Source: Patescibacteria group bacterium (lineage in GTDB: Bacteria; Patescibacteriota; Patescibacteriia; JAXHNJ01). From it: a stretch of 64,000 bases of DNA. The position numbers and the translations under genes are program-made. Shown here piece by piece: positions 1-64,000 of this stretch; position 1 is the stretch's first letter, and every line of letters starts with the position of its first letter. The notes below the pieces were generated by a model that saw only the letters and a list, made by a program, of their open reading frames with translations, did no database searches and was not told where the DNA came from. The stretch covers positions 436,638 to 500,637 of the forward strand of contig JBAZMP010000001.1 in NCBI GenBank assembly GCA_041649715.1. The letters are read 5' to 3'.

Positions 1-1605
1 ACTGCCGTAATGAGGATCAGGAGGATTAGCGTCGGGATCAACTGGATTACATTCGTTTGCCACATAGTCAAACCCGGCTGAACCGCAAATTTTTACATTA
101 TTTTGCACCGTAATCTTGCCGTAAGTAGAGGGGAAATTTATCGAATCAGCCATTAATAAACCGCTTGAGGGACCGTAAGCGCTGTCCAGCACTAATATAC
201 AGTTTTCCGGCAGGGTAATGTTGCCGGTTACCCAAAGCGTCCCGGTTAAAGTGACAGTTATATTGTTGCTCGGCGTAAAATCACAGTCTAATATTCCCGG
301 ACCTAGACTAATATCCGCGTTGGGCGCACAGTGGGCGGCATCCGAATAAGTGGTGCCGGCGGTCGCGTCTTGGCGCCAGTCAAGAATATTACCGTCGGAC
401 ACAGGCAGGGCTTCGAAAGGCGGATCTTCGCTATCCGGGTAAGCGGTGCCGTTCGTTAGGGGGTCGCAGGGAGGATTTAATGGGTTATTTAGGAAATTAA
501 GGGAGGCGTTGTCTATGCTTTGATAATAAGCATCGCCACAGATTTGAGTGTTAGTAATCGTGTTGGCGTGAGCGTGATTCTTGACTATTACATCACTTAG
601 GGTAGTAGGCAGACCGCCCATCCAGATTTTAAAATTAAAATCACCGTCCGCTTCATTCCAAATCGGATTTGTTTCATTGCAGTCGGTGGTATACAGAGAA
701 ACGCCGTTTCCATTGCCCTCCTCGGTATCATTGCCAATAGAAAAGTATTTGCTTGGGCTGTCCGTGGAGTCGATAATCGCCCAATACCAGGTGTTGGCCG
801 TAAGATCCGCCGGTGAAGGAAAAGAATAATTGACCCAAGCGTAATTCTCGCCGATCCTGTCGGCGTAAAGGGTGGTGGAGGCTAATTCCGTTTTTGTGGG
901 AGTGCCCGAGCCATTATCGGTGACAATTTTAATGGTTTGATTTGAGGGATTACCGATCTTTTTGATATAAAAGGATATTTGGGAAAGTTTGCCCGTTTTA
1001 GTTGGCCTGAAACTTTGGGCGACATCAATTATATCGGTGCCGCTTTTAGCAAAAATTCGATCACTTTTATAAACCGACCAGGTATGGTCGAGTGTCATCC
1101 CGGTGGCAACATAGGCGTCGCCAGTTATTTTAGCGCCGGAACTGCCGACAATGCTGCCGTCGGAATATATGCTTCCATTGACCATTGAATTATTATTCAT
1201 AAGCATGCCGCCTACTCCCACTTGGACACCATAACGGAAAGAGATGCTATCGGTATTTAATTCCACTTGCGTCCTCACTATTTTGGTCGTTGTTGGATTG
1301 GTCGCGTTAGGGTAATAGCCGATTGACTCCACTTGCTTAAGATTGTTACTGCCGGAAATTGTGGTCACAAAATCGCCTTTTTCCAAAGTTACCGTTTCCG
1401 TACCATTAGCTGGATTGATGTTCAATCTCTGCAGGGCGGAGTCCAGGCCCGCTTCCGCAAGATCAAAAGCTATTTTCTGCTGGTACCTTTTTTGGATGGC
1501 GTAATTGTTGCCCAGGATTAAGCTGACGAGTACCGCCACCAGTAAAACGATGACACTTAAAAAAAGGGCGGCGATGACTAAGATTTGTCCTCTTGGCTTT
1601 TTCAC
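1..1605 (-). CDS. Large PilX-N-like minor pilin / pilus-associated surface protein, partial (C-terminus runs off the window start). The start is probably the GTG whose reverse-complement is at 1603-1605.
   Basis: My manual translation of the minus strand gives an uninterrupted frame of more than 530 aa from the GTG at 1603-1605 to position 1. The N-terminus, VKKPRGQILVIAALFLSVIVLLVAVLVSLIL, resembles the PilX_N hydrophobic anchor. The rest is Thr/Asn/Gly-rich and reads like a beta-rich surface protein. It lies directly downstream of the prepilin genes. It is absent from the ORF track because no stop codon falls inside the window. Confidence 0.5.
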   Translation of the reverse strand, partial: MKKPRGQILVIAALFLSVIVLLVAVLVSLILGNNYAIQKRYQQKIAFDLAEAGLDSALQRLNINPANGTETVTLEKGDFVTTISGSNNLKQVESIGYYPNATNPTTTKIVRTQVELNTDSISFRYGVQVGVGGMLMNNNSMVNGSIYSDGSIVGSSGAKITGDAYVATGMTLDHTWSVYKSDRIFAKSGTDIIDVAQSFRPTKTGKLSQISFYIKKIGNPSNQTIKIVTDNGSGTPTKTELASTTLYADRIGENYAWVNYSFPSPADLTANTWYWAIIDSTDSPSKYFSIGNDTEEGNGNGVSLYTTDCNETNPIWNEADGDFNFKIWMGGLPTTLSDVIVKNHAHANTITNTQICGDAYYQSIDNASLNFLNNPLNPPCDPLTNGTAYPDSEDPPFEALPVSDGNILDWRQDATAGTTYSDAAHCAPNADISLGPGILDCDFTPSNNITVTLTGTLWVTGNITLPENCILVLDSAYGPSSGLLMADSINFPSTYGKITVQNNVKICGSAGFDYVANECNPVDPDANPPDPHYGS

Positions 1606-1606
1606 G

Positions 1607-2179
1607 TCATTTATTCCTTAAATAGGCGCTGGATTGGGAAATGATCTCTTTTTCCAGGCCTTTATATTTCTTTGTCATAATTTCCGTCACGTAAACTACG
1701 CTGGCTTGCGTGGGATTGACTTTATTATAGCGAAAAATTATTTTTTTCACAAAATTAGCGACGACTCTTGTTCCATCCGCCCGGCCCGTGCTGGCCGGGT
1801 CGGCATCGATAAGCAATTTTAGCGTTGTTCCATCCAGGTAAAAGATAAAATAATCGTACTTATCCGCCACTGTATTATTATTGACATCAACGGAGTTTAC
1901 TTTTAAAACCAGCTTTGACGGCCCGGATGACTGGGTCGGTGTAACCTCCGGATAATTTGTGACATTTAGGGCCAGATTGGTTTGTTTTGTTATTTCACGC
2001 ATCGCCGTGGCGCCCTCCTGTTGCAAATCTAGATACACTTGTTGTTCACCGACCACGTTGTAAGCGGTAATAATGATGGCATAGGTTGCCGTAGATAAAA
2101 TAGCAAGAATACCAATCGTAATGAGGGTTTCCGTCAGCGTCACTCCCGTTGTTGTTTTTTTACTTGAGATGAAGGCCAT
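1607..2179 (-). CDS. Type IV pilin-like protein (prepilin-type N-terminal cleavage/methylation domain).
   Basis: N-terminus KKTTTGVTLTETLITIGILAIL, i.e. G|VTLTE with Glu at +5, followed by a hydrophobic helix. It sits in the pilus operon. Confidence 0.7.
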   Translation of the reverse strand: MAFISSKKTTTGVTLTETLITIGILAILSTATYAIIITAYNVVGEQQVYLDLQQEGATAMREITKQTNLALNVTNYPEVTPTQSSGPSKLVLKVNSVDVNNNTVADKYDYFIFYLDGTTLKLLIDADPASTGRADGTRVVANFVKKIIFRYNKVNPTQASVVYVTEIMTKKYKGLEKEIISQSSAYLRNK

Positions 2180-3128
2180 ATTTGCTGATCAAGGTTTGTA
2201 AGCTAACTTCGCGATTACGGTTACCTTCTCGCCATAGGACTTTGGCGGTTATTTTTTTGATATCCGCTGAGCTGTTGTGATCCTGGATAGTAAGCGTTGT
2301 CTGGCCGGCGGGCAGATCATTGATACCTAATCTTTCCCAGCCGTCAGCCACCTGGTCATGCGGACCCGAAACGAAATCACCGTTGGTCACGAGAGTTCCG
2401 TCGATTTTTATGTCGTCAAAATAAGCATGCACCGAATTTAAGCCGAGCAGGGCCGCTTTGCCGGAACTCAGACTGGCGTCGGTAATAGAGGCAAGCTCGA
2501 CTGAATTGCGGTAAATTTTTATGTTGCCGGCGCTTATTTGTGCTTTATAGGTATACCAAATATCAAAGGCCGTGGCTGGCGCGGCGCTATAGAGGGTTAA
2601 TTCTACACCCGCCACTTTTTTGATAAGACTTAAATTATTCGGAGAAAAACTCAGCTGGTAATAATTATTCTTATCCTGATAATAGAAATAAAGACCAGCT
2701 CGCCAGCCAGTCGGTGAACCAGATGATAATATTTTGATATCGCCTTCCAGAATAATATTTTGCAGATCTCCCAGGGGTAAAAGCTGCAAGCCGGTAACTC
2801 CGGAGAGACTACCCGGTGATTTCAGTTCATAAACATGTCTGGTGTCATCGAGAACGACTTGCCAGTCGCCAACGTTATAGGCGACATTCATAAAGTTGTT
2901 GTCCGCCGGTTGGACCAGCTTATCAAAAGTCAAGCTTCTTAGAGCTTCGATCTCTTCCTGGGCCAGTTCGTATGCGTGTATCAAATTTTTATTGGAAGAA
3001 GAAAGGTCTATATAACGGGAAATACTGGCAAATACATAAATCAGAAGAGAAACGACAAAGATACTCATGATCGCTTCTATTAAGCTTACCCCCGAAGTTT
3101 TTTTAGGGAATTTAGAGAATAGGTTCAT
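2160..3128 (-). CDS. Prepilin-type pilin/pseudopilin, 322 aa, with a large C-terminal domain.
   Basis: N-terminus KKTSGVSLIEAIMSIFVVSLLIYVF, the canonical G|VSLIE class III signal plus a TM helix. Confidence 0.7.
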   Translation of the reverse strand: MNLFSKFPKKTSGVSLIEAIMSIFVVSLLIYVFASISRYIDLSSSNKNLIHAYELAQEEIEALRSLTFDKLVQPADNNFMNVAYNVGDWQVVLDDTRHVYELKSPGSLSGVTGLQLLPLGDLQNIILEGDIKILSSGSPTGWRAGLYFYYQDKNNYYQLSFSPNNLSLIKKVAGVELTLYSAAPATAFDIWYTYKAQISAGNIKIYRNSVELASITDASLSSGKAALLGLNSVHAYFDDIKIDGTLVTNGDFVSGPHDQVADGWERLGINDLPAGQTTLTIQDHNSSADIKKITAKVLWREGNRNREVSLQTLISKYGLHLK

Positions 3129-3133
3129 TGATT

Positions 3134-4351
3134 TTATATCGCTTCCGAAAGGGAGTAAATGGGTAAAATAATGGCGGCGACGAGTAAGGCGGTGGCGGCG
3201 CCCAAAACAAGCATGATAACCGGCTCGATAATGGTCGAAAGATTGCTCATCGTCTGATCCACTTCTTCTTCGTAAAAACTGGCTAGTTCTTCTGAGATGG
3301 TATCCAAAGTGCCGCTTTCTTCACCCACGGCGATCATTTGTATGATGACCGGGGTAAAAAGGGTGGGGTAAACTTCAAGGCATTTTTGGACCGTGGCTCC
3401 GGTTTTCAATTTTTCCCCCGCTTCCTTCATGGCGTTTTGGTAATGGACATTGCCTAAGGTTTTACCGATAATTTCGAATGTTTTCACGATGGGAATATCC
3501 GTGGCTAAAAGGGAGTTCAGACTGCGGCTGAAACGGGCAAGATTGACTTTTTTAACGATTGGGCCGAAGATCGGTAATTTCAAAATTATTTTATGGTATG
3601 TGTATCTTCCTTTTTTTGTTCTTAAAAGACGACGTATCCCAAAAAACAAGAGGATCAAGCCCATGAAAGCCCAAAGGCCCTGATTGATCATAAAATCGCT
3701 GAGAGACATCAATACGCGGGTTATCAAAGGAAGTTGGGCGCCGGCCTCGGAAAAGACGCTGGCCAGTTGTGGGATGACGTAAACCATCATGGCAATGCCG
3801 ATGCCAACCATCGCGATTACTATGATAATAGGATAGGTCATCGCGCCTTTTATTTTCGCGATCAGCGCGTGATCTTTGCGCATTTGGACGGCCAGCCTTT
3901 TTAAGACCTCATCTAATTTTCCCGAGGCTTCTCCGGCCGCGATCATATTGATGAACAATTCAGAAAAATATTTTTTATGCTTTTCCAGGGCTCGGGAAAG
4001 AGTGACGCCGCTTTCCACTTCATTTTTTAAATCCAGAATGATTGATTTAAGTTTTTTTGAGCTTGTCTGTTCCGCGAGCACGCCTAAAGCTCGGCCGATA
4101 GAAAAACCAGTCCGCATCATGACTTCGAGATTGTTAACAAAAAATATTTTTTGGGTCGAGGGTATGGACCGTAAACGTTCAAGCAGCGAAGTTATATTAA
4201 ACGAAGATTTTTTCTTCACGATTTCAAAGCTAGTAAGGATTAGATTTTGTTCTCTGAGTTTTTGGGTCAGCTCCTCTTCGTTACGAGCCGACATATTGCC
4301 TTTGGTAACGCCTCCTTTTTGATTGCGAGTGGTGTAATAATAATTGGCCAT
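3134..4351 (-). CDS. pilC: Type IV pilus assembly platform protein PilC (GspF family).
   Basis: 405 aa polytopic membrane protein with the duplicated GspF-type domain architecture, immediately downstream of the PilB ATPase. Confidence 0.85.
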   Translation of the reverse strand: MANYYYTTRNQKGGVTKGNMSARNEEELTQKLREQNLILTSFEIVKKKSSFNITSLLERLRSIPSTQKIFFVNNLEVMMRTGFSIGRALGVLAEQTSSKKLKSIILDLKNEVESGVTLSRALEKHKKYFSELFINMIAAGEASGKLDEVLKRLAVQMRKDHALIAKIKGAMTYPIIIVIAMVGIGIAMMVYVIPQLASVFSEAGAQLPLITRVLMSLSDFMINQGLWAFMGLILLFFGIRRLLRTKKGRYTYHKIILKLPIFGPIVKKVNLARFSRSLNSLLATDIPIVKTFEIIGKTLGNVHYQNAMKEAGEKLKTGATVQKCLEVYPTLFTPVIIQMIAVGEESGTLDTISEELASFYEEEVDQTMSNLSTIIEPVIMLVLGAATALLVAAIILPIYSLSEAI

Positions 4352-4354
4352 AAA

Positions 4355-6082
4355 TTATTCTTGAGTTACTCTTAAAATTTCTTCGATGGTTGTGATGCCC
4401 ATTTTGGCTTTGACAAAGCCATCCTGGGTAATCGTGATCATCCCATCCTTTTCCGCGGCTTTTTGGATTTCTCCGGATGAGGAACCCTCCAAAATTAATT
4501 TGGTTACGTTTTCCGTATTTTCAAGAATTTCATAAATGCCGATTCGGCCCTTATATCCCTCCCCGTTGCATTTTTTGCAGCCTTTACCCCGGTAAAATAA
4601 AAGGGTGTCAAGGGGTTGATTGGCGGAAATAATTGCCCCCTCTCTTTCTAGGGCGTTTAGGATCTCCTTGAAATTCACTTGTTTTTCCAACTGCTCAATA
4701 TTTTTTTTCGTTAAAGCATAACTTTCAATGCAGCCGAGGCAAATTTTCCGGACTAATCTTTGGGCGATAATAATGTTAGTCGTGGATGCGATCAAAAAGG
4801 AGGGGACGCCCATCTCTTCCAAGCGGGGGAGGGCGGTGGCGGCATCATTGGTATGCAAGGTAGATAAAACCAGATGGCCGGTCATGGCGGAGTGAATGGC
4901 TATTTCCGCTGTTTCTTTATCGCGGATTTCACCCACCATTATGATATTTGGATCCTGACGGAGGAGGGATCTTAAGCCGGTGGCAAAAGTAAAGCCGATA
5001 CGCGGATTGACCTGGCTTTGATTGATGCGCGGCATACGGTATTCGATCGGATCTTCAATCGTGGAAATATTAATCTTGGGAGAATTAAGGATGTGCATGA
5101 TGCTGTAAAGAGTCGTCGTTTTTCCGGAACCGGTGGGGCCGGTGACCAAGACGACGCCATGAGGTTTCTTCATGTTTTTTTTGACGATTTCAAGCTGTTT
5201 TTTCAAAAAACCAAGCTGTTCCAGAGTGGAAACCTGGGCGGATTCGCGGAGTAAGCGCAAAACGACCTTCTCTCCGTCGAAAACGGGGATAATCGAGACG
5301 CGGAATGAAACTTTTTGCGTTTCAATATTTATCTTAAAACGCCCATCCTGGGGAAGGCGATGCTCGTCTATTTTTAAATTTGAAAGGATTTTTATTCTCG
5401 CGACAACTCCGGTCTGGACGTTTTTGGGCAAAGTCATGACATCCTTTAAAATACCGTCAATTCGGTAGCGGATGACGGTGTCTGTCTCCGTCGGCTCAAT
5501 GTGAATGTCTGAAGCGGCTTCAAAGATGGCGTATTCTAAGACAGTATCCACGATTCTAACTACCGGTAGATCTTCCGCCAGCTTTTTCAGGTCTTTTTCC
5601 GCCGAAACCGTTTCTTCGTTAGCTTGGGAAATTTCTTTAAATTCCGCCTTGAGGCCCTTATGGTACTGTTTTAGGGCGGATTTTACGCTTTCGGGCGTGG
5701 TAACATAAATAATGGGCTTTAGATTGGTTTTCTTTTCGATGAACTCGAAAGTTTGCAAATCAAAAGGGTCAAGGCAGGCGACCTTCATTTCCTCTTTTGT
5801 TTTGTCAAAAGCAAAAATGCCATGAACCTGGACAATGGGTTCTGGTATGAGATCTAAGATATCCTTGCGGATAATCTGGTCTTTTAAATCAATAAAGGGG
5901 TATTTAAGATGACGCGCAATTATTTCGTAGAGTTGGGGTTCAGAGGCGAGATTCTTGTCAATCAGATAGTTTTGGAGATTTTTGCCTTCTTCGTGGGATT
6001 TTTTTATCACTTCCTCTATATTTGCATCGTCAATGATTTTTTCCTTTATCAGTAGACTTTTTAATTCCTCCTCCTTTATCAT
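4355..6082 (-). CDS. pilB: Type IV pilus assembly ATPase PilB (GspE family).
   Basis: Walker A VLVTGPTGSGKTTTLYS, a GEIRD Asp-box, a C-terminal tetracysteine zinc motif CLGC...CKKCNGEG, and an N-terminal GSPII_E_N-like domain. Confidence 0.9.
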   Translation of the reverse strand: MIKEEELKSLLIKEKIIDDANIEEVIKKSHEEGKNLQNYLIDKNLASEPQLYEIIARHLKYPFIDLKDQIIRKDILDLIPEPIVQVHGIFAFDKTKEEMKVACLDPFDLQTFEFIEKKTNLKPIIYVTTPESVKSALKQYHKGLKAEFKEISQANEETVSAEKDLKKLAEDLPVVRIVDTVLEYAIFEAASDIHIEPTETDTVIRYRIDGILKDVMTLPKNVQTGVVARIKILSNLKIDEHRLPQDGRFKINIETQKVSFRVSIIPVFDGEKVVLRLLRESAQVSTLEQLGFLKKQLEIVKKNMKKPHGVVLVTGPTGSGKTTTLYSIMHILNSPKINISTIEDPIEYRMPRINQSQVNPRIGFTFATGLRSLLRQDPNIIMVGEIRDKETAEIAIHSAMTGHLVLSTLHTNDAATALPRLEEMGVPSFLIASTTNIIIAQRLVRKICLGCIESYALTKKNIEQLEKQVNFKEILNALEREGAIISANQPLDTLLFYRGKGCKKCNGEGYKGRIGIYEILENTENVTKLILEGSSSGEIQKAAEKDGMITITQDGFVKAKMGITTIEEILRVTQE

Positions 6083-6152
6083 TTTTGTTTTTGATTATAT
6101 GCCAATATTATTTCTATATTATATCATATATCGCGTCTTTAGTCAATTTGAC

Positions 6153-7922
6153 TTAGAACTTGTATATATAGATTGAATGGCCGATTATCTTGATTGGATG
6201 ATAATTTTGCATCCAGGTGTAATTCCTGGTCGGATCAAAAAGTACCGTGGCGCTGATTACATAATAACCTTTTTGAGGGGCGGACTTTTCTACTGCTTGG
6301 TTATCAGGCATAGTTATCTCGCCTTTAATGTAATAATTGGCTTCCAGACTGCCAAAAAGCAAAGAATGGAACTCCTTGATCTTATTTTCTTCAAGATAGA
6401 TTTTTAGGCGTTTAATATCCTGCCCCCAGTCCAAATTAGAATCAGAAAGATATTTGTAACCCTGATTGCTGCCGCCGATTAAGCCATTGAAGTAAGCAAG
6501 ATAAGAAGGGAAACTCAGGATATTGCCAATTAAATAAAAGAGCAGCAGGGCATAAAGGGTGTAACGGCCTAGATATTTAAGCCGTGGAGACCAGGCGGTT
6601 AACTTAATAAACGAGGCGGCCACAATGAATACAAGGGGATAAATCGGGAAAATATGACGAACGCCAAGATTTAAATGACTGGTCAGGCTCCAGGCAAAAT
6701 AGATGAAAGGGGGTAAGGCGATTAAATAGTAATCAAAAGGAATGGACTTAAGGCGGGTCCCCAGGGATTGGAAGGTTTTTATATTTTTAATTATCCGATA
6801 AATGACATAAATAATGCTTGAAAAAAATAGGATAATGGTCACCGTCGGCGTTTTTACCAAAAAGGCAATGATAAAATAATACCACCAGCCGAAATTCCGA
6901 GCCTCGCCCAAAAGATAGGCTCCATGCCCATTGGCATTATGGCTTAAAACGCTGAATAAACCCTGCCAGTAGGTATAGGCGGGTACCGGGACGACGTTAG
7001 CAAAGCGGTAGAGGAATTTTCCAATCGGTTTTTCAGGATCACCAATACCTAGCAGAAAATGGTTAAGAGGCAACTGATTATTTTCTTGATCGTTTGCGAT
7101 TATTTCAGTTCTTTGCTGATAAAGTTTTTGGACCCGAGGGTCATCAATCGGTTTCTTAAACTCAAAACGATAAAACACAAATATAAGAACAGAGGTTACG
7201 CCGAAAAATACAAGAAATACTTTGATGAACTTTTTAAAGCCTTGTCTTGAATTTTGGCGGCCGATAAGCCAGTTGACGAAATAAAGAGATACCAAAATAG
7301 GGATTAAAATGAATGCCGAATATTTTGTAAGCATGGCGAAAGAGAACATGACGGCCGCCGTGATCAACCTCAGACGAGAAGGGTTTTTTAAATATTGTCC
7401 GAAATAGTATATACTTAATAAGAAAAATAGTGTTAAAGGGACATCGGTGGTGACCAAATGGCTGTGGCCCAAGAAGTTGGGGCTTAGGGCATACAAAAAA
7501 AGAGCCAATAACCCCCCTTTTGTCCCCCAAAGCTCTTTCGCCCATTTATAGATAAAATAGCCCAAGATCAGGCCAAGGATAATCGGAAAAATACGCGCCG
7601 TGAATATGATTATGTCGGCGTTAATATTATTATGGTAGATGAAGGCACGCCCGAAAGACCATTCGTTGTTTTCCGCAAGGGAGGGATAGTCGATTGAAAG
7701 CTGGGGCCGAAAAAAAAGAAGAGGGAGGGCGGCAAAAAGCTTGACCAGGGGGGGGTGCTCTGGGTTTAGTAGATAATTTCCGGTCAGCCAGTAGCTGTAA
7801 CCGGCCGAGATATGAGGCCCTTCATCAATGGTTTGCGAATCGGTGGCCGCTAAATATAGATTCAGGCCGGCGAATATGGCCAGAAGCAAGAAAAGAATAA
7901 TTTTTTCAAAATTTTTCGGCAT
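6153..7922 (-). CDS. GT39/ArnT-like polyprenyl-phosphate-dependent glycosyltransferase (PMT_2 family), 589 aa membrane protein.
   Basis: N-terminal DEGPHISAGYSY...EHPPLVKLF loop motif characteristic of ArnT/PMT family transferases, followed by more than 10 hydrophobic helices. Confidence 0.75.
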   Translation of the reverse strand: MPKNFEKIILFLLLAIFAGLNLYLAATDSQTIDEGPHISAGYSYWLTGNYLLNPEHPPLVKLFAALPLLFFRPQLSIDYPSLAENNEWSFGRAFIYHNNINADIIIFTARIFPIILGLILGYFIYKWAKELWGTKGGLLALFLYALSPNFLGHSHLVTTDVPLTLFFLLSIYYFGQYLKNPSRLRLITAAVMFSFAMLTKYSAFILIPILVSLYFVNWLIGRQNSRQGFKKFIKVFLVFFGVTSVLIFVFYRFEFKKPIDDPRVQKLYQQRTEIIANDQENNQLPLNHFLLGIGDPEKPIGKFLYRFANVVPVPAYTYWQGLFSVLSHNANGHGAYLLGEARNFGWWYYFIIAFLVKTPTVTIILFFSSIIYVIYRIIKNIKTFQSLGTRLKSIPFDYYLIALPPFIYFAWSLTSHLNLGVRHIFPIYPLVFIVAASFIKLTAWSPRLKYLGRYTLYALLLFYLIGNILSFPSYLAYFNGLIGGSNQGYKYLSDSNLDWGQDIKRLKIYLEENKIKEFHSLLFGSLEANYYIKGEITMPDNQAVEKSAPQKGYYVISATVLFDPTRNYTWMQNYHPIKIIGHSIYIYKF

Positions 7923-8295
7923 GACGACTCACGAAAATATTAAAAAAATAAATTTAAAGGTATTTTACCAGAATAAGCTTTTTTTGATCAATTTATTGTT
8001 CAGTGTTTTGATAAATCTTGCAACCTGGCTTTTGCTTTCTTTAGAATTTAAAGCGCAAAGTGATCCCGTTATTCTTCATTATAACATTTATTTCGGCATC
8101 GACCTAATCGGTCCCTGGTATAGAGTTTATCTCATGCCACTTTTTGGTTTTATTTGCTTCTTTATTAATTTTTTTCTTTCGGTTATAATTTATGCGAAAG
8201 AGAAGCTCTTAAGCTATTTCCTGGTCTTTATCTCTAGCTTAATGCAAATAATCCTGATTATCGCCACCATTTTCATAATTTTTCAAAATTTATAA
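7828..8295 (+). CDS. Hypothetical small hydrophobic protein. Possibly a spurious ORF in an AT-rich divergent intergenic region.
   Basis: Its start overlaps the 5' end of the minus-strand GT39 gene. Composition is very AT-rich and I recognise no motif. Confidence 0.25.
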   Translation: MVCESVAAKYRFRPANMARSKKRIIFSKFFGMTTHENIKKINLKVFYQNKLFLINLLFSVLINLATWLLLSLEFKAQSDPVILHYNIYFGIDLIGPWYRVYLMPLFGFICFFINFFLSVIIYAKEKLLSYFLVFISSLMQIILIIATIFIIFQNL

Positions 8296-8297
8296 TA

Positions 8298-9341
8298 ATG
8301 CTTGACTCAAATTTTAACATCATAAAGATTTTTATCTTGACCACTGTTTCTTTCGGCGTCTCCATTATTTTGACCCCGGCGTTGACCCATTATCTTTATA
8401 AATACAAGCTCGGTAAAAAAATTCGGAGCGATGAAGGAACGCCAATTTATTCAAAGATGCATGCCGATAAATCCGGCACGCCAACCATGGGCGGTTTGTT
8501 AATCTGGCTGACCACGCTAATATTAGTCTTCTTGGTTTATTTTTTGGGTAAAATAACCCCCGTCGTATTTATTCAAAAGCTAAATTTTCTTTCCCGGCCA
8601 CAGACCTATTTGCCCCTGGCGTCGCTGGTGGCCGCCGCCTTGATAGGATTATTTGATGATATAATAGATATAAGGCGGGAAAAAGGCGGCGGTTTGCGCG
8701 TTAGACAAAGATTAGTCATTTTCACAATTATTGCCGTGGTCGGCGCTCTTTGGTTTTATTTTAAATTAGATTGGACGACTATTCATGTTCCCTTTATCGG
8801 TAATTTCGACATCGGGGCCTGGTATATCCCTATTTTTATCTTTATTATCGTCGCCACCTCTTTTTCCGTGAACGAAGCGGACGGTCTGGACGGTCTGGCG
8901 GGCGGAATATTGCTCGCCTCTTTTGTCGCTTTTGGCGCGATTGCTTTAGCCCAAGGCCGGGCGGAGCTCGCGACTTTTTGCGGCGTCATTGCCGGGGCAC
9001 TTTTCGCTTTTTTGTGGTTTAATATCCCGCCCGCCCGTTTTTTCATGGGCGATACCGGCTCAATGGCTCTGGGCGTGACCCTGGGGATAGTCGCCATGCT
9101 TACTAATGCCGCCTTACTTTTGCCGGTTATTTCTTTATTGTTGGTAATTGAATCGGGTTCTGTTATTATTCAGGTCCTTTCCAAAAAAATCCGTAAAAAG
9201 AAGATTTTCATTTCCGCCCCCATCCATCATCATTTGGAAGCGATCGGTTGGCCGGAATCTAAAATAGTCATGCGTTTCTGGATTATTTCCTCGGTAACCG
9301 CGGTGGTCGGCGTCGTAATATACTTAATGGACAGATTTTAA
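8298..9341 (+). CDS. mraY: Phospho-N-acetylmuramoyl-pentapeptide transferase MraY.
   Basis: Polytopic protein with the MraY motifs (DGLDGLAGG, PARFFMGDTGS, HHHLE). Confidence 0.9.
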   Translation: MLDSNFNIIKIFILTTVSFGVSIILTPALTHYLYKYKLGKKIRSDEGTPIYSKMHADKSGTPTMGGLLIWLTTLILVFLVYFLGKITPVVFIQKLNFLSRPQTYLPLASLVAAALIGLFDDIIDIRREKGGGLRVRQRLVIFTIIAVVGALWFYFKLDWTTIHVPFIGNFDIGAWYIPIFIFIIVATSFSVNEADGLDGLAGGILLASFVAFGAIALAQGRAELATFCGVIAGALFAFLWFNIPPARFFMGDTGSMALGVTLGIVAMLTNAALLLPVISLLLVIESGSVIIQVLSKKIRKKKIFISAPIHHHLEAIGWPESKIVMRFWIISSVTAVVGVVIYLMDRF

Positions 9342-9361
9342 TAATATACGTAAGAAAACAT

Positions 9362-9613
9362 ATGAAAAAATTGATTATTTCTCAATTTATTCTACTGTTG
9401 GCCGGCATGATCTTTGCCTGGACGAATTTTAGCATCGAGCTGGTTGATTGGTTGAATAAAAAATCCTGTACGACGGGCTGCAGCGTGGGTTTGAAAAATC
9501 CCTTTTTAACCCCGTGTTTTTACGGGGCGATTTGTTTCGCCATCGCTTTCGCCTTGAGCGCGGTGATTTTGAGAAAGTTTCTGAAAGAAAGAAAAGAATA
9601 TCAAAAGCCATAA
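9362..9613 (+). CDS. Small two-TM membrane protein with a CxxxC pair. Possibly a thiol-disulfide or VKOR-like fragment.
   Basis: 83 aa with two hydrophobic segments flanking CTTGC...C...C. No secure family assignment. Confidence 0.4.
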   Translation: MKKLIISQFILLLAGMIFAWTNFSIELVDWLNKKSCTTGCSVGLKNPFLTPCFYGAICFAIAFALSAVILRKFLKERKEYQKP

Positions 9614-9752
9614 CGGCCGGATTATTATTTTTTAAAGAGCCGTTCAAAAAAGAACGGCTTTTTTATCTTGACAAAAAGATGGTTTGGATCTAAATTACTA
9701 GTAATAAATTAGGCGGAAATATATACTCGTTCCTTTAGACGGAGGTGGAATA

Positions 9753-10190
9753 ATGCGGAAGCTATTTGCCTTTATTTTGAGCGTTCTTTTTATTCTTACA
9801 ATGGCCATTCCTGTTTTTGCTCAGCAAGAAAAGCCCATACATGTTCGTCAGGTGATCGAAAAACGTCTGTCCGAGGACGGTTTCTATCTGGGAAATCCGG
9901 GGTTTATCGATGGCTTGAGGTATGTAGAAAAATTGCCGGATAATCAGATAGTGATTTGGGGCTTGGGCGATTTTCGATTCAATGATTACGGACAACTGAT
10001 TCTTCCGCTGGACAACCTTACCCGACAATATGTCGATTTATCGGATCCTGCTTTGAGAGTGATCGTCGGCGACCACAATAAACTCATCGGCCAGCTAGCG
10101 GATTCATGTCTTGCCACGGGTTATCCGGAAAAGTATATGAAAGATGATGCCATTTTCTGGCTGCTTCAAGGCAAGAAGAAACAGCCGTAA
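9753..10190 (+). CDS. Secreted hypothetical protein with a signal peptide.
   Basis: N-terminus MRKLFAFILSVLFILTMAIPVFAQQ is a classic Sec signal with an AXA-like cleavage site. A terminator follows. Confidence 0.5.
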   Translation: MRKLFAFILSVLFILTMAIPVFAQQEKPIHVRQVIEKRLSEDGFYLGNPGFIDGLRYVEKLPDNQIVIWGLGDFRFNDYGQLILPLDNLTRQYVDLSDPALRVIVGDHNKLIGQLADSCLATGYPEKYMKDDAIFWLLQGKKKQP

Positions 10191-10215
10191 TCACGGCATG
10201 TAAGGATATATCGCA

Positions 10216-10243
10216 AGCCCTGTCGCAAGACGGGGCTTTTTTC
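10216..10243 (+). terminator. Rho-independent terminator.
   Basis: Stem AGCCCTGTC/GACGGGGCT followed by TTTTTT. Confidence 0.6.
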
Positions 10244-10282
10244 TTGAAAATAACCGCATTTTTTGTTATAATAAATTCAATT

Positions 10283-11674
10283 ATGCTAGATATTAATAAT
10301 CTGAAAAATAAAAAAGTTTTGGTCATGGGCCTTGGTTTGCACGGCGGCGGAGTTTCCGTAGTCAAGTGGCTAGTAAAACAAGGCGCTCAAGTTACGGCCA
10401 CGGATTTAAAAATAAAGAAAGATCTATTACCGTCTTTAGCCAAACTTAAGGCTTTTAAGGTTAAATATGTTCTAGGCAGGCATAACCTGGAAGATTTTCG
10501 AAAAGCAGACCTAATTGTTCAAAATCCAGGCGTGCCGGCGAATTCCCAGTATTTAATCGCCGCGAAAAAGGCAGGTGTGCCAATTGAGAACGAGGCAACT
10601 CTTTTTTTCCGTCGTTGCCCGGCCCCTATCTTGGCGGTTACCGGCACCAAGGGCAAAAGTTCCCTGGTTTCTTTGCTTTTTCATGTTTTGAAAAGTAAGT
10701 TTAAAGATACGGTCATGGCCGGCAACATCCGCGATGTTTTGATGCTCGATGTTTTGCCAAAAATCAAAAAAAACACTAAAGTCATTTTGGAACTTTCTTC
10801 TTTTCAGCTTGAAGGTTTGGCCGGTTTAAAAAGAAGTCCGCATATCGCTTTTTTTACTAATATCATGCGTGATCATCTGAACCGTTATGGCACCATGCCC
10901 GTTTATATCAACGCAAAGTTAAATATGATCAAATTTCAAAATTCGAATGACTTTGCCGTTTTGAACGCCGATAATGCCTATACCCGCCGTTTTGCTAAAG
11001 AAACAAAAGCCAAGGTCTTCTGGTTTTCCCTCAATAAAAAAGTAAGCCCCGGCGCTTACCGGGAAAAAAACTGGCTGATTTTTACCGACGGTCACAAAAA
11101 AGAAAAAGTTTTACCTCTCGATAAATTGGACGTTTTGGCTGATTATCAGCGGGAACAGTTTTTAGCCGGCCTGATTGCCGGCAAGTTATTTGGCCTAAGT
11201 AACGGGATAATTTTTGAGGGTTTAAAAAGCTATAAAGGCTTGCACGACCGGCTGGAATTCATCAAAGAGATAAATGGTATAAAATATTATAATGATACGG
11301 CGGCCACCATGCCGGAGGCGGCCATCTCCGCCCTAAAGGCGTTGGGGAATTCAAAAAGGAAGAACATCGTCCTGCTGGCCGGTGGCGCCAATAAAAATTT
11401 GGTGTTCCAGGGTTTTTGTCGGCATATCGTAAGATATTGTAAAGCGGTAATTTTATTTAAAGGTCAAGCCAGTCTAATAATCGCTAAGCAGCTGGGAAAA
11501 AAAATAAAGCATGAAGTTGTTAAGAGCATGGAAGAGGCGGTCGGCCGGGCGGTAAAATTGTCACAAAAGGGTGATATAGTTTTGCTTTCGCCCGGCGCGG
11601 CCAGTTTTGGCCTCTTTAAACATGAGTTTGACCGTGGCGAACAATTTAAAAAATGCGTTAAACAACAAAAATAA
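10283..11674 (+). CDS. murD: UDP-N-acetylmuramoylalanine--D-glutamate ligase MurD. The ORF track starts at 10244; MLDINNL at 10283 is the more plausible start.
   Basis: VMGLGLHGGG Rossmann N-terminus, GTKGKSS P-loop, Mur ligase middle and C domains. Gene order mraY-murD-ftsW-murG-murC. Confidence 0.9.
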   Translation: MLDINNLKNKKVLVMGLGLHGGGVSVVKWLVKQGAQVTATDLKIKKDLLPSLAKLKAFKVKYVLGRHNLEDFRKADLIVQNPGVPANSQYLIAAKKAGVPIENEATLFFRRCPAPILAVTGTKGKSSLVSLLFHVLKSKFKDTVMAGNIRDVLMLDVLPKIKKNTKVILELSSFQLEGLAGLKRSPHIAFFTNIMRDHLNRYGTMPVYINAKLNMIKFQNSNDFAVLNADNAYTRRFAKETKAKVFWFSLNKKVSPGAYREKNWLIFTDGHKKEKVLPLDKLDVLADYQREQFLAGLIAGKLFGLSNGIIFEGLKSYKGLHDRLEFIKEINGIKYYNDTAATMPEAAISALKALGNSKRKNIVLLAGGANKNLVFQGFCRHIVRYCKAVILFKGQASLIIAKQLGKKIKHEVVKSMEEAVGRAVKLSQKGDIVLLSPGAASFGLFKHEFDRGEQFKKCVKQQK

Positions 11675-12792
11675 TGCGACATAGCGGACATCAACCCGAT
11701 TATTTTCTGATCACTATTATCGCCCTGATCATTATTTTTGGTCTGGTCATGCTTTCTTCGGCCAGCTCCGTCGTTGCTTTTCAGAAGTTCGGAGATGCCA
11801 ATTATTATTTAAAAAAACAGCTGATCAGTTTTGTTTTGGGCATATTTGCTTTCTTTTTCATGTCTAAGATCGATTACCGCTATTGGAAAAGATTTGCCTT
11901 TCCCATGATGATTATCACTATTATCTTGTTGATTTCTGTTTTTATCCCGGGGATAGGCACGGGTTTGCTGGGGGCTAAGCGCTGGGTTACTTTGGGCCCC
12001 ATTTTTTTTCAGCCGTCGGAAATTGTGAAAGTGACCTTTCTGATTTATCTGGCGACCTGGCTGGAGAAAAGGGGGGAAGGGATCAAGGATATTTCCGCCG
12101 GTTTTTTGCCCTTTGTCATTATTTTGGTGATCATTGCCATCCTCGTGATGTCCCAGCCGGATTTAGGCACCATGATCGTGATTGCCATTATCGCCATGAG
12201 CTCTTATTTGGTGGCGGGTGCCCCCGTCGCCCATATATTTTGGCTGGGACTAGGGGCGGCCGGTTCTATTTTTGCCTTGATCAAGATTGCCCCTTACCGG
12301 ATGGAACGATTTACCGTATTTTTAAATCCTGAACTGGACCCCCAGGGGATAGGGTATCATATTAATCAGGCTTTATTGGCGATCGGGTCCGGCGGACTGC
12401 TTGGCTTGGGTCTCGGGCACTCGCGGCAAAAATTCAATTACTTGCCGCAGGCCTCTTCCGATTCGATTTTTGCTATTATTGCCGAAGAGCTGGGTTTTAT
12501 TTTTGTCGTTCTCCTGATCTTTTTATTTTTATTATTTATGTTCCGGGGTTTTAAAATCGCCCGGGCGGCCCCGGATAAATATGGCAAGATCATGGCAGCC
12601 GGCATCACCGCCTGGTTTACTTTTCAGGCCCTGATTAATATAGGTTCGATGACCAGTGTTTTACCGTTAACCGGCATTCCTTTGCCATTTATCAGCGCCG
12701 GCGGAACCGCCCTCGTAGTTTCGATGGCGGCCATCGGGATATTAATGAACATATCCCGTCAGACCAAAGAAGAAAGAAGTTTTTGGCGATAA
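11674..12792 (+). CDS. ftsW: SEDS-family peptidoglycan glycosyltransferase FtsW/RodA.
   Basis: 372 aa with about 10 TM helices, SEDS motifs, and a position between murD and murG. Confidence 0.85.
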   Translation: MRHSGHQPDYFLITIIALIIIFGLVMLSSASSVVAFQKFGDANYYLKKQLISFVLGIFAFFFMSKIDYRYWKRFAFPMMIITIILLISVFIPGIGTGLLGAKRWVTLGPIFFQPSEIVKVTFLIYLATWLEKRGEGIKDISAGFLPFVIILVIIAILVMSQPDLGTMIVIAIIAMSSYLVAGAPVAHIFWLGLGAAGSIFALIKIAPYRMERFTVFLNPELDPQGIGYHINQALLAIGSGGLLGLGLGHSRQKFNYLPQASSDSIFAIIAEELGFIFVVLLIFLFLLFMFRGFKIARAAPDKYGKIMAAGITAWFTFQALINIGSMTSVLPLTGIPLPFISAGGTALVVSMAAIGILMNISRQTKEERSFWR

Positions 12793-12804
12793 CGGCTTAA
12801 TAAT

Positions 12805-13881
12805 ATGAATGACAAAAATATAAAAATAGCATTGACGGGTGGCGGTACGGCTGGTTCGGTCATGCCGTTAATCGCCATTTGCGAGGGTTTTAAAAAGAAA
12901 AATATTCCGGCTGAAATTTTATTCATCGGAACAGAAAATGGAATAGAACAAAAATTAGTTCAGCCGTATAATTTGAATTTTAAAAGTATCCCCTGCGGTA
13001 AGTTGAGGCGATATTTATCTTTTAGGAATATAACAGATATTTTCCAACTGGCAAAAGGCTTCTTTGCCGCCAGAAAAATTTTAAAAGAATATGGACCGCA
13101 GGTCGTTGTGTCCGCCGGCGGATTTGTCGCCGTACCGGTGATCTGGGCGGCCCGCTCTTTAAAAATTCCTTGTCTTGTCCATCAGCAAGATATTATTAAG
13201 GGACTGGCGAATAAATTGACCGAAAAATTTGCCGCCAGGATAACGGTTACTTTTGAAAAATCTTTGCTGGATTTCCCCCGGAAGAAAGTGATATTAACCG
13301 GTAATCCTGTCCGGCCGGAAATCTTTGAAGGCGACAAAGACAAGGCTATTGAATTTTTTCGTTTAAAAAGAGATTTACCGACACTCTTGGTCTTGGGCGG
13401 GGGAACCGGCGCCCTAAAGATCAATCAAGCAATTGATAAAATATTAAAGGATCTAGCTAAGTTTTGTCAGATAATACATTTAACTGGCGAAGGTAAAAAA
13501 ACCAGTGATTTTGAGAATGAAAACTATCATTCTTATCAATTGCTGACGGCTGACATGAAGAACGCCTTGGCCGCGGCCGACCTGGTTATTTCCCGGGCGG
13601 GCATGAATGCTTTAACGGAGTTTTCCGCCCTGGGCTTGCCTTCTATTATCATCCCCATGTTCAAGACTCATCAGGAAAAAAACGCCGGCTATTATGAAAA
13701 GCAGGGGGCGGTCTTGGTCATCCGTGAAAATATTCTGCATCACGAACTATTATTGTCAACTGTCCGGGGTCTATTATCAAACCCGAGCCGATTAAAAGAG
13801 CTGAGTGAAGATATCCATAAAATGTATCGGCCGGAGGCTTTGGATAAAATTATTGAGATAATATTAGATTTAAAAAAATAA
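12805..13881 (+). CDS. murG: UDP-GlcNAc:undecaprenyl-PP-MurNAc-pentapeptide GlcNAc transferase MurG.
   Basis: N-terminal GGGTAGSVMP glycine-rich motif, GT28 architecture, dcw context. Confidence 0.9.
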   Translation: MNDKNIKIALTGGGTAGSVMPLIAICEGFKKKNIPAEILFIGTENGIEQKLVQPYNLNFKSIPCGKLRRYLSFRNITDIFQLAKGFFAARKILKEYGPQVVVSAGGFVAVPVIWAARSLKIPCLVHQQDIIKGLANKLTEKFAARITVTFEKSLLDFPRKKVILTGNPVRPEIFEGDKDKAIEFFRLKRDLPTLLVLGGGTGALKINQAIDKILKDLAKFCQIIHLTGEGKKTSDFENENYHSYQLLTADMKNALAAADLVISRAGMNALTEFSALGLPSIIIPMFKTHQEKNAGYYEKQGAVLVIRENILHHELLLSTVRGLLSNPSRLKELSEDIHKMYRPEALDKIIEIILDLKK

Positions 13882-13882
13882 T

Positions 13883-15274
13883 ATGGATATTGGACAGGCA
13901 AAAAAAATCCACTTCGTCGGCATTTCCGGGATTGGCATTTCCGGACTGGCTAAAATATGCTTGGAAATGGGCAAACAAGTGACTGGTTCGGATTTAACCG
14001 AGTCCATCGTCTCAAAGGGCTTAATGAAGTCTGGCGCAAGAATAATCATCGGAAAACAGGAGGAAAAAAATGTGCCCGAGGATACCGATTTATTAATCTA
14101 CTCCAATGCCGTACCGGAAACCAATCCGGAAAGAAAAAAAGCGGCCGAAAACAGAATCGCCCAATTAAATTACCCGCAGGCTTTAGGCGGTCTGACGCGC
14201 GACAAGAAACTGATTTGTGTCTCCGGCACGCACGGCAAAACAACCACGACGGCCATGATTGTTTCTGTTTTGCGGGCGGCGGGCAAAGATCCTTCATTCA
14301 TTGTCGGCTCTTATTTGCCTGAAATAGGGGGCAACGCCAAGCTTGGCCAGAGCGAATTGTTCGTGATCGAGGCCGACGAGTACGCCAGAGCGATGCTGAA
14401 TTATTATCCCGATTATTTGATTTTTACCAACATTGAGGCCGATCACCTGGACACCTATAAAGATATTGACGATATTAAGGAAACGTTTAAGAAATATGTC
14501 GCTCATCTCAGCGTTTCCGGGACCCTGATCGCTAATATTGAAGATAAGAATGTGAAGGAGATCGCGGCTGTTTGCCCGGCCAAAATAGTTTATTATGGCT
14601 TGAAACACGGACAAATAAAACCGACCCTTCTCCTTTCGGCCAAAAAAGGTTTTTCTTTCAGTTTCGCTAATATACAGATAAGCTTGTCGGTTCCGGGCTT
14701 GCATAATGTTTATAATGCCTTAGCCGTGTTGGGGGTGGCCAGGGAGCTGGGAATTGAAGAAAAAGCGATCAAAAAGGGACTGGAGGATTTTAAAGGCACT
14801 TGGCGCCGCTTCGAACACCTCGGTGATTATAACGGCCTGCCTGTCATTTCCGATTACGCTCATCATCCGACCGAGATTAGGGCCTTGCTTTCGGCGGCTA
14901 AACAGGCCTACCCGAAAAAAAGAATCGTCGTCGTTTTTCAGCCCCACCAGCATAACCGGACCAAGAATTTATTCAAAGATTTTGTCAGGGCTTTTGATGC
15001 CGCTCATCTGGTTATTCTTAATGAAATCTTCGAGGTGGCGGGCCGAGAAAACGAAAGAGATCAAGATGTAACCTCACAAGATTTAGTGAGGGAGTTAAAA
15101 AAAAGAAACCGGTGGCGTCTGTTATTCCAGAATTATAAAAAAGAGATTTATTATGCCGGGGATTTGAAAGAAAGCGAGGAGATGGTCAGGAAAATGGCGA
15201 AAAAAAATGATGTCCTGCTGATTGCCGGCGCCGGGGAGATTTATAAGGTGAGTGAGAATTTGATTAACCGCTAG
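13883..15274 (+). CDS. murC: UDP-N-acetylmuramate--L-alanine ligase MurC.
   Basis: IHFVGISGIGISGLA N-terminus, GTHGKTTTTAMI P-loop, Mur ligase domains. Confidence 0.9.
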   Translation: MDIGQAKKIHFVGISGIGISGLAKICLEMGKQVTGSDLTESIVSKGLMKSGARIIIGKQEEKNVPEDTDLLIYSNAVPETNPERKKAAENRIAQLNYPQALGGLTRDKKLICVSGTHGKTTTTAMIVSVLRAAGKDPSFIVGSYLPEIGGNAKLGQSELFVIEADEYARAMLNYYPDYLIFTNIEADHLDTYKDIDDIKETFKKYVAHLSVSGTLIANIEDKNVKEIAAVCPAKIVYYGLKHGQIKPTLLLSAKKGFSFSFANIQISLSVPGLHNVYNALAVLGVARELGIEEKAIKKGLEDFKGTWRRFEHLGDYNGLPVISDYAHHPTEIRALLSAAKQAYPKKRIVVVFQPHQHNRTKNLFKDFVRAFDAAHLVILNEIFEVAGRENERDQDVTSQDLVRELKKRNRWRLLFQNYKKEIYYAGDLKESEEMVRKMAKKNDVLLIAGAGEIYKVSENLINR

Positions 15275-15474
15275 CCGTCATTCCGAACTTGTTTCGGAAT
15301 CTCTACATATGAATGTGTTTTAGGTTGTAGGCGGTAGGGTATAGCCGCCTGTATGGTCATAGGGCATGATCATAAATAGACTTATCACTAAAACTACACC
15401 AGCTGCCATGCCTTATTACTTATAACCAAACCAATAATGAAAATGAGATCCTGAAGCGAGTTCAGGTTGACGCT

Positions 15475-16209
15475 ATGAATAAAACAGCTAAAACATACAT
15501 CGGGACATCCGGCTGGGTCTACCGTCACTGGTTCGAGGTTTTTTATCCGGAAGATACCAGGTCTGATGAGTTGTTGCAGTATTATGCCCAGTATTTCAAT
15601 AGCGTGGAACTAAACGCCTCTTTTTATCGTTTGCCTAAAGCGGAAGTTTTTGCCGGCTGGCATAAAAAAACGCCTAAAGATTTTTTATTCAGCGTGAAGG
15701 CCAGCCGATATATCACTCACCTAAAGAAATTGCGGGATTTTGAAGAGGGCTGGCGGCGTTTCATTGATTCAGCCAGGGAATTAAAGGAAAAACTTGGACC
15801 GATACTATTCCAGCTGCCCCCGTTTTTAAAAGCCGACAACGAAGTTCTAAAGAAGGCGCTGGAAGTTTTGCCGAAAAAATATAAATATGCCTTTGAATTC
15901 CGCCATGAAAGCTGGTTTAGCCCCAAAATATATGATATTCTAAAAAAGCACAATGTCGCGCTAGTGGTGGCAGATTCACCGGAGTTTCCTTCAAAAAAAG
16001 AAATCACGGCCGATTTCGCCTATTTACGCTTTCATGGCTTAAAAAGTCTTTATGGCTCAAAATATTCGGACGAAGAATTAAACGCATGGGCCAAGGATAT
16101 ACAGACCTGGTCAAAGAAGGGGATTGATGTCTATGCCTATTTCAACAATGACGCGGAGGGGTACGCGGTGGAGAATGCCAAAGAATTGAATAACCTGCTT
16201 AAATCATGA
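15475..16209 (+). CDS. DUF72 (YecE-like) family protein.
   Basis: YIGTSGWVYRHW...FYRLP...FEFRHESW motif pattern typical of DUF72. Confidence 0.75.
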   Translation: MNKTAKTYIGTSGWVYRHWFEVFYPEDTRSDELLQYYAQYFNSVELNASFYRLPKAEVFAGWHKKTPKDFLFSVKASRYITHLKKLRDFEEGWRRFIDSARELKEKLGPILFQLPPFLKADNEVLKKALEVLPKKYKYAFEFRHESWFSPKIYDILKKHNVALVVADSPEFPSKKEITADFAYLRFHGLKSLYGSKYSDEELNAWAKDIQTWSKKGIDVYAYFNNDAEGYAVENAKELNNLLKS

Positions 16210-17072
16210 ACAAATTAATGAATGTCAAAAATAATATAATTTTGGCCTCCTACACCACCTTTAAGATCGGCGGGCCGGCCAAGTATTTCGCCGTGGTTAA
16301 AAAAGAGGAGGAAATGATGGCGGGCTTGAAGTGGGCGAAAGAAAATAAACAGCCTTATTTTATTCTTGGCCATGGAGCTAATATATTAGTCAGCGATAAA
16401 GGATTTGACGGATTGGTGATCAAAAATGAGATGAAAGACACGGAAACTAACGCGGCTGTTTTTGTCGAGTCCGGCGTTGTTCTGGCGGATTTGATCGGCC
16501 AATGCGCCGGCAAGGGCATAAGCGGTCTGGAATTTTTGGCCGGCGTGCCATCCACCTTGGGCGGCGCGATTTACGGCAATGCCGGCAGCGCTCAAAAAGC
16601 GATAGGAGATTTTGTGGTTAGCGTTAGGGCTCTGGACAGGGACTTAAGGGTTAGGGTGTTCAATAAAGCTGATTGCGGTTTTGCCTACCGCCAAAGCATA
16701 TTTAAGAATAATGAATATGTTATTTTGTCGGCGACCCTTAAATTGGAAAAAGGCGATGCATATAATATCATAGAAGGCATAAAAAACTTGATGCTCAAGA
16801 AAAAAGAAACTCAAGATTTGGAGCATCCGTCCGCCGGCTGCGTGTTTAAAAACGCCGATGGGTATATCGCCGGCCGGCTGATAGACGAGTTGGGCTTAAA
16901 AGGGAAAAAGATCGGCCAGGCGCAGATTTCAGAAAAACACGCCAATTACATTATCAATTTAGGCGGCGCGACCGCCGATCAAGTCGCGCAGCTGATAAGT
17001 TATATCAAACAGCAAGTAAGGGACAAAAAGAAAATCCAGTTACAAGAGGAAATAAATTACGTGGGGTTTTAG
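16206..17072 (+). CDS. murB: UDP-N-acetylenolpyruvoylglucosamine reductase MurB.
   Basis: FAD-binding N-terminal domain (TTFKIGGPAKYF), MurB C-terminal domain with a catalytic Ser/Glu region, near the other mur genes. Confidence 0.9.
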   Translation: MNKLMNVKNNIILASYTTFKIGGPAKYFAVVKKEEEMMAGLKWAKENKQPYFILGHGANILVSDKGFDGLVIKNEMKDTETNAAVFVESGVVLADLIGQCAGKGISGLEFLAGVPSTLGGAIYGNAGSAQKAIGDFVVSVRALDRDLRVRVFNKADCGFAYRQSIFKNNEYVILSATLKLEKGDAYNIIEGIKNLMLKKKETQDLEHPSAGCVFKNADGYIAGRLIDELGLKGKKIGQAQISEKHANYIINLGGATADQVAQLISYIKQQVRDKKKIQLQEEINYVGF

Positions 17073-17096
17073 TAATAACCATAAATTCAAAAATCA

Positions 17097-17567
17097 ATGA
17101 TCGACCTAAAACAATTGTGTAAATTTCTGGTAAAAGCGAAAAAATCGACCTATGCGGCTGGTTATCTGGCCAAAAAATCTATCGAGGATAACAAATCGAC
17201 CACCTTGGTTTTTGAAGATGGCGACTGGAAATATCATGATAATTATTTTGGCGGCGAGCCGTACGGCGGCCGGGAGGTAGTATTTTATAAAAATTTCCCG
17301 GTTTATATCATGGTCTATTACGGACGGGTTGAAGAGTCGGTCTCTGACTTTGAGACCGTATACAAAGTTTTGCGAAAAGCATTGGTGCTTATACCGGAAA
17401 ATAAACCCTTTCGCGGTCCCAAACAATATAAACAAGATGATTTGTTATATACTAATAATTTTCAAGGTGATGTTGTTAATTTTTCCGGCGAAGAAACGAT
17501 CAGCAAAAACGGCAAGATATTATACAGCGCAAAATATATGGGAGGATTGGTAGATAAAAGAAGATAA
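17097..17567 (+). CDS. Hypothetical protein, 156 aa.
   Basis: ORF with plausible coding composition. No motif recognised. Confidence 0.45.
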   Translation: MIDLKQLCKFLVKAKKSTYAAGYLAKKSIEDNKSTTLVFEDGDWKYHDNYFGGEPYGGREVVFYKNFPVYIMVYYGRVEESVSDFETVYKVLRKALVLIPENKPFRGPKQYKQDDLLYTNNFQGDVVNFSGEETISKNGKILYSAKYMGGLVDKRR

Positions 17568-17580
17568 AGTGTAAAACTAT

Positions 17581-18126
17581 ATGTTAAAAAAAATTAAAAT
17601 TCATGTAAAAAGTATGGCCGAAGAAGATGATTGGAAGTATCATATTCTTCCCGTTGTAAACTATTCTAAGAGATTGTCCGTGATATATAAAGCTGATAAA
17701 AAAGTTGTTGGGCTGGCAGCCCTGCTTCATGATATTGGTAGAATAAGATTTGGCGAAAAAAATCACGAGATTACGGGAGCCAAGGAAGCGGAAAAAATTC
17801 TGAAAAAATATGGATATTCTCGAAATACTATTGATAAAATTAAACATTGCATAGTCTCTCATAGAGGGAGCAGCAAAACCAAGCCAAAGACGATAGCGGC
17901 TAAAATTATTGCCAATGCCGATGCCATGGCCCACTTTGATTCTTTGCCCATCTTTTTTTATTGGCGACTAGGCGGTAGGAAGTTTGAAGAGGTATTTAAA
18001 TGGATAGATGAGAAGTACAAAAAAGATTGGAATAAAAAATTAACATTGCCGGGATCAAAAAAGATATTAAAAGAAAAATATAAAGCGATTCAAATAGTAC
18101 TAAATTCGAATAAAAAATATATTTGA
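17581..18126 (+). CDS. HD-domain phosphohydrolase.
   Basis: LLHDIGR...H...D metal-binding HD signature. Confidence 0.75.
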   Translation: MLKKIKIHVKSMAEEDDWKYHILPVVNYSKRLSVIYKADKKVVGLAALLHDIGRIRFGEKNHEITGAKEAEKILKKYGYSRNTIDKIKHCIVSHRGSSKTKPKTIAAKIIANADAMAHFDSLPIFFYWRLGGRKFEEVFKWIDEKYKKDWNKKLTLPGSKKILKEKYKAIQIVLNSNKKYI

Positions 18127-18162
18127 CTTTTTAATTTTAACATTGAAATATTTTCAGGCGTT

Positions 18163-18711
18163 ATGAACATAAAAATCACTTACTTTGTTCATGGCACGAC
18201 GACTGATAATGAGAAAGACATTTCTTCGGGCTGGTCTGATGTAGGACTTTCGGAATTAGGCATTGAGCAGTCGATCAAATTAAAAGATCAATTAAAGGAT
18301 AGCAATTTTGATGTGGTATTTTGTTCTGATCTGAAAAGAGCGGTTGAATCTGCGAAGCTAACCTTTGAAGGCGAGGTTAAGATAATTGAAGATAGCAGGT
18401 TGCGGGAATGCAATTACGGGAAATATAATGCCCAGCCTTCTGAAATTGTTGAGCCGTTGCAGGAACGACATATTACAAAAAAATTTCCGGAGGGCGAAAG
18501 CTACGAAGACGTTAAAAAGCGAATCAAGGATTTTCTTATTTTTCTGAAAAAAAATTATCATGGAAGGCGCGTGGGCATTGTTGCTCACAAAGCACCGCAA
18601 TTAGCCCTTGATGTATTGTTAAAAGGCAAAACCTGGCAGGAGGCTTTTACCCAAGATTGGCGGAAAAGAAAAGCCTGGCAGCCAGGCTGGGAATATGATA
18701 TTAGTAAATAA
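18163..18711 (+). CDS. Histidine phosphatase (phosphoglycerate-mutase-like) family protein.
   Basis: N-terminal FVHGTT (RHG-like catalytic His motif) and overall PGAM-like size and composition. Confidence 0.7.
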   Translation: MNIKITYFVHGTTTDNEKDISSGWSDVGLSELGIEQSIKLKDQLKDSNFDVVFCSDLKRAVESAKLTFEGEVKIIEDSRLRECNYGKYNAQPSEIVEPLQERHITKKFPEGESYEDVKKRIKDFLIFLKKNYHGRRVGIVAHKAPQLALDVLLKGKTWQEAFTQDWRKRKAWQPGWEYDISK

Positions 18712-18973
18712 TAATAGTAATAAGATGCAGTATATTTGCCTCTTGACATTTTTTATTAATTGATTTTATTCCTAAAATAAGCTAAAATTATTGAGTTCCT
18801 TTCACGACAAAAAAATAATAAAAGAAAGATAATTTTCACACGAAGTTTAGATTCACATATTTTTGGCTCTAATTATTGAAAAATAAAAATACAAATTTAT
18901 CTTATAAAATTTCGAAAGTATTTTGAAAAATAATACTCAACAAAAAACAATTTATTTTATTTAATAATATAGT

Positions 18974-18982
18974 TATCCACAG
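18974..18982 (+). promoter_or_regulatory. Perfect DnaA-box consensus TTATCCACA. It is part of a 14-mer, TATAGTTATCCACA, that recurs at 44176-44189.
   Basis: Exact 9-mer match to the E. coli-type DnaA box in the AT-rich intergenic region upstream of the SpeA-like gene. Confidence 0.4.
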
Positions 18983-19004
18983 GATATATAATACCAAGCA
19001 ATAT

Positions 19005-20609
19005 ATGCCAGTACTCGGGGTACGTTACGGACAAAAAGTTCTAATTGGCGGACAAGAGATTAAAGCGGTTGTTGGCCAATCTTCTAAAAATAGTGACAAG
19101 AAGGATTCTTTGGTTAGGGTTGATGATAAAAAAAGTGAAGTTAAGGTCAGGGAGATGCCGGTCATAAAAAAGAACGGCGAATTAAAAAGGGAAGTAAAAG
19201 AGGTTGACGGCCGCAATCTCCCTAGCGAAAAAAATTATTCGTCTCTGCGGAAATTCAAGAAGTTCTGGAAATTAGGCGTTCAAGAACTGAATACCGAGTA
19301 TTTCGATATCAATCAGCAGGGGGTGCTGACCGTCAAGGAAGGGAATAATCAGTATAATATCCAGCAGCTGGTGGAAAAGTACGGTTCGCCGGTGGAAATA
19401 TATTTCCCCTTTATCCTGGAAGAAAGGCTGACCAGCATCATTGATTTGTTCAATTTTTACATAAAATATTTTAAATACCGGGGCAAATTCTATTATCATT
19501 ACCCGATGAAGGTAAATCAGAACAAGGAGATCATCCTGCCGATCGTCAGCGAAGGCGCCAATCTTGAGGCCAGTTCTTATAATGAACTGTATTTGGTGAA
19601 AAAACTTTGGGAGCAGGGCAGTTTTCACGAGAAGATCAAAGTCATCTGCAACGGCCCGAAAACGGAAAAATATCTGGCCTTGATCGAGGAACTGAGAAAT
19701 AATAATCTGTCGATTATTCCCATCATCGAGGACAATAAGGAGTTGGAATTTTTACAAAAGTACAAAGGCGATGTCGGTATCCGCGTGGATTTGAGAACTA
19801 AGGTCCGTTCGCACTGGGATAAAAAGATAAATCGCTACGGTTTTACCGAAGAAGAAATAAAAAAGATCGGCAAAGTCAGGAATTTAAAAATACTCCATTA
19901 CCATTTGGGTTCACAGGTCGAATATCTGGATGATATTTTCAATTCGGTCAAAAAGGGGATGGAAGTGTACGTGCAGCTTAAGAAGAAAAATCCGAGTCTG
20001 GACACGCTGGATATCGGCGGCGGACTGCCTATTCCTTACGACCGCAAAAAACACTACAGCATTGACAGCCTGGTAAGGAAAATAATCCGTCATCTTAATT
20101 CCGTGGCGGATCAGAAAAAAATAGCGCCGCCGGACATCATCTGCGAATGGGGGCGATTTGTCGCCGCGCCGTCGCAGATGACCGTGTTTAAAATACTTTC
20201 ATCCAAAACGATACCCAAGGGTAACGCCAAGGCCTGGTATGTCATTGACGGCAGTTTTATGAATGATCTAATGGATACCTGGGCGATTCATCAGTGCTGG
20301 CATGTTTTGCCGGTGAACCATTTGATGGCAAGCAAGCTCAACCGATGCTGGTTGGCTGGACTAAGCTGCGATACCGACGATAAATATATCGCGCACGGCC
20401 ATTATATCTTACTGCCCAAAATAACAAATTTAAAAGAAGGGGAAAGCCTCTACGTCGCTTTCTTGGACACCGGCGCCTATCAAAACGCTTTGGCTTCCCA
20501 TCATTGCCTTCTTTCCTGGCCGGCCAGGCTTTTGGCGGAGAACGGCGTTGTGAGACAGATTAGAAGGCATGAAACGCCTGATGACGTCGGCAAAATCTAT
20601 GGCTGGTAG
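19005..20609 (+). CDS. PLP-dependent fold-III decarboxylase, biosynthetic arginine decarboxylase (SpeA)-like. The true start may be downstream of 19005.
   Basis: PMKVNQNK (PLP-lysine region), HLGSQ, GGGLPIPYD glycine-rich loop, and a C-terminal beta-barrel domain. The K-rich N-terminal 100 aa may not be translated. Confidence 0.55.
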   Translation: MPVLGVRYGQKVLIGGQEIKAVVGQSSKNSDKKDSLVRVDDKKSEVKVREMPVIKKNGELKREVKEVDGRNLPSEKNYSSLRKFKKFWKLGVQELNTEYFDINQQGVLTVKEGNNQYNIQQLVEKYGSPVEIYFPFILEERLTSIIDLFNFYIKYFKYRGKFYYHYPMKVNQNKEIILPIVSEGANLEASSYNELYLVKKLWEQGSFHEKIKVICNGPKTEKYLALIEELRNNNLSIIPIIEDNKELEFLQKYKGDVGIRVDLRTKVRSHWDKKINRYGFTEEEIKKIGKVRNLKILHYHLGSQVEYLDDIFNSVKKGMEVYVQLKKKNPSLDTLDIGGGLPIPYDRKKHYSIDSLVRKIIRHLNSVADQKKIAPPDIICEWGRFVAAPSQMTVFKILSSKTIPKGNAKAWYVIDGSFMNDLMDTWAIHQCWHVLPVNHLMASKLNRCWLAGLSCDTDDKYIAHGHYILLPKITNLKEGESLYVAFLDTGAYQNALASHHCLLSWPARLLAENGVVRQIRRHETPDDVGKIYGW

Positions 20610-20669
20610 ATTGCTCGTTGTTATTTTAAAAGAGACTTATAAATATGTTCGCTTAATTATCATATTATT

Positions 20670-21956
20670 ATGAAAGCAAAAAATTTCTTATTTGTTTCTT
20701 GGGAAAGCTTGAGCGGGGATGTCGCTTGGCGGGTACAGAAAGAGGGCCATCATGTCAGGGCCTATATCGACCGGAAGGATGATTCAGATGTTTATGACGG
20801 GCTTTTAGAAAAGGTAAAAAAATGGAAGGATCAGATTGACTGGGCAGATATCGTTGTTTTTGATGACGTCGGTTTCGGCCAGGAGGCGGACCAACTGCGC
20901 CGGGCCGGAAAAAAGGTGGTAGGCGGCAGCGAATATACCGATCGCTTGGAGGATGATCGGGAGTTCGGCCAATCGGAAATGAAAGATACCGGCCTCCAAG
21001 TTCTGCCCCACTGGGATTTTGAAAATTTCCATGCCGGCATAAAATTTATCCGGGAGAATCCGGGCCGTTATGTTTTCAAACCAAGCGGCAAGGCGCAAAG
21101 CAACAAGGATCTGCTTTTTATCGGCGAAGAAGACGAAGGAAATGACATCCTGGAGTTGCTGGAAAGCAATAAAAATCAATGGCGAGAAAAGATAAAGACT
21201 TTCCAGCTGCAGAAATTCGCCGCCGGAGTGGAAATCGCGGTCGGTGCCTTTTTTAACGGTCAAGAGTTTATTACCCCGGTCAACATAAATTTCGAGCATA
21301 AACGGATGTTTCCCGGTGATCTCGGTCCGCTGACCGGCGATATGGGCGCGTTGATGTTTTGGGCCCAGCCCAACGGTTTCTTTAATAATACTCTGGCAAA
21401 AATGGCGCCCAAAATTGCGGCCTCCGGTTACGTGGGCTATCTGGATCTTAATTGTATCGTTAATGGCCGGGGAATTTATCCGCTGGAATTTACTTCCCGA
21501 TTTGGTTACCCGACGATTGACGTGCAGCTATCCAGCCTAGAAATGCCGATTGGCGAGTTTTTATACCGTCTGGCTTCAAAGGAAAAATTCGAAATATTGG
21601 TCAAAAAGGGTTTTCGGATCGGTATTTGCTGCGTGACCTCGCCTTATCTCTCCGAGGATCCAGCCGATATCGCCACTTACCGCGATCTTTCTATTTTATT
21701 CCGCCGGCCTAATCCTGATTGGGAGGGCATTCATCTTGGTGATGTAAAAATGGTTGACGGTCAATTACGGGTGGCCGGGACTTCCGGCTACAGCCTGGTC
21801 GTCTCCGGCGGGGGCAATACGGTTGATGAGGCGCGCAGGCAGGCTTATAACCGGGTAAAAAATATCCGTCTGCAAAATATGTTTTATCGGGTCGATATTG
21901 GCGAGCGCTGGCTGACAGACAGCGATTTGCTGCAAACCTGGGGTTATCTCAAATAA
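20670..21956 (+). CDS. PurD-family (phosphoribosylamine--glycine ligase-like) ATP-grasp enzyme.
   Basis: Collinear similarity to PurD: GDLGPLTGDMGA vs GDKDTGPNTGGMGA, EFTSRFGYP vs EFNCRFGDP, SGGGNTVDEARRQAY vs ALGHTVAEAQKRAY, and a terminal DIGERW vs DIGWRA. Confidence 0.6.
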   Translation: MKAKNFLFVSWESLSGDVAWRVQKEGHHVRAYIDRKDDSDVYDGLLEKVKKWKDQIDWADIVVFDDVGFGQEADQLRRAGKKVVGGSEYTDRLEDDREFGQSEMKDTGLQVLPHWDFENFHAGIKFIRENPGRYVFKPSGKAQSNKDLLFIGEEDEGNDILELLESNKNQWREKIKTFQLQKFAAGVEIAVGAFFNGQEFITPVNINFEHKRMFPGDLGPLTGDMGALMFWAQPNGFFNNTLAKMAPKIAASGYVGYLDLNCIVNGRGIYPLEFTSRFGYPTIDVQLSSLEMPIGEFLYRLASKEKFEILVKKGFRIGICCVTSPYLSEDPADIATYRDLSILFRRPNPDWEGIHLGDVKMVDGQLRVAGTSGYSLVVSGGGNTVDEARRQAYNRVKNIRLQNMFYRVDIGERWLTDSDLLQTWGYLK

Positions 21957-22013
21957 TTGTAATAGAGAAAACATGGGTCAGGTCTTATCGCGCAATTAAA
22001 AAATATCTATAAC

Positions 22014-24683
22014 ATGTCTTTTATCGGAAAAATTTTTGGCGATGGCAATAAGCGGGTTTTGGATAAACTGACGCCAGTTTTGGCCGAGGTCAATAAATTT
22101 GAAGAAATGATGAAAAAATTGCCTGATGCGGATTTTATTCATAAAACACATGAATTCAAAGGGATGTTGGCTAAGGATCCGTCAAAGATCGACCAAATTT
22201 TACCGGAAGCCTTTGCCATGGCGAGGGAGGCGGCTAAAAGGACTTTGGGCCAAAGGCATTTTGACATGCAGATTCTGGGCGGACTGGTCCTTCATCAGGG
22301 CAAGATCGCGGAAATGAAAACCGGTGAGGGCAAAACATTGGTCGCGACCTTGCCTTTGTATTTAAACGCCTTGACCGGCCGTGGCTGCCACCTGGTTACC
22401 GTGAACGATTATCTTGCCAAACGTGACTGCGGCTGGATGGGGCCGGTATATTACGCGTTGGGGGTGAGTGTGGCCGCCATCGTCCATGAAGAGGCTTTCA
22501 TCTTTGACCCGGATTTTGAAAACAAGGAGGCGATTGACCCTAAGGTAAGACACTTAAAACCCGTCAACCGGCGGCAGGCTTATGAGGCGGATATCACCTA
22601 CGGGACCAATAATGAATTTGGCTTTGACTACTTGCGCGATAATATGGTTCCCGACTTGCCGTATATGGTTCAGCGGGAATTGAATTACGCGATTGTCGAT
22701 GAAGTAGACAGTATCCTGATAGATGAGGCGCGTACCCCACTGATTATTTCCGCTCCGGCGGAGGAATCCACGGAAATGTATTATAAATTTGCCCAGCTTA
22801 TTCCGCAGCTTGAGGAGGGGACAGATTACAATATCGACGAAAAAATGCGGGCCGCCACCTTGACCGAGGAGGGGATGAATAAAATGGAAAAAAAGCTCGG
22901 CCTTTCCAATATCTATGAAGCCGGCGGGATTGAGCTGGTCCATCATCTCGAACAGGCGTTGAAAGCGCACGCCCTTTTTAAAAGAGACAAGGATTATGTG
23001 GTCAAAGAGGGAGAAATTATCATCGTGGATGAATTCACTGGTCGTTTGATGTTTGGACGGCGTTATTCGGAGGGTTTGCACCAGGCCATTGAGGCGAAAG
23101 AAGGTGTGGAGATAAAAAAGGAAAGTCAGACGTTGGCCACCATTTCATTTCAGAATTACTTTCGCATATATAAAAAACTGTCTGGAATGACCGGGACAGC
23201 GGCGACGGAAGCGGAGGAATTCCACAAAATCTATAATCTTGAGGTGATTGTCGTGCCAACCAACAAGCCGATGATCAGAAAAGACTCAAATGACAGTATC
23301 TACAAGTCAGAAAAAGGTAAATTCATGGCTATCGTCCACGAGATCAAGCGCCGGCACGAAATCGGCCAGCCGGTGCTGGTGGGCACGATTTCCATTGAAA
23401 AAAATGAATTATTGGCGGAATTGCTTGAGCGGGAGGGGGTGCCGCATAATGTGTTAAACGCCAAGCAGCACGAGAGAGAGGCGCAGATTATCGCCCAGGC
23501 CGGAAAATTCGGGGCGGTCACCGTGGCCACCAATATGGCCGGTCGCGGCGTGGATATTGTCTTGGGCGGTAACCCGCCGGACGAAAAAGAAGCGCAAAAA
23601 GTAAAAGAAATCGGCGGTCTGCACGTTTTAGGGACCGAGCGTCACGAATCAAGGCGGATTGACAATCAGCTCCGCGGCCGCACCGGCCGCCAAGGCGATC
23701 CGGGCTCATCCCAGTTTTTTATTTCCCTGGAGGATGATTTAATGAGAATCTTCGGTTCAGGCCGGATGAAATCCTTCATGGACCGTCTGGGGGTGCCTGA
23801 GGATATGCCCATTGAAAATAAAATGATTTCCCGGTCGATTGAATCGGCTCAGAAAAAAGTGGAAGGTAATAATTTTGACATCAGAAAACACCTCGTGGAA
23901 TATGATGACGTGATGAATAAGCACCGCGAAGTGATTTACAAGAAACGTCAGCAGATTTTGAATATCAAGCCCGAAGATTTGAGAAAATCATTGATGGAAA
24001 TGATCGACGGAGAAATCGAACAAGTGGTTTTGTTTCACACCACCGCCGAAGATGAAAGGACCTGGAATTTGGATGAGATATACGAGGTGGTTGATACGAT
24101 TTTTCCGGTGCCTCTTTCGACCCGTGTCAAGCTGGAAGATCTGCGAAAAGAGGCCGGTGACAAAGCGGACGATGCCCGTTCACGTTCCCACATCATTGAC
24201 TACCTAATGTCTTTGGCAAATAAGGCCTATGATCAGATGGTCGAACAAATAAATGATACGAACTTCATGCACCAGATCGAAAGGGGAATAATTTTGCGCA
24301 CTATTGATACCCTATGGATCGAACATTTGGACCAGATGAATTATATGCGGACAGGTATCGGCCTGCGCGGTTACGGCCAGCAGGATCCTTTAGTGGAATA
24401 CAAAAAAGAAGCCTTCCAGATGTTTACCCAGCTGATGAACAATATCAACGCTCAGATTGTCTACAGCATCTATAAAATTCCTTTGGCGCAAAAACAAATG
24501 GTTTCTCCGATGCAAACGCAGAAACAGATAGAAACCGCGCCGGCCAAGGTTAGCGTTGAACAGAATGCTCCAGCTGACGGCATTAAGGATAAACCAAAGA
24601 ATGATTCAGGGAAAAAAATCGGACGCAACGATCCCTGCCCTTGCGGGAGCGGGAAAAAATACAAGAAGTGCTGTGGGAAATAG
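22014..24683 (+). CDS. secA: Preprotein translocase ATPase SecA.
   Basis: 889 aa with DEAD-like motor motifs, a preprotein cross-linking domain, and a C-terminal zinc finger [14 protein letters not shown]. Confidence 0.95.
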
Positions 24684-25102
24684 CAAAAAAATCTATGAGT
24701 AAGGTTTATATTTTTGGGCCAATTCATCTGTTTGGCGAGGATTATCTTCCAGTATATAAACATTTAGGGAATTTGTGCAAGAAGCATTTCGATGAGGTTA
24801 TTTGCACGTATCCCGATTTCTGGGATTCTAAAGAAAGTCCGCCAGAGTTTTATGCAAGAACATATAAGACAATTACGAAATGTGATCTATTTATCGGAGA
24901 AGTAAGCGCTCCGTCAATAGGCGTTGGCATGGAATTCCAAATGGCTCAAGAGAAAGATATCCCCTGTATTGCTTTATGCAAAAAGGGAGTAAAGCCGTCA
25001 AGCATGGTTCTAGGCATACCTTGTGTAAAAAAAGTCATTTATTACGAATCTTTAGAAGATATGTCGAAACAACTTGAAGGTGCCATGGAAGTTAGTTATT
25101 GA
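24641..25102 (+). CDS. Nucleoside 2-deoxyribosyltransferase-fold (Nuc_deoxyrib_tr-like) protein. The likely start is MSKVYIFGP at about 24698.
   Basis: VYIFGPI...E...[22 protein letters not shown] matches the NDT-fold pattern (Rossmann-like, conserved Glu). Confidence 0.55.
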
Positions 25103-25114
25103 AAGAATAATCAT

Positions 25115-25609
25115 ATGGAAAATAATAACCAATATCTTCACGAAGTTGCCATTACGGCCATTATTGTGAAAAACGGGAAGTATTTGATTACCAGGCGGTC
25201 GCCTGCCAAGAAGAGATTTCCCGGTTTGTGGACGGTGCCAGGCGGAAAAATGGAAACGAACGATTATCTGAAATTGCCGAAAGACACGGAATTTTATTGG
25301 TATAATGTCCTTGAAAGGACTTTGCGCCGGGAAATAAAAGAAGAAGTAGGCATAGATATTGAAAATATCGAATATGTGACTAGTCTGGCCACGGTTCACG
25401 CGGATGGCAGCCCGTCACTGGTGATTTCTTGCGTGGCCGATTATGTCTCCGGTGAAGTCAAGCTTCAGGTTGAAGAAAATGACCAATTCGCCTGGGTTAG
25501 CTTGAATGAAGCAAAAAACTACAAGCTTCTTGACGGTATTTATGATGAATTAGTCATGGTTGAAAATAAGAGAAATGGCAAGAGAACCGAATGGCAAAGA
25601 TTCAAATAA
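25115..25609 (+). CDS. NUDIX hydrolase.
   Basis: NUDIX box GGKMETNDY...ERTLRREIKEEVGI. Confidence 0.8.
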   Translation: MENNNQYLHEVAITAIIVKNGKYLITRRSPAKKRFPGLWTVPGGKMETNDYLKLPKDTEFYWYNVLERTLRREIKEEVGIDIENIEYVTSLATVHADGSPSLVISCVADYVSGEVKLQVEENDQFAWVSLNEAKNYKLLDGIYDELVMVENKRNGKRTEWQRFK

Positions 25610-25652
25610 TTCTTGCGGACACCTAAATAAAAGCAAGTAAAGTTGTGGGAAA

Positions 25653-25690
25653 TAAAAAGGCCAGCTTCGCGATGAGCTGGCCAGACTAGG
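25653..25690. terminator. Bidirectional hairpin terminator between convergent genes.
   Basis: Stem GGCCAGCT/AGCTGGCC flanked by an A-run on the plus side and a T-run on the minus side. Confidence 0.5.
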
Positions 25691-25702
25691 CTAAGATTGC
25701 CT

Positions 25703-26056
25703 CTAATTCCCGTTCCGTACAGGATGAATCCACCCGACTTCTATGCCGTCAAGAGTGTAGATGTGAAAACCGTGCTGACCGGAGATGTATTGTGGTCTTT
25801 GTTCTCCCGGCTGAAATACATCAATCCAATCAGTGGTTTCTCCTTTGAATATCCAGACTTCCTTGATTCGCACGGGGTAGGAGTTCGTGTTCTTGATCCA
25901 GCCAGACGTGCAATAGCCATGGACGACGATACCGGCCGCGGCTGATTCTGAATTCAGGAATTCCGGATCTTTGCTGGCGGGCTTAACTTGGCAGCTGTTT
26001 GTCAGCAATAACAGGGCGACTAAGGACAACATGGCAATGAAATGAACGGTTCTCAT
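25703..26056 (-). CDS. Secreted or lipoprotein-like hypothetical protein.
   Basis: N-terminal signal peptide MRTVHFIAMLSLVALLLLTNSC, with a Cys close to a lipobox-like position. Confidence 0.5.
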   Translation of the reverse strand: MRTVHFIAMLSLVALLLLTNSCQVKPASKDPEFLNSESAAAGIVVHGYCTSGWIKNTNSYPVRIKEVWIFKGETTDWIDVFQPGEQRPQYISGQHGFHIYTLDGIEVGWIHPVRNGN

Positions 26057-26219
26057 CCTTTTCTCCCTTCTCCTCTCGGGTAAAAAGTTGAAGGTTCAGC
26101 TAATCAACGATTACGAACAGCAAATATTAGCACGTATTGATAGTTTTGTCAAGACAGAAAATGGGCTGCCCAGTAATTATCAAGCAAAATTATAATAAAT
26201 TAAACATAGTACCAAGCTC

Positions 26220-26834
26220 ATGAAAAAGGGCAAAATAATCGCGGTAACGGGCGGACCAAGAAGCGGCAAGAGTACGCTGGTTAAGTTGTTGTCCGAATAT
26301 TATGGCGGGATTGCCTATCTGGAGGGCGAAGAAAGGGATTTCCCCGCAAGAATAATTAATGATATTAAGAGGGGAGAGAACATATTAGAACTAATACTGT
26401 ATTTCCGCAATCTGACTATTGAGCAACATATTCATGCCTTGCGAGAAAAAGCTAAGGGCAAATATTGCTTTATGGACTGTTTTTGGCTGACTAATCAGGC
26501 CTATACAGACGCTTGGGTTAAAGATCAATTTGAGAAGGATATGTTGAATAGATTAATTAAGTATGATGAACAGTTGTTGGGCTGGCCGGATAAAATCATT
26601 GTTTTGGAGAATAGTGTAAAAGGGGTAAAAAAGTTTTTACAAATGGGCGGAAGGGAATTTGAACAATCAGATGAATATCTAGAAAAACAGCAACAGATTC
26701 ATCGTCTTCATAATATTCTATTCGAAGATTTGAAGAAGAAAAGAAAGGACATTATTATTCTTCATAGAGAGGGATTTGATTTTATTAAAAATAAGGATGA
26801 TATTCAAAAAGTAACACAGCTGCTGGATAATTGA
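26220..26834 (+). CDS. P-loop nucleoside/nucleotide kinase-like protein (deoxynucleoside-kinase-like fold).
   Basis: Walker A IIAVTGGPRSGKSTLVK at the N-terminus. About 200 aa, the typical size for dNK or NMP kinases. Confidence 0.55.
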   Translation: MKKGKIIAVTGGPRSGKSTLVKLLSEYYGGIAYLEGEERDFPARIINDIKRGENILELILYFRNLTIEQHIHALREKAKGKYCFMDCFWLTNQAYTDAWVKDQFEKDMLNRLIKYDEQLLGWPDKIIVLENSVKGVKKFLQMGGREFEQSDEYLEKQQQIHRLHNILFEDLKKKRKDIIILHREGFDFIKNKDDIQKVTQLLDN

Positions 26835-26873
26835 GATAATTTATATTATAAATATAAGGCGGGTAAAAATAAT

Positions 26874-27314
26874 ATGGTTGTGGAAAAAAAAGTTGGAGTA
26901 GGATTTGGCGTGATGCTCTTTAATAATGGAAAAATCCTTTTGGGAAGAAGAAATGCTGATCCGAACAAAGCCGATTCCGAGCTGCATTTAGAAGGAACTT
27001 GGACCATGCCCGGCGGTAAGCTTGAATACGGCGAGTCTTTTGAAGATGGGGCAAAAAGAGAAGTATATGAAGAGACGGGACTTAAGCTTAATGAAATGAA
27101 AGTTATCTGCGTGAATAGCGACAGAAATGAATATGCTCATTTTGTTACGATTGGATTATTTTCGGATAAATTCAGCGGAAAGCCGAAAGTTAAGGAACCC
27201 GATGAAATTGTTGAATGGCAATGGTTCGACCTTGATAATTTGCCGAGTCCGTTATATTTTCCGAGTGCCAAGGTCTTAGAGAATTACAAGAGGGGACTTT
27301 TTTATATTCCATAA
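26874..27314 (+). CDS. NUDIX hydrolase.
   Basis: NUDIX box GGKLEYGESFEDGAKREVYEETGL. Confidence 0.8.
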   Translation: MVVEKKVGVGFGVMLFNNGKILLGRRNADPNKADSELHLEGTWTMPGGKLEYGESFEDGAKREVYEETGLKLNEMKVICVNSDRNEYAHFVTIGLFSDKFSGKPKVKEPDEIVEWQWFDLDNLPSPLYFPSAKVLENYKRGLFYIP

Positions 27315-27323
27315 TTTACTATT

Positions 27324-27701
27324 ATGAAGATCGTCTTTATTTCCGGACCGTTAACGACTGGCGGTCGGCCGGAAGACAAGAATTACGTTAGGAACAACGT
27401 TAAAGAAGCCGAGAAGTATCAGATCGCTCTGGTCAACGCCGGCATCGGCTGTTTTTGCGCCCACACTCATACCGCCGATCATCACGCCAAAGGTAGTCTG
27501 GCGCCGGAAACTTTTTACTATGAAATGGATTTTGAATTTTTAAAAAGATTAGCGGATGCCTTACTTGCCATGCCTGGCTGGGAAAAATCAAAGGGGGCCA
27601 CAAAAGAAGTCGAATGGGCGAAGGAAAACAAGCTCCCGATCTTTTATCCGAAATCGCCTGATGATATTAATGATATTATTGATTGGTCGCGTAAAAAATA
27701 A
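27324..27701 (+). CDS. DUF4406-like protein with an NDT-fold (nucleoside 2-deoxyribosyltransferase-like).
   Basis: MKIVFISGPLTTG N-terminus and overall pattern typical of DUF4406. Confidence 0.55.
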   Translation: MKIVFISGPLTTGGRPEDKNYVRNNVKEAEKYQIALVNAGIGCFCAHTHTADHHAKGSLAPETFYYEMDFEFLKRLADALLAMPGWEKSKGATKEVEWAKENKLPIFYPKSPDDINDIIDWSRKK

Positions 27702-27751
27702 TAATCAATTTTAATACAACATATATCATTTTTTGTTATTGATTTCCTCTT

Positions 27752-27780
27752 GACAAACCCCGAAAAATGTGCTAATATTA
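27752..27780 (+). promoter_or_regulatory. Sigma70-type promoter (TTGACA, 17 nt spacer, TAATAT) upstream of the FG-GAP/LDT gene.
   Basis: TTGACAaaccccgaaaaatgtgcTAATAT, followed by a GGCCGGAGGCC hairpin in the leader. Confidence 0.55.
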
Positions 27781-27904
27781 AGGTATTGTTCCTTATAAAC
27801 AAGGAAAACAAAAACAAAAACACAAGAAGGCCGGAGGCCCTTTATTTGCCTCTGATATACAAAATATCAACAGCAATACGGGCCTCTGGCCATCACCTCT
27901 TTTC

Positions 27905-29365
27905 TTGTTTTTTAAGGAATGGGACAAAAATAAAAACAAAAAGAAAATGAGAACACACATCCGCTTTTGTTTAGTGGCTTTAATCCTTTTCTTAGGGATT
28001 ATTTTTTTATACCCCAAAAACGTTTCAGCCGCCGGCCAAATTGTGCCGGAGGTAAAAATTTTTGAGAACGGCGTTCAGACGAAGAGTTTCTATGGTTTTG
28101 ACCTGGGTTTTCGCGGCGGTGTGAGAGTTGCGACGGGAGATGTTGACGGGAATGGGGCTGATGAGATAATCGTCGCCGCGGGCGTAAACGGCGGACCGAA
28201 TATTCAGATTTTTAAGAATAACGGCGAAAAGATGATAAGTTTTATGGCTTACGATATAAAGTTTAGAAACGGAGTAAAAGTGACCTCCTGTGACGTTAAC
28301 AACGACGGTAGGGATGAAATTATAACCTCGCCGGGTTTAAGGGGCGGACCAAATGTCAAGATATTTAACGTTGGGGGCGAACAACTTAGAAGTTTCATGG
28401 CCTATGACATTAATTTTCGCGGCGGCGTCAATATCGGTTGCGGAGACGTTAACGCTGACGGCCTGGCGGAAATAATTACGGGAGCCGGTCCGGGTGGCGG
28501 CCCCCATGTTAGAGTTTTCAATCAAAAAGGCGAAAGTTTGAATATGGATTTTTTCCCGTTCAGTTTTAATAATAAAGGAGGGGTGAATATCGCTGTCGGG
28601 AATGTAACCGGCGATGAAAGACCAGAGATCATTGTTTCGGTTGCCCAATTTGGCGTACCGGTTATTGAGGTGTACGACGATCAATGGCATAAGCTTTCGG
28701 GTTTTTATGCTTATGACGTTGAATTTCAGGGCGGAGTAAATATAGCGACCGGCAATATTGATAATGACAATTATGATGAAATAATCGCGGCGGCCAATAC
28801 AGGCGCCGGACCTCATGTCCGCACCCTTGATTACTTAGGCAACAATCAGGAATTGAACTTTTTTCCCTATCCGGTTGATTTCCGCGGAGGAGTCTTTGTC
28901 GCCTCCGGCGACGTGATTGGCGACGGGAAGGATGAGATTATTACCGGACCGGGATTTTTAGCGGATACTCGTTATTCCCAGTACCCGAAATACATTGATA
29001 TCGATATTAGTGAACAAAAACTGAAGGTAATTGAGAACGGGCAGGAGATAGGTGATTATCAGATATCTTCCGGTAAACCGGGAATGGATACGCCCGGCGG
29101 AATTTTTACCGTTCTTAGCAAAAGCCCCACCGCCTATTCAAAAAAGTATGCCTTGTATATGCCATATTGGATGCAGTTCTCCGGCCAGGGCCACGGGTTG
29201 CACGGTCTACCGTATTGGCGCTTACGCGGTGGCGGCGTGATCAAGGAGGGAGAAAATCATTTAGGAATTCGTGTCTCGCATGGTTGCGTGCGTTTATCTT
29301 GGGAAGATGCAGAAATAGTTTATAATTGGGTCTCGATCGGCACACCAATAATTATTCATAACTAA
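27905..29365 (+). CDS. FG-GAP/VCBS-repeat beta-propeller fused to a C-terminal L,D-transpeptidase (YkuD) domain.
   Basis: Signal peptide plus TM, then about 7 repeats of GDV(D/N)GDGxDEIIxGxGxGGGPxV(K/R)(I/V)F. The C-terminus carries the SHGCVRL catalytic motif of L,D-transpeptidases. Confidence 0.8.
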   Translation: MFFKEWDKNKNKKKMRTHIRFCLVALILFLGIIFLYPKNVSAAGQIVPEVKIFENGVQTKSFYGFDLGFRGGVRVATGDVDGNGADEIIVAAGVNGGPNIQIFKNNGEKMISFMAYDIKFRNGVKVTSCDVNNDGRDEIITSPGLRGGPNVKIFNVGGEQLRSFMAYDINFRGGVNIGCGDVNADGLAEIITGAGPGGGPHVRVFNQKGESLNMDFFPFSFNNKGGVNIAVGNVTGDERPEIIVSVAQFGVPVIEVYDDQWHKLSGFYAYDVEFQGGVNIATGNIDNDNYDEIIAAANTGAGPHVRTLDYLGNNQELNFFPYPVDFRGGVFVASGDVIGDGKDEIITGPGFLADTRYSQYPKYIDIDISEQKLKVIENGQEIGDYQISSGKPGMDTPGGIFTVLSKSPTAYSKKYALYMPYWMQFSGQGHGLHGLPYWRLRGGGVIKEGENHLGIRVSHGCVRLSWEDAEIVYNWVSIGTPIIIHN

Positions 29366-29518
29366 ATATAATATTTATAATAAGATAGCTTGATGTAGTT
29401 ATCTTTTTTATATAACAATTTTTATCTTTGACAAAAACTATATCTAGCGCTAATTTTAAGGTCTTAAGTCGTTCATTCGCCACATTGTCAAATTTTCCGC
29501 CTAAAAGGAGGATTAATC

Positions 29519-29929
29519 ATGGAAGAGACAAGGGCCTATTACGAGATTAAGGTTACCGCCGGACTGGTGGTGATTACGGTTTACCGGGGCAAATATGACC
29601 GAGAAACTATTGGCTTGGCCGTGGCCAAATTGCTGGCTGATCGAAGATTAAGCCTTGCGAATCTTAAGGCCTATAAAGCGATTGTGCTCGATGTATCTAT
29701 GGTTGACATGAACAGTGCCGGTATCGGGGGCATAATTGCCCTGACTAAGAAGTATTCGCTTGCCTGCCCGGGCAAGAAGATCTACATCATTATCGGCAGG
29801 AACGAAAGGGTAAGGAATCTTATCAGGGTCACGCGATTGGATATTATCGTAACAGAGGTTCCGGCCGGATATAACGCTGGCAATATCGATGATTTTATCA
29901 AGCAAAAGGAGGCGGAAATAAGCCAATAA
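29519..29929 (+). CDS. STAS-domain protein (anti-sigma-factor antagonist-like).
   Basis: VLDVSMVDMNSAGIGGIIALTKK resembles the SpoIIAA/STAS core. It has a strong RBS (AAAGGAGG), its own promoter and its own terminator. Confidence 0.6.
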   Translation: MEETRAYYEIKVTAGLVVITVYRGKYDRETIGLAVAKLLADRRLSLANLKAYKAIVLDVSMVDMNSAGIGGIIALTKKYSLACPGKKIYIIIGRNERVRNLIRVTRLDIIVTEVPAGYNAGNIDDFIKQKEAEISQ

Positions 29930-29948
29930 TTCAAATGTTCTCTCCATA

Positions 29949-29983
29949 AATCCGCCCGATGTGAATGTCGCGCGGATTTTTTT
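29949..29983 (+). terminator. Rho-independent terminator.
   Basis: Stem AATCCGC/GCGGATT followed by TTTTTTT. Confidence 0.65.
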
Positions 29984-30043
29984 ATATTAAATATTGCATA
30001 TCATAATATAAATGTTATAATATTAATTGAAAGGGACAAATAT

Positions 30044-30829
30044 ATGGAAACATCATCTATTATAAACGAAGAAGTTAGATTCAAAAAATTAAGGATTTAT
30101 AATGTCGTCATGGCTATTTTTCACGCGATTCAGGGCGTATTGATGCTGGTTTTAAGTACTAGTTTTTCCTTGCCCGTGACTACGTCTTTTGTCCAATATA
30201 GCTCCACGGCCGGTAAGCTGGAACCGGTAATAAAGCAAGCTTTTGAAATAAGGCTCGGACTATTAGTCGCAATTTTTCTCTTTCTTTCCGCCCTGGCTCA
30301 TTTTTTGGTTTCCACGTTCTTTTATCGATGGTATGTGAATAATCTAAAGAGGGGGTTGAATTTGGCCCGTTGGATCGAATATTCTTTTAGCTCTTCGTTG
30401 ATGATCGTGGTTATCTCAATGTTGGTCGGGATTTATGATGGCGTAAGCCTAATGCTGATTTTCTTTCTTAATATGATGATGATACTTTTCGGCTGGCTGA
30501 TGGAAGTACATAATCAAACCACGCCAAAGATTAATTGGACTGCATTTATTTTCGGCTGTTTAGCGGGAGCCATTCCCTGGGTGGCAGTCGCCCTGTATTT
30601 GTTTGGTTCGGGAACGCCCGGAGCGAAACCGCCGACTTTTGTCTATTGGATCTTCTTTTCTATTTTTCTTTTCTTTAATATATTTGCCGTCAATATGGTA
30701 TTGCAATATAAAAAAACGGGTAAATGGCGAGATTATCTTTACGGCGAAAAGGTCTATATAATATTAAGTCTGGTGGCTAAATCATTGCTCGCCTGGCAGG
30801 TCTGGGCGGGAACGTTAAGGCCGGTCTAG
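30044..30829 (+). CDS. Heliorhodopsin (inverted-topology microbial rhodopsin).
   Basis: 261 aa, 7 TM. Close collinear match to heliorhodopsin 48C12: RWIEYSFSSSLMIVVIS vs RWVEYSLSSSVMIVLIA, ILFGWLMEV vs ILFGWLQEK, FGCLAGAIPW vs FGCIAGIVPW, and YGEKVYIILSLVAKSLLAWQVWAGTLRP vs RGERAYIVLSLVAKSALAWQIFSGTLIP. The retinal Schiff-base Lys in TM7 is conserved. Confidence 0.85.
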   Translation: METSSIINEEVRFKKLRIYNVVMAIFHAIQGVLMLVLSTSFSLPVTTSFVQYSSTAGKLEPVIKQAFEIRLGLLVAIFLFLSALAHFLVSTFFYRWYVNNLKRGLNLARWIEYSFSSSLMIVVISMLVGIYDGVSLMLIFFLNMMMILFGWLMEVHNQTTPKINWTAFIFGCLAGAIPWVAVALYLFGSGTPGAKPPTFVYWIFFSIFLFFNIFAVNMVLQYKKTGKWRDYLYGEKVYIILSLVAKSLLAWQVWAGTLRPV

Positions 30830-30917
30830 GAAAAACAATAAATAATGGAGCAAATCCCTTAGGCTCGCCGTTTTTCTGTTGCCAAAAGATCGAGTTTGAC
30901 ATATAATATATATTAAT

Positions 30918-32600
30918 ATGTCAATAAGACGTAAGGTTTGGTTAACTTTTTCCGGTATTATTCTACTCGCTGTATTAGCGGGTTTGCTTGATTACCCCAA
31001 AGGCCCGAATATTAAAATTGGCTCATATTTTAAGGAAATCAAAGTTCATCTGGGCCTGGACCTTTCTGGCGGTACCCGCTTGGTCTATCAAGCCGACACC
31101 GCCAACATAGCCGAAGCGGATAAGGCTTCCGCCTTGGATGGGGTTCGTGACGTCATTGAAAGACGGATTAACGCTTTCGGCGTTTCCGAACCGGTTATTC
31201 AGACCAACAAATCTGGAGAAAATTGGCGGGTAACCGTTGAATTACCTGGCATCACCGATATCAGCCAGGCAATAAAGCTTATCGGGGAAACGCCGCTTTT
31301 GGAATTTAAAGAAGAAGCCCCGGCGGCCGTTCTGTCGGATGAACAAAAAAAAGAAATCGAAGATTATAATAAGCAGGCGAAAGAGAAGGCCCTGGGGATG
31401 TTAGCGGAAGCACTAAAAAGCGGCGCGGATTTTGCCGCTTTGGCTAGCGAGTATAGCGAAGATCCGGGCAGTAAAGATCAGGGCGGTGATTTGGGCTTTT
31501 TTGGTGAAGGGGAGATGGTAGCTGAGTTTAACGAGGTGGCATTTAGCAAAGCGGTAAAAGGTGTGGTCTATCCGGAGCTCGTCGAGACGGTCTATGGTTA
31601 TCATATTATCTTAAAAACCGATGAAAAAGTGACCGATGGCAAAAAAGAGGTAAGGGCTTCTCACATTCTGATCCTTAAAAAAAGCGAAGCCGATTACCAA
31701 ACCGGCGAAGCGTACGTTGAGACCGGTCTTTCCGGCCAACAATTGCAAAGAGCCTTTGTGGAGTTTGACCAGAACACTGGAGCGCCGAGCGTCGGTTTGG
31801 AATTCAACGACGAGGGAAAGAAATTATTTTCCGACATTACTGAGAGAAATATTAATAAGATTGTCGCTATTTATCTGGATGGTTCTCCGATTTCATTGCC
31901 TACGGTAAATTCCAAAATTACGGAAGGAACGGCCGTCATTACCGGTAATTTTACTCTGACCGAGGCCAAGACCTTGGCTCAACGTCTAAACTCCGGGGCT
32001 TTACCCGTGCCCATCACTTTAATAAGTCAGCAGAATATCGGGGCCACTTTAGGTAAAATATCGGTTCAAAAAAGCTTGTTCGCCGGACTTTTAGGACTGT
32101 TTTCTGTCGCCTTCTTTATGATCATTTTTTACCGTTTACCCGGTCTTCTTTCCGTTCTCGCCCTCATTATTTATTCTTTAGTCGCGTTGGCCATTTTTAA
32201 GCTTTGGCCAGTGACCATGACCTTGGCCGGTGTCGCCGGTTTTATCCTTTCCATCGGTATGGCGGTGGATGCCAATGTATTGATTTTTGAACGGATGAAG
32301 GAAGAACTAGAGGCGGGAAAACCTTTGGATTTGGCAATTGAAGACGGATTTAAACGGGCCTGGCTTTCCATCCGTGATTCAAACGTTTCTTCCATTATCA
32401 CTTGTATTATATTGGCTTGGTTTGGAACAAGCTTAATAAAGGGATTTGCCATTACTTTAGCCATCGGCATCTTCGTTTCTATGTTCTCGGCGATCACGGT
32501 CACCCGAACTTTTTTAAGACTGATGGTCGGTCCCCGCTTATCCAGCCATTTGGCCTGGTTCGGCGTTAAACAAAATCATACACCAGAAAAAAATGTATAA
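30918..32600 (+). CDS. secD: Protein translocase subunit SecD with a parvulin-type (PpiC) peptidyl-prolyl isomerase domain inserted in the first periplasmic domain.
   Basis: SecD TM1, P1 domain and the C-terminal 5-TM core are present. Residues around 140-235 (GADFAALASEYSEDPGSKDQGGDLGFFGEGEMVAEFNEVAFS...VYGYHIIL) match the PpiC rotamase domain. Confidence 0.85.
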   Translation: MSIRRKVWLTFSGIILLAVLAGLLDYPKGPNIKIGSYFKEIKVHLGLDLSGGTRLVYQADTANIAEADKASALDGVRDVIERRINAFGVSEPVIQTNKSGENWRVTVELPGITDISQAIKLIGETPLLEFKEEAPAAVLSDEQKKEIEDYNKQAKEKALGMLAEALKSGADFAALASEYSEDPGSKDQGGDLGFFGEGEMVAEFNEVAFSKAVKGVVYPELVETVYGYHIILKTDEKVTDGKKEVRASHILILKKSEADYQTGEAYVETGLSGQQLQRAFVEFDQNTGAPSVGLEFNDEGKKLFSDITERNINKIVAIYLDGSPISLPTVNSKITEGTAVITGNFTLTEAKTLAQRLNSGALPVPITLISQQNIGATLGKISVQKSLFAGLLGLFSVAFFMIIFYRLPGLLSVLALIIYSLVALAIFKLWPVTMTLAGVAGFILSIGMAVDANVLIFERMKEELEAGKPLDLAIEDGFKRAWLSIRDSNVSSIITCIILAWFGTSLIKGFAITLAIGIFVSMFSAITVTRTFLRLMVGPRLSSHLAWFGVKQNHTPEKNV

Positions 32601-33483
32601 CATCATCCAAAAAAGAAATTTTTTCTTTTCCGTTTCAGGTGTTTTTATTATCATTAGCCTGGTATTCATATTCTTGGGCGGTCTTAAGTTCAGTATTGAT
32701 TTTACCGGCGGGGCGCTGATGCAAGTTGAGTTTAAAGGGGAAAGACCATCCGCGCCGGAAGTCGAAGCCTCTTTGGCGGAGTTAAACCTGGGAACTATTA
32801 ATATTCAGAACGTCGGAGAGAAGGACATGATTCTAAAAATGAGAAATATTAATAACGACGAAAGAGTATCCATAACGGAAAATCTCCAAAACCTCAGACC
32901 GATGGAGGAAAAAACCTTTGACACGGTCGGTCCGATTATTGGCCAGGAGTTGAAAAGAAAAGCGATCTACGCCAATATTTTAGTATTAATCTGTATTATT
33001 ATTTATCTCGCCTGGGCTTTCCGTAAAATATCCTCTTATAGAGTTTCCAGCTGGCTGTTCGGCATAAACGCAGTCATTGCCCTGATCCATGATATATTAA
33101 TCACGATCGGACTTTTCTCCGTTTTAGGTTATTTTTTTAATATAGAAGTGGACAGCCTTTTCGTTACGGCTCTTCTTACTATCTTGGGTTTTTCCGTTCA
33201 TGACACAATCGTCGTATTCGACCGGATCCGTGAAGGAATAAAAAAAGATTTTTCTTCGCCGTTCGAAACGATAATAAACCGAAGTATTAATGAAACCATG
33301 ATCCGTTCTCTGAATACTACCATCACCACTTTTTTGGTTTTGATCGCTTTATTTCTTTTTGGCGGTGAATCTGTGAAGTACTTTGTTCTCGCCCTGATGT
33401 TCGGCATCGTTATCGGGACCTATTCTTCAATATTTATCGCTTCGCCACTTCTTTTGCTTTGGAACCGTTTCCGAACAAAATAA
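32593..33483 (+). CDS. secF: Protein translocase subunit SecF.
   Basis: 296 aa, 6 TM, SecF motifs, adjacent to secD. Confidence 0.9.
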   Translation: MYNIIQKRNFFFSVSGVFIIISLVFIFLGGLKFSIDFTGGALMQVEFKGERPSAPEVEASLAELNLGTINIQNVGEKDMILKMRNINNDERVSITENLQNLRPMEEKTFDTVGPIIGQELKRKAIYANILVLICIIIYLAWAFRKISSYRVSSWLFGINAVIALIHDILITIGLFSVLGYFFNIEVDSLFVTALLTILGFSVHDTIVVFDRIREGIKKDFSSPFETIINRSINETMIRSLNTTITTFLVLIALFLFGGESVKYFVLALMFGIVIGTYSSIFIASPLLLLWNRFRTK

Positions 33484-33646
33484 TATATTAAACAATAAAA
33501 GATAAAATTTGCCAAATGATATCTTTTATTTTGTATTAATTTGCTTGACATTTTGATAAAAGTATGCTATACTATTATCAGAGTTTAGTTATTGTTTGTG
33601 CGTAATCCTCTGAAAATTACGCTAATATTAAAGAAATTTTAAATAT

Positions 33647-34765
33647 ATGAACGATCAAAATTCAATATTAGACAAAATAATAACCTCCAAGCAAACTGAA
33701 GACGTATCACAATTCAATCCCCAGGATAAAGTTTCCAGCTTCTTGAAATTAGTCAGTGACAAGGAGGGGGATATACTTCGCCGTCGCTACGGACTTAACG
33801 GGAAAAGAGAAGAAACTTTGGAAGAGATCGGCGGCATTTATGGCGTCACGCGGGAAAGAATCCGGCAGGTTGAAAATTTGACTTTGCAGAAGATAAAACA
33901 GGCTAAGGAATTTAACGGGCTTATCCAGACGGTTGAAGGGATAATCAGCAGTTTTCTCCATCAGCACGGGGGAATTATGGAAGAAGAGTATCTTTTTTGG
34001 AAAATACTTTCATTTTGTGGCGATTCAGAAATAAACCGGAAATCGCTTTCTTTTATTCTTACCCGGCTCTTGTCTGACAAATTCAAGAAAATCAAAAGTG
34101 ACACCATTAAACCTTCCTGGCTGCTCAAAAGCCAGAATCTTGATCTTTTAAATAAAACACATGAAGCTTTGCAGAAGATATTTGAGAATGAGAATAAACC
34201 CCTGGGTCAAGATGAAATTTTGGCAAAATTTAAGCTTACAGAAATTTATAAAGCCGAAAGCCAGTGGTTAAAGGATGAGGTGGTAATCTCCTATTTAAAA
34301 ACTTTTGCGAAAGTTTCTTCTAATCCGTTTGATGAGTACGGCCTGATTTCCTGGGGTTCCATCACCCCTAAGCGTATCAACGACAAGATTTATCTTATTC
34401 TGAAAAAAAATGGTCAACCCATGCATTTTACAAAAATCGCCGAGATGGTTAATAAGGCGAGTTTTGATGACAAAAAAGCTTATCCGCCCACCGTGCATAA
34501 CGAATTAATATTGAATGACCGTTACGTCCTGGTCGGACGCGGCATTTACGCCCTTAAAGAATGGGGCTATAAGCCGGGAGTAGTTATTGACGTACTGACG
34601 GAAATTTTAAAAAGCGAGAGCAGGCCATTAACTCGTGATGAAGTGATCAAAAAAGTGATGGAAAAAAGAATGGTCAAAAAAAATACTATCCTTCTTGCCC
34701 TGACCAATAAAGAAAGATTTAAAAAGCTGACGGATGGCACCTATACTTTGAATAATCCTCAATAA
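33647..34765 (+). CDS. Sigma-70 region-4-like HTH domain protein.
   Basis: TLEEIGGIYGVTRERIRQVENLTLQKI matches the sigma region 4 HTH. The remainder is uncharacterised. Confidence 0.5.
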   Translation: MNDQNSILDKIITSKQTEDVSQFNPQDKVSSFLKLVSDKEGDILRRRYGLNGKREETLEEIGGIYGVTRERIRQVENLTLQKIKQAKEFNGLIQTVEGIISSFLHQHGGIMEEEYLFWKILSFCGDSEINRKSLSFILTRLLSDKFKKIKSDTIKPSWLLKSQNLDLLNKTHEALQKIFENENKPLGQDEILAKFKLTEIYKAESQWLKDEVVISYLKTFAKVSSNPFDEYGLISWGSITPKRINDKIYLILKKNGQPMHFTKIAEMVNKASFDDKKAYPPTVHNELILNDRYVLVGRGIYALKEWGYKPGVVIDVLTEILKSESRPLTRDEVIKKVMEKRMVKKNTILLALTNKERFKKLTDGTYTLNNPQ

Positions 34766-34772
34766 TATTTTT

Positions 34773-36182
34773 ATGGATATTACGTTAGATTTTTCCACTG
34801 GCGGTTATGCGGACTCCTATTTAGGTCCGTTCTATACTTTGTGGATAATTATTGCTCATGGCGGTTGGGTCGCCCTCGTCATTGCTTTCATTATCGGTTT
34901 TTTCTTGCTTTGGTTGGAATGGCGGCGCAATCTGTTTGACGCCAAGGTAAAATTTATCTTGTTGGCCATTGATATTCCTAAGGAAAATGAGCAGACGCCC
35001 AAAGCCGTGGAAAACATATTTTCACACTTGCACGGCATTCAAAAAAGAGGCAATTTTATTGAAAAGTATATTGGTGGTTACACGCAGCAGTGTTTTTCTT
35101 TGGAGATTATCAGTATCGGCGGATATATCCAATTTCTTATCCGGACACCGGAGGACTGGCGAGATTTAGCCGAAGCCGCCATCTACGCCCAATACCCCAA
35201 TGCGGAAATTACTGAAGTGGAAGATTACACGAAAGATATCAAGATCAAGTTTCCTAATGATGATTATGACATTTGGGGGACGCACATGACCCTAGAGAAA
35301 AAAGACGTATATCCCATTAAAACTTACGTATCTTTCGAAGATCCTTCCACAAAAGAAACGTTTAAAGATCCCATGGCTTCTTTGCTGGAAATAATGAGCC
35401 GTTTAAAAGAGGGGGAGCAGATTTGGATCCAGATGGTAATTTCTCCTGAAGGGAGCAAGGAATGGCGTGATTCCGGTATTAGGGTTATTAAAAAGCTGAT
35501 CGGCGCCAAAACAGAGAGTAAAGGAAAGGATTTATTTTGGCTGCCTAAAAATGTCATCCACGGGGTTAGCGAATCGTTATATGCTTCTATTATCTCCCCA
35601 TCTGATTTATACGGAAGTACCGCCCAAAAGGAGATTCTAAGATGGCCGACCATGATTCAACATTTATCTCCCTCGGAAAGATCGGTCGTGGAGGCGGTCG
35701 GCATAAAAATTTCCAAAATCGCCTTCAAAACAAAAATGAGGGTCATCTACTTGGGCAAAAAAGAAGTTTTCAGCAAAAATCGTTTTGTGCCGGCCATTAT
35801 GGGAGCCCTTAAACAATATAATACTCTGGATATCAACGGTTTAAAGGCCGATGCCAAAACCAAGACCAAGGTGGATTATCCGCCGATAAAGTCGATTATA
35901 GAATGGCGCCAGAACCGGAGAAAATGGCGGGTCATGTGGGGCTATAAATACCGGAGCAGCACGCGCGGGCGTTGCAAGTTTGTTTTAAATATCGAGGAAC
36001 TGGCTACTCTTTTTCATTTTCCGATCATGACGGTGAAAGCTCCGATGGTTAAGAAAACGGAGGCGCGCAAAGCAGAACCGCCGGTCTCTCTGCCCTTGGA
36101 GCAGGCTTACCCCCTTCATAAAAAAAGCGAGGAAGAAATAAGCGAAGAGGAAAAAATTCCCCAGAATATTCCCTTTATTTAA
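34773..36182 (+). CDS. Membrane-anchored hypothetical protein, the partner of the downstream ATPase.
   Basis: N-terminal TM helix or helices (WIIIAHGGWVALVIAFIIGFFLLWL), then a 400 aa soluble domain with no recognised motif. It ends 6 nt before the ATPase gene. Confidence 0.5.
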   Translation: MDITLDFSTGGYADSYLGPFYTLWIIIAHGGWVALVIAFIIGFFLLWLEWRRNLFDAKVKFILLAIDIPKENEQTPKAVENIFSHLHGIQKRGNFIEKYIGGYTQQCFSLEIISIGGYIQFLIRTPEDWRDLAEAAIYAQYPNAEITEVEDYTKDIKIKFPNDDYDIWGTHMTLEKKDVYPIKTYVSFEDPSTKETFKDPMASLLEIMSRLKEGEQIWIQMVISPEGSKEWRDSGIRVIKKLIGAKTESKGKDLFWLPKNVIHGVSESLYASIISPSDLYGSTAQKEILRWPTMIQHLSPSERSVVEAVGIKISKIAFKTKMRVIYLGKKEVFSKNRFVPAIMGALKQYNTLDINGLKADAKTKTKVDYPPIKSIIEWRQNRRKWRVMWGYKYRSSTRGRCKFVLNIEELATLFHFPIMTVKAPMVKKTEARKAEPPVSLPLEQAYPLHKKSEEEISEEEKIPQNIPFI

Positions 36183-36187
36183 CACCT

Positions 36188-37897
36188 ATGACCTATCAGT
36201 CAAATACAACCGCCGATGACGTTACCCCGTTCGGCCTGACCAACTTTAGGAATCTCAGGCGGAAATTCGGCATTAAAACCGACGATCGACGCCGGCACAT
36301 GTATCTTATCGGAAAAACCGGTATGGGCAAATCGACGGTCATTGAAAACATGATTATTGATGATATCAAAAAGGGCAAAGGAGTGGCCCTGATCGATCCC
36401 TTGGGCGACCTAGTTGAAAAAGTGATAGATTTTATTCCGAGTTACCGGGTTAATGACGTCGTGTATTTCAACCCCTCGGATCTGGATTATCCCATTGCCT
36501 TTAACGTCCTTGAGTCAATTGATCCGACTCATCACCATTTAATAACTTCCGGTTTGATCGCCGTCTTTAAAAAAATCTGGGTCGATTCCTGGGGCCCACG
36601 TTTGGAGTATGTTTTGCGCAACACTATTTTGGCTCTTTTAGAATATCCGGGCAGCACATTACTGGGAGTGACGCGTCTGCTTGTGGACAAGGATTACCGC
36701 CGCAAAGTTGTCAGCCGTCTGACCGATCCGATCGTCAAAGCCTTCTGGCTGGACGAATATTCGGCCTATTCTAATCAGTTCCGCACCGAAGCGATCTCGC
36801 CTATTCAAAATAAAGTCGGACAGTTTTTGTCCAGCTCGGTAATAAGGAATATCGTGGGTCAGTCAAAAAGCACCATTGATATGCGAGAGATCATGGATAA
36901 CGGGAAAATCCTCCTTATGAATTTGGCCAAGGGTAGGATAGGCGAGGATAATTCTTCCTTGTTAGGCGCTATGATGGTGACAAAAATACAATTAGCGGCC
37001 ATGAGCCGGGTAGACACCCCAGAAGAACAAAGACGCGATTTTTATCTTTATGTCGATGAATTTCAGAATTTTGCTACGGAGAGTTTTGCCACGATTCTTT
37101 CCGAAGCGAGAAAATACCGGTTAAACCTGACCATTGCTCATCAATATATAGAACAACTGGATGAGAAAGTAGCGGCGGCTGTTTTCGGCAATGTGGGGAC
37201 CTTGGTGGTATTCCGTGTCGGGGCGGCCGACGCCGAATTCTTGCTCAAGGAATTTGAGCCGATCTTTACAGAAACGGACTTGGTCAATCTGACCAAGTTT
37301 GAGATATATTTAAAACTGATGATTGATGGTGTTTCCTCCGATCCCTTTTCCGCCCTTACCTTACCGCCTTTGCATGAGCAGGAAAATAATCATGAAAAAA
37401 TAATCTTGGTTTCACGGGAAAGATACACCAAGCCAAGGAAGGAAGTAGAGGAAAAAATTACTCGGTGGAGCGGCGTGGACGACATGTTCCGGGAAACGGC
37501 TCAGGAGGAAAATCGTGCGGAAGAAAGAAATCGTCCGGGCCGTAATTTTGAAGGCGGTAAAAGATTTAAACAGGGGGCGAGGTTTCCGGAAAAAGCTCGA
37601 CCCCAAGAAGAAGGCGGCCGGGAAGAAGAGCCGAAAATTGACCTAAGCAAGGCTAAACTGGAGCCGGTGGCCAGAGAAATAAATGAACCCCCCATTTCTT
37701 TAAGCGAGGCCTTAGCCCGCGGTTCAATTTCTTTCGGCGGAAAAAGTCAAAAGCCATTTCCCTCCCCGTCGCCTGATAGCCGTCCGGCAACCTATGCCCC
37801 GCCTGCCCGGTCAAATATTAACCCCAAAGATAACAGTTATGGATCACCTCAACCCTTAAGACGAGGTCAGGTGGTAAAATTTAACCCTAAATTTTGA
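36188..37897 (+). CDS. FtsK/HerA/VirD4-superfamily P-loop NTPase (DUF87/TraD-like) with a long disordered R/E/G/P-rich C-terminal tail.
   Basis: Walker A LIGKTGMGKST, then DPLGDL and YFNPSD...FNVL motifs reminiscent of VirD4/HerA. Walker B LYVDEFQNF. The C-terminal 140 aa are low-complexity. Confidence 0.6.
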   Translation: MTYQSNTTADDVTPFGLTNFRNLRRKFGIKTDDRRRHMYLIGKTGMGKSTVIENMIIDDIKKGKGVALIDPLGDLVEKVIDFIPSYRVNDVVYFNPSDLDYPIAFNVLESIDPTHHHLITSGLIAVFKKIWVDSWGPRLEYVLRNTILALLEYPGSTLLGVTRLLVDKDYRRKVVSRLTDPIVKAFWLDEYSAYSNQFRTEAISPIQNKVGQFLSSSVIRNIVGQSKSTIDMREIMDNGKILLMNLAKGRIGEDNSSLLGAMMVTKIQLAAMSRVDTPEEQRRDFYLYVDEFQNFATESFATILSEARKYRLNLTIAHQYIEQLDEKVAAAVFGNVGTLVVFRVGAADAEFLLKEFEPIFTETDLVNLTKFEIYLKLMIDGVSSDPFSALTLPPLHEQENNHEKIILVSRERYTKPRKEVEEKITRWSGVDDMFRETAQEENRAEERNRPGRNFEGGKRFKQGARFPEKARPQEEGGREEEPKIDLSKAKLEPVAREINEPPISLSEALARGSISFGGKSQKPFPSPSPDSRPATYAPPARSNINPKDNSYGSPQPLRRGQVVKFNPKF

Positions 37898-37901
37898 TAA
37901 T

Positions 37902-38975
37902 ATGGAAATCTCGCGTTTTAAGGAATGCAAAGAGCTTAATCTACATTTTTTTGAATGTCCAACCACTCTATTTTTATTGACCGGGTTCATCACCATAATA
38001 TTGATCTTATCCTCGTTTGTCATTGTTCGCCGTTATTATTCGGATGAAATAGTCTTTTTTATCTCGGTTTTTATTTCCGTGGTGATGATAATCATTTCGT
38101 ATTTTGTCCATGTCGGGACCAGCAAAGTAGCAAGCTCAAAAAAGAGACTGCAGGAAAGCAACAACAAGCTAAGTGAAACACTGATAAAATTAAAAGAGGC
38201 AGAAAAAAAACAAGATGAATTTACCCATTTAATGGTTCACGATCTGCGTTCACCCCTAAACGGAATCCGCATGGTTTCCGAGGTCATTCTCAATGATTTA
38301 AAAAAGCAGCACAAAAATGATCAGCTAGAACCCATTAATTTGATTAATGGTAACGCGGTTCATATGTTGACCCTAGTTAATGATATTTTGGATGTGGCCA
38401 AGATCGAAGCGGGAATGTTCAAACTGGAAAAAAAGAAAAGTGATTTTTCCCTGCTCGCCGCAGATATGGTCCGTTATTTTAAACCCCTCGCTTTAGGAAA
38501 AAACATCAAATTAGAATTGATTGTTGAAGAAAAATTGCCGCCGATAGAGTATGATGAAAGTGCCATGCGCCAGGTTTTTGAGAATTTAATCTCCAATTCT
38601 TTAAAATTTACCCCAGCCGGGGGCAGAATTCAGATTCAAATATTTAAGCATTCAAAGAAACACAATTTGAACGAAGAAGCGCAGAAGCTTCGGATCGAAT
38701 GGAATCTCAAGGGTGGCGATGAAAAATTGGATAACTACCCGGAATCTATCGTCGTCGGAATCACGGATAACGGCCAGGGCATCTCAATAATCGGCCTTTC
38801 TCGCCTTTTTAATAAATTCGAGCAGGCGGAGGGAAGAAGCAAAGGCACGGAAAGAGGAACGGGACTGGGTTTGATCATAGTCAAGGGTATTGTTGAGGCG
38901 CATGGCGGGATAGTGGGGGTGGCCTCTAAAGAATCGCAGGGAACAACCTTTTATTTTAATTTACCGATAAATTAG
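37902..38975 (+). CDS. Membrane sensor histidine kinase.
   Basis: Two TM helices, an HisKA H-box HDLRSPLNGI, and an HATPase_c G-box GTGLGLIIVKGIVEAHGG. Confidence 0.85.
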   Translation: MEISRFKECKELNLHFFECPTTLFLLTGFITIILILSSFVIVRRYYSDEIVFFISVFISVVMIIISYFVHVGTSKVASSKKRLQESNNKLSETLIKLKEAEKKQDEFTHLMVHDLRSPLNGIRMVSEVILNDLKKQHKNDQLEPINLINGNAVHMLTLVNDILDVAKIEAGMFKLEKKKSDFSLLAADMVRYFKPLALGKNIKLELIVEEKLPPIEYDESAMRQVFENLISNSLKFTPAGGRIQIQIFKHSKKHNLNEEAQKLRIEWNLKGGDEKLDNYPESIVVGITDNGQGISIIGLSRLFNKFEQAEGRSKGTERGTGLGLIIVKGIVEAHGGIVGVASKESQGTTFYFNLPIN

Positions 38976-38986
38976 GAAAATAATTT

Positions 38987-39364
38987 ATGGAACCAAAAAA
39001 AATATTAATCATCGAGGACGAAGCGGCTCTTCTTTATGCTTTCAAGGCTCGGCTTACGGTCGAGGGCCTGAATGTTTTGACCGCCAGTACCGCCGAAGAG
39101 GGTTTTGAAATAATAAAAAAGGAAAAGCCTAAATTGATACTTTTGGATTTGATCCTGCCCCAGATGGATGGTTTCAGTTTATTGAAAAAAATAAAAGCAG
39201 ACAGGAATTTTTCTCAAGTTCCCGTTATTATTATTTCCAATTTAAGCAAGAAGGAAAACATGGAAAAGAGTCTGAATTTAGGGGCCCAAGATTATATTGT
39301 CAAATCCGAGTTTAACTTGGACACCTTGATAGCCAAAGTTAAGGAGGTGGCGGACCATGTCTAA
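38987..39364 (+). CDS. Single-domain response regulator (receiver only).
   Basis: ILIIEDE...LDLILPQMDG...K receiver motifs, and no output domain. Confidence 0.8.
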   Translation: MEPKKILIIEDEAALLYAFKARLTVEGLNVLTASTAEEGFEIIKKEKPKLILLDLILPQMDGFSLLKKIKADRNFSQVPVIIISNLSKKENMEKSLNLGAQDYIVKSEFNLDTLIAKVKEVADHV

Positions 39365-39746
39365 TCCGACCAAAAGAATATTAATCATAGAAGATGATCC
39401 GGCTGAGCTTTTTGCTTTAAAAAAAACCGTTGGGGAAGCTGGTTATTCCGTTATTTCTGCCTCGGATGGCCAGACCGGCTTGGAAATGATAAAAAAAGAG
39501 CATCCCGATCTTGTTCTTCTGGATATAATATTGCCAAAAATAAATGGTTTCGACATATTGGAATTAACGAAAAAAGACAGCCAGACAGCTAATATCCCGA
39601 TCATCGTTTTGACCAATTTGAATGATGAAGAAACGTCCATTAAGTCAAGGACTCTCGGCGCAGCCGATCATTTGATAAAAAGTCAGGCTTACCCTCACGA
39701 TATTATCCGAAAAATAGATAATTTAGTCGGTCACGCGAACCCCTAA
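39357..39746 (+). CDS. Single-domain response regulator (receiver only).
   Basis: ILIIEDD...LDIILPKINGF receiver motifs. It overlaps the previous gene by 8 nt. Confidence 0.8.
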   Translation: MSNPTKRILIIEDDPAELFALKKTVGEAGYSVISASDGQTGLEMIKKEHPDLVLLDIILPKINGFDILELTKKDSQTANIPIIVLTNLNDEETSIKSRTLGAADHLIKSQAYPHDIIRKIDNLVGHANP

Positions 39747-39749
39747 AAT

Positions 39750-41156
39750 ATGCTTAAGCTCTATAATTCATTAGGAAATAAAATTCAGGCCTTTAAGCCC
39801 ATTAAAGGGGGACAAGTGACCATATACAGCTGCGGACCGACAGTTTACGGCCGGGCCCATATCGGTAATCTTTCGTCTTTCTTATTTTCCGATCTGCTTA
39901 AAAGATATCTTAGGTACCGTGGTTACAAAGTTGCCCATGCCATGAACCTGACCGACGTTGATGATAAAACCATTAAAGGCAGCCAGCAAGCGCATCTCCC
40001 TCTGGAAACCTATACCGCGCCGTTTATAGCCGGTTTTTTCAAAGATTTAAGGGATCTAAATATAGCCCCAGCCGATTATTATCCTCGGGCGACGCAGTAT
40101 GTTCCTAAAATGGTGGAATTAGTGAAATTGCTTTTAGTCAATGGCAGCGCTTATCGGGGTCAAGATAATTCCATTTATTTTAATATAAAAAGCTTTCCGA
40201 GATACGGACAGCTGATTAATCTAAAAAAACAACGCTTGAAAGATGGCGCTAGGATTTCTTCTGACGACTATGACAAGGAACAAGCCAGTGATTTTGTCTT
40301 ATGGAAAGCCTGGCAACCTTCTGACGGTGATATTTTTTGGGACACAGACATAGGTAAGGGACGGCCAGGCTGGCATTTGGAATGTTCCGTGATGTCCACC
40401 TCGTTGTTAGGTAAAACCATCGATATCCATACCGGCGGGATTGATTTAAAATTTCCCCATCATAGCAATGAGATCGCCCAAAGTGAGTCCGCTTACAAGC
40501 GATTATTCGTCCGTTACTGGCTTCACCGGGCTTTCCTGCAGATGGGGCGGGAGAGGATGGCTAAACGTTTAGGCAACGTCTTAAATCTGACGGATTTGGT
40601 GAAACAGGGTCATTCACCGCGGGCTTTTCGTTTCTTGATTTTAACCAATCATTATCGGACACCCCTGATTTTTGCCGAAAAAACCCTGGTCTATGCCGAA
40701 AATTCCCTAAAGACAATCGATGAATTTGTCGGACGGCTAGAAAAAATTATTTCTGCTGGGGGCCAATACCGCTCTTCAAAGGATATTTTGAAATTTAAAA
40801 AAGAATTCATTAAAAATCTAGATTCGGACTTGAATTCTCCCAAAGCAATTGCCTTGCTGTTTGATTATATTCGAAAAATCAACATTCAAATAAATAAAGA
40901 AAGACTGTCAGTTAAAGAAGCAAAGATAATTCTAAATTTTCTTAAAGATATTGACCGGGTCTGGGGTTTTATTTTCCCGCTAGAAAATAGACGGGAATTA
41001 GCAGATGAAGAAAAAATACTTTTAGAGGCAAGAAAGAACGCTCGTCAAAACAAGGATTTTGCAAAAAGTGATCAAATCCGCCAAGAATTGCTGAAAAAGG
41101 GGGTAGAAGTGCGAGATGGCAAAGATGGAGAACAGACGTGGGTGTTTTTAAAATAA
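39750..41156 (+). CDS. cysS: Cysteinyl-tRNA synthetase.
   Basis: Class I HIGN motif (GRAHIGN), zinc-binding Cys/His, and a KMSKS-like motif (MAKRLGN). Confidence 0.9.
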   Translation: MLKLYNSLGNKIQAFKPIKGGQVTIYSCGPTVYGRAHIGNLSSFLFSDLLKRYLRYRGYKVAHAMNLTDVDDKTIKGSQQAHLPLETYTAPFIAGFFKDLRDLNIAPADYYPRATQYVPKMVELVKLLLVNGSAYRGQDNSIYFNIKSFPRYGQLINLKKQRLKDGARISSDDYDKEQASDFVLWKAWQPSDGDIFWDTDIGKGRPGWHLECSVMSTSLLGKTIDIHTGGIDLKFPHHSNEIAQSESAYKRLFVRYWLHRAFLQMGRERMAKRLGNVLNLTDLVKQGHSPRAFRFLILTNHYRTPLIFAEKTLVYAENSLKTIDEFVGRLEKIISAGGQYRSSKDILKFKKEFIKNLDSDLNSPKAIALLFDYIRKINIQINKERLSVKEAKIILNFLKDIDRVWGFIFPLENRRELADEEKILLEARKNARQNKDFAKSDQIRQELLKKGVEVRDGKDGEQTWVFLK

Positions 41157-41710
41157 ATCATTATATGCCAGAAAATATCGAAAATGAACCGGTGGAATTG
41201 GATATGTTAGCTACTGACCCTCTTGAACTGGCCAAAAGCCGTATTGCCGCTGATTTTATCAAAAGGGAGCAGGAAAGATATATCGAAATCACGAAAAATA
41301 CGTCTCATGTGTCAGAGGGGCTGAAAAGTGTTTTTATCCGTAAGATACAGAGAATGCTCGAAACGCCGGTAAGTTTAAAGTATAATAAATAAGCAAATAA
41401 TCAAAAATACTTAAAGCTTAAACGCTTGTTTTTGATTACCCTTGACATTTTCAGCCGGCCTGCCAAAATAAAAGCAGGGGAGGATGTCCACACGCCCTTT
41501 ATCAGCCGATAAGGGGTTAAACCGACGTTAAATCGCCGAAAAGACGAAGAGAGAGTTGATTTCAAAGGAGTGAGCTAGGGCGAAAGAAAAAATATGAAAT
41601 GGTGACGTATCAGAACGTCACAAAAGCCACTCCCATGAGAGATATTCTCTCAAGTCCTGGGTATCCTAAACGCCCACCACATAATTGTACATTTTCGCAT
41701 ATTCTTCTAA

Positions 41711-41739
41711 AGACGAGCCTAAAAACTCGTCTTTTTTTT
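41711..41739 (+). terminator. Rho-independent terminator that closes the 41440-41740 hairpin-rich non-coding segment.
   Basis: Stem AGACGAG/CTCGTCT followed by TTTTTTTT. Confidence 0.6.
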
Positions 41740-41746
41740 ATCCACA
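41738..41746 (+). promoter_or_regulatory. Perfect DnaA-box consensus TTATCCACA, 10 nt upstream of a -35 element.
   Basis: Exact 9-mer. It overlaps the T-run of the preceding terminator and immediately precedes the TTGACA at 41756. Confidence 0.4.
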
Positions 41747-41755
41747 AGTTAGGTC

Positions 41756-41783
41756 TTGACAAAATTTTTATTTCGTGTATAAT
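41756..41783 (+). promoter_or_regulatory. Sigma70-type promoter (TTGACA, 16 nt spacer, TATAAT) driving the downstream non-coding transcript.
   Basis: TTGACAaaatttttatttcgtgTATAAT. No credible ORF follows for about 600 nt. Confidence 0.55.
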
Positions 41784-41789
41784 GATTGG

Positions 41790-42380
41790 TTGTTTTGACA
41801 ACTTGTGCTTTAGCACCTTAAACCCACCCTTTTATGCCAAGCTCAAGAGAGAGGGCTAATTAACTAAGATTTCTCTCTAGAAAGGAGAAAAGCTTGCGTC
41901 TGTATAGGGTTTGGCTGACCCTAGTCATGGTAAGGCAGAATCCTGATGCCTGAATAAGGATTGGGATAGCCTGAAACTGACGGCAAGACTGTCAGTAGAT
42001 CGGGAAGACCGGTTACATGGCATAAGGACGCTACTACCTTTCTTCTTCTCGGGCGTTCCGTCAGTATTACGCCCAAACGTAGATAAATAAGCCACTGGAT
42101 TGGTTAGAGACAATAGCTCTCTTCCCAAACAGTAAAATACTGGTACCGGTATCATACCCGAAGCCATCGGTCGGCTGCGTGTAAATAACCGGTTTGTCCG
42201 AGTGACAAGCCAAAACTTTAGGGGGTGGCACCGTCTTTGTTCCGTCGAGGCTAGGCCCCTCGTATAGCCAGTGGATTCGTCCGTTGGCGGAAAAAAGGAA
42301 CAAATATTAAATCAATATCATGCACGAGTTTTTCGACACAGTGATTCGGCGGACTTCATAGGAAGTCCGCCTCATTTTTT
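41790..42380 (+). ncRNA. Candidate structured non-coding RNA. Its core, about 41960-42200, carries RNase P RNA (rnpB)-like P4 motifs. The exact ends are uncertain.
   Basis: The segment has its own promoter and terminator (42348-42380), a higher GC content than neighbouring spacers, and many hairpins. GGGAAGACCGGUUACAUGGCAUAAGG (42002-42027) resembles the RNase P GGAAAGUCCGGGCUCCAUAGGGCA. AAUAACCGGUUUGUC (42184-42198) resembles the P4 3' strand AGAACCCGGCUUAUC. GGUCGGCUGCGUG resembles the P15 GGUAGGCUGCUUG. The six-frame ORFs here are short and lie in conflicting frames. Confidence 0.35.
42348..42380 (+). terminator. Rho-independent terminator.
   Basis: Stem GGCGGACTT/AAGTCCGCC followed by a T6 run. 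Confidence 0.65.
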
Positions 42381-42526
42381 ATCTTGACAAATATATATTG
42401 CTAGGTTTATGGCATATTATATAATATAAATGACTCAACATTAATGAAAAAAACATGTTTGAGCCGTGTCCAACCTGCGGCAATGATCCTTGCACTTGCT
42501 AGGCATTGTCAGCAGTAAAACAAAAA

Positions 42527-42554
42527 ACCTCTTAAATAAGCAAGAGGTTTTTTG
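42527..42554. terminator. Hairpin terminator with an A-run upstream and a T-run downstream (bidirectional).
   Basis: Stem ACCTCTT/AAGAGGT, then TTTTTT. Confidence 0.55.
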
Positions 42555-42618
42555 TCGTTTATCTTTTAAAAAAGGTCAAAGACTGCTATAATTAAACCAT
42601 TATTATTAATGGTAAGAA

Positions 42619-43242
42619 ATGAACAAGCTATTTTTGGACATTGAAACAATTCCGGCGGATAAAAAAGTCTGGGCAAAAGTCGAAAAAGACCTGCAGCTTA
42701 AGTATGAGTTAAAAAACAAGAAGCCTTTTAATAAAGAGGATTTATACGCCAGAACCGCCCTGGACGGGACTTATGGCCGGATCTTATGTCTGGGCTATCT
42801 TAAAGAACCGCCGTCAAAAAGCACGGCCAATATTCTTTATGGTCCGGAAAAAGACATCTTAAAAAACTTTTGGGATCTGGCCCGAGATGTGAATCTGTTT
42901 ATCGGCCACAACATCATGGATTTTGACCTTAATTTTATTTATAAGCGGTCTATTATCTGGGGAGTACCGCCAACAAAGGATCTAAGCTTTGCCCGTTATC
43001 GCCATGATCCGATATTTGACACGATGCGCGAATGGGATAAATGGCTTTCCAGTTCTCAGATAAGCTTGGACCGTTTGGCAAAAATATTGGGACTTAAATC
43101 TTCTAAGGGCGAATTAGACGGTTCAAGAGTTTACGAATACTATCAAAAAGGGAAGTTTAAGGAAGTATATCAGTATTGCATGGCGGATGTTGAAGTGACC
43201 AGACAAATCTACCAAAAAATGACCTTTAGCCGCGAGATATGA
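42619..43242 (+). CDS. Predicted 3'-5' exonuclease (DEDD/RNase H-like, PolB-exonuclease-like).
   Basis: N-terminal LFLDIETIP Exo I-like motif, and a size and pattern like the PolB-exo-like standalone exonucleases. Confidence 0.55.
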   Translation: MNKLFLDIETIPADKKVWAKVEKDLQLKYELKNKKPFNKEDLYARTALDGTYGRILCLGYLKEPPSKSTANILYGPEKDILKNFWDLARDVNLFIGHNIMDFDLNFIYKRSIIWGVPPTKDLSFARYRHDPIFDTMREWDKWLSSSQISLDRLAKILGLKSSKGELDGSRVYEYYQKGKFKEVYQYCMADVEVTRQIYQKMTFSREI

Positions 43243-44054
43243 TTTACGCGCCAAAATTTTCCGTAATTTTGCCGACCTATAATCGCGGCTATATCTTATG
43301 GCGGGCCATTCAATCGGTACTCGGCCAAACGTACCCTTTTTTTGAGTTGGTGATTATAGACGACGGTTCAAGCGACGATACGCAAAAAACAGTTAAGGTC
43401 TTCCGTGACCCCAGAATTATCTATTTTAAAAACAGAAAAAGACAGGGTGTGTCGGCAGCCAGAAATAAAGGACTAAAGAAGGCGAGGGGGGAATATATTG
43501 CCTATTTGGATTCGGACAACGAATGGCACAAGGATTTTTTGGAAAGCATGCTTTCCGCCATTGCAAAATATCCGAAAAAAGTTCTGTTTTTTTGTAAAAA
43601 GAATTATCGCTTGAAGTTATCGGAAAAAGACAAGATTGAGAGGATGATTCGCGATGAGTTTTATGGCCATAAGAAATATTTCGATTTAAAGAGGCTCTGG
43701 CAGCGTAAGATCATTATAGACACGAATACTTTTGTCCACAAAAAGAGCCTGCTGGACAAGATAGGTCGCTGGGATGAAAAAATCGATTTTTGGGAAGACT
43801 ATGAATTTACTTTGCGCGTTTCCCGCTATTTTCCCCAGGGAATAATGTATTTAAATCGGGCCCTGGTTGATTATGAACAGACTCTGGATTTTAAAAGTTT
43901 TTCTGATGAAGTGAGGCGTTGGGAAAAAGCGGAAGAATATATTTTCAAAAAACACGAAGATTATCCTTTAATAAAAGAGGCCAAGTGGTATCCGCCCAAA
44001 GCCTATAAATCAACTGAATCTGTCCTCAAATTTCTGCAGGCTAAAAAGCCCTGA
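43239..44054 (+). CDS. Family 2 glycosyltransferase.
   Basis: SVILPTYNRGYILWRAIQSVLGQTY...ELVIIDDGSSDDT and a DxD (YLDSDN) motif. Confidence 0.8.
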   Translation: MIYAPKFSVILPTYNRGYILWRAIQSVLGQTYPFFELVIIDDGSSDDTQKTVKVFRDPRIIYFKNRKRQGVSAARNKGLKKARGEYIAYLDSDNEWHKDFLESMLSAIAKYPKKVLFFCKKNYRLKLSEKDKIERMIRDEFYGHKKYFDLKRLWQRKIIIDTNTFVHKKSLLDKIGRWDEKIDFWEDYEFTLRVSRYFPQGIMYLNRALVDYEQTLDFKSFSDEVRRWEKAEEYIFKKHEDYPLIKEAKWYPPKAYKSTESVLKFLQAKKP

Positions 44055-44180
44055 CTGCAAATTGAGTTTATCCCCAGCCCCGTAATCGATATTAGAGATT
44101 AAGGGCTTATTCATAAAAGCGCAACGTTTTTTAGTCACTAACAATATTAGCCTTTAATATTAGCCTTTTTTTATCTATAG

Positions 44181-44189
44181 TTATCCACA
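44181..44189 (+). promoter_or_regulatory. Perfect DnaA-box consensus TTATCCACA. It shares the 14-mer TATAGTTATCCACA with the site at 18969-18982.
   Basis: Exact 9-mer, 20 nt upstream of a TTGACA at 44210. Confidence 0.4.
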
Positions 44190-44309
44190 AAAAAATAAAA
44201 GTCAGGGGCTTGACAAAGAACAATGGCTTGTTAAGCTTAAAGCAGAGGTAAACGCACATATCGTTCATTGAAAGCACACCGACAAAAGGTCTGATCTAAT
44301 CATATAATT

Positions 44310-44510
44310 ATGAAAGGAAAAGACCCTATGTTGTTACAACACATCATCGCAATTATCGCCGGCACCTTTCTCATACTTTTTTCCCTCAATCCCATTCAAC
44401 CCACTCCTCATCATCATTTCGACTTTGTCGACTCTTTTCTCCTCTTTGCCGGCCTTGCCTCTTTTCTCTACGGTGTGCTACACATCGCTCCAATTAACCT
44501 TTCCTTCTGA
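44310..44510 (+). CDS. Small hydrophobic protein, 66 aa, hypothetical.
   Basis: Two predicted TM segments and a HHH stretch, followed by a terminator hairpin. Confidence 0.35.
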   Translation: MKGKDPMLLQHIIAIIAGTFLILFSLNPIQPTPHHHFDFVDSFLLFAGLASFLYGVLHIAPINLSF

Positions 44511-44517
44511 ATCTCAA

Positions 44518-44546
44518 CCCCTAGCGTTCTACGTTAGGGGTTTTCT
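44518..44546 (+). terminator. Rho-independent terminator.
   Basis: Stem CCCCTAGCG/CGTTAGGGG followed by a TTTT run. Confidence 0.55.
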
Positions 44547-44586
44547 CTACATTGAATAATTTTGGCATATAATTTAAGATGTATCT

Positions 44587-45606
44587 ATGAAAGTTAAGTC
44601 TTGTAAAAAAGTTTTTGTCGCCATGTCAGGCGGCGTGGATTCCACGGTCGCCGCTTTATTACTAAAAAAACAGGGTTATCAGGTGATTGGCGTGCATTTT
44701 TTGCTCGCTAAAAGCCAGACTTTGGAAGTAAAAAGGATCTGTCAGAAATTGAAAATCAAACTGTATATTTGGGACTTTCGCCCCCAGTTCAGCAAATCAG
44801 TTATCAAGGATTTTATTACCCAATATAAAGACGGAGTTACGCCCAATCCCTGCGTAATATGCAACCGGATGATAAAATTTGGTTTATTCTACGAAAGGGC
44901 GAAAAAAGCCGGCGCTGATTATATCGCGACTGGTCATTATGTCCAGAAAGCTAAAGTCGGCTCTTGTTATCTTTTAAAAAAGGGGAAAGACTATGATAAA
45001 GACCAGTCATATTTTTTATGGGACCTCAAGCCTTTAGTAATCTCGCATTGCCTTTTTCCACTGGGAAAATTAACAAAAGATAAAGTTAAACGAATAGCCG
45101 CCAAGTATCGGTTACCGAGGGTAAAAAATGAATCCCAAGAAATCTGTTTTATCACTGATAAAATTTGTAATTATCTTTCAAATAATATAAAAAGTCGGCC
45201 GGGGATAATCAGGGATTTTACGAGCAAAAAAAAAGTTGGCCGCCATCAGGGTCTTTTTTTATACACCATTGGTCAGAGAAGCGGTTTGCGCCTGGCCGGC
45301 GGTCCCTGGTTTGTGCTAAAAAAAGATATTTCGAAGAATATCCTCTGGGTGACAAAAGATAGTAAGTCTCTGTTCAGCCTGAAGGCTGAACTTAAAAAGG
45401 TCAATTGGCTCATTACGCCCCCTGAATTTCCCGTTACTTCTGAGGTTAAGCCGCGCTATCGGCATCCTGGCGTTCAAGCAATAATCAAAAAAACCGGGAA
45501 CGGCTGTTGTGTCTCATTTAAAAAACCAGAAAGAGCTTTGACTCCAGGTCAATCAGCTGTTTTTTATAAAGGCGATGAATTATTGGGTGGGGGGATTATC
45601 AAATAA
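44587..45606 (+). CDS. mnmA: tRNA-specific 2-thiouridylase MnmA.
   Basis: PP-loop VAMSGGVDSTVAA, catalytic Cys residues, 339 aa. Confidence 0.9.
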   Translation: MKVKSCKKVFVAMSGGVDSTVAALLLKKQGYQVIGVHFLLAKSQTLEVKRICQKLKIKLYIWDFRPQFSKSVIKDFITQYKDGVTPNPCVICNRMIKFGLFYERAKKAGADYIATGHYVQKAKVGSCYLLKKGKDYDKDQSYFLWDLKPLVISHCLFPLGKLTKDKVKRIAAKYRLPRVKNESQEICFITDKICNYLSNNIKSRPGIIRDFTSKKKVGRHQGLFLYTIGQRSGLRLAGGPWFVLKKDISKNILWVTKDSKSLFSLKAELKKVNWLITPPEFPVTSEVKPRYRHPGVQAIIKKTGNGCCVSFKKPERALTPGQSAVFYKGDELLGGGIIK

Positions 45607-45811
45607 ATAAGGGTGATTATTTGCCATGATCAAAAGTCGTGGCCATGAGGTTGGGCCCCGGCCCGGAATTAAGGGATTTAAGCCGACAGAAGAGATTTAT
45701 CCTCGAATTACTGATGGCGTAATCTTTATTTTAGGCAGATACTAAGCTGAATAATAATAGCGCTAATTTGATATTTATAAAAAGCAAGAGCTTGAAACAA
45801 CATAGTTTATT

Positions 45812-47626
45812 TTGTATAATAACCTAATGAAATCTGATAAAATACGCGATAAATTTAAAAGATATTTCGCTAAAAAGCTCAAACATGCCTGGGTGGCCTC
45901 CTCTTCCTTAGTGCCGGAAAATGATCCTTCAGTTTTATTGACCACCGCCGGCATGCAGCAGTTTAAACCCTACTTTTTAGGTGAATTATCCGTAAAAAAA
46001 GATTACCATAACCGTAACTTAGCCTCCAGCCAGAAATGTTTTCGCACTTCGGATATTGACTCGGTCGGCGACGAATCGCATTTGACTTTTTTTGAAATGC
46101 TCGGTAATTTTTCACTCGGCGGCTACTTCAAGGATAAAGCGATTGAATACGCCTGGAACTTTTTAGTTAAAGAAATGAAGATTGATAAAAAAAGACTTTG
46201 GGTGACAATTTTCGAGGGAGATAACACGGTAGTCAAAGATTTTGAAGCGATAAAAATCTGGCAAAAATTAGTGCCTAAAGATAAAATTCAGGAATTCGGA
46301 AGGCACCATAACTGGTGGGGACCGCCGGGTAAAACCGGTCCCTGCGGCCCGTGTTCAGAAATCCATTATGATCTTACCGAAAAACCCTGTGAACAAAAGG
46401 AATCATGTCGGCCTAACTGTGAATGCGGTCGTTTCGTCGAAATCTGGAATTTGGTTTTTACGGAATATTATATGGATACAAAAGGAGATTTGAAAGACTT
46501 GCCGACAAAAAATATTGATACGGGGATGGGGCTGGAAAGGCTAGCCATGATTATGCAAAAATGCCCCTCAGTTTTTGAAACAGATTTATTCGCTCCGTTG
46601 ATGAAGATAGCGGCGGCTGATAAATCCCTAGACGGGTTTCAAAGCGAAAAAGAAAAAAATAAAAGATTACGAATCGTGGCGGATCATATCAAAGCCTCTG
46701 TTTTTCTGTTGGCGGACGGAGTGGAATTTTCCAACAAGGATCAGGGTTATATACTAAGGCGGATTTTTCGGCGGCTTATTGATCAGTATGAGCATATCGA
46801 CTTTAATTTAGGCGTTCTGGTCGAAGCCGTTATTTCTCTCTATGCCCCGCATTACGCCTCCTTACTCCTTGATAGATCCCGCCTCCTTACGGCCTTAAAC
46901 ATAGAAAAGGAGAATTATCAGAAGGTTTTAAAGCTAGAGGTGGAAAAAGCCTATGAGATTATGAGTATGTCGAAAAATAAAGATAAAAAATGCGTGCCTC
47001 ATCCTTCGGACAGGAAGATAACGGGCGAGGAGGCATTTAATCTTTATTCCACTTATGGCTTGACAGCGAATTTAATCCGAAAAAAAGGCTTTTCTTTTGA
47101 TGAAGAAGAATTCAAACAGGCCGTTGAGAAACATCAACAGATATCGCGGGCCGGAGCCCAAAAAAAATTCGGCGGCGTGGGAGACTTCGGTGATTTAGTC
47201 GCTCGACAGCACACGGCCACCCATCTTCTTCACGCGGCTCTAAGAAAGGTTCTTGGTGAGAATGTGGGACAAATGGGCTCTGATTTAAACCCCGAAAGAT
47301 TACGATTTGATTTTTCTTACTCCCAAAAACTGACAGAAAAAGAAAAGTTAATGGTGGAAACGATAGTCAATGAAAAGATAAAGGATAGTCTTCCGGTTTC
47401 CCTGGCCGAAATGACTTATGAGCAGGCGATTAGCTCAGGAGCGTTAGCCTTTTTCAAAGAAAAATACCCGGATAAAGTCAAAGTTTATACCATCGGGGAT
47501 TTTTCCAAAGAAATTTGCGCCGGTCCACATGTTAAAAATACGTCCGAACTGATCAGTTTTAAAATTGTGTCTGAAAAATCATCATCAGCCGGGGTCAGGA
47601 GAATAAAAGCGATATTGGGTAAATAA
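45812..47626 (+). CDS. alaS: Alanyl-tRNA synthetase, 604 aa: catalytic, tRNA-binding and editing domains present, C-Ala domain absent.
   Basis: Class II AlaS N-terminal motifs, an editing-domain HxxxH (HTATHLLH) and CxxxH (CAGPHV). The protein ends immediately after the editing domain. Confidence 0.85.
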   Translation: MYNNLMKSDKIRDKFKRYFAKKLKHAWVASSSLVPENDPSVLLTTAGMQQFKPYFLGELSVKKDYHNRNLASSQKCFRTSDIDSVGDESHLTFFEMLGNFSLGGYFKDKAIEYAWNFLVKEMKIDKKRLWVTIFEGDNTVVKDFEAIKIWQKLVPKDKIQEFGRHHNWWGPPGKTGPCGPCSEIHYDLTEKPCEQKESCRPNCECGRFVEIWNLVFTEYYMDTKGDLKDLPTKNIDTGMGLERLAMIMQKCPSVFETDLFAPLMKIAAADKSLDGFQSEKEKNKRLRIVADHIKASVFLLADGVEFSNKDQGYILRRIFRRLIDQYEHIDFNLGVLVEAVISLYAPHYASLLLDRSRLLTALNIEKENYQKVLKLEVEKAYEIMSMSKNKDKKCVPHPSDRKITGEEAFNLYSTYGLTANLIRKKGFSFDEEEFKQAVEKHQQISRAGAQKKFGGVGDFGDLVARQHTATHLLHAALRKVLGENVGQMGSDLNPERLRFDFSYSQKLTEKEKLMVETIVNEKIKDSLPVSLAEMTYEQAISSGALAFFKEKYPDKVKVYTIGDFSKEICAGPHVKNTSELISFKIVSEKSSSAGVRRIKAILGK

Positions 47627-47667
47627 AAAATACCCCTTTGTTCTCAAGTGTCCAAAGGATTATATAA

Positions 47668-48498
47668 TTAAATCCTTTGTATTTTACTGTAGACTTTTTC
47701 AATCAGCCAGTTCGGAGTCGAAGCTCCGGCTGTAAGTCCGATGGTTTTTTTATTTTTAAACCAGTTTTTTCGCAGTCCTTTTTCGTCTTCAATTTGATAA
47801 GTCTTTGCATATTGCGAGCAGACCTCTTTTAGTTTTTTTGTGTTGGAACTTTCGTTACCGCCCACGACGATAACCAGATCGGATTTTATAGCCAGGATTT
47901 TAGCGGCGGCTTGTCTTTCCCGCGTTGCTTGACAGACCGTATCATATATTTTTATACTTGAACCCCTTTTTTTCAAAATATTAATAATTTCAGCCGTGAC
48001 TTTGACGTTGGAAGTGGTTTGGCAAATAATGCCTAATTTATCTGATTTTTTTATTTTTGAGAGGTCCTTTTCATTTGAAATGATAATTGGCGCCTTAAGG
48101 TTGGCGGCGATAGCGACAATTTCGGGATGGTTTTTTTGGCCGATTATGATTACCTTAAGTCCCGATTTTTCCAAAGAAAGGGCCAGGAGCTGGGATTTCT
48201 TGACATAAGGACAGGTCAGGTCTATTATCTTTAAACCCCTTTTTCTCCCTTTATTAATTATGTTTTCCGCGACGCCGTGGGCGCGGATAAAAATTTTATC
48301 CCCCTTTTTAGTTTTGGCGAAATCACTAATTGGACAAATGCCTTTCCGTTTAAACGCGCTTACCACCGCAGGATTATGGATGATCGGTCCTAAGGTAAAA
48401 GCACGCCCCTTATTTTTTTCCAATGCATTTATCGCTCTTTTGACTCCGAAACAAAAACCATACTTTTTCGCCAAAATAATATTTTTCATATAAGTCAA
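47668..48498 (-). CDS. ispH: 4-hydroxy-3-methylbut-2-enyl diphosphate reductase IspH/LytB.
   Basis: YGFCFGVKRAI N-terminal motif and conserved Cys triad positions, 276 aa. Confidence 0.9.
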   Translation of the reverse strand: MTYMKNIILAKKYGFCFGVKRAINALEKNKGRAFTLGPIIHNPAVVSAFKRKGICPISDFAKTKKGDKIFIRAHGVAENIINKGRKRGLKIIDLTCPYVKKSQLLALSLEKSGLKVIIIGQKNHPEIVAIAANLKAPIIISNEKDLSKIKKSDKLGIICQTTSNVKVTAEIINILKKRGSSIKIYDTVCQATRERQAAAKILAIKSDLVIVVGGNESSNTKKLKEVCSQYAKTYQIEDEKGLRKNWFKNKKTIGLTAGASTPNWLIEKVYSKIQRI

Positions 48499-48711
48499 TA
48501 TTATATTAATGTCGTGTTAAAGTCAATATATTTGCTAAAATTAGCCAAAAAGTACCAAAGTTAAAATTATATTCTCGAGTGAAATTGACAAAGTAAATAT
48601 CACGTGATAATATAAAACATGTTGCTCAAGACTTAAGACAGCAGTGATATATTAATTGGGTGTTTGTCTGTGCCAAATTTTAAGTCTTGAAGGGCACAGA
48701 TTTTTTTAAAT

Positions 48712-48960
48712 ATGAACGATCAAGCGAAAAAAATAGACATCAAGACCAATAAAAAGGGTTTTTTGGAAATAAGGGCAAAGGTAATAGAACTTTTGCCTTC
48801 GACCACCTTTAAGGTTGAGGCAGAAAACGGTCATGAAATATTAGCCTATCTTTCCGGTAAAATGCGTTTGCACCATATCCATATTTTACCCGGAGACACC
48901 GTCTTGTTGGAAATTTCACCCTATGATTTAAAACGTGGTCGCATAACTTATCGTTTTTAA
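48712..48960 (+). CDS. infA: Translation initiation factor IF-1.
   Basis: S1-like fold sequence ...[13 protein letters not shown]...ILPGD.V..E.SPYDL.KGRI. Confidence 0.9.
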
Positions 48961-48963
48961 TTT

Positions 48964-49077
48964 ATGAAAGTTAGAGCCTCAGTAAAAATCAGATGTAAAA
49001 ACTGCAAAGCGGTCCGCCGTAAAAAAAGAATTTACATCATTTGTTCAAATCCCAAGCACAAACAAAGGCAAGGATAA
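48964..49077 (+). CDS. rpmJ: 50S ribosomal protein L36 (rpmJ) with an apparent -1 frameshift in an A6 run at 49021-49026.
   Basis: Frame 0 reads [21 protein letters not shown] and then drifts. The canonical C-terminus [16 protein letters not shown] stop is encoded in the -1 frame, beginning at 49026. One additional A would restore an intact 37 aa L36. Confidence 0.6.
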
Positions 49078-49083
49078 ATTATT

Positions 49084-49476
49084 ATGGCTGTAAGAATTGC
49101 CGGAATAACCCTTCCGCAAAATAAAAGAATAGAAATCGCTTTAACCTATATTTTTGGTATTGGTCCCTCTTTATCCAAAAAAACTTTAAAAGAACTGGGA
49201 ATTAATCCGGATACAAGAACACAGAATTTAAGCGAGGAAGAGATAAACAAAGTGAGGAATGTAATTGAAAAAAAATATCGAGTCGAAGGCGAACTTCGGC
49301 GCGAGATAGTTATGAATATAAAAAGATTAAGGGAAATCGGCACCTATCGAGGTAGCCGACACACTAAAAATTTGCCCGTCCGCGGCCAAAGAACAAAGAC
49401 TAATTCCCGCACCGTTCGGGGAAATGTGAGAAAAACCATGGGTTCGGGTCGTAAAGCGGCCGCGGAAAAAACGTAA
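49084..49476 (+). CDS. rpsM: 30S ribosomal protein S13.
   Basis: [28 protein letters not shown]-terminus. Confidence 0.95.
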
Positions 49477-49492
49477 TTTAAATTGGCTTATT

Positions 49493-49879
49493 ATGAGCAT
49501 TAAGGAAAGAAAGAAAAAGAAAACCAAAAAGTATGTGCCACAGGGAAGGGCTTATATCATGTCCACTTATAACAATACTATGGTTACGCTTACTGATTCG
49601 AAAGGGGATGTCCTGGCTTCTTCCTCGGCTGGCCAGGTCGGTTTTAAAGGGCCGAAAAAATCCACTCCCTTTGCGGCCGGAATAATCGTAAGAAACGTGA
49701 TTGAGAAGGTAAGTGATTACGGCCTCAAGAGCGTCGAAGTTTTTGTTAAAGGGGTTGGTTCGGGCCGCGAAGCAGCCGTACGGGCCCTCTATAGCAATGG
49801 TCTGAATATTCTTTCGATAAAAGACCTGACCCCTATTCCGCATAACGGCCCAAGGCCTAAAAAAGTAAGGAGAGTCTAA
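49493..49879 (+). CDS. rpsK: 30S ribosomal protein S11.
   Basis: Conserved S11 core ...NNTMVTLTD.KG..L...SAG..GFKG.KKSTPFAA.... Confidence 0.95.
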   Translation: MSIKERKKKKTKKYVPQGRAYIMSTYNNTMVTLTDSKGDVLASSSAGQVGFKGPKKSTPFAAGIIVRNVIEKVSDYGLKSVEVFVKGVGSGREAAVRALYSNGLNILSIKDLTPIPHNGPRPKKVRRV

Positions 49880-49891
49880 ATCATAACTCAT

Positions 49892-50518
49892 ATGTTGCGC
49901 GAACAAGTGTGTAAAAAATGTCGCCGGGCTGGAGAGAAGCTTTTTCTAAAAGGCGAAAGATGTAATTCGCCTAAATGCGCTATGGTGAAGAGAAATTACC
50001 CGCCGGGTATCCACGGGCAAAAGGGCTATTCCCGGATGTCCGGATTTGCCGTCCATCTCAAAGAAAAACAGAAAATAAGGTATATCTACGGCCTTACAGA
50101 AACACAGCTGGCGAACTACATGAGAAAAGCGCTTAAGAAAAAGGGTAATACCAGCGAACTTTTTTTGCAAAGTCTGGAAAGACGTTTTGACAATATCGTA
50201 TTTCGTTTAGGCTTCGCCCGATCAAGGGCGGAAGCAAGAAAAACGATAACTCATGGGCATTTCTTGATTAACGACAAAAAAGTCAATATTCCTTCCTATC
50301 TTTTGCGGCCTAAGGATAAGATCACCCTTGCGGCAAAAAGCGCTAAAAATAAATTGTTCAGCGAGATCTTAAAGTCCGCCGACAAGCAAAAAACTGCCGA
50401 TTGGCTAAGCTTCGACAAAACAAGCCATCAGGGCGAGGTTTTGCATCTGCCGACGCAAAAGGATCTTAATCTCGGTTTTCAAACCCAGTTGGTCGTTGAA
50501 TTTTATTCTAATGGTTAA
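49892..50518 (+). CDS. rpsD: 30S ribosomal protein S4 with an N-terminal zinc ribbon.
   Basis: CKKCRRAGEKLFLKGERCNSPKC plus the S4 domain. Confidence 0.9.
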   Translation: MLREQVCKKCRRAGEKLFLKGERCNSPKCAMVKRNYPPGIHGQKGYSRMSGFAVHLKEKQKIRYIYGLTETQLANYMRKALKKKGNTSELFLQSLERRFDNIVFRLGFARSRAEARKTITHGHFLINDKKVNIPSYLLRPKDKITLAAKSAKNKLFSEILKSADKQKTADWLSFDKTSHQGEVLHLPTQKDLNLGFQTQLVVEFYSNG

Positions 50519-50542
50519 TTTTTAATATCATATAAGAAAAAT

Positions 50543-51379
50543 ATGGAAAACATTTCCCTACCCAGTAAAATAGAAACGCAAAAAATAGACGCCAACACAA
50601 CGAAGTTTATTTTTGAGCCTCTTTATCCGGGTTACGGGATGACGGTAGGCAACGCGTTGCGCCGGGTATTGCTTTCATCTCTGCCGGGTGCCGCGGTACA
50701 AGCTGTAAAGATTAAAGGCGTTGATCACGAATTTTCTACCATCCCAAATGTTAAAGAGGATGTCGTGAGTATACTTTTAAATTTAAAGCAACTGCGTTTT
50801 AAGTTTCACGGCGATGAGCCAGTGGTTCTTAGCCTTAAAGCAAAAGGAGAAAAACAAGTGACCGCGGCTGATATAAAGCCAACAGCCGAGGTGGAAGTGG
50901 TTAATGGCAAGCAGCATATCGCAGTATTAACGGATAAAGCCGCCATACTGGAAATGGACATTACCGTGGGTCCCGGACGCGGTTATGTTCCCGTTGAAAT
51001 GCGCGAAAAGGAGGTTTTGGATATCGGTACAATCGCTATCGACGCCATCTATACTCCGATAAAAAACGTGAATTTTACCATTGAAAATGTGCGTGTTGAA
51101 CAAATGACGAATTATGACCGTTTAATTCTGGAGATAGCGACCGATGGAACGATCTCGGCCGAACAGGCTTTAAAGATGGCCGCCCAGACTTTATTGGAAC
51201 ATTTTGAATTTGTAAAAAACCTTAAGTCTTCCAAAGCAGACGAGAGTGCCGCGGAAAAATCAAAAACGAAAAAAGAGGAGAAGGAAATAGCCGCCGCTCC
51301 CACCGATAAGGAGGGGGAAAAAGAGAAGGTTGTTAAGAAAAAAAGAGGACGTCCTAAAAAAGCAGAAGACATCACTTAA
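50543..51379 (+). CDS. rpoA: DNA-directed RNA polymerase alpha subunit, 278 aa. The canonical alpha-CTD is missing and the protein ends in a K/E-rich tail with an AT-hook-like RGRP.
   Basis: The alpha-NTD dimerisation domain is conserved. The C-terminal roughly 50 aa (KSSKADESAAEKSKTKKEEKE...KKKRGRPKKAEDIT) are low-complexity and not the helix-hairpin-helix alpha-CTD fold. Confidence 0.85.
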   Translation: MENISLPSKIETQKIDANTTKFIFEPLYPGYGMTVGNALRRVLLSSLPGAAVQAVKIKGVDHEFSTIPNVKEDVVSILLNLKQLRFKFHGDEPVVLSLKAKGEKQVTAADIKPTAEVEVVNGKQHIAVLTDKAAILEMDITVGPGRGYVPVEMREKEVLDIGTIAIDAIYTPIKNVNFTIENVRVEQMTNYDRLILEIATDGTISAEQALKMAAQTLLEHFEFVKNLKSSKADESAAEKSKTKKEEKEIAAAPTDKEGEKEKVVKKKRGRPKKAEDIT

Positions 51380-51382
51380 AAA

Positions 51383-51730
51383 ATGAAACATCTTAAGAAA
51401 AATAAAGTCGTCAGCGGCAAGAGGAGTTATCAAAAGCAAGTCCAGTCTAGCTTGATCGCCAGTTTAATTATGCGGGATAAGATCGTCACTAATTTAAGCA
51501 GGGCAAAAGTTTTGCGCTCTGCCGCCGAAAAATTAATAACTCAGGCCAAAAAAAACAACTTAGCCTCCCGGCGCTTGATCTTAAAAGTCGTGCCGCCAAA
51601 AGAGGCGGATAAGTTAATTACGGTTATCGCCCCTCGTTATCGCGAAAAAAAAGGTGGCTATCTTCGTCTTTCCCGCTTGAAAAATCGGTTCGGTGATAAC
51701 GCGCCGCAAGCCGTAATCGAGTTTACCTAA
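51383..51730 (+). CDS. rplQ: 50S ribosomal protein L17.
   Basis: Follows rpoA, as in the conserved alpha operon. Basic 115 aa protein with an L17-like N-terminus. Confidence 0.85.
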   Translation: MKHLKKNKVVSGKRSYQKQVQSSLIASLIMRDKIVTNLSRAKVLRSAAEKLITQAKKNNLASRRLILKVVPPKEADKLITVIAPRYREKKGGYLRLSRLKNRFGDNAPQAVIEFT

Positions 51731-51733
51731 ACT

Positions 51734-52096
51734 ATGAAATCAAAAACTTTATCTTCTAAAATTACCATCGATGCGGCCGGACAGTCCCTTGGACGTGTGG
51801 CGAGCCAAATAGCGCAGGTTCTTTCCGGGAAAAATCGACCCAGCTATCAGCCAAATAAACTATCCGGTCAAATGGTCGAGGTAATTAACGCCTCGAAAAT
51901 AAAGCTGACTGCCGCTAAGCTTTACCAAAAAAAGTATTTTCATTTTTCAGGTTATCCCGGTGGGTTAAAAACCACCTATCTAAGTGAGTTATGGGCCAAA
52001 GATCCCGCCTCTGTATTGAGAAGAACTGTCTTAAGGATGGTTCCGCGTAATAGGTTGCGAAAAGAAAAAATGAAAACTTTAACGATTAATAATTAG
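51734..52096 (+). CDS. rplM: 50S ribosomal protein L13.
   Basis: ...DAAGQSLGRVASQIA..L.GK.. matches the L13 N-terminal motif. Order rplM-rpsI. Confidence 0.8.
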   Translation: MKSKTLSSKITIDAAGQSLGRVASQIAQVLSGKNRPSYQPNKLSGQMVEVINASKIKLTAAKLYQKKYFHFSGYPGGLKTTYLSELWAKDPASVLRRTVLRMVPRNRLRKEKMKTLTINN

Positions 52097-52100
52097 GAAA

Positions 52101-52568
52101 ATGCCAAAAAAAACCCGCAAAAAAGCAATTAAAGAGGTCAAAGAAAAAATAGACGACTCGGCCGTTAAAAATATTAAAAGGACCTATCTTATTGGTTTGG
52201 GTCGCCGTAAAGCATCCGTCGCCAGAGTGAGGTATTATAAAAAAGGGGAAAACGAAATTTTGATAAATAACAAACAATATCAGCAATATTTCCCTTATTT
52301 TGAGTTTCAAAATATCGTTAGACAGCCAATAGAAAAAATTGGCTTTAAGGAATTGGGCCAGTTTAATATAAGAGTGGCGGGCGGCGGAAAAAGAGGCCAG
52401 GCGGAGAGCATTCGCCTGGGCATTGCCCGCGTCTTGATCCAAATTGATAAAAGTTGGCGAAAAATTCTTAAAGCGGAAGGATATTTAAAGCGTGACCCTC
52501 GTGAAAAAGAAAGAAAGAAACCCGGCCTGAAAAGAGCGAGACGCGCCCCCCAGTGGCAAAAAAGATAA
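52101..52568 (+). CDS. rpsI: 30S ribosomal protein S9.
   Basis: GGGKRGQAESIRLGIARVL and a C-terminal ...RRAPQWQKR. Confidence 0.9.
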   Translation: MPKKTRKKAIKEVKEKIDDSAVKNIKRTYLIGLGRRKASVARVRYYKKGENEILINNKQYQQYFPYFEFQNIVRQPIEKIGFKELGQFNIRVAGGGKRGQAESIRLGIARVLIQIDKSWRKILKAEGYLKRDPREKERKKPGLKRARRAPQWQKR

Positions 52569-52584
52569 ATTTTTATTTAAAATT

Positions 52585-54042
52585 TTGGCTACGACTGTCA
52601 AAGAAAATAGACTCTCTTTTAACACTTTATTTTTGACCGTCGCCTACACGTTGCAAAAAGTAATCTCTTTTGGTTACTTTATTTATTATGCCCGTTTTAT
52701 CGGTTATGTCGGCACGGGGAAATTCACTTTCGCGGTTTCTTTCGCCACCGTATTTGGTATCTTAGTGGATCTGGGTTTAAGCCCGGTCCTTATTCGGGAA
52801 GTGGCGCGCGTCAAGGAAAAGGCCGAAGACTATCTTTCGGCGGTTTTTACGATTAAAATATTTTTTGCCTTTATTGCTCTATTGGCGATTTTTATCGGCA
52901 TAAACCTGCTTGATTATCCTTCTGAAACAAAAAACTTAGTCTATTTTGCCGCCTTGGTCATGATTTTTGAATCATTTACCTTAAGTTTGTACGGCGTCTT
53001 CCGCGGTCTGCAAAACCTGAAGTATGAGGCCATCGGCACGGTCATTTACCAATTTTTGGTTTTGCTTTCCGGTGTGATCGGTTTTCAAATAACCCACCAA
53101 ACCATTGTTTTGGGCCTCGCGATCGTGATCGGCGCGATGGGTAATTTTAGCTATGCACTTATTAATATATTAAGAAAAACTGACGCGCGGCCCCGATTTA
53201 AATTAAATTTTGAGGTGATGAGGAGTCTGCTAAAAATGGCCATGCCGTTTTTTTTAGCCGGCATTTTCACAAAAATTTACGCTTATATTGATATTCTTTT
53301 GCTCTCGTTTCTTAAAAAAGCGGATAACGGCGATCAATATGTCGGATGGTATTCCGTGGCCTATAAACTGACATATGCCATTCAATTTATTCCCATCGCC
53401 ATCAACAACAGCGTTTATCCCGCTCTTTCTTCCCTGTATGTAAAATCAAAGGAGTTAATGGCGATGACGATAGAGAACGCATTTCGATATTTGATAATTA
53501 TCAGTATCCCGATTTCTCTAGGAGCATTTGTTTATGCGGATAAAATCACAATTTTATTGACAAAGCAATATGCCAACGCCATACCCGCCTTCCGTATCTC
53601 TATCCTCGGCTTGATTTTTATTTTTCTTAATTTCATATTGGGATCGGTGTTGAACGCCTGTAATAAACAGATTCAGTATACTATCAATTTGGGTTTGACG
53701 GTCGTGGTTAACATAGTGGCTAATTTGATCTTGATTCCCAGGTTTAACCACGTTGGTGCCTCTATTGCCGCTTTTTTGAGCGCTTTTTTCTTGTTTATAA
53801 TCAGCTATTACCGGGCCAATCGTTTGGTAAAATTAAACAAAATTAAGATTCTCAAATGGTTTATTAAAGCTCTAGCGGCCTCGCTTATAATGATTTTTGT
53901 CACGTATTTTTTCAAATCCTATGTGAGGTTTTATTACCTTGCTCCTTTGGGAGCCATACTTTATGTCATTTTTTTATTTATTGTCGGGGGAATAAAACGG
54001 GCGGATATTATTGAATTCTCCCGATCTCTTAGGAAAAAGTGA
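52585..54042 (+). CDS. Polysaccharide/oligosaccharide flippase (MOP superfamily, Wzx-like).
   Basis: 485 aa, about 14 TM, polysaccharide-biosynthesis-protein-like composition, at the head of a glycosyltransferase cluster. Confidence 0.7.
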   Translation: MATTVKENRLSFNTLFLTVAYTLQKVISFGYFIYYARFIGYVGTGKFTFAVSFATVFGILVDLGLSPVLIREVARVKEKAEDYLSAVFTIKIFFAFIALLAIFIGINLLDYPSETKNLVYFAALVMIFESFTLSLYGVFRGLQNLKYEAIGTVIYQFLVLLSGVIGFQITHQTIVLGLAIVIGAMGNFSYALINILRKTDARPRFKLNFEVMRSLLKMAMPFFLAGIFTKIYAYIDILLLSFLKKADNGDQYVGWYSVAYKLTYAIQFIPIAINNSVYPALSSLYVKSKELMAMTIENAFRYLIIISIPISLGAFVYADKITILLTKQYANAIPAFRISILGLIFIFLNFILGSVLNACNKQIQYTINLGLTVVVNIVANLILIPRFNHVGASIAAFLSAFFLFIISYYRANRLVKLNKIKILKWFIKALAASLIMIFVTYFFKSYVRFYYLAPLGAILYVIFLFIVGGIKRADIIEFSRSLRKK

Positions 54043-55849
54043 TATGAAAAAATCACTTCTTATTACATATTTTTTCCCGCCGAAACTAGGAGGTATTGAA
54101 AACTATTTTAAAAACCTCTGTTTAAATCTGCCGCCCGATAAAATAGTTGTCTTAGCGGAACCGGCCGAAAATGCGGAGGATATAGATAAAGCTTTTCCGT
54201 TCAAGGTTATTAGAAATAAATTATTCCCTTGGCCGCAAATAAAGCCTTCTTGGCTGCCTTTGTTTTTTACTTTAAAAAAGATAATTAAAAAGGATCAAAT
54301 CGAGCTATTGCAATTCGGTCATTACTCGAATCTGGTTACTCTTGGCTGGTTATTAAAAAAAATATCCGGCTTACCCTATATCGTTTATACCCACGGTGTT
54401 GATACGTTGCTGCCCCAAAACAGCAATTTTCAAAAAAACTTGATGAGACGTAATTTGATAAATGCCGACTGGGTGATTGCCAACAGCCAGTACATGAAAA
54501 AAAGGCTGACTGATTTTGGGCTAAATAAAAGTAAAATAGTCGTCGTCTATCCTTCTTTGCCAAATGACTATTTTACGGAAGTTAGCGGACAAGAAGCTTT
54601 AGAGGATAAATATGGACTAAAAAATCATAAAGTAATTCTCACCGTAGGGCATCTAATTGAAAGAAAGGGACAAGATGACGTTATTAAATCTTTACCGTCA
54701 ATTATAAAGGTCTATCCGGAGCTTAAATATCTGATGGTTGGTGAGGGACCTTACCGTAAAAATTTGGAAGATTTAGCCTCGAAACTCGGAGTTCGGGAAA
54801 ATGTCATCTTTACCGGGCCGATTGAGGACCGGCTAGAACTAAAGTTGCCTTTTTATAAAGCCGCCGATCTATTCGTTATGCCAACGCGTGAATTGGAGGG
54901 CGGAAAAAATGTCGAGAGTTTCGGCATTGTTTATTTAGAGGCACAGGGGGCCGGATGTCCGGTCATCGCTTCAAATATCGGAGGAGCGCCCGAGACCATG
55001 GTGCCGGATGAAACAGGATTGCTGGTGGAGCCTGGGCGTATTAAAGATCTAAGCGATACGATTCTTAAATTACTGGCCGATGAATCAAGGCGGCATTCAA
55101 TGGGAGAAAAGGCGAAGAAATGGGTTAGACAAGCCTTTAGCTGGCCTCATCAAGCTCGGAAAGTCGCTTTTTTATTGGAATCAAACGCGATTTCTAAAAA
55201 ATTGCCAAATCAGTCGGGCGTAAGCCTTATTATTCCCGTGTACCAGGTAGAAGACACGCTAAAAAAATGCCTGGCCAGCATTTTTAACCAAACTTTTAAA
55301 GATTTTGAAATAATTGCCGTAAACGATGGGTCAACAGATAAAGGACCTCAAGTATTAGATAAATATAAAGATAGCTTAACCATCATTAACCAAGATAATA
55401 GGGGAGCGGCCGCGGCCAGGAACACCGGCGCGGCCAGGGCTAACGGCAAATATATTTTCTTTTGCGATGCCGATGTCGTATTAAAGCCCACGGCCTTAGA
55501 AAAAATGGTCAAGGTGTTAGAAATAAATCCTCAAATATCATTTTGTTATTGCGCTTTTCGTTTCGGCTGGCGGAGTTTTAAGGCTCTGCCATATTCTAAA
55601 GAGCGATTAAAAAAATATAATTATATTTCCACCATGACTCTTTTGCGAAGAGATGATTTCCCGGGCTTTGACGAAAAGCTAAAACGTTTCCAAGATTGGG
55701 ATTTATGGCTAACGTTGGCCAAAAAAAATAAGAATGGCATCTCTCTGGACGAAACTTTATTCACGGCCCCCATGAGGGCGGGCGGAATTAGCCGTCAAAT
55801 AGAGAAAGAAGAAGCAATGAAAGTCATAATAAACAAGCATCATTTATGA
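54011..55849 (+). CDS. Bifunctional glycosyltransferase: N-terminal GT4 (GT-B) fused to C-terminal GT2 (GT-A). The likely start is MKKSLL at about 54044.
   Basis: N-terminal half has the GT4 EX7E-like region (GIVYLEAQGAGCPVIAS). C-terminal half has VSLIIPVYQVEDTLKKCLASIFNQTF...AVNDGSTD and a DxD. Confidence 0.75.
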   Translation: MNSPDLLGKSDMKKSLLITYFFPPKLGGIENYFKNLCLNLPPDKIVVLAEPAENAEDIDKAFPFKVIRNKLFPWPQIKPSWLPLFFTLKKIIKKDQIELLQFGHYSNLVTLGWLLKKISGLPYIVYTHGVDTLLPQNSNFQKNLMRRNLINADWVIANSQYMKKRLTDFGLNKSKIVVVYPSLPNDYFTEVSGQEALEDKYGLKNHKVILTVGHLIERKGQDDVIKSLPSIIKVYPELKYLMVGEGPYRKNLEDLASKLGVRENVIFTGPIEDRLELKLPFYKAADLFVMPTRELEGGKNVESFGIVYLEAQGAGCPVIASNIGGAPETMVPDETGLLVEPGRIKDLSDTILKLLADESRRHSMGEKAKKWVRQAFSWPHQARKVAFLLESNAISKKLPNQSGVSLIIPVYQVEDTLKKCLASIFNQTFKDFEIIAVNDGSTDKGPQVLDKYKDSLTIINQDNRGAAAARNTGAARANGKYIFFCDADVVLKPTALEKMVKVLEINPQISFCYCAFRFGWRSFKALPYSKERLKKYNYISTMTLLRRDDFPGFDEKLKRFQDWDLWLTLAKKNKNGISLDETLFTAPMRAGGISRQIEKEEAMKVIINKHHL

Positions 55850-56733
55850 GGGATCAAAGTAAAATCGAATTATCGGTTATTATTGTCTCCTGGAATACCG
55901 GTCGTCTAATAGAAAATTGTCTCAAATCAATTTATAAGACGGTAAGCCACATAGATTTTGAAATTATCGTCATTGACAATAATTCCTCTGATAATACGGT
56001 TCAGATGATAGAAAAGAATTTTCCCAACATTATTTTGATCAAAAATAATTCAAATCTTGGCTTTGCCTCGGCTAATAATCAGGGAATTGCTCGGGCGAAA
56101 GGTGATTTTCTACTGCTCTTGAACCCGGATACTATACTGCTTTCAAATTCCATCCCGCCTTCTTTAGAAGAACTAAAAAAAGACCATAAAATCGCCGTTT
56201 TGGGCGCAAAAATCCTAAATCCTGATTTAAGCCTGCAGCCATCTTGTCGGCGATTTCCCGATCTAGCCTCACAGATACTGATACTTTTAAAAATTCATAA
56301 TTTGTTCCCTCATCTTAGACCTTTGAAAAAGTATTTAATGTCGGATTGGCCGCATAATGAAAAACGAGAAGTCGATCAAGTGATGGGCGCTTATTTTCTG
56401 ACAAAACGAGAAATTATTGAAGAAGCCGGGGTATTAGACGAAAAATACAAGCTATATTTTGAAGAAGTGGATTTTTGCTATCGGGTTAAACAAATGGGCT
56501 ATAAAGTGGTCTTTTTTCCAGAGGCTAAAATCATTCATTATCAGGGGGAAAGCTTTAAACAAGTGCGTGGCCTAAAATCTCAAATCTATTGGAACAACAG
56601 TTTAAGACGCTATTTTAAAAAATATGGTCGTCCCTTCCAATACTCTTTCTTAACTATTCTTTATCCGATCAGCATATTTTTGGCTTTGATCGTGCAAGTC
56701 TTAATAAAACTTAAAATTATCGCCAAAAAATAG
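55846..56733 (+). CDS. Family 2 glycosyltransferase.
   Basis: LSVIIVSWNTGRLIENCLKSI...VIDNNSSDNT. Confidence 0.8.
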   Translation: MRDQSKIELSVIIVSWNTGRLIENCLKSIYKTVSHIDFEIIVIDNNSSDNTVQMIEKNFPNIILIKNNSNLGFASANNQGIARAKGDFLLLLNPDTILLSNSIPPSLEELKKDHKIAVLGAKILNPDLSLQPSCRRFPDLASQILILLKIHNLFPHLRPLKKYLMSDWPHNEKREVDQVMGAYFLTKREIIEEAGVLDEKYKLYFEEVDFCYRVKQMGYKVVFFPEAKIIHYQGESFKQVRGLKSQIYWNNSLRRYFKKYGRPFQYSFLTILYPISIFLALIVQVLIKLKIIAKK

Positions 56734-56833
56734 GCGATATTCAAGGGGTTTACTGACGCCCATCCCTTTAGTTTTTTTGTTTGTCATAAGTCGCGGAAAA
56801 TGCTATAATTTCTTCTTACATTAAGTAAAAATA

Positions 56834-58441
56834 ATGAATCTATTTTTCTTTAAACCTAAAAAAACCCTTTTATATCTTCTGTATATCCTCGCATTTTTCC
56901 TTCTTTCTTTTCTTGGCTTTCTGTATCCGATCTTGAATTATTCGATATTTTGGCTGATTGTCATTGCGGTCATGATTTTGGCGATAAGAAACATATCAGA
57001 CGGACTTTTCATTGTTTTTTTGGAATTGATCGTCGGCAATAAAGGATATCTTTTTTCTTTTCCGGTCGCCGGATTTGTCATTTCTCTAAGACTGGCTTTA
57101 TTTATAGTGGTTATAATTTCTTATTTAATCAGTATTATATTCAGTAAAAAAGATAAAATATCTTTTTTGCAATCGAATTTGAGGTTCGCTTTTCTTATTT
57201 TAGTTTTGGTTTTAGGCATCGGCCTTGTCAACGGTTTGCTAAATAATTCCCCTAAAGTTGTTTTTTATGATATTAATGCCTATTTTTTTCTCGCTTTGAT
57301 CTTCCCAATTTTTCACGTGTTCAAAAACAGAGAAAATTTTTTCAAATTTATAAAGATATTTTCTTTAGGCGCACTAGCCTTAAGTTTCTTTACGCTCATT
57401 ATTTTTTTTGATTTTGGGATCTTCCACTATAATCCGGCCATGATTACGGCCACTCAAGTTGAAGCGAAACAGCTCGAACAATTGAATGAATTGTCAAATT
57501 TGCCGGAAAATGCCCGTTTAGCCCAAACCACTCAAATCGCCGAAAATAAGCTAAAGATAAATTGGTCTGAGGTGGCGAAAAATAAAACCCAAGTTTACCG
57601 CTGGTTAAAAGATACGGGAAATGCCGAGGTCACCTATCTTGGAAACCGTTTTTTTAGAGTATTCATGATTAGCCATTTTTATTTAATGCTATATTTGATT
57701 TTCATTGTTTCGTATTTTTTTTATAAACCAAAAACAGCCGGTAAGACTAATTTTCGTCAAATTTTGTTGAGTATTTTACTTATCATTGTTTCGTTCATAT
57801 CATTTTCCCGCAGTCTCTGGCTCGGATTTGTTCTGTCTGCTTGCACCCTGATTATTGGTTTGCCGCGAAAAAAGATTTTTAAATTTTTGATTTGCTTACT
57901 TATTATCATTTTGTTAATCTTTACTGTTTGCTATTTTGCCCTGCCCAGCCTATTACAATTAATTTATTCGCGGATAAGCAGTCTTGTTCATCCTACGACC
58001 GAGCTGGCGGCGACCAACCGTTTAAGTTTGTTAACGCCGATTTGGCAGTCAATCAAAAATCATCCTTTTTTCGGTTCAGGCTTTGGCACTCTTATTACTT
58101 TTAGATCGTTGATTCCCGGGACTGATTTGGTCGAATACATAAAAGTTTATGTTTACGAATGGGGTTATTTGGATATTATCGTAAAAATCGGCGTTTTGGG
58201 CCTATTGGCTCTGTGCTATTTCATATTTATGATATTTAAGAATAGCTTATTTTTTATAAAACAAAATAGCGATGATGATTATTTTTTAATCAGGGCCTTT
58301 ATCGCCGGTTTGTTTTATCTTGTTATTGTCCATTTTACGACTCCTTATATTAATCATCCTTTGGGGCTGGGCTTTATGTTGTTGACTGCCGCTTTTTTTG
58401 CCGATAATCAAAAAAAATTAAAAACATATGGGCCAGTCTAA
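56834..58441 (+). CDS. O-antigen ligase/polymerase (Wzy)-like polytopic membrane protein.
   Basis: 535 aa, more than 10 TM, with a periplasmic loop. Its position in the cluster is consistent with a Wzy/WaaL-like role. Confidence 0.5.
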   Translation: MNLFFFKPKKTLLYLLYILAFFLLSFLGFLYPILNYSIFWLIVIAVMILAIRNISDGLFIVFLELIVGNKGYLFSFPVAGFVISLRLALFIVVIISYLISIIFSKKDKISFLQSNLRFAFLILVLVLGIGLVNGLLNNSPKVVFYDINAYFFLALIFPIFHVFKNRENFFKFIKIFSLGALALSFFTLIIFFDFGIFHYNPAMITATQVEAKQLEQLNELSNLPENARLAQTTQIAENKLKINWSEVAKNKTQVYRWLKDTGNAEVTYLGNRFFRVFMISHFYLMLYLIFIVSYFFYKPKTAGKTNFRQILLSILLIIVSFISFSRSLWLGFVLSACTLIIGLPRKKIFKFLICLLIIILLIFTVCYFALPSLLQLIYSRISSLVHPTTELAATNRLSLLTPIWQSIKNHPFFGSGFGTLITFRSLIPGTDLVEYIKVYVYEWGYLDIIVKIGVLGLLALCYFIFMIFKNSLFFIKQNSDDDYFLIRAFIAGLFYLVIVHFTTPYINHPLGLGFMLLTAAFFADNQKKLKTYGPV

Positions 58442-59444
58442 AGTCACCATAAATATTGTTACCTGGAATAGTCTTACTTATCTGCCTTTTTGTTTGTCTT
58501 CTATTTATAAGCAAACCTTTACCGATTTTTCCGTTTTAATTATAGACAACGCTTCAGGCGATGGAACAATGGATTTTATCCGGAGTAATTATCCGCAGGT
58601 CAAAACCCTAAGAAATACCCAGAATCTCGGTTTTTCCAAGGCTCATAATCAGGGAATAAAACTGACCAAAAGCCCCTACATTTTAGTGATGAATCCTGAC
58701 ATTATCCTTTCTCATGATTTTTTGGAGAAAATAATAAAGGCGGCGGAATCACAAATCAATTATCAATCCTTTAGCGGAAAAACCCTAAAATTTCATTTTC
58801 AGCCGGATGATTTGAGGGAAATCATATTTACTGATAAAATTGACAGTATTGGTATTCAGCCCCACAAAAACCGATCTTTTACCAACTTAGGCGAAAACGA
58901 GACCGACCAAGGACAATATGAGCAAAAAAGAGAGATTTTCGGTTCGGCTGGCCATCTCGTATTGTTCAAAAGAGCGGCCTTGCAACTGTCCGAACTTAAG
59001 GGTGAATATTATGACGAAGATTTTTTTGTCTATAAAGAAGACGTCGATTTGGCCTGGCGTCTACAGCTTAACGGTCTGAGATCTTTGTATGTTCCTGAAG
59101 CCGTTGCCTACCATCATCGGAAGGCGGATAAACCAAGAGAAAAGAACCTGAAAACAATCCGCCAAAGTAGAAAAGCGAAATCAAGACTGGTAAACTTCTA
59201 CTCCTATCGCAACCATTTGTTTGTGGGCGTTAAAAATGAATTCGCCAGCCATTTTCTGCATTATCTCCCACTTATAGCCTGGTATGAAGTCAAAAAATTA
59301 TTTTACTTATTGTTTTTTGAAACATCCTCGCTGAAATCATATATTTCATTCTTTCAGCTTTTACCCAAGATGTATCAAAAAAGGAAATTTATTTTAAAAA
59401 ACAAAAAAAATATGAAAAAACTCATTAAACATTGGTTTGTATGA
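58428..59444 (+). CDS. Family 2 glycosyltransferase.
   Basis: VTINIVTWNSLTYLPFCLSSIYKQTFTDFSVLIIDNASGDGT. Confidence 0.8.
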   Translation: MGQSKVTINIVTWNSLTYLPFCLSSIYKQTFTDFSVLIIDNASGDGTMDFIRSNYPQVKTLRNTQNLGFSKAHNQGIKLTKSPYILVMNPDIILSHDFLEKIIKAAESQINYQSFSGKTLKFHFQPDDLREIIFTDKIDSIGIQPHKNRSFTNLGENETDQGQYEQKREIFGSAGHLVLFKRAALQLSELKGEYYDEDFFVYKEDVDLAWRLQLNGLRSLYVPEAVAYHHRKADKPREKNLKTIRQSRKAKSRLVNFYSYRNHLFVGVKNEFASHFLHYLPLIAWYEVKKLFYLLFFETSSLKSYISFFQLLPKMYQKRKFILKNKKNMKKLIKHWFV

Positions 59445-60259
59445 TGGATCTCTCAATAATAATTGTGAATTATAAAAGCAAGGGTTTGCTCAAGCAGTGC
59501 GTCAAGGGAGTAAAATTATTGCCTTTAAAATTGTCGTATGAAATAATTGTCGTTGACAATAACTCGCAAGACTCAAGCGTAAATATGATGAAAGAATTTT
59601 TCCCCGCGGTAAAGCTCATCGCCAGCCCGGTAAACGGGGGATTCGCCGCCGGAATAAATCTCGGCTTGCGGCAAGCGAAGGGGAAATATATCATGATCTT
59701 GAACCCGGATATAGCCGTTTTTGAAGGCTCAATTGAAAAAATGTATGAATATCTTGAGAAACATCTTGAGGTGGCCGTTTTGGGTCCCCGGCTGACTAGT
59801 CCTGATGGCACGCGCCAAGTTTCTTGCTACCGGTTTCCCAAATACTTGACTCCGATTTACCGGCGGACACCGCTGGGCAAGTTGCCCTGGGCCAAAAAAT
59901 CTCTCAGGCATTATTTAATGCTTGATACCGACACGGCCAAAATAATGTCCGTGGATTGGATTTTGGGCGCCTGCATGTTTGTTCGCGCCGAAGCGATCAA
60001 AAAGGTCGGTTTAATGGATGAAAGATTCTTCTTGTATTTTGAGGACGTCGACTGGTGTCGAAGATTTTGGCAGTCTGGCTACAGAGTGGTGTATTTTTAT
60101 GAGAGTGAAATGGTGCATTATCATCAGCGTCTATCCGCCGAGAATCCGGGGATAAAAGGTATTTTTAGCGCAGCGACGCGCATACATATAAGCAGTTGGA
60201 TAAAATACCTTGCCAAATATTTGGGAGTAAAAGATAATTTCAGTAATCAGCGTCAATAA
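59432..60259 (+). CDS. Family 2 glycosyltransferase.
   Basis: LSIIIVNYKSKGLLKQCVKGV...VVDNNSQDSS. Confidence 0.8.
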   Translation: MVCMMDLSIIIVNYKSKGLLKQCVKGVKLLPLKLSYEIIVVDNNSQDSSVNMMKEFFPAVKLIASPVNGGFAAGINLGLRQAKGKYIMILNPDIAVFEGSIEKMYEYLEKHLEVAVLGPRLTSPDGTRQVSCYRFPKYLTPIYRRTPLGKLPWAKKSLRHYLMLDTDTAKIMSVDWILGACMFVRAEAIKKVGLMDERFFLYFEDVDWCRRFWQSGYRVVYFYESEMVHYHQRLSAENPGIKGIFSAATRIHISSWIKYLAKYLGVKDNFSNQRQ

Positions 60260-60316
60260 GACAAAAGGGTGTTCATAATCTATCCCTTTATTTTGGGGTA
60301 AATATGGTCAGATAAA

Positions 60317-62260
60317 ATGTCTATTGGAAAAAAAAGTAAACAGATGAAAAACGCCACGAATTTTTTAAGGAGTATTAAAATTAAAAAGGTTAATAGAAAC
60401 AGAAGAAGAAATATATTTATTTTTTCCGCAATTATTGCCTTTATTATTGTTCTTTTGGCCATCCCGTTGTTAATTTACTGGCCAACGGCCAAAAATCTTT
60501 ATCGTGGATCACTGGCCATTAAAAGCAATTTAAAGGCAATTGAAAGTAATATCTACAAAGAAGATTTAAGCCAGGCTCTAGACTTAATTGAAGAAACGGA
60601 TAATCTAATCATTCAGGCTAAAGCCGATTTGAAAAAACTTGGATTCTTGAAATATATTCCGATCGCTTCATCACAATATTTAGCTATGGAAAAAGTTTTT
60701 TCTGCCGGTCAAAATTTAACTACGGCCGGCCAAGACATCCTGGCCTATATCGTAGAGATCGTCGAACCTTTTAAAAAGGGGTCAAAAATAAGCTTGGGAG
60801 CTTTAAGTTCTGACCAAAAAGGTCGTATTTTGGGAAAGGTTTACGATTCCCAGGATCTTTTATCTAGGGCTAAAGGAAAAGTATTGATTGCGGCAGACGA
60901 AATGTCCAAAGTTTCAGAGACCGGTCTGATTAGTCAATTATCGGAAGCGGTCTCGACCATAAAAAAATATCTTCCAATTTTGATAAATGGTTTGGAACAA
61001 GGGCAAAAACTGGCCGCTCTGGTTCCGCCCCTGGTCGGTTACCCCGAACAAATTAATTATCTTTTTCTTTTGGAAAATAACGCGGAATTAAGGCCGTCCG
61101 GCGGTTTTATCGGCACCTACGGGGTTTTAAGCGTGAAGAACGGCGAGATTATAAGTTTCACCACGGATAATGTTTATAACCTCGATGAAGATTTTGCGCA
61201 ATGTATTACTCCGCCCTTGCCTTTGACCACTTATAACAAGACTAATTGCTGGTACCTTCGGGACGCTAATTGGTCGCCTGATTTTCCCACCTCCGCCCGT
61301 CAATCACTCTGGTTTTATGAAAAAGAAGGGGGAACCGAAAGAAATCTCCACGGCGTCGTGGCGATCACTCCGACATTTATCGAATCACTCATCGGTTTAA
61401 CCGGCGCGATCACGGTTGACGGCATCTCTTTTACCCAAAGCAACTTTGTGGATAACTTGCAGTACCAGGTGGAAAAAGGTTTCTACCAGAAAGGATTGGA
61501 AATGAGCCAGAGAAAGGAGATTATCGGCGATTTATCAAAAATATTGCTCGATAGGGTGTTAGCCATCCCGCAGGAAAAATGGCCTGATTTATGGAAGATT
61601 ATCGACGAGAACACGAGAAATAAGCAAATATTGTTGTATTTAAACGATGAAAAACTAGAGAATATGGTCTTAGAAAAAAATTGGGCGGGCAGCGTCGTTT
61701 CTTCAGAAAGCGACTATTTTACTTTTATCGATGCTAACTTGGCCAGCTTAAAAACAGATTTGTCGGTAAAAAGAACCATTAACTATTACGTAAAAAACGA
61801 AAATAACAAACTAACGGTCAATTTACAGGTCGTCTATAAGCATGAGGGAAATTTTGATTGGAAGACGACCCGTTACCGGACATATTTCCGTCTCTACGTG
61901 CCCAAGGGTAGCCAGTTGGTTGATATCATCGGTACCAATGAAGAAAAAACGGCCGGAGAAGACTTGGGAAAAACATATTTTGGCTCTTTTTTAAGCGTGG
62001 AACCCCAAGAAACACAGAAATTAACTTTTATTTATACGTTGCCTGATAGTATTTATGATCAGCTAAAAAACAAGGAGTATGCCTTATTAGTCCAAAAACA
62101 AGCCGGTACGGCGAATTATGATTTTAACGCTTACTTTGATCTTGGTCGTAAGGTAAGGGAGTTTAAACCCATTGACAAAGTGAAGAAAGAAAGTAATAAT
62201 AACTTAAGTTTAAAAACCTCTTTAAGCGAGGATTTTAGCCTAAGAATCGTTTTTAAATAG
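60317..62260 (+). CDS. N-terminally membrane-anchored hypothetical protein (DUF4012-like), 647 aa.
   Basis: A basic N-terminus, one TM helix and a large extracytoplasmic domain. It sits inside the glycan cluster. The family assignment is tentative. Confidence 0.4.
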   Translation: MSIGKKSKQMKNATNFLRSIKIKKVNRNRRRNIFIFSAIIAFIIVLLAIPLLIYWPTAKNLYRGSLAIKSNLKAIESNIYKEDLSQALDLIEETDNLIIQAKADLKKLGFLKYIPIASSQYLAMEKVFSAGQNLTTAGQDILAYIVEIVEPFKKGSKISLGALSSDQKGRILGKVYDSQDLLSRAKGKVLIAADEMSKVSETGLISQLSEAVSTIKKYLPILINGLEQGQKLAALVPPLVGYPEQINYLFLLENNAELRPSGGFIGTYGVLSVKNGEIISFTTDNVYNLDEDFAQCITPPLPLTTYNKTNCWYLRDANWSPDFPTSARQSLWFYEKEGGTERNLHGVVAITPTFIESLIGLTGAITVDGISFTQSNFVDNLQYQVEKGFYQKGLEMSQRKEIIGDLSKILLDRVLAIPQEKWPDLWKIIDENTRNKQILLYLNDEKLENMVLEKNWAGSVVSSESDYFTFIDANLASLKTDLSVKRTINYYVKNENNKLTVNLQVVYKHEGNFDWKTTRYRTYFRLYVPKGSQLVDIIGTNEEKTAGEDLGKTYFGSFLSVEPQETQKLTFIYTLPDSIYDQLKNKEYALLVQKQAGTANYDFNAYFDLGRKVREFKPIDKVKKESNNNLSLKTSLSEDFSLRIVFK

Positions 62261-62270
62261 TCATTCCCAC

Positions 62271-63278
62271 ATGTTTATAAAAAGAGTCGGCATTGATCTT
62301 GGCACAACTTCCACCCTGGTTCATTTACCGGGGCGGGGGATTGTTATTAACGAACCATCGGTGGTGGCTATTTCTTTAGTCGATAAAAAGGTTTTAGCCG
62401 TCGGCTTAGAGGCCAAGGAGATGATCGGTCGGACGCCCGACACCATTGTTGCCTCTCGACCTTTGCGCGAGGGGGTGATTGCTGATTATCGTACGACCGA
62501 AGCGATGATCAGGTATTTTATTAATAAGGCCCTGGGCGGAGTAAGGATTTTTCGGCCCGAGGTGATGATTGCGGTGCCGGCCGGCATTACCTCCACGGAA
62601 AGAAGGGCAGTCATTGATGCGACTTTGTCGGCAGGGGCCAAAGCGGCCTATATAATCAAAGAGCCGGTCGCCGCGGCGATTGGCGCCAACATACCGATAG
62701 GTTCCGCTTCTGGTCATATGATCGTTGATATGGGCGGCGGCACCTCTGAGATCGCGGTAATCTCTTTGGGCGGTATAGTCGCGAATAATTCAGTCAGAGT
62801 GGGCGGAACAAAATTCGACCTGGCGATTACCGAATATATCCGGAGGAAATATGGTTTGGCGATCGGTGAACGAACAGCGGAAGACATAAAAATAAAAATA
62901 GGTTCCGCACTTCCCTTGGAAGAAAAATTAGTGATGGATATCAAGGGACGTGATATGGTCTTAGGTCTGCCCAGGACTATATCCATCGTTTCTGATGATA
63001 TTACTGAGGCAATTCAAGATGAATTGTCGAATATAATACAGGCGATTAAATTTGTCCTTCAGAACACGCCACCCGAGCTTTCCGCCGACGTAATTGATAA
63101 AGGAATGGTGCTTTCCGGCGGCTCGGCCCTCCTGCGGAATATCGATAAATTGATCGCCCAGGCGACGGGAGTGAACGCCTACGTAGCCGATGAACCCATT
63201 CTATGCGTCGCCAGAGGGACGGGCGTGGCTTTAGATAATCTTGAATCGTACAAGAGAAGTATTTTATCCGCAAGATAA
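62271..63278 (+). CDS. mreB: Rod-shape-determining actin homologue MreB.
   Basis: VGIDLGTTSTLV phosphate-1 motif, DMGGGTSE phosphate-2 motif, actin fold. 335 aa. Confidence 0.9.
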   Translation: MFIKRVGIDLGTTSTLVHLPGRGIVINEPSVVAISLVDKKVLAVGLEAKEMIGRTPDTIVASRPLREGVIADYRTTEAMIRYFINKALGGVRIFRPEVMIAVPAGITSTERRAVIDATLSAGAKAAYIIKEPVAAAIGANIPIGSASGHMIVDMGGGTSEIAVISLGGIVANNSVRVGGTKFDLAITEYIRRKYGLAIGERTAEDIKIKIGSALPLEEKLVMDIKGRDMVLGLPRTISIVSDDITEAIQDELSNIIQAIKFVLQNTPPELSADVIDKGMVLSGGSALLRNIDKLIAQATGVNAYVADEPILCVARGTGVALDNLESYKRSILSAR

Positions 63279-64000
63279 TGATTATTGGTATTGATGCCTC
63301 ACGCGCTAATCAGGATATAAAGACGGGCACGGAATGGTACTCGTATCATTTGATTATTCATTTATCACGTCTTGACCGAGCTAATCAATATGTTTTATAC
63401 AGCAAGGATACGCTTAAGGGTGATTTGAAAAATTTAGGACCCAATTTTAAAAGCCGAGTGCTGAACTGGCCGCCAAAATTCTTGTGGAGTCAATTAAGAC
63501 TTTCTGTGGAAATGTTATTCCATCCGCCGGAGGTGCTTTTCGTGCCGGCTCACACCATACCGTTGATCCATCCCCCAAAAACTATCACTACCTGTCATGA
63601 CGTCGGATTTGAGCGTTACCCCGAATTGTATGAAACCAAAAGTATCGGCGGGCGTAAATTTATTTCATTAATTTTGGGGATATTGACCAGAGTTGTCACT
63701 TTCGGCAAGTATGGGAACAACGAACTTGATTATCATCGTTTTAGCATCCGACAGGCTTTAAAACATACTTATCGGATTATCACTCCTTCGCATTTTACCC
63801 GCCAGGAAATAATAAATTTATATAAAACCGATAAAAATCGAATAACTGTCGTATACAACGGTTTTAATCAGAGCAATTTGGGGAAAGTGAGCGACGAATC
63901 TCTAATCGGACGGGCATTAGAGAAGTATAATATAAATAAGCCATACATTTTTTTTCTGGGCCGTCTAGAAAGGAAAAAAAATATAAAAGGCGCCTTTGCG
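63278..64000 (+). CDS. Glycosyltransferase family 4 (GT-B), partial; continues beyond the window end.
   Basis: An ATG at 63278 overlaps the mreB stop. MIIGIDASRANQDIKTGTEWY...LFVPAHTIP is typical of the GT4 N-terminal domain. No stop before 64000. Confidence 0.55.
   Translation, partial: MIIGIDASRANQDIKTGTEWYSYHLIIHLSRLDRANQYVLYSKDTLKGDLKNLGPNFKSRVLNWPPKFLWSQLRLSVEMLFHPPEVLFVPAHTIPLIHPPKTITTCHDVGFERYPELYETKSIGGRKFISLILGILTRVVTFGKYGNNELDYHRFSIRQALKHTYRIITPSHFTRQEIINLYKTDKNRITVVYNGFNQSNLGKVSDESLIGRALEKYNINKPYIFFLGRLERKKNIKGAFA

What the first reader, a model, noticed from the sequence alone, without database searches (positions are those of the whole stretch)
30918..32600. SecD carrying an inserted parvulin (PpiC-type) prolyl isomerase domain
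A SecD with an embedded parvulin is not a form I know. The first periplasmic domain of SecD contains about 100 aa (roughly 31320-31630) with the parvulin signature GADF...S.D..S...GGDLGFF..G.MV.EF....F......V....GYHII. This would physically couple the Sec translocon accessory to a folding catalyst, which is normally done by separate PrsA/PpiD proteins.
Basis: seen in the sequence. Interest (0 to 1): 0.6.

Follow-up and report, generated by a model that had tools for sequence, protein, structure and literature searches.

The report
SecD with a built-in prolyl isomerase
In a lineage of ultra-small Patescibacteria, the protein-export helper SecD carries a rearranged but apparently intact parvulin prolyl-isomerase (folding enzyme) domain in its outward-facing part, which suggests that export and folding are physically joined in one protein.

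Summary
ORF 30918-32600 (560 aa) is a genuine SecD (TIGR01129 384 bits, cut-off 244) followed by SecF. Between its P1-base (res 75-133) and P1-head (res 268-364) it carries a parvulin domain (Rotamase_3 80.5 bits, cut-off 22.5; E 1.8e-22). It is not a chimera: the identical protein occurs in independent assemblies, and all 120 closest cluster representatives (59-86% identity) have the same architecture. Every genomic locus found with it is patescibacterial.

First, the parvulin appears circularly permuted: strand beta1 with the first catalytic His is missing in front and lies after beta4 ("EVRASHILILKK", res 244-255). Second, related lineages have SecDs with two parvulin cores at the same site.

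The most likely function is a PrsA-like foldase or chaperone fixed to the PMF-driven SecDF motor. That function is inferred, not shown. I found no paper describing the fusion. I rate it a new variant of a known kind, of moderate-to-good interest.

The parts
30918..32600 (+). secD ORF, 560 aa plus stop, carrying the embedded parvulin
   Evidence: ORF list. TIGR01129 scores 383.9 bits against a cut-off of 244.4. Foldseek matches the whole chain to SecDF structures 5YHF and 3AQP at E about 1e-24 to 1e-21.
30936..30989 (+). TM1 (about res 7-24), preceded by the basic residues RRK; it places the P1 domain outside the cell membrane
   Evidence: The AF2 model has a helix at res 3-23. The topology is taken from homology to SecDF.
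31140..31316 (+). N-terminal half of P1 base (Pfam SecD_1st, res 75-133), ending in the strand PLLEFKE
   Evidence: PF21760, E 1.2e-17. It aligns to Thermus SecDF residues 29-117.
31317..31703 (+). The whole insert (about res 134-262): linker, long helix alpha1, parvulin core, beta4 to beta1' hairpin, and linker
   Evidence: 138 residues stand in place of 42 in Thermus SecDF. pLDDT is 92-97 in the domain-only model.
31353..31625 (+). Parvulin core as matched by Pfam (res 146-236; alpha1 to beta4, GADF...GGDLGFF...GYHII)
31488..31490 (+). D191 (in GGDLG), at the position of Pin1 C113 / Par14 D74
   Evidence: D in 45 of 47 homologs.
31587..31604 (+). T224 to H229 (TVYGYH): the Thr and the second catalytic His, in strand beta4
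   Evidence: T or S in 47 of 47 homologs; H in 47 of 47.
31641..31676 (+). Permuted beta1' strand (res 242-253, KEVRASHILILK) carrying the first catalytic-type His, H249 (31662-31664)
   Evidence: H249 is invariant in 47 of 47 homologs. AF2 forms a hairpin from E227-239 to E242-253. Moving this strand to the front extends the Pfam match to profile positions 13-115 and adds about 10 bits. The moved version aligns end to end with solved domains 6XD8, 1ZK6 and 4G2P.
31719..32009 (+). P1 head subdomain (res 268-364)
   Evidence: PF22599, E 1.5e-28. It falls within the block that aligns to Thermus SecDF residues 160-424.
32016..32525 (+). TM2-TM6 (res 367-536), including the proton-path Asp D451 (32268-32270)
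   Evidence: PF02355. D451 is invariant and aligns with Thermus D340.
32593..33483 (+). secF, overlapping the end of secD by 8 nt
   Evidence: TIGR00966 scores 284.9 bits against a cut-off of 160. A secF-like ORF follows the secD-parvulin gene in every fusion locus whose contig extends past secD; L007 ends inside secD.

Best explanation
This is the SecD subunit of a SecDF complex, the proton-driven accessory that pulls exported polypeptides out of SecYEG. In a large patescibacterial (CPR) clade it has acquired a parvulin-type prolyl isomerase domain at the junction between P1 base and P1 head. The domain appears to be a circular permutant. The chain enters at helix alpha1, runs through the core to strand beta4 (GYHII), turns back in a hairpin and supplies the missing central strand beta1 (ASHIL) last, then continues into the P1 head. 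All four residues at the positions of the parvulin hydrogen-bond tetrad are retained (D191, H249, H229, T224). The domain is therefore most likely a working PPIase or chaperone. Tethered by two flexible linkers beside the moving P1 head, on the outer face of the membrane, it would meet unfolded chains as SecDF captures and releases them. There it would catalyse or chaperone their folding, which is the job done by separate PrsA lipoproteins in Firmicutes, by PpiD/YfgM in E. coli and by the PrsA-like dome proteins bound to SecDF in Mycoplasma. Shown here: the architecture, the conservation, the predicted fold and the distribution. Inferred: the strand packing (from AF2 secondary structure and conservation, with no coordinates inspected), the enzymatic activity and the action on Sec substrates.
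Against: There is no biochemical or genetic evidence. Conserved catalytic residues do not prove activity, and in B. subtilis PrsA the PPIase activity is reported to be dispensable for the essential function (my recollection of the literature, not checked here). The insert lacks the SurA-like N and C chaperone domains that give PrsA, SurA and PpiD most of their substrate binding, and the PrsA NCBIfam models score far below their cut-offs. The position of the parvulin relative to the P1 head and the SecY exit is not determined: pTM of the full model is 0.49 and the linkers have pLDDT around 70. I could not read coordinates, so packing of beta1' between beta4 and beta2 is inferred. I could not test whether these genomes lack a separate PrsA. 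[quoted passage not shown]
Confidence: 0.62

Rival explanations
1. The insert is mainly a non-catalytic substrate-docking or holdase module. It would enlarge the polypeptide-binding surface of the P1 head, as the inactive parvulin domains of PpiD and SurA P1 do, and prolyl isomerisation would be irrelevant.
Against: In the single-insert family all four tetrad positions are invariant or nearly so across 47 sequences at 59-86% identity, while neighbouring loop positions drift freely. Inactive parvulins typically lose these residues, although the conserved residues could also be kept for structural reasons.
Confidence: 0.22
2. The insert is a structural or regulatory add-on with no role in folding exported proteins. 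It might be a spacer or latch that tunes the F-form to I-form swing of the P1 head, or a docking site for another envelope component such as YidC, the cell wall or the S-layer.
For: It lies exactly at the base-to-head hinge connection. That region tolerates other length variation among SecDs: the E. coli SecD chain in 5MG3_D is 622 residues, and window residues 247-540 align only from its residue 330. The beta4 to beta1' loop accepts long acidic or Gly-rich insertions.
Against: This does not explain why a complete catalytic tetrad and the hydrophobic substrate-pocket positions (L192 and F204 invariant) are preserved. The closest relatives of the insert are foldases: PrsA and SurA.
Confidence: 0.1
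3. The feature is an assembly chimera, a frameshift fusion of two genes, or a chance motif match.
For: None found.
Against: It is a continuous ORF. The identical protein occurs in several independent assemblies. The same architecture occurs in more than 120 divergent homologs and 13 genomic loci, with the flanking SecD segments on both sides. Pfam gives E 1.8e-22.
Confidence: 0.01

Closest known systems
SecD / SecDF (Thermus thermophilus SecDF: PDB 3AQP, 5YHF; Deinococcus SecDF: 5XAM, 5XAN, 5XAP)
   Same: It has TM1, an extracytoplasmic P1 base and head, five C-terminal TMs, the conserved proton-path Asp and an adjacent secF. It is a member by every sequence test applied.
   Different: It carries about 96 extra residues forming a parvulin domain at the base-to-head junction. 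None of the solved SecDF structures has this.
PrsA foldase lipoproteins of Firmicutes (PDB 6VJ6, 6XD8, 4WO7, 1ZK6)
   Different: There is no lipobox and no N/C chaperone domain. Tethering is through SecD itself. The strand order appears permuted. The PrsA family models score far below their cut-offs.
Bacteroides fragilis essential periplasmic SurA-like PPIase (PDB 8HM3 / 8HM4)
   Different: It is a soluble SurA homolog with an N-domain, a second degenerate parvulin core and a C-tail. It also has an upstream beta1-like strand, which lacks the His. I could not verify whether its His strand packs onto the preceding core, as AF2 predicts for SecD.
PpiD/YfgM at the E. coli SecYEG translocon, and the Mycoplasma pneumoniae 'dome' of PrsA-like lipoproteins (Mpn444/436/489) bound to SecDF
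   Same: These use the same logic: a parvulin-containing chaperone is held at the trans side of the Sec machinery. In Mycoplasma it is held directly on SecDF (PMC9643414; bioRxiv 10.1101/2024.09.05.611430 and 10.1101/2025.04.25.650208).
   Different: Those are separate proteins in non-covalent complexes. Here the parvulin is part of the SecD polypeptide.

Membership tests
SecD (TIGR01129 / Pfam SecD_1st + SecDF_P1_head + SecD_SecF_C) | Scores above the curated family cut-offs | tested here: met
   TIGR01129 scores 383.9 against 244.4. PF21760, PF22599 and PF02355 are all above their gathering scores.
SecD (TIGR01129 / Pfam SecD_1st + SecDF_P1_head + SecD_SecF_C) | Topology of TM1, a large extracytoplasmic P1 domain and five TMs, with overall fold like solved SecDF | tested here: met
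   The AF2 model shows the expected helices and strands. Foldseek matches 5YHF and 3AQP at E 4e-24 to 3e-21.
SecD (TIGR01129 / Pfam SecD_1st + SecDF_P1_head + SecD_SecF_C) | Conserved transmembrane Asp of the proton pathway (Thermus D340) | tested here: met
   D451 in GMAVDANVL aligns with Tt D340 and is invariant in 47 homologs.
SecD (TIGR01129 / Pfam SecD_1st + SecDF_P1_head + SecD_SecF_C) | A partner SecF encoded adjacently | tested here: met
   ORF 32593-33483 scores 284.9 on TIGR00966 against 160. The arrangement is conserved in related loci.
SecD (TIGR01129 / Pfam SecD_1st + SecDF_P1_head + SecD_SecF_C) | PMF-dependent stimulation of protein translocation | not testable with these tools
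   This needs genetics or biochemistry.
Parvulin (PpiC-type PPIase; PF00639 / PF13616) | Scores above the curated family cut-offs | tested here: met
   PF13616 scores 80.5 against 22.5 and PF00639 scores 65.9 against 21.7.
Parvulin (PpiC-type PPIase; PF00639 / PF13616) | Parvulin fold | tested here: met
Parvulin (PpiC-type PPIase; PF00639 / PF13616) | Hydrogen-bonded tetrad Cys/Asp - His - His - Thr/Ser (Pin1 C113-H59-H157-T152; the numbering is from my knowledge of the family) | tested here: met
   D191, H249, H229 and T224 are present and conserved in 45-47 of 47 homologs. Their spatial arrangement was not inspected.
Parvulin (PpiC-type PPIase; PF00639 / PF13616) | Canonical strand order beta1-alpha1-alpha2-alpha3-beta2-alpha4-beta3-beta4 | tested here: not met
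   There is no beta1 before alpha1: the Pfam match starts at profile position 28-29. A beta1-type strand follows beta4. This indicates a circular permutant.
Parvulin (PpiC-type PPIase; PF00639 / PF13616) | Peptidyl-prolyl cis-trans isomerase activity | not testable with these tools
   An enzyme assay is required.
PrsA foldase | Scores above the PrsA family cut-offs; lipoprotein signal; SurA-like N and C chaperone domains flanking the parvulin | tested here: not met
   NF002846 scores 64 against 361 and NF002827 scores 56.5 against 343. The N-terminus is the SecD TM1 with no lipobox Cys. The flanks are SecD P1 base and head. It may work like PrsA but it is not a member.
SurA / PpiD-type chaperones | An N-terminal SurA-like chaperone domain plus parvulin(s) | tested here: not met
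   Pfam finds no SurA_N-type domain. SurA and PpiC NCBIfam scores are far below their cut-offs. Only the parvulin part is shared.

The most novel reading that the evidence does not exclude
A whole patescibacterial clade has hard-wired folding catalysis into the Sec motor. A circularly permuted but active parvulin rides on the PMF-driven P1 head of SecDF, so each pull-and-release cycle hands the emerging chain to a prolyl isomerase. This would replace, partly or wholly, a separate PrsA in these minimal genomes. The permutant would have arisen by excising the unit 'core plus the next domain's beta1' from a tandem-parvulin SurA-like protein. The same core-then-His-strand topology may be present, unremarked, in the solved Bacteroides PPIase 8HM4. 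The double-insert SecDs would be nested or swapped versions of the same design.
Probability: 0.3. Interest if true: 0.72.

Novelty: new variant of a known kind. Interest (0 to 1): 0.58.

Why it matters
Gene fusions are classic evidence that two proteins work together. Here a fusion conserved across a clade links SecDF to a PrsA/PpiD-type folding catalyst. That supports, independently, the recent view that translocation and extracytoplasmic folding are physically coupled (PpiD/YfgM at SecYEG in E. coli; the SecDF-bound PrsA-like dome in Mycoplasma). It also points to the P1 base-head junction as the place where the coupling happens. It offers a compact single-polypeptide system for testing whether PPIase activity at the translocon exit matters. 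It provides what appears to be a natural circular permutant of the parvulin fold. And it shows how very small genomes can merge functions. In practical terms, thousands of database entries labelled only 'SecD' hide a second activity.

Tried and rejected
(1) Chimera or artefact: rejected.

(2) The AFDB50 fold search, intended to get organism names, was unavailable.

(3) The whole-chain Foldseek search returned only SecDF and RND pumps and said nothing about the insert. A domain-only model was therefore made.

(4) Literature searches returned nothing describing the fusion or a permuted parvulin. The term sets were SecD+parvulin; SecD/Patescibacteria/peptidyl-prolyl; 'circular permutation'+parvulin; SecDF+'PPIase domain'+fusion; SecD+PpiC; and CPR+PrsA. 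The library lacks most subscription journals, so this absence is not proof.

(5) Occurrence outside Patescibacteria: two fusion loci are labelled 'uncultured Gammaproteobacteria' (L007, L022). Their neighbouring genes match patescibacterial loci and the window at up to 1203 bits, and L022 shares the secD-secF-sigma70r4/HARE-469 aa synteny. I treat the labels as wrong. Other non-CPR loci whose matches seemed to extend into the SecD flank (L023, L026, L043, L051) are ordinary stand-alone parvulin proteins.

(6) Functional linkage of the upstream heliorhodopsin to secD: rejected, because no heliorhodopsin occurs near secD in the other loci.

(7) The SecD strand PLLEFKE serving as the parvulin beta1: considered, because it occupies the sequence position of beta1 in BLAST alignments to canonical proteins. 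I judge it unlikely. The strand belongs to the SecD_1st domain in SecDs that have no insert. Pfam does not extend the parvulin match to it. The invariant His lies on the trailing strand.

(8) Attempts to see the residue-level 8HM3 alignment with sub-queries and a profile failed. The sequence was finally recovered through a Prevotellaceae homolog. Without coordinates, the strand packing in 8HM4 remains unresolved.

(9) Whether this genome lacks a separate PrsA could not be tested. Only 64 kb is available, and it contains no other parvulin ORF.

Full report
**Observation.** The window has a 560-aa ORF at 30918-32600 on the + strand. A 296-aa ORF at 32593-33483 follows it and overlaps it by 8 nt.

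Pfam assigns these domains to the first ORF:
- SecD_1st at residues 75-133
- Rotamase_3 at 146-236 (E 1.8e-22; 80.5 bits against a gathering score of 22.5)
- Rotamase at 145-234 (E 6.8e-18)
- SecDF_P1_head at 268-364
- SecD_SecF_C at 367-536

NCBIfam's SecD equivalog TIGR01129 scores 383.9 bits against a cut-off of 244.4. It spans 489 residues on a 397-position profile, which leaves about 92 extra residues. The second ORF is SecF (TIGR00966, 284.9 against 160).

**Not an artefact.** The identical protein is on record from NCBI (labelled 'MAG: protein translocase subunit SecD [Patescibacteria group bacterium]', on a 608-kb contig), JGI, ENA and Logan. An independently assembled 21-kb contig from run SRR8542065 carries it with the same neighbours. 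All 120 best cluster representatives (59-86% identity) carry the same Pfam set, including both rotamase models. Where named, they are Patescibacteria or Candidatus Kerfeldbacteria.

**Where the insert sits.** Against Thermus SecDF (3AQP), window residues 39-132 align to Tt 29-117 and residues 271-535 to Tt 160-424. So 138 residues occupy the place of 42, at the connection between the P1 base and the P1 head. The rest of SecD looks functional. The proton-path Asp (D451 in GMAVDANVL) aligns with Tt D340 and is invariant. The whole-chain AF2 model (mean pLDDT 81) matches the SecDF crystal structures 5YHF and 3AQP at E about 1e-24 to 1e-21.

**The parvulin appears circularly permuted.**
- The Pfam match begins only at profile position 28-29 of Rotamase_3, so the N-terminal strand beta1, which carries the first catalytic His, is missing before helix alpha1.
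- A typical beta1 sequence, EVRASHILILKK, lies 11 residues after the beta4 strand GYHIILKT.
- Moving that segment in front of alpha1 raises the Rotamase_3 score from 85.2 to 95.0 bits. It extends coverage to positions 13-115, and extends PF00639 from 9-96 to 1-96.
- The re-ordered sequence aligns over the full length of solved parvulin domains: 6XD8 residues 2-92 of 99, 1ZK6 3-93 of 93, and 4G2P 8-106 of 110. KKEVRASHILI pairs with the beta1 sequence KPEIKASHILV.
- AF2 predicts a beta-hairpin, 227-239 with 242-253, with pLDDT 92-97 in a domain-only model. It also predicts a beta2 strand (191-196) that has no other obvious partner.
- In 47 aligned homologs H229 (beta4) and H249 (beta1') are invariant. 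D191 is present in 45 of 47 and T/S224 in 47 of 47. These are the four positions of the parvulin hydrogen-bond tetrad.
- The hairpin loop is the least conserved segment (0.15 identity) and varies from about 10 to more than 60 residues. The core (0.53) and beta1' (0.54) are conserved nearly as well as the SecD parts (0.65-0.71).

I could not read model coordinates. The packing of beta1' between beta4 and beta2 is therefore an inference, not a measurement.

**Distribution and variants.** I searched a library of representatives at 50% identity with residues 110-281, then classified 154 proteins with my own HMMs. These were the best 150 library hits plus P0116-P0120. About 45 were SecD-parvulin fusions or fragments of them. 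They include roughly a dozen SecDs with two parvulin cores (655-700 aa) and one SecDF fusion with the insert (905 aa).

It gave 13 fusion loci:
- Single-insert forms: Buchananbacteria, Komeilibacteria, unnamed Patescibacteria and one MAG labelled only 'bacterium' (L001-L006).
- Double-insert forms: an unnamed Patescibacteria MAG (L009), Magasanikbacteria (L010), Parcubacteria (L011, L017), Falkowbacteria (L038), and two MAGs labelled Gammaproteobacteria (L007, L022).

Those last two share near-identical neighbouring genes with patescibacterial loci, and L022 also shares the secD-secF-sigma70r4/HARE-HTH-469 aa synteny. I regard the labels as wrong. All other loci were ordinary stand-alone PrsA, SurA or PpiD-type proteins. 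Two of those are from Patescibacteria (L008, L058), so the phylum is not devoid of separate parvulins.

In the double forms the first core is degenerate, the strand between the cores keeps ASH[IL]L, the second core is intact, and the trailing strand often lacks the His. I could not decide whether these are tandem-permuted or nested.

I recovered the sequence through a Prevotellaceae homolog. It is a SurA homolog with this order: an N-domain, a beta1-like strand without His, an intact core, a tight KRGD turn, a His strand (INTRHILLK), a degenerate second core and a C-tail. The window insert aligns to it at 35% identity over 142 residues, from alpha1 through the His strand. Other SurA-like ORFs from Bacteroidota-type MAGs show the same pattern.

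This suggests a source for the SecD insert: the unit 'core plus the next domain's beta1', cut out of a tandem-parvulin protein. That is the classic duplication-and-truncation route to a circular permutant. Whether the His strand in 8HM4 actually packs on the preceding core remains unresolved.

**Mechanism (inferred).** SecDF uses the proton-motive force to swing its P1 head, which captures and releases the polypeptide emerging from SecYEG. This is established knowledge of the family from the Thermus structures. In this protein, a parvulin with an intact catalytic tetrad is tethered by two moderately flexible linkers (pLDDT about 70) at the base-head hinge on the outer face of the membrane. It is therefore placed to act on those same chains. 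Separate proteins do this job elsewhere: PrsA in Firmicutes, PpiD/YfgM at the E. coli translocon (PMC9643414), and the PrsA-like lipoproteins that bind SecDF in Mycoplasma pneumoniae (bioRxiv 10.1101/2024.09.05.611430 and 10.1101/2025.04.25.650208).

The insert lacks the SurA-like chaperone domains of those proteins and fails the PrsA family cut-offs. So it may work like PrsA, but it is not a PrsA. A purely chaperone or purely structural role cannot be excluded. The strict conservation of the tetrad argues for catalysis.

**Novelty.** Six literature searches found no description of a SecD-parvulin fusion or of a permuted parvulin. Databases name these proteins simply 'SecD'. The components are well known and fusions are a familiar evolutionary event. 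I rate it a new variant of a known kind, with moderate-to-good interest. It is a clade-wide 'Rosetta-stone' link between SecDF and extracytoplasmic foldases, with an unusual fold permutation.

Noticed in passing
window 30044-30829 (+): A heliorhodopsin gene (PF18761, E 9.5e-101, full-length match) ends 88 nt upstream of secD. The retinal-Lys region reads ...SLVAKSLLAWQ... The adjacency is not conserved: no heliorhodopsin was found within 6 kb of secD in the related loci. A published survey reported only 3 heliorhodopsins in the CPR class ABY1 (PMC9166423).
   Followed up: partly
window 33647-34765 and 34773-36182 (+); also L001, L002, L003, L005, L006, L010, L017, L022: Downstream of secF lies a 372-aa protein with Sigma70_r4 at the N-terminus and a HARE-HTH domain. 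It is followed by a 469-aa ORF with an N-terminal membrane segment and no Pfam match. The pair is strongly conserved next to secDF in 7 patescibacterial loci (phmmer E 1e-74 to 1e-121), and the 469-aa ORF alone also in L010 (E 4.8e-82). Its function is unknown.
   Followed up: partly
P0125, P0129, P0151, P0182, P0188, P0232; loci L007, L009, L010, L011, L017, L022, L038: These SecD variants have two parvulin cores at the same insertion site (655-726 aa). The first core is degenerate, the inter-core strand keeps ASH[IL]L, the second core is intact, and the trailing strand often lacks the His. The arrangement could be tandem-permuted or nested. They occur in Magasanikbacteria, Falkowbacteria and Parcubacteria-labelled MAGs.
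   Followed up: partly
P0181 (905 aa); P0158 (624 aa); P0118 (582 aa): P0181 is a fused SecDF that carries the same insert. Several family members have long Gly/Glu/Val-rich expansions (up to about 60 aa) in the loop between beta4 and the permuted beta1' strand, so that loop is a hotspot for insertions.
   Followed up: no
PDB 8HM3/8HM4; L018:5326-6798, L051:7097-8500, L059:5401-6684, L065:5365-6699: SurA-like PPIases of Bacteroidota-type bacteria have a first beta1 strand without the catalytic His, an intact first core, and then a His-bearing strand in front of a second parvulin core that is degenerate in some (8HM4, L051, L018) and keeps GGDLG and GYH in others (L059, L065). With the exceptionally long structural match to the SecD insert, this hints at strand swapping between tandem parvulin domains in a solved structure. 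Not verifiable here without coordinates.
   Followed up: partly
L007 (CAZHFK010000044.1) and L022 (CAZAJQ010000002.1): These MAG contigs are titled 'uncultured Gammaproteobacteria bacterium' but carry patescibacterial-type genes. A 924-aa ORF in L007 scores 1203 bits against window ORF 21966-24680, and L022 shares the secDF-downstream synteny. The taxonomic labels look wrong.
   Followed up: partly
window 27905-29365 (+): A 486-aa secreted protein combines FG-GAP repeats with a C-terminal YkuD L,D-transpeptidase domain (E 1.9e-23). This is consistent with a peptidoglycan-containing envelope.
   Followed up: no

What the first reader, a model, noticed from the sequence alone, without database searches (positions are those of the whole stretch)
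41400..42560. About 1.1 kb non-coding, hairpin-dense locus with its own promoter and terminators; candidate RNase P RNA plus a second structured element
Between cysS and the exonuclease gene there is no credible ORF. The sequence is richer in GC than the surrounding spacers and is packed with perfect hairpins (GAGAGA-TAT-TCTCTC, GGGCGT...ACGCCC, CTGACGG...CTGTCAG). A sigma70 promoter at 41756-41783 and terminators at 41711-41739 and 42348-42380 delimit at least two transcripts. The segment 42002-42027 and 42184-42198 reproduce the RNase P P4 strands (GGAAAGUCCGGGCUCCAUAGGGCA and AGAACCCGGCUUAUC in E. coli, with CCGGUU substitutions that still pair). The flanking sequence does not obviously fit a type A or B model, and the transcript would be long (about 590 nt). 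The upstream roughly 300 nt element (41440-41740) is unassigned.
Basis: partly seen in the sequence, partly recalled or inferred. Interest (0 to 1): 0.5.

Follow-up and report, generated by a model that had tools for sequence, protein, structure and literature searches.

The report
Lineage-specific structured RNAs, not RNase P
A 1.2-kb gap after cysS in a Patescibacteria genome holds two strongly folded RNA genes, one about 590 nt long and kept with compensating base-pair changes in one related organism, plus a tiny 15-residue cysteine-rich protein gene; the long RNA matches no known RNA family and does not look like RNase P.

Summary
The physical observation holds. Between cysS with a conserved 75-aa ORF and a PolB-exonuclease-like gene lies a GC-enriched, hairpin-dense stretch. 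It has a perfect sigma-70 promoter (41756-41783) and three intrinsic terminators. It resolves into three mini-genes. el1 is about 265 nt (41477-41742). el2 is about 590 nt (41789-42380), with a 16-bp helix closing its 5' and 3' ends. The RNase P reading is not supported. No Rfam family, including RNase P, tmRNA, SRP, 6S, ROOL, GOLLD, HEARO and OLE, reaches even E=10. The 'P4' strands lie in the wrong places relative to the P1- and P3-like helices. The pairing comes from an ACCGGU palindrome that occurs three times. Both RNAs are absent from the same slot in eight syntenic relatives. One closer relative (L152, 79% nt identity) keeps the last 145 nt of el2. In its three-way junction every stem substitution but one, at a helix end, preserves pairing: three compensatory doubles and one G.U to G-C. 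el2 is therefore a real, narrowly distributed structured RNA of an undescribed family. Its function is unknown. Full-length homologues could not be retrieved.

The parts
41165..41392 (+). Conserved 75-aa ORF directly after cysS. It is context and forms the left border of the variable slot.
   Evidence: Three homologues at 60-69% identity (E 1e-17 to 1e-22), always right after cysS. NCBI MFA5070115 / WC528_02435. No Pfam or PHROG family.
41442..41469 (+). Promoter-like site of el1: TTGACA, 16 nt, CAAAAT, with TG before the second hexamer.
   Evidence: 10/12 match plus TG.
41477..41742 (+). el1, a structured RNA of about 265 nt. The ends are inferred from the promoter and terminator. It could also be reached by read-through from cysS/ORF75.
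   Evidence: MFE -81.7 kcal/mol, z=-5.35, 0 of 200 shuffles as good. Long hairpin 41543-41656 and hairpin 41494-41517 with pair probabilities of at least 0.83 (most helices >=0.95). No homologue found.
41709..41734 (+). Intrinsic terminator of el1: a 9-bp stem followed by a T8 run to 41742.
   Evidence: pair probability 0.95.
41756..41783 (+). Promoter of el2: TTGACA, 16 nt, TATAAT.
   Evidence: 12/12 consensus match, the only perfect site in 41000-43000.
41789..42380 (+). el2, a multi-domain structured RNA of about 590 nt. The ends are inferred.
   Evidence: MFE -198.7 kcal/mol, z=-5.05 on the + strand against -2.9 on the - strand. The model has 176 bp including 20 G.U pairs. No Rfam match. 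Its 3' 145 nt are conserved in L152.
41791..41808 (+). el2 closing helix, 5' strand. It pairs with 42322-42340.
   Evidence: 16 bp in three segments, probabilities 0.92-0.97 unconstrained and 0.72-0.97 with the junction constrained. Single-sequence prediction only.
42322..42340 (+). el2 closing helix, 3' strand.
   Evidence: This stretch is only 53% conserved in L152, whose 5' partner is not on the contig.
41824..41832 (+). Second long-range helix, 5' strand (CCACCCUUU). It pairs with 42220-42228 (AGGGGGUGG).
   Evidence: It appears with p=0.91 once the covariation-supported three-way junction is imposed. The constrained energy is -198.6, against -199.1 unconstrained.
41882..42047 (+). el2 5' domain: nested helices B, C and E, hairpin D, and a four-way junction carrying hairpins F, G and H. 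The loops of G and H are CAAGA and GAAGA.
   Evidence: All helices have pair probability 0.88-0.99. Single-sequence prediction.
42000..42015 (+). It is complementary to 42186-42201.
   Evidence: 16 nt with 13 Watson-Crick pairs, 2 G.U and 1 mismatch (I7). It competes with the local hairpins 41998-42014 and 42191-42211. It contains one of three ACCGGT palindromes.
42236..42304 (+). el2 3' three-way junction: helix X 42236-43/42297-304, hairpin Y 42246-50/42258-62, hairpin Z 42267-74/42281-88.
   Evidence: Window against L152: 21 pairs, 97.6% of cells paired. There are 3 pairs with changes on both sides (one per helix) and 1 G.U to G-C change. Slid controls give 29-50% paired and 0 double changes. 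The covariance model finds only these two copies.
42348..42371 (+). Intrinsic terminator of el2: a 10-bp GC-rich stem and AUAG loop, followed after TCA by a T6 run to 42380.
   Evidence: p=1.00. 94% identical in L152, with the stem 10/10.
42398..42425 (+). Promoter-like site of the micro-ORF unit: TTGCTA, 16 nt, TATAAT. A further TTGACA lies at 42384-42389.
   Evidence: 10/12 match. The TATATAATATAA block and the downstream GACTCAACATTAA are conserved in L002, L141 and L152.
42455..42502 (+). Micro-ORF MFEPCPTCGNDPCTC*, 15 aa with four Cys and a CPxCG knuckle.
   Evidence: 96% nt identity in L152. The peptide core is kept with different synonymous codons in 9 loci from several phyla. It is always preceded by 2-8 residues after a candidate in-frame start codon (start unclear in L135) and followed by a stop within 0-2 codons, and in most loci by a hairpin with a T run. 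No curated family and no paper.
42520..42555 (+). Terminator of the micro-ORF unit: a 14-bp stem.
   Evidence: perfect inverted repeat I4.

Best explanation
The spacer after cysS/ORF75 is a variable slot. In this lineage it carries three independent mini-genes on the + strand.

1. el2 (41789-42380) is a genuine non-coding RNA gene. It is transcribed from a consensus promoter and ended by a strong intrinsic terminator. It folds into a closed, multi-domain structure: a 5'/3' closing helix, a second long-range helix, a 5' domain with a four-way junction, several hairpins, and a 3' three-way junction.
2. It belongs to no described RNA family. It is an accessory RNA restricted to a narrow Patescibacteria lineage, not a housekeeping RNA.
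3. Most likely it acts in trans as a stable structured RNA. My preferred reading is a protein-binding or assembly scaffold that uses its repeated elements: three hairpin loops ending in AAGA and three ACCGGU palindromes.
4. el1 (41477-42742 upstream unit, i.e. 41477-41742) is a second structured small RNA of about 265 nt, seen only in this genome.
5. The 15-aa Cys-rich micro-ORF downstream is a separate, widely conserved gene.

Shown: non-coding status, strand, transcription signals, thermodynamic structure, conservation with compensatory changes in the 3' domain, absence from relatives, and lack of any family match.
Inferred: the exact RNA ends, the structure upstream of 42236, trans action, and the scaffold or binding role.
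For: - Transcription signals: a 12/12 promoter and three terminators.
- Structure: z=-5.05 for el2 and -5.35 for el1 on the + strand, weaker on the - strand. Coding flanks are near 0. 20 of 176 modelled pairs are G.U, which would be A.C mismatches on the other strand.
- The end-closing helix has p up to 0.97.
- Not coding. There is no Pfam hit. A six-frame translation against 5.8 billion protein clusters gave nothing at E<=10. The 128-codon antisense frame against 1.84 billion representatives gave one spurious repeat hit. Only one SD-preceded small ORF exists on the + strand, 19 aa long.
- Conservation: L152, at 79% nt identity overall, retains el2's last 145 nt in the same position. The three-way junction shows 3 compensatory double changes, 1 G.U to G-C change and a single unpaired cell at a helix end. 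The terminator is 94% identical, while the linker is only 53% identical.
- Accessory nature: el1 and el2 are absent from the cysS-to-micro-ORF or exonuclease slot in L002, L007, L141/142 and L143, from upstream of the exonuclease in L003, L006 and L153, and from the 132 nt available after ORF75 in L144.
- Repeated elements: ACCGGT occurs 3 times in 186 nt, against 21 in the 64-kb window (Poisson P about 0.001).
Against: - Only one full-length sequence exists, and the single homologue covers just 145 nt. Everything 5' of 42236 is therefore single-sequence prediction.
- Two sequences give little statistical power. In the column-shuffle control 57 of 500 shuffles reach the observed value.
- There are no expression data.
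- No partner protein or target has been identified. The AAGA and ACCGGU motifs could be coincidental, and the palindrome is over-represented across the whole window (21 observed against 8.9 expected).
- el1 has no homologue at all. It could simply be the structured 3' UTR and terminator region of the cysS-ORF75 operon.
- A narrow distribution is also what one expects of a recently acquired selfish or decaying insertion.
Confidence: 0.6

Rival explanations
1. el2 is a highly derived RNase P RNA. The long-range pairing 42000-42015 / 42186-42201 would be P4, and the closing helix would be P1.
For: - A 16-nt long-range complementarity resembles CR-I and CR-V (GGxAAGxCCGG, then CCGG followed by YUURUC) (I7).
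- A P1-like helix closes the two ends.
- RNase P RNAs of the candidate phyla radiation are often diverged. They can lack P12-P14, P16-P18 and the UGG motif, and 10 of 35 were missed until Infernal thresholds were lowered (PMC8172020).
- No rnpB was found elsewhere in this 64-kb window.
Against: - No RNase P model reaches E<=10, about 15-17 bits, even when only 561 nt are searched with lax filters.
- The 5' 'P4' strand is separated from the P3-like hairpin by a domain of about 120 nt. The 3' strand is separated from the P1 3' strand by about 120 nt that include a covariation-supported three-way junction with no RNase P counterpart.
- The order of 3' strands would be P4', P2', P1' rather than P2', P4', P1'.
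- There is no bulged U in the helix.
- The pairing is explained by an ACCGGU palindrome present three times.
- The RNA is about 590 nt.
- It is absent from the same slot in eight syntenic relatives, which is unusual for an essential gene. It could, however, lie elsewhere in those genomes.
Confidence: 0.04
2. el2 is a structured mRNA, for example a type I toxin-like or small-protein transcript. Its ribosome-binding site would be sequestered, and a 5'/3' fold-back would keep it translationally inert, as in hok mRNA. el1 could be the cognate regulator.
For: - One small ORF on the + strand has a good SD: AAAGGAG, 6 nt, then TTG at 41894, 19 aa.
- That SD lies inside helix 41882-41890 / 42039-42047, paired to UUUCUUCUU.
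- The 5'/3' closing helix resembles the fold-back element of hok (own knowledge).
- el1 has a 10/10 complement to the el2 3' closing strand (I18).
- The location is a variable slot.
Against: - The 19-aa product MRLYRVWLTLVMVRQNPDA has only 8 contiguous hydrophobic residues, too few for a membrane toxin.
- It has a TTG start and no homologue.
- About 530 of the 590 nt would be untranslated.
- The conserved part in L152 is the 3' three-way junction, not an ORF.
Confidence: 0.08
3. el1 and el2 are relics of a small mobile or foreign insertion. They are transcribed but have no cellular function.
For: - The slot after cysS/ORF75 carries different cargo in different relatives: nothing (L007, L141/142), two unrelated small ORFs (L002, L143), or an unrelated sequence of about 70% GC (L144).
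- The GC content is about 10 points above the genome.
- The same 10-mer, TCTTGACAAA, lies at both borders of el2 (D8).
Against: - Compensatory substitutions and a 94%-conserved terminator at 79% overall divergence indicate purifying selection on the RNA structure.
- There is no transposase, integrase, terminal inverted repeat or target duplication.
- No match was found in phage, plasmid or IMG/VR collections.
- Elevated GC is typical of structured RNAs in AT-rich genomes.
Confidence: 0.15
4. el1 and/or el2 are cis-acting leaders, such as riboswitches or attenuators. Their terminators would gate read-through into the micro-ORF and exonuclease genes.
For: - Each element ends in an intrinsic terminator upstream of further + strand genes.
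- Alternative pairings exist: 41539-41547 can pair with the 3' arm of the el1 terminator (I23), and the loop of hairpin 42051-74 is complementary to the stem of hairpin 41976-96 (I10).
Against: - Each downstream unit has its own promoter immediately after the terminator.
- The micro-ORF and exonuclease are expressed without el1 or el2 in all other relatives.
- 590 nt is far larger than known riboswitch leaders.
- No Rfam cis-regulatory family matches.
Confidence: 0.05
5. The region encodes a protein on the minus strand, in the 128-codon open frame 41928-42311.
For: An open frame of 128 codons is uncommon in 1 kb of 48% GC sequence.
Against: - No Pfam hit.
- No homologue among 5.8 billion clusters.
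- The only hit among 1.84 billion representatives (E=9e-4) is a spurious ORF across tRNA-linked tandem repeats in a 59% GC contig with no nucleotide similarity.
- The ATG-initiated part is only 80 aa.
- The composition is S/R/L/T/P-rich, and no - strand promoter better than 9/12 exists.
- In L152 the substitutions fit RNA pairing, including G.U pairs specific to the + strand.
Confidence: 0.01

Closest known systems
Bacterial RNase P RNA, type A (Rfam RF00010), including the diverged forms described for the candidate phyla radiation (PMC8172020)
   Same: It is a stable, independently transcribed structured RNA whose 5' and 3' ends pair. It has a long-range helix built on a CCGG core with flanks resembling CR-I and CR-V. 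The host phylum is known for aberrant RNase P RNAs.
   Different: There is no covariance-model match. The helix order and strand adjacencies are wrong. There is no bulged U in the helix. It carries an extra 3' three-way junction and a 5' domain of about 165 nt. It is about 590 nt long. It is not conserved at the locus among relatives.
Large bacterial ncRNAs of unknown or emerging function: ROOL, GOLLD, OLE, HEARO, raiA (Rfam)
   Same: It falls in the same size class (ROOL is about 580 nt and OLE about 610 nt; own knowledge). It has many helices and multi-way junctions and its own promoter and terminator. Its distribution is patchy and lineage-restricted, and it sits in a variable genomic spot. 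Its GC content is elevated in an AT-rich genome.
   Different: There is no sequence or structure match to any of these models at E<=10. There is no adjacent tRNA or prophage context as is typical for ROOL and GOLLD. Only two occurrences are known, so no consensus can be drawn.
hok-type (type I toxin) mRNAs with 5'/3' fold-back
   Same: The ends pair and an internal Shine-Dalgarno sequence is sequestered in a helix. It sits in an accessory, variable locus next to a second small RNA.
   Different: There is no credible hydrophobic toxin ORF and no antisense partner. The conserved part is a non-coding three-way junction.
CPxCG zinc-knuckle / rubredoxin-like metal-binding motifs (for the neighbouring micro-ORF only)
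   Same: It has a CPTCG knuckle plus a CxC, so four cysteines within 11 residues could ligate one metal ion (own knowledge of the motif).
   Different: The whole protein is only 15-22 residues. It matches no Pfam or NCBIfam model and appears in no paper. Metal binding has not been tested.

Membership tests
RNase P RNA (RF00010/RF00011/RF00373 etc.) | Match to the family covariance model | tested here: not met
   No RNase P hit at gathering score in 64 kb. None at E<=10 in 1401 nt or in the 561-nt core. Caveat: diverged CPR forms can score low, and hits below about 15 bits would not be listed.
RNase P RNA | P4 helix with conserved CR-I/CR-V nucleotides and a bulged uridine | tested here: not met
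   Complementary strands exist (I7), but the position equivalent to the bulged U is a paired A (42008-42193). The match rests on an ACCGGU palindrome present 3 times. The comparison with the E. coli sequence is from memory.
RNase P RNA | Helix topology: P3 directly followed by the P4 5' strand; 3' order P2', P4', P1' | tested here: not met
   About 120 nt and a whole domain separate the P3-like hairpin (41846-41878) from 42000. The second long-range helix's 3' strand (42220-28) and a three-way junction lie between the 'P4' 3' strand and the P1 3' strand.
RNase P RNA | Essential, single-copy and present in all relatives; no other rnpB in the genome | tested here: inconclusive
   It is absent from the syntenic slot in eight relatives and present in one. 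The rest of these genomes, and of this MAG, could not be scanned.
RNase P RNA | Cleaves pre-tRNA 5' leaders | not testable with these tools
   This needs an in vitro assay.
ROOL / GOLLD / OLE / HEARO / raiA large ncRNAs | Match to the family covariance model | tested here: not met
   No hit at E<=10.
tmRNA, SRP RNA, 6S RNA | Covariance-model or ARAGORN detection | tested here: not met
   ARAGORN found none in the window. Rfam found none for el1 or el2.
Type I toxin-antitoxin | A small hydrophobic toxin ORF with a ribosome-binding site, plus an antisense or complementary sRNA | tested here: not met
   The only SD-preceded + strand small ORF is 19 aa and is not membrane-like. There is no antisense promoter better than 9/12. 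The 10-nt complementarity between el1 and el2 is suggestive only (I18).
Independent structured ncRNA gene (generic) | Own promoter and terminator, significant strand-specific folding, no coding potential, and structure-preserving substitutions in a homologue | tested here: met
   Covariation is available only for 42236-42304 and only from two sequences.
Mobile element (IS / MITE / integrative island) | Transposase or integrase, terminal inverted repeats, and target-site duplication | tested here: not met
   No such gene within the slot. The repeats found are short and imperfect.

The most novel reading that the evidence does not exclude
el2 is the founding member of a new class of large (about 600 nt), complex-folded bacterial RNA specific to a Patescibacteria lineage. 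It would be comparable in rank to OLE, ROOL or GOLLD. It might self-associate through its three ACCGGU palindromes or act as a ribozyme or ribonucleoprotein core. el1 and the neighbouring CPxCG micro-protein could be functional partners.
Probability: 0.25. Interest if true: 0.75.

Novelty: new member of a known kind. Interest (0 to 1): 0.45.

Why it matters
Bacterial non-coding RNAs longer than about 500 nt with many helices are rare. Those understood so far are ribozymes, ribonucleoprotein cores or self-assembling architectures. Patescibacteria have genomes of about 0.6-1 Mb under strong reduction. A highly expressed 590-nt RNA that is kept with compensatory changes is therefore unlikely to be idle. 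If more members are found, it would add a new large-RNA family from a phylum whose RNA biology is poorly charted. The analysis also removes a tempting but wrong RNase P annotation. It documents a hot spot after cysS where small genes and RNAs turn over. It brings to light an unannotated 15-residue Cys-rich micro-protein conserved across several phyla.

Tried and rejected
- Rfam: searched at gathering score over 64 kb, and in E-value mode on 1.4 kb, on the el2 core and on el1. Only terminator-like or chance hits appeared.
- ARAGORN found nothing.
- blastn of 41400-42400 against the phage and plasmid collections found nothing.
- Spurious-ORF search: a six-frame translation of 41430-42385 against 5.8 billion protein clusters gave nothing at E<=10. 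The 128-aa antisense frame against 1.84 billion representatives gave one hit, P0129. Its contig L154 turned out to be an unrelated 59% GC contig with tRNA-linked 162-nt tandem repeats and no nucleotide similarity.
It gave 9 loci, none with el1 or el2.
- Eight IMG/VR scans with el1 and el2 blocks returned only chance hits.
- Synteny look-ups of exonuclease homologues (L002, L003, L005, L006, L007, L153) and ORF75 homologues (L141-L144) showed no el1 or el2.
- A covariance model of the three-way junction, searched over 186 kb of related loci, found only the window and L152.
- Tandem and direct repeat searches showed no array, which rules out CRISPR-like, TIGR-like or ToxI-like repeat arrays.
- Alternative genetic code: TGA is used as a stop in 5 of 23 long genes, so the code is standard.
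- oriC idea: the single TTATCCACA at 41738-41746 was judged to be chance, with another copy at 18973 and no GC-skew turn here.
- ORF75 against L002's 69-aa ORF: not homologous.
Full report
SOURCE AND GENE MAP
The window comes from a Patescibacteria (candidate phyla radiation, CPR) metagenome-assembled genome. The flanking proteins are NCBI MFA5070113-117 on a 608-kb contig.

The finding lies between two genes. On the left is cysS (39750-41156; Pfam tRNA-synt_1e, E=3e-101). On the right is a PolB-exonuclease-like / RNase H-fold gene (42619-43242).

Directly after cysS is a 75-aa ORF (41165-41392). It is a real gene, with three homologues at 60-69% identity that always follow cysS. The truly gene-free stretch is therefore 41393-42618. 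The genome uses the standard genetic code, with TGA as the stop of 5 of 23 long genes.

CHECK OF THE OBSERVATION
GC content rises to 0.445-0.51 over 41800-42400, against 0.32-0.40 around it.

The consensus scan finds one perfect sigma-70 promoter, TTGACA-16-TATAAT at 41756-41783. It also finds a 10/12 promoter with an extended -10 at 41442-41469, a 10/12 promoter at 42398-42425, and three strong + strand terminators at 41709-41734, 42348-42371 and 42520-42555. Both classes are enriched over shuffles: 11 promoter-like sites against 4.2+/-1.9, and 6 terminator-like sites against 2.0+/-1.6.

Folding results:
- The 586-nt interval 41790-42375 folds at -198.7 kcal/mol, z=-5.05 on the + strand and only -2.9 on the - strand.
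- The interval 41475-41740 gives z=-5.35.
- A 200-nt sliding scan shows consistently negative z from 41500 to 42700, and values around 0 in the coding flanks.

No ORF of 30 aa or more in the gap has a Pfam hit. A six-frame translation finds nothing among 5.8 billion protein clusters.

ANATOMY: THREE MINI-GENES, ALL ON THE + STRAND
(a) el1, about 41477-41742. It contains a perfect 10-bp hairpin (41494-41517), a long interrupted hairpin (41543-41656) and a terminator. Because there is no terminator between ORF75 and 41709, el1 may also be reached by read-through from the cysS operon.

(b) el2, about 41789-42380.
- Its first 20 nt pair with 42322-42340, just before the terminator: 16 bp, p up to 0.97.
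- Inside is a 5' domain (41882-42047) of nested helices that end in a four-way junction. Adjacent hairpins there carry CAAGA and GAAGA loops.
- Further hairpins follow, then a 3' three-way junction (42236-42304).
- When that junction is imposed, the energy is unchanged (-198.6 against -199.1). A further long-range helix, 41824-41832 / 42220-42228, then appears with p=0.91.
- The model has 176 pairs, 20 of them G.U. This fits the strand asymmetry in z-scores.

(c) A micro-ORF unit. It comprises a promoter, the conserved 5' UTR block GACTCAACATTAA, the ORF at 42455-42502 encoding MFEPCPTCGNDPCTC*, and a terminator at 42520-42555.

COMPARATIVE EVIDENCE
Syntenic relatives were fetched through homologues of the exonuclease and of ORF75.
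- L007 and L141/L142: the micro-ORF unit follows cysS or ORF75 directly.
- L002 and L143: two unrelated small ORFs sit in the slot.
- L144: an unrelated stretch of about 70% GC sits there.
- L003, L006 and L153: neither RNA lies upstream of the exonuclease.
The only part of the spacer shared with these relatives is the micro-ORF unit, for example 83% identity to L002. The slot is therefore variable, and el1 and el2 are accessory.

One closer relative exists: L152 (ENA ERZ27247989, a 1270-nt contig). Its exonuclease falls in the same 90%-identity cluster as the window's. It aligns to window 42238-43475 at 79% nt identity. Its first 150 nt are the 3' end of el2, followed by the micro-ORF unit, the exonuclease and GT2.

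Identity by segment:
- three-way junction: 78-86%
- linker and P1 3' strand: 53%
- terminator: 94%
- micro-ORF: 96%
- exonuclease: 82%, with 80 of 113 differences at codon position 3

Within the three-way junction, every stem substitution but one preserves pairing (the exception is the terminal pair 42236-42304, unpaired in L152):
- helix X: U-A to C-G
- hairpin Y: G-C to A-U
- hairpin Z: G-C to A-U, plus G.U to G-C
Overall 97.6% of cells are paired, against 29-50% when partners are slid, and there are 3 double changes against 0 in the slid controls. With only two sequences the shuffle control is weak (57 of 500). Even so, the pattern of one compensatory change in each of three helices, with the other changes falling in loops and junctions, is what selection on RNA structure produces. 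A conserved U.G pair and the G.U to G-C change are specific to the + strand. A covariance model of the junction finds only these two copies in 186 kb of related loci.

THE RNase P HYPOTHESIS
No RNase P model, and no other Rfam family, reaches gathering score anywhere in the 64 kb. None reaches E<=10 in E-value mode on 1.4 kb or on the 561-nt core.

Four points count against it:
1. It is one of 29 inverted repeats of similar quality in the 1.5 kb examined.
2. It is built on ACCGGU, a self-complementary hexamer present three times in el2 (42008, 42145, 42188). Any two copies can pair.
3. It has no bulged uridine.
4. The strands are in the wrong places. In RNase P the P4 5' strand follows P3 directly, and the 3' strand lies between P2' and P1'. 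Here about 120 nt of structured RNA intervene on each side, including the covariation-supported three-way junction.

Lui et al. (PMC8172020) show that CPR RNase P RNAs can be diverged and fall below Rfam cut-offs. The negative model result is therefore not absolute. Those RNAs were still retrieved by RF00010 at lowered thresholds and kept the canonical core. I put the RNase P reading at about 4%. Scanning the rest of the MAG for rnpB would settle it.

OTHER IDENTITIES CONSIDERED
- tmRNA, SRP RNA, 6S RNA, ROOL, GOLLD, HEARO, OLE, raiA, group I and II introns, riboswitches and T-box: no match.
- Repeat arrays of the CRISPR, TIGR or ToxI kind: none.
- A mobile element: no transposase, inverted repeats or target duplication, and no match in phage, plasmid or IMG/VR data.
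- A minus-strand protein in the 128-codon open frame: no homologues. The single E=9e-4 hit is a spurious ORF over tRNA-linked tandem repeats in an unrelated contig.
- A type I toxin mRNA: the only SD-preceded small ORF is 19 aa and not membrane-like. Its SD is sequestered and the RNA ends pair as in hok, so I keep this reading at about 8%.

MOST LIKELY MECHANISM
Shown: el2 is a discrete, strongly promoted and strongly terminated + strand RNA. It has a closed multi-domain fold, and at least its 3' domain is under selection for structure. It is accessory and lineage-restricted.

Inferred: it acts in trans as a stable structured RNA. Two features suggest a binding or assembly scaffold. Three hairpin loops end in AAGA, and there are three ACCGGU palindromes. 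Two alternative pairings hint at conformational switching and at cross-talk between el1 and el2: the loop of hairpin 42051-74 against the stem of hairpin 41976-96, and the el1 terminator against the el2 P1 3' strand (I10 and I18). None of this is tested. el1 has no homologue and may simply be a structured 3' region of the cysS-ORF75 transcript that also carries its own promoter.

NOVELTY AND SCORE
el2 matches no described family and has the size and complexity of the rare large bacterial ncRNAs. Only one full-length and one partial copy are known. I rate it as a new family within the known kind 'independently transcribed structured bacterial ncRNA of unknown function', with interest 0.45.

The main limitation is procedural. 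Repeating the search with those blocks is the obvious next step.

Noticed in passing
window 42384-42555 (ORF 42455-42502); also L002 4772-4947, L006 2996-3171, L007 3642-3813, L141/L142, L152 160-340, L128-L136: This is an unannotated micro-protein gene. The peptide is M-x-(E/D/G/T)-P/T-CPTCGNDPC(T/S)C, 15-22 aa. In most loci a terminator-like hairpin with a T run follows the stop; a promoter was examined only in the window's clade. Different synonymous codons are used in Patescibacteria, Peribacteria and Levyibacteriota MAGs and in two MAGs labelled Gammaproteobacteria. No Pfam or NCBIfam family and no paper was found. The CPxCG plus CxC pattern suggests a minimal metal-binding knuckle. In this clade it always sits just upstream of the exonuclease gene.
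   Followed up: partly
window 41165-41392: A 75-aa ORF (MFA5070115) is conserved at 60-69% identity in three short metagenomic contigs, always immediately after cysS. The window copy has an 8-residue deletion relative to the 83-aa homologues. It matches no known domain.
   Followed up: partly
slot after cysS/ORF75: L002 4238-4770, L143 1051-1111, L144 481-612: The same intergenic slot holds different cargo in different relatives. L002 and L143 have two unrelated small ORFs (69 and 54 aa) with their own promoter. L144 has an unrelated stretch of about 70% GC (fold z only -1.7). L007, L141 and L142 have nothing. It looks like a hot spot for turnover of small genes and RNAs.
   Followed up: partly
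window 44300-44600: The 532-nt spacer upstream of mnmA has strongly negative GC skew (down to -0.49) and + strand fold z of -3.9 and -3.2. It also contains a 66-aa hydrophobic ORF (44310-44510). It could be another small RNA or a small membrane-protein gene.
   Followed up: no
window 41754-41763 and 42382-42391: The identical 10-mer TCTTGACAAA forms the -35 region of the el2 promoter and lies at the head of the micro-ORF unit, 628 nt apart. The two copies therefore bracket el2. This could be a recombination or duplication scar, or only a shared promoter context.
   Followed up: no
window 1-64000: No tRNA, tmRNA or Rfam family at gathering score occurs anywhere in the 64 kb. Nearly all genes from about 7.8 kb to 47.6 kb are on the + strand, and genes before about 7.9 kb are on the - strand. 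This is a divergence point that might mark the replication origin.
   Followed up: no
window 34773-37897: A DUF8128 protein and a TrwB/TraG-like coupling ATPase (T4SS-DNA_transf, TrwB_AAD_bind) lie upstream of the histidine kinase, the two response regulators and cysS. This may be a conjugation or DNA-uptake module.
   Followed up: no
L154 1000-1700 (JGI Ga0181520_10127870): This unrelated 59% GC contig has at least three tandem repeats of about 162 nt. Each contains a tRNA-3'-half-like segment, and the array lies next to a complete tRNA. A gene caller read it as a 194-aa 'protein' (P0129). It surfaced only as a false positive.
   Followed up: partly
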